Assembly: GCA_002009975.1 (NCBI GenBank)
Contig: MTLP01000027.1
Span: 1-13,307 of the forward strand
Length of the DNA: 13,307 bases
Reading direction: 5' to 3'
Origin: Thermococcus sp. JdFR-02
GTDB taxonomy: Archaea > Methanobacteriota_B > Thermococci > Thermococcales > Thermococcaceae
Both the position numbers and the translations under genes were made by a program. The notes beneath the pieces are model-generated. The model did no database searches. It saw nothing but the letters and a program-made list of their open reading frames with translations, and had not been told where the DNA came from. Numbering within the stretch: the stretch's first letter is position 1; every line of letters begins with the position of its first letter. Below, piece by piece: positions 1 to 13,307 of the stretch.

Positions 1-112
1 TTTGTAGAATAGGTTAGTTTGGTAGAATAGCCCGTTTTTTTATGGGCAAACTGAAAAACCAAGGATAAATAAATCCCCCCACATAAGCATCAACGCCAAT
101 TCGTCCCCTTCA

Positions 113-127
113 CTTATAAATCTTTTG
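113..127 (-). promoter_or_regulatory. Putative BRE/TATA promoter firing leftwards downstream of priS
   Basis: Minus strand CAAAAGA-TTTATAAG is a near-consensus Thermococcales promoter; its target is not visible in the window. Confidence 0.5.
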
Positions 128-146
128 AAGAAGAGTTAGAAACGAA

Positions 147-1175
147 TTATTTCTCCTGAGTTTCAAGCCAGATTTTGTAAGCTTCTTCAACCTCTCTTTT
201 TCTGAACTTTGGAACAGCATCTTTGAATGGGTTGAACTTCTTCAAATCATCTTCTTTTGTCCCAATGTATGTAGCCACAAGCCCAACTTTTGAATGCAGA
301 CTTGAAGGTACCCTTAAAATCCTCTTAACATCTATTGTAACTCTACCATCAAAATAGGCTTTTGAAAATGTGCTTGAGAGAGCAAAGAGCTTTAACAGGG
401 TTTTATATCCTATGCCTCTTGGAAAAGCTGTTAGAAGTGCCTTTTTCACGAATCCTCTAAGAATCTCTTCCCTACTGTTTAAAATCTTGTTTATGTTGCT
501 CTTGTTTATCCCAATATTCCTGAGGTGTTCAAAGCGAATTCTCATTATGAAATAACCAAAGCGAAGTCTAAAAGCTCTATAATAACCAGAAGAGAGCATA
601 ATTTTCCTGCTTTGCAAATCTTCAAAAGTTATCTCGTTAGCTGTACTTATATATGCCAAAATCTTTTCCCTTGCCTTTGCATCTAAATCCAAAGCCCAAT
701 CATCGAGTATTCTTATGTGATAACCTCTTCCTGAATACACCAAGTGGATATCTTCAAAGCCAAAATCCTCCTTTAAAATGACGAGGGTATCTTTGGCTAA
801 TTCTTTTGCATCTTCTAAGCAAATTGGGCAGACAGTTCCAGCTTCATGATTACAGCGCCTTAAAGGCAAGTCTTTTGCATCAATGTCAAAAACTAATTCT
901 GCTCCTAACCAACCCTCCATTTCTTTAGGTTCATCATAGAGAGCTACACTTGAATAAATAGCGTAGGGAGATGTAATTCTAACGTAATCCTCTAAATCTC
1001 TAACATCGTGAAAAACATTCTTTCTATCGCTTGGTCCTTCTCCATTATGATCAAAACCAAATTCTCTGTTCTCAAGAGTTTTTACTATAAAATCGGGCAA
1101 TTTTTTAGCACTCCATTCCCTCGAATAGTAAAGCTTTCTTTCCTTTTTTGTTGCTTCTCTCAACAGCTCACTCAC
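147..1175 (-). CDS. priS: DNA primase catalytic (small) subunit PriS
   Basis: AEP motifs: REFGFD, ELVFDIDAKD (catalytic DxD), zinc-binding CNHxxxxxCPIC, YSGRGYH, DGRVTIDVKRILRVPSSLH. The ORF track starts at 1193; GTG at 1175 (MSELLREATK) is preferred because it follows GAGGAG/AGTGA and overlaps the priL stop by 8 nt. Confidence 0.97.
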   Translation of the reverse strand: MSELLREATKKERKLYYSREWSAKKLPDFIVKTLENREFGFDHNGEGPSDRKNVFHDVRDLEDYVRITSPYAIYSSVALYDEPKEMEGWLGAELVFDIDAKDLPLRRCNHEAGTVCPICLEDAKELAKDTLVILKEDFGFEDIHLVYSGRGYHIRILDDWALDLDAKAREKILAYISTANEITFEDLQSRKIMLSSGYYRAFRLRFGYFIMRIRFEHLRNIGINKSNINKILNSREEILRGFVKKALLTAFPRGIGYKTLLKLFALSSTFSKAYFDGRVTIDVKRILRVPSSLHSKVGLVATYIGTKEDDLKKFNPFKDAVPKFRKREVEEAYKIWLETQEK

Positions 1176-2445
1176 TCTTTTCACTCTCCTCACTCCTCTT
1201 TCTGCTCTCCAAATAGAGCTTTCTCAAATAATAAGTTAAGGGATTTCTAATATACCTGCAATCTTTGTCAGGCTTGCAGAGTTGGGGTGCATTGGCCCTT
1301 ATCTTATCACAATTTGGCGGGAAGTACCAAGTTGAGTTGCCGCTTTCTTCTAAGGTTGGATAGCTCGTATAACCAAAGCCGAGATGATACCAAACATTCT
1401 TAACTTCATTAGGCTGATCTTCAAAAAGTGGAGGATTACAGCGATTACCAGCGTCGATAATTATAGGAAGAATCTCCTTCTCAATGATGCTCAAATCCTT
1501 TATGCAGTCCTTAACTCTAACGTTCCTTTTAGATGGATTTGGACAAATCCTTGCATAACTTATGAAAGACGTTAATAAAACTGTGATCGCATAGTTTCTG
1601 AGTCCAGAGGGGACACCACCTAAGGCTATCTTTATGCATGGTGGGAATAGATCAAATTTTAGTGGTTGTGCACTAGCTTTTTCAATTATCCCAAGCCTTT
1701 TTTTGAAATATTTCCTAGCTATTTCGTTCAATCGATGATATAGCTCGGAGTAATAATTTTGAAAAATCTCATCCCTATTTTCGTAAATTTTATTTACCGC
1801 TCGTTCGATGTTAAGTTCAAATGAACGTTGCCATGCGTTGATTAACATTCCCTTTTGTATATATACATAACCTCCTTTGACATAATATTTCTTTAAATCA
1901 TCCCCAATAAATTTGAAAAAATCGCTAATGTGAATCTTGAATTTCAACTCTTTATTCTCCCTATCTTCTATATCCAGTTCATCTTTCCATAATATCTTTT
2001 CCAGAATTATCCTATCTCTCTGATCAATTTCGTTTTTTGTAACGGCTTTGACTTTTATAGATAGCTGGTTAACTAGATTGTTAAGCTTCTCTGTTTGTTT
2101 AGAGGGCAGTATTTCCTTTTTGGTTTCTCTAATTCGTTGTTCAAATCTTGATCTATATATCTCTAAATTTGTTAACTTTACTAGTTCCATCTCTAGTCCA
2201 TATGGAGAAACCACTAATGCTCCTAATAGGGCATAAAATGTCATGATATCATAGAGTTCACCTTTTGTTCTATCCAAGTTAATTATATCATCAGGAGGAT
2301 AATTTTGAGTATTTATCCACGAAACTCTTTCTAGTGCTGTATTAACGTCTATTCTCGCTGGAATAATACTAAGAAACTCATTTAATGATTCAATACCTAC
2401 ACTGTTGAGATACTCCAAAGCTTTTTTACCAAACGGGTCTAACAT
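1168..2445 (-). CDS. priL: DNA primase large (regulatory) subunit PriL
   Basis: MLDPFG N-terminus and C-terminal Fe-S domain motifs FPPCI, G(L)RNYAITVLLTSF, WYFPPNCDKI, LCKPDKDCRYIRNPLTYY. AGGTGAG RBS upstream; overlaps priS. Confidence 0.96.
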   Translation of the reverse strand: MLDPFGKKALEYLNSVGIESLNEFLSIIPARIDVNTALERVSWINTQNYPPDDIINLDRTKGELYDIMTFYALLGALVVSPYGLEMELVKLTNLEIYRSRFEQRIRETKKEILPSKQTEKLNNLVNQLSIKVKAVTKNEIDQRDRIILEKILWKDELDIEDRENKELKFKIHISDFFKFIGDDLKKYYVKGGYVYIQKGMLINAWQRSFELNIERAVNKIYENRDEIFQNYYSELYHRLNEIARKYFKKRLGIIEKASAQPLKFDLFPPCIKIALGGVPSGLRNYAITVLLTSFISYARICPNPSKRNVRVKDCIKDLSIIEKEILPIIIDAGNRCNPPLFEDQPNEVKNVWYHLGFGYTSYPTLEESGNSTWYFPPNCDKIRANAPQLCKPDKDCRYIRNPLTYYLRKLYLESRKRSEESEKSE

Positions 2446-2486
2446 TGACTCACCTTAAAGTAAATTGAGAATTGAAAATAAAACAC

Positions 2487-4391
2487 TTATGCTTTTCTCA
2501 CCTCAACCCATGTAGAGTGATAAGCTGATGCCTTGCCATAATCATCATTTACTTCATCCGTTGTAAGGAAATTAACGTTCCATCCCAATAGCTTAGCCCA
2601 GAAAGCCTTATACAATACAACAACCCCTTTTTGAACATCTTCTGTAACTTTTACCTTAGTTTTGATGCTCCCAAATTCATTGTAGACCTCAACCAAGTCA
2701 CCATCACGAATACCTCTCTCTTCAGCATCTTTTGGATTCATGTAAAGATTAGCATCGATAATTTTGTAGGTGTTATGGTATTGACTTGTGACTGTAAATC
2801 TGTATGTTGGACTTAGCAACTGCAGTCCTTTGCCTTCAATGGGTTTGTATTGTGGAAACGGCGAAAGACCTCTTTTGAGAGCTCTTTGGGAGTAAAATTC
2901 AATCTTTCCACTTGGTGTATTATATCCACGCTCTTTCTCCTCAACTTTAATAAATCCTTTCTCTTTCAGCTCATCAAAGCTCAATCCATTCATCTCAAGG
3001 ATCTTTCTGATTATTTCTTCCTCACTTTCGTAGAGGTAAGGATTTTTAATCCCCAAGGCTTTGGCTAGGAGCTTTGTCACTTCATAGTTACTTTTTCCTG
3101 CTATTTCAATGACCTTCTCATTTAATGAAATGTAGCGATGATAGTAGGAATCGGCTATGTCTAATCTTTCAAAGAAAGTGTTCGCTGGTAAAACAACATC
3201 AGCAAATAAAGCCGTATCTGTCAAGAATATATCATGAACGACAACAAAGACATCGTTTTCTTTTAGGGCTTTTCTAAGGCGATTTTGATTTGGTAAAGAT
3301 GCTAGGGGATTTGAATTGTAAATATAGAGGAACTTTATCTCACCATTTTCAATGTATTTCGCTAATTCCATTTGAGGAATCCTTTTGATTGGTTTTGTCC
3401 TTAAGAATTTGCCCTCAGCGTAGCTTTTGTCTATTGTTTTCATGTCATAGATAAAACCAAATTTGTGACCGACTAATGCAGGTAGGATACCTACAGCTCT
3501 AATTGCCTCTCCCCCGATTAAACTTCTTTGAAATCCATAACCTATGTGAATTATCCCTCTTTTTTCTGCATATTCAAAAGCAAACTCCTCAATCCTTTCT
3601 CTATTTAATCCAGTCTTTTTACTAATAAAGTCCAAGTCAAGCTTTGAAACGTACTCTTTAAACTCCTTAAAACCAAAGACATTTTTCCTAACAAAATCCC
3701 TATCATAAATTTCGTTTTCAATTATAAGCTTTGCAATTCCTAAGGCAAACAGAACATCTGTATTTGGCTTTATTCGGAAAAACTTATCACTTCTCTTTGC
3801 AGTTTCTGTCTTTATTACATCAACGCTCCAAATTTGTAAACCAAAGCGTTTAGCGAGCATGAAGCCATGAAGATTTGTCCAGAAGGCATTAATTCCCCAA
3901 TATACAATTAGTTCCTGTTCCCTTAGCTTTTCAGGATCTAACCCTATAGCAGTCCCATAAATATCCTTTAAAGCTTCCTGTCCAGCTTTATCGCAGATTC
4001 CATAATCTAGAAAGCTCGTGTTTAAGTAATGGAAAAGTCTAAGTGGAAAAGCGTAGTTTATAACTCCTCTATCCCCAGCGTATTGATAAACTAAAACGCT
4101 CTCACTCCCATAATCCCTAATTGTTTCCTCTAACTTTTTGGCGATTAAGTTAATTGCTTCATCCCAAGAACTTTCTCTAAAATTGTTTTTACCCCTCTCT
4201 CCAGTTCTAATTAATGGAGTCTTCAATCTTTCTTCACTATGAACCCATTTTGGAAGCATAGCTCCTTTAGGACATAAAAATCCACCTGTTATTGGATGAT
4301 TTGGATTTCCTCTCACCTTTATCTTGTCATTTTTAATCTCAGTGACCATAGCACAAGTGTCATAGCAATCCCTCATACAGGTATTGAACAT
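2487..4391 (-). CDS. Molybdopterin (Mo/W-bisPGD, DMSO reductase family) oxidoreductase, cytoplasmic, substrate unknown
   Basis: N-terminal [4Fe-4S] motif CMRDCYDTC...GFLCPKG; RLKTPLIR, SWDEAI, DIFLTDTALFADVVLPA; C-terminal molydopterin-binding domain MNPKDAEERGIRDGDLVEVYN. No twin-arginine leader. GGAGGG RBS. Confidence 0.92.
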   Translation of the reverse strand: MFNTCMRDCYDTCAMVTEIKNDKIKVRGNPNHPITGGFLCPKGAMLPKWVHSEERLKTPLIRTGERGKNNFRESSWDEAINLIAKKLEETIRDYGSESVLVYQYAGDRGVINYAFPLRLFHYLNTSFLDYGICDKAGQEALKDIYGTAIGLDPEKLREQELIVYWGINAFWTNLHGFMLAKRFGLQIWSVDVIKTETAKRSDKFFRIKPNTDVLFALGIAKLIIENEIYDRDFVRKNVFGFKEFKEYVSKLDLDFISKKTGLNRERIEEFAFEYAEKRGIIHIGYGFQRSLIGGEAIRAVGILPALVGHKFGFIYDMKTIDKSYAEGKFLRTKPIKRIPQMELAKYIENGEIKFLYIYNSNPLASLPNQNRLRKALKENDVFVVVHDIFLTDTALFADVVLPANTFFERLDIADSYYHRYISLNEKVIEIAGKSNYEVTKLLAKALGIKNPYLYESEEEIIRKILEMNGLSFDELKEKGFIKVEEKERGYNTPSGKIEFYSQRALKRGLSPFPQYKPIEGKGLQLLSPTYRFTVTSQYHNTYKIIDANLYMNPKDAEERGIRDGDLVEVYNEFGSIKTKVKVTEDVQKGVVVLYKAFWAKLLGWNVNFLTTDEVNDDYGKASAYHSTWVEVRKA

Positions 4392-4500
4392 AATGCTCCC
4401 TCCTTTAGGATAGCTACAACAAAAAAATAAAAAAGTTTTGACACCATTAAAAATTCAGTGACAAATATTGTAGAAAATACAGAAGATTAAAGAACTTACT

Positions 4501-4517
4501 CCAAAAATCTTATATTA
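4501..4517 (+). promoter_or_regulatory. Putative BRE/TATA promoter for the KaiC-like gene pair
   Basis: CCAAAAATC-TTATATTA matches the archaeal purine-rich BRE + TATA pattern, about 90 nt upstream of ATG 4604. Confidence 0.55.
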
Positions 4518-4603
4518 CCTAAGGGAATAAAATAAAAATTAGACATGCTTCAATGTGAAGTTTGGAAACCGATCATGAAATTACTAATCATAAGGTGAGC
4601 AAA

Positions 4604-5353
4604 ATGGATAACCGCCCGATTATAAAAAGAATAAAAAGCGGAATCCCAGGCTTTGATGAATTAATTCAAGGCGGATTCCCTGAAAACACAACGATATTAG
4701 TTTCTGGTAGTACTGGTACTGGAAAAACAACTTTTGGGGCTCAATTTGTATATATGGGAGCCAAGGAATATGGAGAGCCTGGAGTGTTTGTTACATTAGA
4801 AGAGAGGGCTAAAGACTTGAGAAGAGAGGCAAAATCATTTGGATGGGATTTTGAAAAATACGAAAAAGAAGGCTTAATAGCGATAGTTGATGGTGTTAGC
4901 TCTACTGTTGGACTACCATCTGAAGAAAGATTCGCACTTGAAGATAGATTCAACGTTGACAACTTTTTGAGATATGTATACAAGGTTGTCAAACAGATAA
5001 ATGCTAAGCGTCTCGTTATAGACTCAGTTCCATCATTGGCTTTTAGGCTAGAGGAGGAGAAGAAAATCAGAGAGGTTCTCCTAAAACTAAACACGATATT
5101 GCTTGAAATGGGGGTAACTACTATTCTGACAACTGAAGCCCCAGACCCAGCAGCTGGTAGAATAAGTAGGTATGGAATGGAGGAGTATATTTCGAGAGGT
5201 GTTGTTATTCTAGACCTACAAGAAAAGAATATCGAGCTAAAGCGTTATCTCCTCATAAGAAAGATGCGTGAAACTAAACACTCTATGAGAAAATACCCAT
5301 TTGAGATAACGGATCATGGAATCGTTGTGTACCCAAGTGGAGAAATTTACTGA
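4604..5353 (+). CDS. KaiC-like / RecA-superfamily ATPase (COG0467), single domain, intact motifs
   Basis: SGIPGFDELIQGGFP, Walker A GSTGTGKT, catalytic TLEE, Walker B RLVIDS, C-terminal IRKMRETKHS. Closely resembles Pyrococcus horikoshii PH0186 as recalled. Start moved from TTG 4562 to ATG 4604, which follows the AGGTGAG RBS. Confidence 0.93.
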   Translation: MDNRPIIKRIKSGIPGFDELIQGGFPENTTILVSGSTGTGKTTFGAQFVYMGAKEYGEPGVFVTLEERAKDLRREAKSFGWDFEKYEKEGLIAIVDGVSSTVGLPSEERFALEDRFNVDNFLRYVYKVVKQINAKRLVIDSVPSLAFRLEEEKKIREVLLKLNTILLEMGVTTILTTEAPDPAAGRISRYGMEEYISRGVVILDLQEKNIELKRYLLIRKMRETKHSMRKYPFEITDHGIVVYPSGEIY

Positions 5354-5377
5354 CGTTAATTGCAAGGGGGATCCTAA

Positions 5378-6151
5378 TTGGTGCAGACAATGTCACCCTT
5401 ACTTGAGGAAGATAAGATTGAAAGAAGTGTTGAACGCATCCCTACTGGCATAATAGATGATCTAATTATGGGAGGAATACCGAGAGGAAGCGTGATTCTT
5501 TTAATTGGAGACCCAAAAGCAGGTAAAACAACTTTTGTCACCCAATTCATGTATAATCAACTAAAAAATGGAATTTCTACTATTGGAATATTAACCGATG
5601 TTGCAAAGCATGAGTTTATTAGCAATGCGCTGGATTTTGGATGGGATTTTATGCCGTTCTTAGAGGAGAGGGTACATTTCCTAGATGCTTATTCCCAGAG
5701 ATTAAGGGGAAAGCCGAGATTCAGCTTTGATGAAACTGTCGTTACAGATGTTAGCGATACGACTCAACTAATAGAGGCTATAAAAGATGTAACTTTAAAA
5801 GTCCTTGCCGATAAAAATCCCCCGATGATAACTGGTGTAATCTCTTCATTAACCCCGATCTTTTTTGAAACAGAGATTAAGCAGATTTACAAGTTTTTAG
5901 AGGATTTGAAAGACCTTGTGCATAGACAAAAGCAAGTATGGATATTAGAGATGAACTCCGGAATAGAAGAACCCCAAATAGAGATGATGGTAAAGGCAAT
6001 AGTCGATGGAATTATCGAGATGAAGCTCATGGAAGAGCAAAGAACCTTAAAGAGGTATCTTAGGGTTTATGGAATGAGGAGAACCAAGCACGTTCTCTCA
6101 TGGGTACCCTATGAAATAACCAACTATGGAATTCAAGTTCAAAGCATCTAA
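5378..6151 (+). CDS. KaiC-like / RecA-superfamily ATPase paralog with degenerate catalytic motifs
   Basis: RIPTGIIDDLIMGGIPRGS, Walker A GDPKAGKT, FGWDF, RYLRVYGMRRTKH. The EE motif is replaced (ILTD) and Walker B lacks its Asp (GVISS). Start could be TTG 5378, GTG 5381 or ATG 5390; AGGGGGA upstream. Confidence 0.88.
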   Translation: MVQTMSPLLEEDKIERSVERIPTGIIDDLIMGGIPRGSVILLIGDPKAGKTTFVTQFMYNQLKNGISTIGILTDVAKHEFISNALDFGWDFMPFLEERVHFLDAYSQRLRGKPRFSFDETVVTDVSDTTQLIEAIKDVTLKVLADKNPPMITGVISSLTPIFFETEIKQIYKFLEDLKDLVHRQKQVWILEMNSGIEEPQIEMMVKAIVDGIIEMKLMEEQRTLKRYLRVYGMRRTKHVLSWVPYEITNYGIQVQSI

Positions 6152-6156
6152 CTCAA

Positions 6157-6172
6157 CCAAAAAATTTTTAAT
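6157..6172 (+). promoter_or_regulatory. Putative BRE/TATA promoter for a leaderless OB-fold/TctA transcript
   Basis: CCAAAAAA-TTTTTAAT ends 23 nt before ATG 6195, which has no RBS. This is the spacing expected for a leaderless archaeal mRNA. Confidence 0.55.
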
Positions 6173-6194
6173 TCTGAAGCTGTTACTTATAATC

Positions 6195-7388
6195 ATGGTC
6201 AAAAAGAAAATATTAAATTTAGTATTGCTGACACTTGTTATAGTTTTATTGACGGGGCTCTATACAATTGGTGGTGATGTTGTTTCATCAAAAACTCTCC
6301 AAGAAGCCGAAAAAGGAGATATAGTGGAATTCCATGGAATGTGTGTAAAGGCTAAGGACAGCTACAGCGTGTTATTCAATGGAAAAGAGAGCATTGTTGT
6401 GTTTGAAAGGCTAAACGTTAGCCAAATATACGAGATTAAGGGTAAGCTCTATCAGGAAAAGGGTATAATTCCAATTTCAATCAAAAAAGCAGAAAAAGAA
6501 AAGTTGAATGTAACAAAAATAAAGGGCGCTATTTGGTGGGAAAACAGCAAATGTTACCTACTAACCCCACAGAAGATTTACTTACAAAGATGTTTGGAGA
6601 TAGAAAAAGGAAAAGTTATTGAAGCTGAGGGGATAATTTATGATGATATCTTTTACCCAATTTTTTATAGGGAGGGGGACTATTTAAAGAATCCAATGGA
6701 TGGAATGCCTTACAAAATTAATGGGACCGTTCTTTACGGAGGAAATCCTGCTACAATCTGGAAAAATGAAAAGATAAAAGTTTATTTGCCATACAAAGTT
6801 ACTCTCAAAGAAGGGCAAAAAGTTGAAATTCTTGGAATAGCCGACTTAAAATCTACATTAACTCTTTATGTCAGCTCACAAGAGGATGTGAAGTTATTAA
6901 ATAACACAGAAGTCTCTAAAATAGGCAATGAAAGAGTTGGAGATATTGTAAGTGGAACATGCCAGGTTATTAAGAGCTCAAGATTTTTGAAATTAAACTG
7001 CACAAAGCTGAGGTTTTATGGATTTAATGCTAATGTGGGAGACATAATTAAATTCAAAGCCCTTAGAAGAGAAAACTCATTGTACTGCCTAAGCTGTAGC
7101 ATTAAAATTCCTAGAAGGAGCTTAGAGAACTCAATCTGTGCTCCAAAGGAAGGAATAATAAAAGTCCATGGTCAGGTTAAAGAAGTTAAGATTTACAAAA
7201 ATGGTTTCGGATTAGCCAACATTACCTACAGGAACTGCTCTATTCTGCTAAAACTAAGGAAGTCTCTAAATATAGCAATAGCTGAGAATCAAACTATAAC
7301 CGCTTTTGGATACTACACAACATATAGAGGAAAGCCAGCTTTGGAAGTACAATCGAGGGAAGATATATGTTTAGAGAACTGTTCTTAG
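6195..7388 (+). CDS. Membrane-anchored/secreted protein with predicted tandem OB-fold domains
   Basis: MVKKK plus hydrophobic helix (ILNLVLLTLVIVLLTGLYTI), then about five 60-80 aa beta-rich units with recurring GDIVEFHG / GKVIEAEG / GQKVEILG / GDIIKFKA / NQTITAFG strands. The last ends GYYTTYRGKPALEVQSREDI, resembling RPA/YhcR-type OB folds. The ORF track start (6126) overlaps the upstream gene; 6195 is preferred. Confidence 0.7.
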   Translation: MVKKKILNLVLLTLVIVLLTGLYTIGGDVVSSKTLQEAEKGDIVEFHGMCVKAKDSYSVLFNGKESIVVFERLNVSQIYEIKGKLYQEKGIIPISIKKAEKEKLNVTKIKGAIWWENSKCYLLTPQKIYLQRCLEIEKGKVIEAEGIIYDDIFYPIFYREGDYLKNPMDGMPYKINGTVLYGGNPATIWKNEKIKVYLPYKVTLKEGQKVEILGIADLKSTLTLYVSSQEDVKLLNNTEVSKIGNERVGDIVSGTCQVIKSSRFLKLNCTKLRFYGFNANVGDIIKFKALRRENSLYCLSCSIKIPRRSLENSICAPKEGIIKVHGQVKEVKIYKNGFGLANITYRNCSILLKLRKSLNIAIAENQTITAFGYYTTYRGKPALEVQSREDICLENCS

Positions 7389-8506
7389 GAATGTTTTTTG
7401 GCACATTCACCGGCATAACTCCGGCTTTGCACGTCAACACATTAGCTGTGGTAATAGGGAACTTTAAGATTCAAGAATTTAACTTTGTGATTTTGGTTTT
7501 TACTATGGGCTTAACCCATACTTTTCTTGACTCAATTCCTTCTACCTTTTTGGGCGTTCCTGAAGAAGACACAGCTTTAACTGTTTTACCCGCTCATAGA
7601 CTAGTATTAAAGGGAAAAGCGTTAGAGGTGATTAACATTTCCATAACGGCAAGTCTTCTATCTCTCTTCTTGGCGATTCCACTAATACCCTTATATTCCC
7701 ATCTAGTCAACCTTTATACCCCATCCATTGGGAAAGTCTTTGTTTTCGCCATGTTTTTGATCTTAATCTTCACGGAGAGAGGAATCAAAAAGATCTCTGC
7801 TCTTATTATATTTCTCCTTTCAGGCATTTTAGGACTCCTAATAGATTACTTACCCTTAAGAGAGCCTTATTTTCATATATTTGTTGGACTTTTTGGCATA
7901 CCAACTTTACTACAAGCATTAAACTCTTCATTTGAAGTTGGAGATGAAAACATAGAAATGAACAAAGGCAATTTCTTAAGGTTTTCATTTTTAGGGACGT
8001 TTTTTGGAATGCTCGCTTCTCTCTTACCAACCTTCACATCCTCTCAAGCAGCATTGATAGGAAGTTTTATTTCAAAAGATGAGCGCTCATTTCTAACGAT
8101 TGCTTTCTCAGCTAACACTGCAAACTTCTTTTTCAGCTTGCTTAATTTCTACTTCACTGGAAGAACAAGGAACGGTATCCTTGTAACAATAAAAGAGGGC
8201 TATCCGATATTAAGCAAAGAAGAGCTGATATTCTTAATCCTCTCCTCTTTTTTAGTTGGAATAATCGTCTATATCTACGGACTATTTCTTGCAAGAACCT
8301 TTGGAAAAATTATTCAAAGATTAAATTACAAAGCCTTGAGCATTTGTATAATCTCGGGAATATTTCTCTTCTCATTCTATTTGGATAGTGTCCTAGGAAT
8401 AGCGGTTTTAGTAACCTCTTCCTTAATTGGCCTACTTGCAGTAAATTTAGGAGTCAAAAGAACAAACTGCATGGGAGTTTTAATGCTAAAAATAATGATA
8501 AAATGA
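7367..8506 (+). CDS. Archaeal TctA-family (tripartite tricarboxylate transporter-like, COG1784) permease
   Basis: Highly hydrophobic. TctA signatures GTFTGITPALHVN, HTFLDSIPSTFLGVP, LPAHRLVLKGKA; internal repeat LGMFFGTFTGITP vs LGTFFGMLASLLP; C-terminal GVKRTNCMG. Overlaps the upstream gene by 22 nt. Confidence 0.88.
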   Translation: MFRELFLGMFFGTFTGITPALHVNTLAVVIGNFKIQEFNFVILVFTMGLTHTFLDSIPSTFLGVPEEDTALTVLPAHRLVLKGKALEVINISITASLLSLFLAIPLIPLYSHLVNLYTPSIGKVFVFAMFLILIFTERGIKKISALIIFLLSGILGLLIDYLPLREPYFHIFVGLFGIPTLLQALNSSFEVGDENIEMNKGNFLRFSFLGTFFGMLASLLPTFTSSQAALIGSFISKDERSFLTIAFSANTANFFFSLLNFYFTGRTRNGILVTIKEGYPILSKEELIFLILSSFLVGIIVYIYGLFLARTFGKIIQRLNYKALSICIISGIFLFSFYLDSVLGIAVLVTSSLIGLLAVNLGVKRTNCMGVLMLKIMIK

Positions 8507-8509
8507 AGA

Positions 8510-8809
8510 TCAGCCCTTTAAAAGTCTTTGAAATTCGTTATAATTTGTAACTATCCTTTTTCCGTCCAAAGTTTCAAAATAAATCTTCTTTATTTGAATC
8601 TTCTTCATTGAGGTATATTTCATCCTTGGGGGATCATAAGAACCGGGTTCAACTATTTCATCCTCTATTACATAGGTTTTTAGCTCAGGTTCCCCAATAT
8701 ATCTCCAAACTTCAAAGAAAACCTCTGGTGACAAATGGATTTCCCCTTCTACTTCCGTATAGTCTGCACCAATATCTTCTAAGAACTCCTTTATTACCTC
8801 TAAGTGCAT
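8510..8809 (-). CDS. Conserved small hypothetical protein of Thermococcales (probably DUF5748 family)
   Basis: 99-aa ORF with acidic N-terminal half and EPGSYDPP motif. GGTGA RBS precedes ATG 8809 (track start 8821). Family name recalled, not searched. Confidence 0.75.
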   Translation of the reverse strand: MHLEVIKEFLEDIGADYTEVEGEIHLSPEVFFEVWRYIGEPELKTYVIEDEIVEPGSYDPPRMKYTSMKKIQIKKIYFETLDGKRIVTNYNEFQRLLKG

Positions 8810-8877
8810 AGAAATCACCATATCTATGTATAGGTCTCATTGGTTAAATACTTACCGCCTTTAAATACGTAAAGCAC

Positions 8878-8893
8878 AAAAAGGATATATTAA
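8878..8893 (+). promoter_or_regulatory. Putative BRE/TATA promoter of the RlmI-like gene
   Basis: AAAAAGGA-TATATTAA about 30 nt upstream of ATG 8924; RBS GGGGTGAG at 8913-8920. Confidence 0.55.
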
Positions 8894-8923
8894 GAAATAA
8901 AGAGGGTAGAGAGGGGTGAGAAA

Positions 8924-10114
8924 ATGGCAAAAGTTTACGTTGATGCTCAAGCTTATCGTGCCCTTGAAAAAGGTGCAATGATTATTTTCAAAAAAGGCGT
9001 GATAAGAGTTGATGGTGAAATAAAGCCTGGAGATATAGTGGAAGTTTACTCAAGAGGAGGGAAATTCTTAGGTAAGGGTTTTGCCAATCCTAACTCAAAC
9101 ATTATGGTGAGACTTGTAACTAAGGAGAGAGATGTAGAGGTCGGAAAAGAATTGTTTAAAGAGCGCATAAGGAAGGCAAATGAATACCGGAAGAAGGTTT
9201 TGGGTTGTAACAAAGTGTATAGAATGGTTTATGGTGAAGCGGACTATTTACCGGGCTTAATTGTAGATAGATTCAATGATATAGCAGCAATCCAAATTTC
9301 AAGCGCTGGAATGGAACGCTTTAAATTGGATGTTGCTGAGGCGATATTGGAAGTCGAGCCAGAAATCGAAACTATTTTTGAGAAGAACACTGGAAGAGCA
9401 AGAAGAAGAGAGGGACTACCCGAAATCGAGAGAGTTCTGTTGGGAAAAGAAAAATATAGAACGATAATAAAGGAAGGAAAAGCAAAGTTTATAGTTGACA
9501 TGAGAGGACAAAAGACTGGGTTTTTCTTGGATCAAAGAGAAAATAGAATAGCTTTGGAGAAGTATGTAAAACCAGGAATGGAGGTTTTGGATGTTTTTAC
9601 ATACACCGGAGGATTTGCCATACATGCAGCGGTTGCAGGTGCTGAGAAAATCATTGCAATTGATAAATCAGCACAAGCCATAAAGCAGGCAAGGGAAAAT
9701 GCAAAATTGAATGGCGTTGAGGATAAGATGGAATTTATTGTAGGTTCTGCATTTCAGGAGATGGAGCGTCTAATTAAAGAAGGAAGGAAATTTGATATCG
9801 TGATTTTAGACCCTCCTGCATTTGTCCAGCATGAGAAAGACCTAAAGAATGGGTTGAGAGCATACTTTAACGTTAATTACCAAGGATTAAGGCTTTTAAA
9901 GGATGGAGGAATCTTAGTAACCTGCTCATGTTCTCAACACGTGGATATGCAGCTATTCAAAGACATGATTATTGCAGCATCAGCAAAGGCTGGCAAATTT
10001 CTAAAGATGCTTGAGCCCTATAGAACCCAAGCTCCAGATCATCCAATCCTCATGGCATCAAAAGACACCGAATATTTGAAATGCCTCTTCCTTTATGTTG
10101 AGGACATGAAGTGA
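8924..10114 (+). CDS. RlmI/YccW-like class I SAM-dependent rRNA cytosine-C5 methyltransferase (COG1092) with PUA domain
   Basis: N-terminal PUA-like domain; GEADYLPGLIVDRF, GQKTGFFLDQRENR, VLDVFTYTGGF, ILDPPAF, catalytic TCSCS, APDHP, EYLK. The target nucleotide cannot be determined from sequence. Confidence 0.93.
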   Translation: MAKVYVDAQAYRALEKGAMIIFKKGVIRVDGEIKPGDIVEVYSRGGKFLGKGFANPNSNIMVRLVTKERDVEVGKELFKERIRKANEYRKKVLGCNKVYRMVYGEADYLPGLIVDRFNDIAAIQISSAGMERFKLDVAEAILEVEPEIETIFEKNTGRARRREGLPEIERVLLGKEKYRTIIKEGKAKFIVDMRGQKTGFFLDQRENRIALEKYVKPGMEVLDVFTYTGGFAIHAAVAGAEKIIAIDKSAQAIKQARENAKLNGVEDKMEFIVGSAFQEMERLIKEGRKFDIVILDPPAFVQHEKDLKNGLRAYFNVNYQGLRLLKDGGILVTCSCSQHVDMQLFKDMIIAASAKAGKFLKMLEPYRTQAPDHPILMASKDTEYLKCLFLYVEDMK

Positions 10115-11589
10115 TGTCTATGAAGCTGGAGGATTTGATAATTAGAGAATTCTTTTTTCAGGAATTTAGGCATAGAATTAACTATTATGGGCAGGAAAAA
10201 TTTAAGAAGTTTTTAATAAGAGCTCCGTTGATACAAATAACCTTTACATCCATAGCATTCTTCATGTTTTCAGTATTCTTTTTAAAAGTTATGAAGCAAA
10301 TCGGAGAAACAGAGTTAATTTACGCTTCAATAACTGCTTCTATGCTTTCATTCATGACCTTAATTTCAATGTTTTTAACTGTAGAATTTTTCCATGCCGT
10401 ATCTAAAATTGGATTAATAAAACCCCTTTCTTATCTTCCCGTAAAAATTGAGCTTCTTCCTCTTAAAGCTTGGACCAAATATTATGTGCCTCCACTAATA
10501 GCGATTATGATTCCCTTTTACTTCAAAGCTTTGCTTTATTCAAAAATAACCTTCATCATTTCAATAGTGTGGACACTAATCTCTATCTCCATAGGGTATG
10601 GACTTGGGGCTTTAATTTCAACATATTCTCTAAGATTTCAGAGAAAAGGAGTGCTTGCTGATGCTTTAAAGCTAATACTAAGGAGTTTTATCGTCTTTCT
10701 AGTTCTACTCTTCATTTTCTATGGGATAGTATCTCCAGAAGTTTTTAAAGAAACTGCTATAATTAATAAGATCAATCCCCACCTCTATCCAGTTGTTCAA
10801 GCGATAACTCTCTTTTTCTCAATACAGGGAATTGTTAAATGGAAAGACATTGTCGCATATATTATCTTCTCGCTCTCTGTTCTTCTTATGGGAAACTCCC
10901 TAGTGATAAAGCACCTAAATGAAGGTGTGTATTCATCTGAGCTGAAAAATCCATTTAAACCATCTTCCTTTGGAAGATTTCCTTCCATAGTTGCTAAAGA
11001 CTTAAGACTAGCACTTAGAAGAGCTACTTCTATATTCATCATTATACTCCCTCTCGTCTTGATTCTGCCATTTCTCTTCCTTGAAGAGATTGATATCGCT
11101 ACATGGACTTTAGTAGTTAGCAGTACAGCTGCAATTTCATCACTTAATGTTCAAATTCTCTTAATTGAAGAATATAAAAGTGGATGGTTTGTGTTCTCTT
11201 TACCAATCACTCTTAGAGAATTCAGGAACTCAAAAGCCTTTGCTACAATTTTGCTTTATTTCCCTATTCTCGCGCTTATTACTCTCTCCGCTTATCTAAG
11301 TAAAATAGAAATTTGGAGCTTCCTCTTTATTCTCGGGTTAATAAAAAATGCCCTAATTTCAAGATTTGCCGTATTTTGGTTGACAAGAGATGTTGAAAGC
11401 GAATACACAATGATGCCTGCTTATCTAACAATAACTGATGCACTTGCAATATTTTCCTTTGCATTTTTCATAGTTACTTTGCCAGTAATCATAATAAAGT
11501 TCACATATAGTTTGGTGGGAATATACGGCGGTGTTGTATCTTTGGCTTTAGATTTTGTTTTGTTGTTCCTCCTCTATAAAGGAACATAA
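10111..11589 (+). CDS. Polytopic membrane protein, probable ABC-2-type exporter permease (two fused halves)
   Basis: About 12 hydrophobic segments; ABC-2-like motifs IVAKDLRLALRR and EEYKSGWFVFSLPITLREFRNSKA, echoed in the first half by LIKPLSYLPVK. Start could be GTG 10111, ATG 10114 or ATG 10120. Confidence 0.68.
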   Translation: MMSMKLEDLIIREFFFQEFRHRINYYGQEKFKKFLIRAPLIQITFTSIAFFMFSVFFLKVMKQIGETELIYASITASMLSFMTLISMFLTVEFFHAVSKIGLIKPLSYLPVKIELLPLKAWTKYYVPPLIAIMIPFYFKALLYSKITFIISIVWTLISISIGYGLGALISTYSLRFQRKGVLADALKLILRSFIVFLVLLFIFYGIVSPEVFKETAIINKINPHLYPVVQAITLFFSIQGIVKWKDIVAYIIFSLSVLLMGNSLVIKHLNEGVYSSELKNPFKPSSFGRFPSIVAKDLRLALRRATSIFIIILPLVLILPFLFLEEIDIATWTLVVSSTAAISSLNVQILLIEEYKSGWFVFSLPITLREFRNSKAFATILLYFPILALITLSAYLSKIEIWSFLFILGLIKNALISRFAVFWLTRDVESEYTMMPAYLTITDALAIFSFAFFIVTLPVIIIKFTYSLVGIYGGVVSLALDFVLLFLLYKGT

Positions 11590-11594
11590 TCAGG

Positions 11595-11608
11595 CACAAG
11601 CTTATAAA
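11595..11608 (+). promoter_or_regulatory. BRE/TATA promoter of the C/D box sRNA
   Basis: CACAAG-CTTATAAA; the TATA ends 25 nt upstream of the sRNA 5' stem at 11633. Confidence 0.65.
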
Positions 11609-11611
11609 TTA

Positions 11612-11620
11612 GAAAAAAAC
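11612..11620 (-). terminator. Putative oligo(U) terminator for the RlmF-related gene
   Basis: A7 at 11613-11619 on + reads T7 on -, the first long T-run downstream of the stop at 11692. Confidence 0.4.
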
Positions 11621-11632
11621 CAAATGAAGAAT

Positions 11633-11691
11633 GGCGGATGAAGAGAAAGCACCTCCTCTGAAAGGTGAAGACACGCCCACGGTCTGACGCC
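11633..11691 (+). ncRNA. Archaeal C/D box 2'-O-methylation guide sRNA (dual guide)
   Basis: Terminal stem GGCG(11633-36)/CGCC(11688-91); box C ATGAAGA (11638-44); 13-nt spacer GAAAGCACCTCCT; box D' CTGA (11658-61); box C' GTGAAGA (11665-71); 12-nt spacer CACGCCCACGGT; box D CTGA (11684-87). GC-rich island in an AT-rich intergenic region, with an upstream TATA. Confidence 0.92.
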
Positions 11692-12426
11692 TTAAATTTG
11701 GAAAATCAGCGAGTGTCTTATCCTTGTCCCAGCTTTGAATGTTATATCCTTAACTTTGTATCCACATTTTTCTGCTTCCTTCTTTATAGCATTCAAAAGA
11801 GGCTCTTTATTGGGCAAAAAGAGAGCAACTTTTCCTTTTGATCTCAAGTAGTCTTTTGCTTCACTCAAAAGCATTATTGAGAATTCCTCTCCATATTTTC
11901 CTCCACCAACAGCTTCAATTTTGGTGAGAACGCCCTTTGTTGGTTTTTCATAATAAGGAGGTGCTGAAAAAATAACATCAAACTTCTCTTCTTTTGGGAT
12001 TACTCCTCTAATTAGCCCCCCATTACTCCTGATTAGCCTTACTTTAGCGTTGTTTTTCTCTATGTTTGCTTTTGCATATCTAAGAAACTCTTCACTAACC
12101 TCAGTTGCCCAAACTTCACAATCAAATAGCTTATTCGCCATGATGGACATCAAAGCTGAATGCCCAGTGCCGATCTCAAGAACCTTCTCTTTTCCTCTCA
12201 AAAAGGTCTTAAGGAAAATATAGCGAGAAATCGGAGGGGTTACCAATGCTTTAGGATGATAATTAATATCCAAGCCAAAAACAGCTTTAGCTATTGCCCT
12301 ATTATATAAAATGCGAGCTTCCCTATTGCCAAAATCAAGTTTTCCATCTCTAACATATTTTTTAAGCTCTGGAAAAACCTTTACAGCATCTTGAATTTTT
12401 AAGCCAAGCTCTTTGATTTGCTTCAT
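11692..12426 (-). CDS. RlmF-related (DUF890-like) SAM-dependent methyltransferase
   Basis: LDFGNREARILYNRAIAK N-terminus, LVTPPISRY, SAM motif VLEIGTGHSA, WATEV, motif IV FDVIFSAPPYY, GGGKYGE, FKAGTRIR. Confidence 0.85.
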   Translation of the reverse strand: MKQIKELGLKIQDAVKVFPELKKYVRDGKLDFGNREARILYNRAIAKAVFGLDINYHPKALVTPPISRYIFLKTFLRGKEKVLEIGTGHSALMSIMANKLFDCEVWATEVSEEFLRYAKANIEKNNAKVRLIRSNGGLIRGVIPKEEKFDVIFSAPPYYEKPTKGVLTKIEAVGGGKYGEEFSIMLLSEAKDYLRSKGKVALFLPNKEPLLNAIKKEAEKCGYKVKDITFKAGTRIRHSLIFQI

Positions 12427-12449
12427 ATGTCGCTTTAAATGAGTAGCTG

Positions 12450-12464
12450 AATAAATATTTTTTC
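12450..12464 (-). promoter_or_regulatory. Putative BRE/TATA promoter for a leaderless RlmF-related mRNA, directly after a T-rich terminator-like tract of the M20 gene
   Basis: Minus strand reads TTTTCCTCTTTTT-GAAAAAATA-TTTATT; the TATA-like element ends 24 nt before ATG 12426, which has no RBS. Confidence 0.5.
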
Positions 12465-12479
12465 AAAAAGAGGAAAATA

Positions 12480-13307
12480 TCAAAGCAAGGCTAGAGCCGC
12501 CATCACTTTTGCATCTTCTATAATATTGTTAATTTTTGCATATTCATTTGGTTGATGTGCTGTTTCATCTAAAGTTGCCCACACAACGGCTGGAATTCCA
12601 AGCATTCTAAAGTAAGCAGCAAATGTTCCTCCTCCAATACCACCAACGTGAGCTTCTTTTCCTCTAAGCTTTTTAATTGCCTCTCTTAAGAGTTTAACAA
12701 TTTCACTATCCTTTGGTGTTGGAGCTGGGGCATCTACTCTTTGCAAAACTTCAAGCTCAATTTTTGGCAAAACTTCACCATTAATCTCTCTCCTGTACTC
12801 TTCTTCAATTTTTTCAGCTATTTCTTTTGCATCTTTTAGAATATCATCGAGATTATATTGAGGCAAAACCCTACAGTCAAAGATTAGTTCATGCTCTCCA
12901 GGGGCAATATTGGGGGCATCACTTGGATTTTTAACTATTGTAGGTTCAAAAGTGCTTTCAGGAGGATCAAAGACTTCATCTTTGGCATTGTATTTTTCGT
13001 GTAAGAATTTGTCCAATCTCAAAGCATAATCTAGAGCAACTCTATGGGCGTTTAAGCCCTTATCTGGCATACTTGCATGAACCTGCTTACCTTTAACCTT
13101 AATCTCCATCCAAAGAATGCTTTTCTCAGCTATTTCGATAAAAGTACCTTCTTCGTTTCCACCATCTGGTACTAGGACTAGGTCGTTTTTTCTGAACAAC
13201 TCTGGGTGGTTTTTGATTAGCCATTTTAATCCGTACTTGCTTCCTGTTTCTTCGTCACTAACAAATGCTAGGATTATTGTTCTTTTTGGTCTTATTCCCA
13301 AGTTCAT
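12480..13307 (-). CDS. M20 family metallopeptidase/deacylase (ArgE/DapE-like), 5' end outside the window
   Basis: FVSDEETGS, VPDGG, AEKSILW, GKQVHASMP, NIAPG, FDCR, GGGTFA, AHQPNEY. The N-terminal metal ligands are absent, so the gene starts beyond 13307. Confidence 0.92.
   Translation of the reverse strand: MNLGIRPKRTIILAFVSDEETGSKYGLKWLIKNHPELFRKNDLVLVPDGGNEEGTFIEIAEKSILWMEIKVKGKQVHASMPDKGLNAHRVALDYALRLDKFLHEKYNAKDEVFDPPESTFEPTIVKNPSDAPNIAPGEHELIFDCRVLPQYNLDDILKDAKEIAEKIEEEYRREINGEVLPKIELEVLQRVDAPAPTPKDSEIVKLLREAIKKLRGKEAHVGGIGGGTFAAYFRMLGIPAVVWATLDETAHQPNEYAKINNIIEDAKVMAALALL

Follow-up and report, generated by a model that had tools for sequence, protein, structure and literature searches.

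The genome of Thermococcus sp. JdFR-02 carries two overlapping genes, one for a predicted membrane-anchored string of five OB folds (gene A) and one for a short TctA-like membrane protein. By architecture and gene order, this pair is probably the same kind of module as MMJJ_13020/MMJJ_13030, two genes required for transformation in Methanococcus maripaludis. Whether the pair is, as a whole, the Thermococcaceae version of a coupled OB-array and TctA-like module for nucleic-acid capture and transport is in our judgment an evenly balanced question. Our window, i.e., the whole stretch of DNA that was analysed, comprises 13,307 nucleotides (GCA_002009975.1, contig MTLP01000027.1, positions 1-13,307 of the forward strand). 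It contains the following features:

4562-5353 and 5378-6151, + strand: two single-domain KaiC-type (RecA-superfamily) ATPase genes (PF06745, E = 3e-84 and 8e-35)
6159-6171, + strand: promoter-like element composed of a BRE-like A-run, then a TATA-like T-run plus AA
6195-7388, + strand: gene A, 397 aa, predicted membrane-anchored protein with five OB-fold units, without a Pfam family
6198-6275, + strand: N-terminal hydrophobic helix of gene A (residues 2-27 in the AF2 model; KKK before the helix)
6321-7346, + strand: ectodomain of gene A, five beta units from the AF2 secondary structure
7355-7359, + strand: putative Shine-Dalgarno-like GAGGG, 7 nt before the TctA-like start and within the end of gene A
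7367-8506, + strand: short archaeal TctA-like (DUF112) polytopic membrane protein, 379 aa, PF01970

The published Methanococcus pair

The OB/TctA-like pair of Methanococcus is the only genetic lead to how DNA passes an archaeal membrane. As reported, in-frame deletion of either MMJJ_13020 (OB fold, one TM helix) or MMJJ_13030 (TctA-like, 11 TM helices) abolishes transformation of M. maripaludis, and both deletions were complemented (Fonseca et al. 2023, PMC10133366). The original prediction had named this screen, and the study bears out what it said of it. The study also reports that a TctA-like homolog is likewise required for transformation in Methanoculleus thermophilus, that a thermonuclease was also among the Methanococcus screen hits, and that T. 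kodakarensis and P. furiosus carry TctA-like proteins (PMC10133366). The idea of the TctA-like protein as a DNA channel is not new; the same study already proposes it as the DNA transporter in place of ComEC (PMC10133366).

Two overlapping genes behind a promoter-like box

Gene A starts at the ATG at 6195, a start that is backed by the N-termini of 24 homologs. A longer open reading frame from 6126 was rejected because the homolog N-termini do not back the extension. Gene A and the TctA-like gene overlap by 22 nt (7367-7388), exactly as had been predicted. The overlap holds because all 25 aligned homologs of the TctA-like protein share its first Met.

The promoter-like box lies about 27 nt before the ATG of gene A, its end 23 nt before it. 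Read by eye, the distance from the end of such a box to the start codon is 21-24 nt in the window and 13 of 14 related loci; the remaining locus (L119) is ambiguous. This agrees with the BRE/TATA element of its own that the pair had been predicted to have. By the TATA-to-start distance rule of archaeal promoters, the position of the box implies a gene A transcript that is leaderless or has a very short leader, as far as can be told from the sequence alone. A scan for sigma-70 promoters and terminators was set aside; it does not suit archaea, and shuffled sequences had more sites.

A relative that is about 97% identical is present in four RNA runs (one sample, one study), where one 3058-nt RNA-library contig covers the second KaiC-type gene through the TctA-like gene. 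Such contigs cannot give transcript, strand or ends, and since flanking genes on the opposite strand are also covered, DNA carry-over is possible. The contig ends near 6222-6229 and the uncovered parts were given no weight.

Gene A encodes a predicted string of OB folds

The AF2 model of gene A (pLDDT 91.8) consists of a helix at residues 2-27 and five beta units (residues 43-98, 107-160, 172-234, 240-305, and 321-384), in line with the predicted N-terminal anchor and about five beta-rich units. A Foldseek search of the model against the PDB gave 29 matches at E<=0.001, with tandem-OB nucleic-acid binders on top. The best match is p204 HINab-dsDNA (4e-8), followed by bS1, Teb1, TEBP, BRCA2, RPA70, and CST. 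The Foldseek probability is 1.0 for the HIN-200, Teb1, RPA70, and Stn1 domains. The model thus puts OB-fold barrels in gene A, and the expectation that the ectodomain would model as tandem OB folds was borne out. Sugars and proteins, too, are ligands of OB folds.

By sequence, the fold is hardly visible. Pfam gives no family for gene A at E<=0.1, neither PF01336 nor helix-hairpin-helix; the one sequence match, to uS17, is sub-threshold, and a search of the PDB by sequence returned two chance-level matches only. Compared with each other by hhalign, the five units align weakly (best E 2e-4), so that repeats among them were rejected as anything more than weak.

The ectodomain is basic (pI 9.2), units 4-5 being the most basic of the five (pI 9.7-10). 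Basic and aromatic positions that are conserved in these two units comprise R292, R307, K323, K332, Y334, F338, K353, Y377, and R378. The original prediction of many Lys/Arg and aromatic residues was not borne out: among the 1538 long open reading frames of the genome, gene A is at the 77th percentile for Lys+Arg (15.4%) and at the 46th for aromatics (9.5%). It is rich in Cys (11 residues, 98th percentile of the same set), which is consistent with an extracellular domain. From the positive-inside rule we infer that the helix is a signal anchor, with the N-terminus inside and the remainder of the protein outside the cell.

Gene A appears in sequence searches as a narrow family. All of its 51 homologs that have an organism name belong to Thermococcus or Pyrococcus. 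Against 1.84 billion representatives, the gene A profile matched 21 proteins at E<=0.001 and nothing convincing beyond Thermococcales. Those at E<=1e-10, nine in all, cover the profile as complete or incomplete gene A copies, and the four weaker ones that were read (P0180, P0181, P0190, and P0191) are repeat or multi-domain proteins. Homology to the OB partners in other phyla (see below) could be demonstrated neither by profile search nor by hhalign, which gave a probability of 26% against two-OB proteins from Hadarchaeota and of 10% against one-OB proteins. In the ESM Atlas the nearest clusters to gene A are archaeal OB-fold proteins (scores 0.88-0.94), which we treat as a lead only.

A short TctA-like protein without TctB or TctC

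The TctA family comprises secondary transporters of small carboxylates. The second gene had been predicted to be TctA-like, and it matches PF01970 with 133.8 bits (cut-off 28.9; E 8.6e-39) over profile positions 4-422 of 423. It is the sole TctA-family gene in the genome; its T. kodakarensis ortholog is P0146. Its AF2 model (pLDDT 91.0, pTM 0.89) is all-helical, and hydropathy and model together suggest roughly 10-12 TM helices. Searched against the PDB, the model has no Foldseek match at E<=0.001 (best E 0.11), and the sequence profile finds nothing at E<=1. Hence, the fold gives no indication of mechanism, be it a channel or an elevator. The internal repeat that had been predicted for the permease comes down to one 15-residue motif (6-20 vs 208-222); when the two halves were compared by hhalign, E was 0.18 and the probability 0.3%, and we rejected the repeat.

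In the tree, the protein falls within a 48-row archaeal TctA-like clade (support 100). A branch as long as 2.3 changes per column sets this clade apart from two canonical TctA proteins, each about 500 aa in length (from L002 and L003, two other genomes of the phylum). An alignment of 45 TctA-like sequences from several phyla has 28 invariant columns. Among the relatives are two 667-aa fusion proteins, in which a TctA domain (7-411) is followed by a staphylococcal-nuclease domain (569-667); they match 98% of the length of the window's TctA-like protein (E 5e-20).

Neither TctB (PF07331) nor TctC (PF03401) has a match in the window or in the 99.99%-complete genome, whereas control genomes were matched by both. 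This is what had been predicted for the surroundings of the pair, and for TctC it extends to the rest of the genome. The ComEC Competence domain (PF03772) likewise has no match in the genome.

The pairing is conserved

In each of the 83 family genomes that were searched with both queries, a TctA gene immediately follows gene A in the same orientation. The gaps between the two matches range from -7 to +115 nt. Across the order, the pair is found in 95 of 99 genomes, including lineages that are not known as competent. This near-universality fits a housekeeping role as well as transformation.

In other archaeal phyla, TctA-like genes of the same clade come after genes for one-helix proteins that have between one and four OB folds. 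For 30 of 80 listed loci from these phyla we scanned open reading frames that lie near the TctA-like gene and were picked for one N-terminal hydrophobic segment. PF01336 matches 25 of the 30 at E<=0.01 (11 above the Pfam cut-off, 14 below), and five are without a match. Records from Woesearchaeota, Nanoarchaeota, and Undinarchaeota contain the module too. The conserved pairing that had been expected from a neighbourhood survey is thus found within and outside the family.

Two or three long TctA matches are present in 38 of the 83 family genomes. At all three such loci that were read, the second copy stands in the arrangement OB, TctA-like, YdjM. This OB/TctA-like/YdjM module is absent from the JdFR-02 genome, whose two YdjM genes lie on other contigs.

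Co-folding of the two proteins

Co-folding gene A with the TctA-like protein gave a score of 0.49 (runs of 0.51, 0.00, and 0.49), and the best of three controls reached 0.01. The mark used was passed by 58 of 80 solved complexes and by 2 of 110 mismatched pairs; scores that pass the mark at 0.60 or less belong to seven of the 80 solved complexes and to both passing mismatches. These benchmark counts hold roughly, because our own alignments were used. Between runs the agreement is at least 0% of contacts, and the partner pLDDT is at least 77. The run at 0.00 counts against an association of gene A with the TctA-like protein, to which the modelled complex lends weak support.

What the module may do

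We propose that the two genes would form one translationally coupled unit with a promoter of its own. Gene A, held by its N-terminal helix, would expose its five OB folds on the outer side of the cell as a basic string rich in disulfides. At the cell surface, this array would catch nucleic acid from the surroundings and pass it to the TctA-like protein, which would work without TctB or TctC and take part in moving DNA, a strand or fragments across the membrane. The pair would be the Thermococcaceae version of a pan-archaeal module of a one-helix OB-fold protein and a TctA-like protein. That the module serves nucleic-acid uptake in JdFR-02 seems to us as probable as that it does not. We consider unlikely the narrower claim that DNA passes through the TctA-like protein itself.

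One could also argue that the TctA-like protein conducts nothing and instead serves as an anchor, a positioning aid or a regulator for the OB array (or a nuclease), while DNA crosses through another protein. The model of the TctA-like protein has no pore-like relative in the PDB, the TctA::nuclease fusions look like a membrane protein serving as platform for an outside enzyme, and the Methanococcus genetics demonstrate requirement, not conduction (PMC10133366). According to the same study, the screen identified no membrane transporter other than the TctA-like protein (PMC10133366), and 28 invariant columns suggest more than an anchor; we think this explanation rather improbable. The protein could also be a secondary transporter of small solutes such as nucleotides, short oligonucleotides or another anion, with the OB array in place of TctC and an effect on transformation that is indirect, or absent in this lineage. 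The Pfam name speaks for a secondary carrier, and the top Foldseek matches of the model, weak as they are (all E>0.1), are to the elevator-type anion carriers pendrin, CitS, BicA, and TRAP SiaQM. Near-universality in the family would fit as well, as would the presence of the module in Woesearchaeota, Nanoarchaeota, and Undinarchaeota, which are often salvage-dependent. Yet arrays of up to five OB folds are better suited to a polymer, the nuclease fusion points to a polymeric substrate, and the complete loss of plasmid transformation in two methanogens would be left unexplained (PMC10133366). We hold this to be fairly doubtful.

Indirect effects by way of surface structures are conceivable, as the Methanococcus hits were mostly pilus genes (PMC10133366). 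The pair might then encode a factor for envelope or pilus biogenesis, and the loss of transformation in methanogens would be secondary. There is no pilus gene within the window, however, and the TctA::nuclease fusions do not fit. We also know of no role of OB folds in pilus assembly, and give this explanation a slim chance. The usual annotation, an ordinary tripartite tricarboxylate (citrate) transporter, draws on the PF01970 match and on the name "tripartite tricarboxylate transporter permease" that relatives bear in source databases. Against it stand the lack of both TctB and TctC, the length of 379 aa as opposed to about 500 aa, and the long branch to canonical TctA; the canonical TctC-TctB-TctA sets in L002 and, less completely, in L003 also look different. 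We give it almost no credence, and the original suspicion of a misannotation is upheld by the missing subunits and the separate clade.

The KaiC-type ATPase genes upstream invite a bolder reading of our preferred module, in which four co-oriented genes would form a line for DNA import that does without ComEC. Here the OB array would reel in DNA, the TctA-like protein conduct it, and the ATPases, by analogy with the RecA-family helpers of bacterial transformation, receive or pull the strand from the cytoplasmic side. Of 14 related loci, 10 have both KaiC-type genes before gene A, one has a single one, and three have none. The four-gene order in those 10 loci and the 3058-nt contig count for such a line. 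The conserved promoter-like box of gene A counts against it, as does the fact that KaiC is missing in three loci and unlinked to TctA-like genes outside the family, where 93 loci gave one weak match and KaiC was rejected as part of the module. We regard the four-gene line as very unlikely.

To our knowledge, archaea lack ComEC. The window's pair is a testable candidate for an archaeal DNA-import route, found as a diverged five-OB pair in every genome of the Thermococcus/Pyrococcus family that was examined. Since naturally transformable strains exist within the family, T. kodakarensis among them, a direct and cheap genetic test is possible, and the gene A ectodomain offers thermostable material for binding and structural work. 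A routine misannotation is corrected as well, in which a "tripartite tricarboxylate transporter permease" stands without TctB or TctC next to a partner labelled "hypothetical protein".

Comparison with known systems

In TctABC of the TTT family, known from citrate uptake in Salmonella, the membrane subunit shares the TctA family model with the window's protein over its full length. The latter is about 120 residues shorter than a TctA of about 500 aa and belongs to a separate clade, and its partner is a predicted membrane-anchored OB array, whereas TctABC uses a soluble TctC-type binding protein. The proposed logic resembles ComEA/ComEC, in which an outward, membrane-anchored DNA-binding protein stands beside a polytopic membrane protein. 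This is an analogy only, as there is no homology. ComEC itself has an OB fold.

The OB/TctA-like/YdjM module shares with the window's pair the TctA-like clade and the preceding OB-fold protein, and it may be this module that truly corresponds to the Methanococcus pair. Our literature searches found no paper on this module or on the TctA::nuclease fusions. Unlike both, the window's pair comes without a YdjM-type hydrolase or an attached nuclease.

Compared with MMJJ_13020/MMJJ_13030, the OB protein of the window is distinct in having five OB folds, no Pfam match, and relatives in Thermococcaceae only. The JdFR-02 genome also has no SNase-type nuclease, whereas a thermonuclease scored in the methanogen screen. 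In both cases, a one-helix OB-fold gene is followed by a TctA-family gene, TctB and TctC are missing, and the host lacks ComEC. The window's pair is a new, sequence-diverged member of this published kind and not a new system.

The locus

Four consecutive genes on the + strand of the window encode two KaiC-type ATPases, gene A and a TctA-family protein.

Features in and around the gene pair
Upstream of the four-gene run, - strand: two primase subunit genes
2487-4391, - strand: molybdopterin oxidoreductase gene (634 aa), between the primase large-subunit gene and KaiC1
4562-5353, + strand: KaiC1, single-domain KaiC-type ATPase (RecA superfamily)
5378-6151, + strand: KaiC2, single-domain KaiC-type ATPase (RecA superfamily)
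6195-7388, + strand: gene A, N-terminal helix and five OB-type units
7367-8506, + strand: TctA-family gene (PF01970)
8510-8821, - strand: DUF5748 gene (103 aa, E 2.5e-48), convergent with the TctA gene
Beyond DUF5748: genes for a PUA-domain methyltransferase, a 12-TM membrane protein, a second methyltransferase and an M20 peptidase
12480-13307, - strand: the M20 peptidase gene, ArgE/DapE type

The named closest proteins to gene A and to the TctA protein belong to Thermococcus, Pyrococcus and Palaeococcus. The start of gene A at 6195 agrees with the N-termini of 24 homologs, and the TctA gene starts at 7367 with a Met that is invariant in 25 of 25 aligned sequences. Therefore the two genes overlap by 22 nt, as the original prediction had it. 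GAGGG lies 7 nt ahead of the TctA start.

The pair was also expected to have its own BRE/TATA, and the 43-nt gap between the KaiC2 stop and gene A bears this out. The gap holds an A-run, then a T-run plus AA (6159-6171), ending 23 nt before the ATG. Read by eye, 13 of 14 related loci (chosen by us, from five genera) have a similar box that ends 21-24 nt ahead of the start codon. The case of L119 is ambiguous, and our script set the starts in L116 and L113 a few codons too early. By archaeal promoter spacing, such a distance between box and start is that of a leaderless or very short-leader mRNA. The position of the box hence implies that the pair has its own promoter and a transcript of this kind.

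Of the 14 related loci, 10 have both KaiC-type genes directly ahead of gene A, 1 has one of them there and 3 have neither. Outside the family, we found only one weak KaiC match near TctA-like genes among 93 loci. Given the conserved promoter of gene A itself, we treat the KaiC-type genes as conserved neighbours rather than as demonstrated parts of a module. KaiC1 and KaiC2 are about 27-30% identical to each other and are closest to 'thermo_KaiC_1' in NCBIfam, below its cut-off.

The molybdopterin oxidoreductase gene has no match in any of the 14 related loci, five of which have the primase genes directly adjoining KaiC1; it looks like an insertion in the window's lineage. The DUF5748 gene is kept in the same place in 8 of the 14. 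The primase genes are close to the pair in the window's family, and the large-subunit gene adjoins a TctA-like gene in 5 of the 93 outside loci (L011-L014 and L099, all one lineage); this proximity is possibly an old synteny.

Gene A is predicted to be an anchored string of OB folds

No Pfam family matches gene A at E<=0.1, and its sole NCBIfam match, below threshold, is to the OB-fold ribosomal protein uS17. The AlphaFold model (pLDDT 91.8, pTM 0.76, from an alignment of 25 sequences) has a helix at residues 2-27 and five beta units at 43-98, 107-160, 172-234, 240-305 and 321-384, matching the N-terminal anchor and the about five units read from the sequence at the outset. The units have weak sequence likeness to each other (best hhalign E 2e-4). 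KKK ahead of the helix and the abundance of conserved Cys point to a signal anchor with the N-terminus inside and the C-terminus outside.

Foldseek gives 29 PDB matches at E<=0.001, and most of them, including all of the top ten, are DNA or RNA binders with an OB-type fold, in keeping with the proposed fold. The leaders are p204 HINab with dsDNA (E 4e-8), ribosomal bS1, Teb1, telomere end-binding protein, BRCA2, RPA70 and CST. The low TM-scores (0.1-0.4) are what a flexible chain of domains should give.

The claim that gene A is rich in Lys/Arg and aromatic residues did not hold up. In the ectodomain Lys plus Arg make up 15.4% and aromatics 9.5%, the 77th and 46th percentiles of the genome's 1538 long ORFs, but the ectodomain is still basic (pI 9.2; about 9.7-10 in units 4 and 5). 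Its Cys content is at the 98th percentile of the same ORFs.

Gene A belongs to a narrow family: its profile finds just 21 proteins at E<=0.001 among 1.84 billion representatives. By profile cover, the 9 matches at E<=1e-10 are whole or partial copies of gene A, and four weaker matches that we inspected are repeat or multi-domain proteins. In three loci of one genus (L116, L124 and L125; genomes G009, G006 and G011) gene A is only about 230-245 aa long and matches profile positions of about 11-228, which is two to three OB units. L113 (G004) has gene A broken into two overlapping frames. All four loci retain an intact TctA gene.

A TctA-like protein without TctB or TctC

PF01970 matches the permease over its full length, and the permease is the sole TctA-family gene of the genome. 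TctB and TctC, noted at the outset to be missing beside it, have zero matches (PF07331, PF03401) in the whole 99.99% complete assembly (2.36 Mb, 44 contigs), as has the ComEC Competence domain (PF03772); named control genomes are positive for each. The model of the permease is all-helical (pLDDT 91.0, pTM 0.89), with several short helices between long ones. Nothing in the PDB matches it significantly by structure (best E 0.11), and no PDB chain matches its family by sequence; the weak top structural matches are elevator-type anion carriers. The internal repeat ascribed to the permease did not hold up: its halves have only a 15-residue motif in common (hhalign E 0.18).

Our tree of 50 rows comprises the window, 18 of 120 listed Thermococcales proteins, 8 phylum loci, 18 of the 80 loci listed by the pattern search described below, 3 second-copy proteins and 2 canonical TctA. 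Those from Thermococcaceae group in a single clade (support 100), sister to a protein of the order's second family (support 97). This clade is nested in an archaeal TctA-like clade (support 100), far from the two canonical proteins. Two loci from the phylum's genomes, L002 (G081) and L003 (G001), also hold a canonical TctA, about 500 aa long (E 2e-137, 3e-123). By ORF layout only, the one in L002 has a small membrane ORF like TctB and a TctC-like ORF beside it, and a TctC-like ORF lies near that of L003.

Conservation of the pair

The gene A profile matches in 95 of 99 genomes of the order. Leaving aside the window's genome, its family accounts for 94 matches in 96 genomes and the second family for 0 in 2. 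PF01970 is present in 98 of 113 genomes of the phylum (completeness >=85%). The predicted pairing is conserved in the family: in all 83 family genomes searched with both queries, a TctA match follows gene A directly on the same strand, at gaps of -7 to +115 nt. The arrangement of an OB-fold gene and a TctA-like gene recurs in three more loci of the phylum, one of them the same record as L032.

Judged by sequence, the TctA-like membrane protein extends far beyond this family. Searching one-genome-per-species contigs with a pattern built on its best-conserved segment yields 494 relatives; the 80 listed include, by record titles, Methanofastidiosia, Theionarchaea, Hadarchaeota, Altiarchaeota, Woesearchaeota, Nanoarchaeota, Undinarchaeota, Methanosarcinales and Thermoplasmata. 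From these 80 loci we picked 30 ORFs with one N-terminal hydrophobic segment, one per locus; 20 of them immediately precede the TctA-like gene and 10 lie at other places within 2.5 kb. In a Pfam scan 25 matched PF01336 at E<=0.01, 11 of them above Pfam's cut-off and 14 under it, and 5 had no match. OB partners thus occur in at least 25 of the 80 loci, which is a floor and no frequency because the scan covered 30 loci, with ORFs of our choice, and Pfam misses even gene A. Partner lengths of about 111-134, 216-227, 311 and 429 aa point to one to four OB folds apiece.

Two or three long TctA matches occur in 38 of the 83 family genomes. We inspected three second-copy loci (L017, L019 and L026) of 16 fetched (L016-L031; e.g., L019:16-4214), where a TctA-like protein of 443 aa has a long ORF on either side. 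The upstream neighbour has 419-487 aa and is PF01336-positive in the two loci scanned. Downstream lies an ORF of 465-466 aa in all three, scanned in L019 only, where it is a 466-aa YdjM protein (PF04307) with an inserted OB fold. In the tree, second copies form a long branch within the same archaeal clade. The window's genome has no such copy or module, just two small YdjM genes on other contigs. Either the second-copy module or the pair with gene A may be the counterpart of the Methanococcus pair.

Evidence on a possible function with nucleic acids

Two proteins of 667 aa, P0192 and P0193, are fusions of a TctA domain (7-411) and a C-terminal staphylococcal-nuclease domain (569-667). Their matches to the window's permease have E 5e-20 and 6e-17, with 26% identity across 98% of the permease. 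One of them is encoded on a 6.0-Mb contig. By its domain content, this fusion ties the TctA-like clade to nucleic acid with no recourse to the OB partner. The window's genome has no SNase match. A thermonuclease is also among the hits of the Methanococcus transformation screen (PMC10133366).

Co-folding gives weak support to a predicted contact between gene A and the permease. The score is 0.49 (runs 0.51, 0.00 and 0.49), and the best of 3 controls reaches 0.01. Of 80 solved complexes 58 reached the mark used, as did 2 of 110 mismatched pairs, counts that hold only roughly here as we used our own alignments; at 0.60 or under, only 7 of the 80 complexes reached it, together with both mismatches that passed. 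Contact agreement between runs was at least 0%, and partner pLDDT at least 77.

A relative about 97% identical is found in metatranscriptome contigs from four runs (one sample, one study). A 3058-nt contig corresponds to 5171-8228, from the end of KaiC1 through KaiC2 and gene A into most of TctA, and a 1924-nt contig (6229-8152) crosses the gene A/TctA junction; such RNA-library contigs are no proof of a single transcript, and the library may contain DNA.

Comparison with the Methanococcus pair

The Methanococcus transposon screen mentioned in the original prediction is published. It reports that transposon insertions and in-frame deletions in MMJJ_13020 (OB fold, one TM helix) and MMJJ_13030 (TctA-like, 11 TM helices) abolish transformation, and that complementation restores it (Fonseca et al., Mol Genet Genomics 2023, PMC10133366). 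A TctA-like homolog of Methanoculleus thermophilus is likewise required, and T. kodakarensis and P. furiosus are named among the carriers of the family (PMC10133366). BLASTp found no clear MMJJ_13020 homolog in Methanoculleus thermophilus (PMC10133366), in line with how quickly OB partners diverge in our data. The screen hits also include MMJJ_14410, a 'putative succinyl-diaminopimelate desuccinylase' (Table 1, PMC10133366). The window's M20 peptidase gene lies 4 kb from the pair on the opposite strand, and its likeness to this hit is probably a coincidence.

Our literature search found the pair treated only in Fonseca et al. and its preprint, and no paper connecting 'DUF112' with 'Thermococcus'. 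MMJJ_13030 also figures in a table of transcripts elsewhere (PMC11097638). Natural competence is stated for T. kodakarensis and P. furiosus COM1 in passages that do not mention TctA (PMC13385129).

The window's pair is probably the same kind of module as the Methanococcus pair. Whether it serves nucleic-acid uptake in Thermococcus sp. JdFR-02 we consider an even bet. Fonseca et al. propose the TctA-like protein as an archaeal transporter in place of ComEC (PMC10133366); that this protein is itself the conduit seems unlikely to us. The value of the window's pair is that a mechanistically unexplained kind of module becomes testable in a tractable hyperthermophile. The interpretation of the original prediction is the hypothesis published for the Methanococcus pair, carried over to a diverged member from the Thermococcaceae.

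Follow-up and report, generated by a model that had tools for sequence, protein, structure and literature searches.

A conserved gene pair for a membrane-anchored OB-fold protein and a short TctA-like permease in Thermococcus sp. JdFR-02, a candidate DNA-uptake module

The window analyzed in this study (the whole stretch of 13,307 nucleotides) contains two adjacent genes, for an OB-fold protein and a TctA-like permease, which would be transcribed as a unit and function as a single module, the Thermococcales version of an archaeal OB/TctA-like system. The balance of the evidence tips slightly towards this reading, and a role of the module in DNA uptake is proposed because of the genetics of Methanococcus maripaludis (Fonseca 2023). 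The coordinates of the features are listed in Table 1.

Table 1. Features of the OB-fold protein and TctA-like permease gene pair (positions in the window).
Feature	Position	Strand	Basis or remark
Promoter-like element	6159..6171	+	BRE-like A-run 6159-6164 and TATA-like TTTTTAA 6165-6171
TTACT motif	6183..6187	+	Between TATA box and start codon
OB-fold protein gene	6195..7388	+	397 aa; ORF read from sequence
Signal-anchor helix, residues 2-26, preceded by KKK	6198..6272	+	Hydropathy, AF2, same start in relatives
OB unit 1, residues ~36-101	6300..6497	+	AF2
OB unit 2, residues ~102-164	6498..6686	+	AF2 strands 107-160; whole-model Foldseek matches tandem-OB proteins
OB unit 3, residues ~165-240	6687..6914	+	AF2; conserved DGMP...VYLPY motif
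OB unit 4, residues ~241-308	6915..7118	+	AF2; conserved Cys 256, 269, 298, 301
OB unit 5, residues ~309-397, conserved core OB	7119..7385	+	AF2
Shine-Dalgarno-like GAGGG	7355..7359	+	Inside 3' end of first gene, 7 nt before permease ATG
TctA-like permease gene, short archaeal DUF112/COG1784-type	7367..8506	+	379 aa; PF01970, 133.8 bits

The two open reading frames overlap by 22 nt on the same strand and stand behind a BRE-like A-run and a TATA-like TTTTTAA of their own, as a preliminary description of this DNA had stated on both points. A longer reading frame for the first gene starts at 6126; the start at 6195 was favoured because alignments with homologues of 376-421 aa begin at residue 1 and because the relatives open with the same M-V-K/R followed by a hydrophobic stretch. 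The centre of the BRE/TATA-like element, as read from the sequence, is about 27 nt 5' of the first ATG, and a TATA-like motif was found at an equal distance in all 21 aligned upstream regions (the window and 20 loci); this spacing implies an mRNA that would be leaderless or nearly leaderless. The motif T[TA]AC[TC] at positions -16 to -5, present in 20 of the 21 aligned upstream sequences, may be a promoter-proximal or initiator element. A Shine-Dalgarno-like motif was found in 13 of 13 relatives with a located permease start (for 8 further relatives no start could be placed), and its position within the first gene suggests translational coupling of the permease to the OB gene. A scan for sigma-70 promoters and terminators, not meaningful for an archaeon, gave counts at shuffle level.

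In two metatranscriptome runs from one sample, with a strain about 97% identical to the window, contigs bridged KaiC2-OB-TctA (5300-8228) and OB-TctA (6229-8152); the depth of these contigs resembled that of a DNA run from this sample, DNA carry-over is possible, and transcript ends were not readable.

In the first protein the preliminary description had seen a single N-terminal membrane anchor and about five repeated beta-rich units with many Lys/Arg and aromatic residues, and it had proposed an AlphaFold and Foldseek check for tandem OB folds; all of these features were recovered. One hydrophobic segment was found, modelled by AF2 as a helix, and the positive-inside rule predicts an N-in, C-out topology. 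The AF2 model (pLDDT 92.6, pTM 0.77) showed five beta-barrel units that pair with solved OB folds by Foldseek and VIA-align, as five-stranded closed barrels matching solved OB domains, so that the ectodomain models as a tandem OB array. Its top structural matches by the same two methods were overwhelmingly nucleic-acid binders, and VIA alignments to MCM N-terminal domains cover model residues 258-395. The ectodomain contains 57 K/R against 41 D/E, and 35 F/W/Y; across the family its net charge ranges from -8 to +28, with 7 of 38 sequences at zero or below. The four cysteines of unit 4 are conserved in 37-38 of the 38 sequences, whose alignment contains nine conserved Cys columns altogether. 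Nine N-x-S/T sequons were counted in the ectodomain, whereas shuffled sequences averaged 2.3 and none of 2000 reached nine, and four sequon positions are conserved in the family, one of them in 38/38 sequences. On account of this sequon richness and of the conserved cysteines, the OB array is argued to be extracellular; it is apparently located outside the cell and glycosylated.

Relatives of the OB protein were found in the Thermococcales alone, both among the 51 matches of a homologue search and among the 19 matches at E<=1e-3 of an exhaustive profile search of 1.84 billion representatives, where no relative outside the family was found and the lower matches were long repetitive proteins. 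The window protein had no Pfam or NCBIfam match (none at E<=0.01 in Pfam), and comparison with PDB sequences gave noise alone (E>0.07). PF01336 was matched in 20 of 38 relatives, weakly (best E 3.4e-5) and in all cases below the 27-bit cut-off level. When the OB units were compared among themselves, the best probability was 41%. Unit 3 was linked to the TctA-adjacent OB protein of Methanofastidiosia (hhalign probability 77.6%, E 1.9e-5, 83 columns); overall, the hhalign links to OB partners outside the family were marginal (6.5%, 46% and 78%). A homologue search started from the Methanofastidiosia OB protein matched that protein alone. The ESM Atlas pointed to archaeal clusters named "OB-fold nucleic acid binding", by features only.

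The second protein, described from the outset as TctA-like, matches PF01970 over profile positions 4-422 of 423 (E 8.6e-39; cut-off 28.9 bits), and it is the sole TctA of its genome. A quick IQ-TREE analysis of 55 rows placed it in a 50-row archaeal clade of proteins of about 400 aa (SH-aLRT 98); canonical TctA, with about 500 aa, and a third type stand apart from this clade. Because of this separate position "citrate transporter" is a poor label, in agreement with the misannotation suspected earlier, and labels like "tripartite tricarboxylate transporter permease", which NCBI gives to many of the relatives, are probably misleading for the clade. The internal repeat claimed for the permease had no statistical support (N-half against C-half, hhalign probability 0.4%, E 0.15, 15 columns only) and is visible in the AF2 model (pLDDT 87.7, pTM 0.87) as a helix pattern, long helix, loop and short helix, recurring at 2-31 and 200-233. 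The model resembles elevator-type secondary carriers (OPT barley YS1, DASS INDY, TRAP DctM/SiaQM), the best structural match being of the OPT family, with scores in the range where the tool advises caution for helical proteins; Foldseek gave no match at E<=1e-3, and no PDB chain was matched by sequence. Conserved polar residues are situated on two short hairpin-like loops. The proposal that the permease is a channel is weakened by this carrier-like model and by these loop residues.

The neighbourhood survey suggested in the preliminary description showed that the OB-permease pairing is conserved well beyond general synteny. The permease gene is directly 3' of the OB gene in 24 of 24 related loci and in 86 of 87 Thermococcaceae genomes, the sole exception being a contig break, and the pair is intact at a rearranged neighbourhood (L011) and at different neighbourhoods (L013, L025). 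For the second, long-branched Thermococcus paralogue, an N-terminal-TM OB protein is encoded directly upstream of the permease in 14/14 loci. In Methanofastidiosia, N-terminal-TM PF01336 proteins are found directly upstream of related permeases (E 7e-21 and 3e-17), and a sister family has a weak upstream PF01336 partner (E 1e-4). Among 71 distant metagenomic loci, 25 have an OB partner, always upstream and on the same strand (12 of these lay outside the training set of the HMM); the partner was absent from the flanks examined in the other 46, and two class-level families had none (0/5 loci each). The other genes of the window are conserved at 0 of the 71 distant loci, and the OB-permease linkage alone survives across distant archaeal lineages. 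PADLOC gave no defence-system match for the pair.

KaiC-like ATPases, considered as a motor of the module, are upstream of the pair in 21 of 24 Thermococci loci, yet they are separated from it in L011 and absent in L013, L025 and all 71 distant loci, and were therefore rejected as part of the module. They are missing at L021 too, where the contig starts inside the OB gene.

The functional precedent is found in M. maripaludis JJ. According to Fonseca 2023 (PMC10133366), in-frame deletion of MMJJ_13020 (OB-fold protein, one TM) or MMJJ_13030 (TctA-like, 11 TM) abolished natural transformation, which complementation restored, and replicating plasmids transformed only with both genes present. The same paper reports the TctA-like system as the sole membrane transporter recovered in that screen, in which a thermonuclease was also hit, and the loss of natural transformation in Methanoculleus thermophilus upon deletion of the TctA-like homologue (SAMN04488571_104187). 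The screen that the preliminary description had mentioned thus exists, with the content given there; the novelty claimed for the DNA-transporter reading is weakened, since the 2023 paper already puts forward a DNA transporter for an OB and TctA-like pair and already records the family for T. kodakarensis and P. furiosus. The window pair likewise consists of a one-TM OB-fold gene upstream of, and on the same strand as, a short TctA-like permease gene of the same Pfam family as MMJJ_13030, with no TctB/TctC. From this likeness in architecture and family, the MMJJ proteins being taken by their description in that paper, we infer that the pairs are orthologous. The window OB protein differs in having five OB units and no Pfam match of its own. 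No genetic test of the pair in Thermococcales was found in the literature searched.

Bacterial TTT systems consist of TctABC, and their membrane subunit (PF01970) and adjacently encoded extracytoplasmic partner recall the window pair. An ordinary tripartite tricarboxylate (citrate) transporter, with TctB and TctC encoded elsewhere, would accord with the PF01970 membership of the permease and the NCBI names of its relatives, but is very improbable. The genome, 99.99% complete, gave 0 matches for TctB (PF07331, a model that does match in control genomes) and 0 for TctC/Bug-type proteins (PF03401); both models detect the true TctC-TctB-TctA set of another Thermococcaceae genome (L026). The earlier remark that neither lies beside the pair therefore holds genome-wide. 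The TctA proteins of the true Thermococcales sets (L026, and L027 with TctC and TctA) have 498-513 aa and form a separate clade, whereas the window permease, with 379 aa against about 500 aa in TctABC, is without the C-terminal segment and carries different loop motifs (PGIHVNT, THTFLD, VLPAHR, RNG). Its partner is an OB array and not a Bug/TctC-type binding protein, and no tricarboxylate-metabolism gene was found among 189 neighbours scanned.

The carrier-like fold and conserved polar loop residues of the permease, with an OPT-family transporter of chelates and oligopeptides as best structural match, would also suit a carrier that scavenges nucleotides, short oligonucleotides or some other small polyanion, in which the OB ectodomain is the receptor in the place of TctC and the TctA-like elevator carries the product. 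Transformation would then have been lost indirectly in M. maripaludis, or through a shared first binding step. The neighbours at distant loci (NDK, NrdD, adenylosuccinate synthetase with IMPDH, SNase, RNase T and beta-CASP nucleases) point in the same direction, but their list is no statistical test, and 65 of the 71 loci chain into one cluster. The plasmid result, by which entry of long DNA requires both genes, and the recovery of a single membrane transporter in the screen, both as given in PMC10133366, argue against such a carrier, which we consider unlikely. Less credible still is an envelope module unrelated to nucleic acids, whose OB array would bind glycans or a surface polymer while the permease moves an envelope or pilus metabolite, transformation being affected secondarily. 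The sequon-rich ectodomain, its variable net charge and the requirement of archaeal transformation for type IV-like pili (PMC10133366) are consistent with it. It is opposed by the nucleic-acid binders among the top structural matches, by PF01336 as the Pfam family of the partners, by membrane-anchored SNase genes upstream of two metagenomic TctA-like genes, and by the neighbours, which include no recurrent glycan-related gene and one glycosyltransferase among 189.

The DNA-uptake module is favoured by the shared conserved promoter, the overlap and the Shine-Dalgarno-like site, by the outside location argued for the OB array, by the conserved pairing, by the M. maripaludis genetics, by the membrane-anchored SNase genes at two metagenomic loci, and by a TctA-family carrier in a genome that has no TctB, TctC or ComEC. 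Against it stand the confinement of the window OB family to Thermococcales, as judged by sequence, the sequences of zero or negative charge, the distant loci without OB partner, the marginal hhalign links to other partners and the lack of an SNase in the genome itself. In DNA uptake, the OB array would most likely capture extracellular DNA at the cell surface and, with the conserved C-terminal OB placed next to the membrane machinery, would pass it on to a site of translocation that the TctA-like protein either forms or is required for. An ion gradient, not ATP, would supply the driving force, and the DNA would either cross the permease intact or be handed to another component.

The proposed logic, a membrane-anchored extracellular DNA receptor with a polytopic membrane protein, resembles that of ComEA/ComEC, and ComEC also bears an OB domain. 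There is no sequence relation: the receptor ComEA uses a helix-hairpin-helix whereas that of the window consists of OB folds, and the ComEC competence domain (PF03772) had 0 matches in the genome, with 10 of 14 control genomes positive. With tandem OB binders of RPA/SSB and HIN type the window protein shares the unit fold and the tandem arrangement, at 8-18% sequence identity, and the conserved Cys of units 4-5 are reminiscent of the zinc motifs in OB domains of RPA and MCM; the known binders are soluble proteins of the cytoplasm or nucleus, while that of the window is membrane-anchored and apparently extracellular and glycosylated.

A wider and more doubtful proposal is that an OB protein and a short TctA-like carrier form a general DNA-import translocon of Euryarchaeota and many uncultivated small-genome archaea, an analogue of ComEA/ComEC derived from an elevator-type carrier. 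The C-terminal OB would feed the strand, lineages would add OB units, and a second cluster would supply the nuclease. The number of OB units is one for the metagenomic clade, two or three for Methanofastidiosia and five for Thermococcales, and the second Thermococcus cluster encodes an OB protein, a TctA-like protein and a YdjM-type membrane hydrolase that itself contains an OB domain. If the translocon reading were true, this hydrolase would supply the nuclease, which in ComEC is part of the same chain.

The passage of DNA through the membrane of archaea in natural transformation is an unsolved problem, and the OB/TctA-like pair of M. maripaludis is the sole genetic lead outside the crenarchaeal Ced system. 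The DNA-uptake reading is a published hypothesis, extended here to the Thermococcales. The same two-gene architecture is near-universal in Thermococcaceae, which include the transformable laboratory strains T. kodakarensis and P. furiosus. The partner protein has a confidently modelled five-OB ectodomain, whose soluble domain would be usable for binding and structural work, and the pair opens a cheap and concrete test in T. kodakarensis.

Both genes of the pair were found as listed in the table of coordinates, sharing 22 nt as the preliminary description had it. Only 43 nt separate the stop codon of the KaiC-like gene from the ATG at 6195, and an A-run and TTTTTAA lie in this gap, centred about 27 nt upstream of the ATG. 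When the upstream regions of the window and 20 related loci were aligned at the start codon (n = 21), a TATA-like motif was present at the same distance from the start in 21/21, and a TTACT-like motif at −16 to −5 in 20/21. These signals fit a BRE/TATA promoter of the archaeal type and an mRNA that is leaderless or nearly so, in agreement with the promoter of its own proposed for the pair. The permease ATG is preceded at 7 nt by GAGGG. With a simple pattern the permease start could be placed in 13 loci and not in the other eight; an SD-like motif preceded it in all 13, with an overlap of 19–43 nt with the first gene in 11 and a 9-nt gap in two.

Coordinates of the genes in the window
Feature	Positions	Strand	Remark
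PriS	147-1193	-	
PriL	1168-2445	-	
Molybdopterin oxidoreductase (Fe4S4, molybdopterin and dinucleotide-binding domains)	2487-4391	-	between PriL and KaiC-like genes
KaiC-like ATPase, first	4562-5353	+	
KaiC-like ATPase, second	5378-6151	+	tandem with first
397-aa OB protein	6195-7388	+	first gene of the pair
379-aa permease	7367-8506	+	second gene of the pair
DUF5748	8510-8821	-	
PUA-domain RNA methyltransferase	8924-10114	+	
12-TM protein, 492 aa (12TM_1)	10111-11589	+	
Methyltransferase	11692-12426	-	
M20 family metallo-hydrolase, ArgE/DapE-like	12480-13307	-	NF010589, E 8.5e-121; cut by window end

The GC content of the window is low (33–39%), the genome belongs to the Thermococcaceae, and named proteins of Thermococcus and Palaeococcus are the nearest (53–62% identity). 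The molybdopterin oxidoreductase gene has a counterpart in none of 24 related loci and therefore looks like a lineage-specific insertion. The first KaiC-like ATPase is kept upstream of the pair in 21/24 loci; close counterparts of the second (65–79% identity) occur only in the six nearest relatives. The DUF5748 gene, convergent on the permease gene with a 3-nt gap, holds the same place in 19/24, including the rearranged locus L011. The RNA methyltransferase and 12TM_1 genes overlap by 4 nt, the latter being present in just 2/24.

No match to the 397-aa OB protein was found in Pfam or NCBIfam, and PF01336 was matched weakly by 20 of 38 family members. A word-indexed search gave 51 homologues, restricted to Thermococcales; when 1.84 billion representatives were searched exhaustively with the profile, 19 matched at E ≤ 1e-3, the lower matches being long repetitive proteins. 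The AlphaFold2 model, obtained from a 38-sequence alignment (pLDDT 92.6, pTM 0.77), consists of an N-terminal helix (2–26) and five beta-barrel units. With this model Foldseek placed tandem-OB nucleic-acid binders at the top of the PDB matches: p204 HINab with dsDNA (E 4e-8), followed by ribosomal bS1, LEF-3, BRCA2, telomere end-binding proteins, Teb1, Unr cold-shock repeats, LysRS and Stn1. The expectation of an ectodomain made of tandem OB folds was thus borne out by the model. Sequence likeness among the five units was not detectable (best hhalign probability 41%).

The protein starts with M-V-K-K-K and then some 20 hydrophobic residues, a pattern that is common to the relatives and corresponds to the single membrane anchor described previously. 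The ectodomain contains nine N-x-S/T sequons (shuffle mean 2.3; 0/2000 shuffles reached nine). Family members carry 4–11, four positions being conserved, one of them in 38/38, and nine cysteine columns are conserved in 31–38 of the 38 sequences. Together with the positive-inside rule, the sequons and cysteines argue for, rather than prove, a predicted N-in, C-out topology with a glycosylated, extracellular ectodomain. In the window's protein the net charge amounts to +16 to +17; across the family it spans −8 to +28. In one genus of Thermococcaceae (genomes G003, G017 and G022) the partner has just 234–244 aa, matches profile positions 9–229, about the first half, and is still directly upstream of the permease.

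The second gene, as proposed, encodes a TctA-like permease (PF01970, 133.8 bits), the only TctA of the window's genome. TctB and TctC, noted earlier as missing beside the pair, were found nowhere in this 99.99% complete genome. In the AF2 model (pLDDT 87.7, pTM 0.87) a long helix, loop and short helix at 2–31 recur at 200–233. The suggested internal repeat is seen as this helix pattern in the model but has no statistical support in sequence: aligning the N- and C-terminal halves gave a probability of only 0.4%, over 15 columns that fall on these two elements. Foldseek gave zero matches to the permease model at E ≤ 1e-3. Compared with the canonical TctA of two Thermococcales genomes, this archaeal short form lacks the C-terminal 45–60 residues and has its own invariant loop motifs. 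Two Thermococcales genomes carry bacterial-type TTT genes (TctA of 498–513 aa, outside the clade of the window's permease): L026 (genome G046) has TctC, TctB and TctA, and L027 (G087) has TctA and a TctC-like gene called from its first residues alone.

The permease gene directly follows the OB gene in 24/24 loci fetched with the OB profile, including L011 and two loci with no other shared neighbour (L013 and L025). Across 121 sampled genomes of the phylum, 86 of the 88 Thermococcaceae besides the window's own gave an OB-profile match; the remaining two genomes are 73% and 78% complete. Counting the window's own, 86 of 87 genomes with an OB match had a TctA match directly downstream on the same strand (gap −7 to +115 nt); the single exception is a contig break. 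The pairing is conserved in the family.

The window-type permease profile gave 217–280 bits for permeases of about 400 aa in other families of the class and only 94–103 bits for a second Thermococcus paralogue. In a quick IQ-TREE analysis all of these permeases grouped in one clade (50 rows, SH-aLRT 98), which excluded both canonical TctA and the third type, a stand-alone one. Within this clade, the gene directly upstream encodes an OB-fold protein with an N-terminal TM in Methanofastidiosia (3/3 loci; PF01336 E 7e-21 and 3e-17 in the two partners run), in a sister family (1/1; weak, 1e-4) and with the second paralogue (14/14; 4.6e-19 in the one representative run). No such gene was found upstream in two other families (0/5 each), and canonical TctA sets have TctB and/or TctC in its place.

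A metagenome scan with a broad permease alignment retained 80 loci, 9 window-type and 71 distant (29–37% identity). The OB protein was upstream in 8/8 window-type loci with upstream flank, in L067 read only as a 127-aa C-terminal piece. PF01336 was found at E ≤ 0.01 in the upstream protein of 11/71 distant loci, mostly proteins of 95–119 aa with one TM helix and one OB. An HMM trained on 13 small proteins of this kind matched 25/71 distant loci, all upstream on the same strand, 17 directly adjacent to the permease and 12 outside the training set; among the loci whose upstream flank reaches 400 nt or more, the rate was 24/59. These loci are non-independent, since 65/71 chain into one cluster at ≥50% permease identity. 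The HMM also matched residues 321–385 of the window's OB protein, that is OB5, its C-terminal unit, which therefore looks like the conserved core of the partner across lineages, as judged from sequence. None of the window's other genes recurred in the distant loci (0/71), DUF5748 being missing from all 71, and no TctB, TctC or tricarboxylate enzymes were found among 189 neighbour proteins scanned.

Among the metagenomic neighbours, PolD DP2 recurred (22 loci), as did a GTPase and a Tyr/Trp-type tRNA synthetase. RNase T, beta-CASP, a PD-(D/E)XK nuclease, NDK and NrdD were sporadic, and so was SNase (2 loci). The SNase homologues are encoded upstream of TctA-like genes at L125:799-1437, directly adjoining and with an N-terminal TM, and at L140:1-585; none was found in the window's genome. 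PriS/PriL lie near the pair in the window and in 19/24 Thermococci loci, in another family of the class (L036, L039) PriL directly follows the TctA-like gene in the same orientation, PolD DP2 is convergent and downstream in 22/71 metagenomic loci, and L113 has a Pol III alpha of bacterial type. This proximity to replication genes in several lineages may be plain synteny.

The M. maripaludis screen of the preliminary description is real (Fonseca et al. 2023, PMC10133366). According to that article, in-frame deletion of either MMJJ_13020 (OB-fold, one TM) or MMJJ_13030 (TctA-like) abolished natural transformation, complementation restored it, and deletion of the TctA-like homologue had the same effect in Methanoculleus thermophilus. 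Its authors put forward the TctA-like protein as candidate DNA transporter, note that T. kodakarensis and P. furiosus have members of the family, and describe archaea as lacking TctB and TctC. They report no clear MMJJ_13020 homologue in Methanoculleus by BLASTp, which fits the fast partner divergence seen here. The screen also recovered a thermonuclease and a putative succinyl-diaminopimelate desuccinylase, the latter resembling the window's M20 hydrolase at family level only. Our literature search found no later work on the OB/TctA-like system, which goes unmentioned in the accessible portions of a 2026 T. kodakarensis transformation paper (PMC13385129) and a 2024 M. maripaludis fitness preprint.

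The two genes very likely form one functional unit, and their anatomy is as first described. By analogy, from the methanogen genetics and the shared architecture, a role in DNA uptake is the best reading and a moderately probable one. Its weakest step is the permease itself serving as the DNA channel, a proposal weakened because the predicted structure looks like a solute carrier.

A paralogous second cluster is present in 14 sampled Thermococcus genomes (L056:1262-6107, minus strand, and L042–L055), the window's genome being without it. It encodes three proteins: one of 703 aa with several PF01336 OB domains, a TctA-like permease of 443 aa, and a membrane protein of 466 aa in which a YdjM-type hydrolase domain and an OB domain are combined. 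This parts list recalls ComEC (OB, membrane domain and hydrolase). Besides this cluster, the present analysis adds the predicted structure with five OB units, signals for a promoter and for coupling, the apparent conservation of a C-terminal OB core across lineages, and the near-universal presence of the pair in Thermococcaceae.
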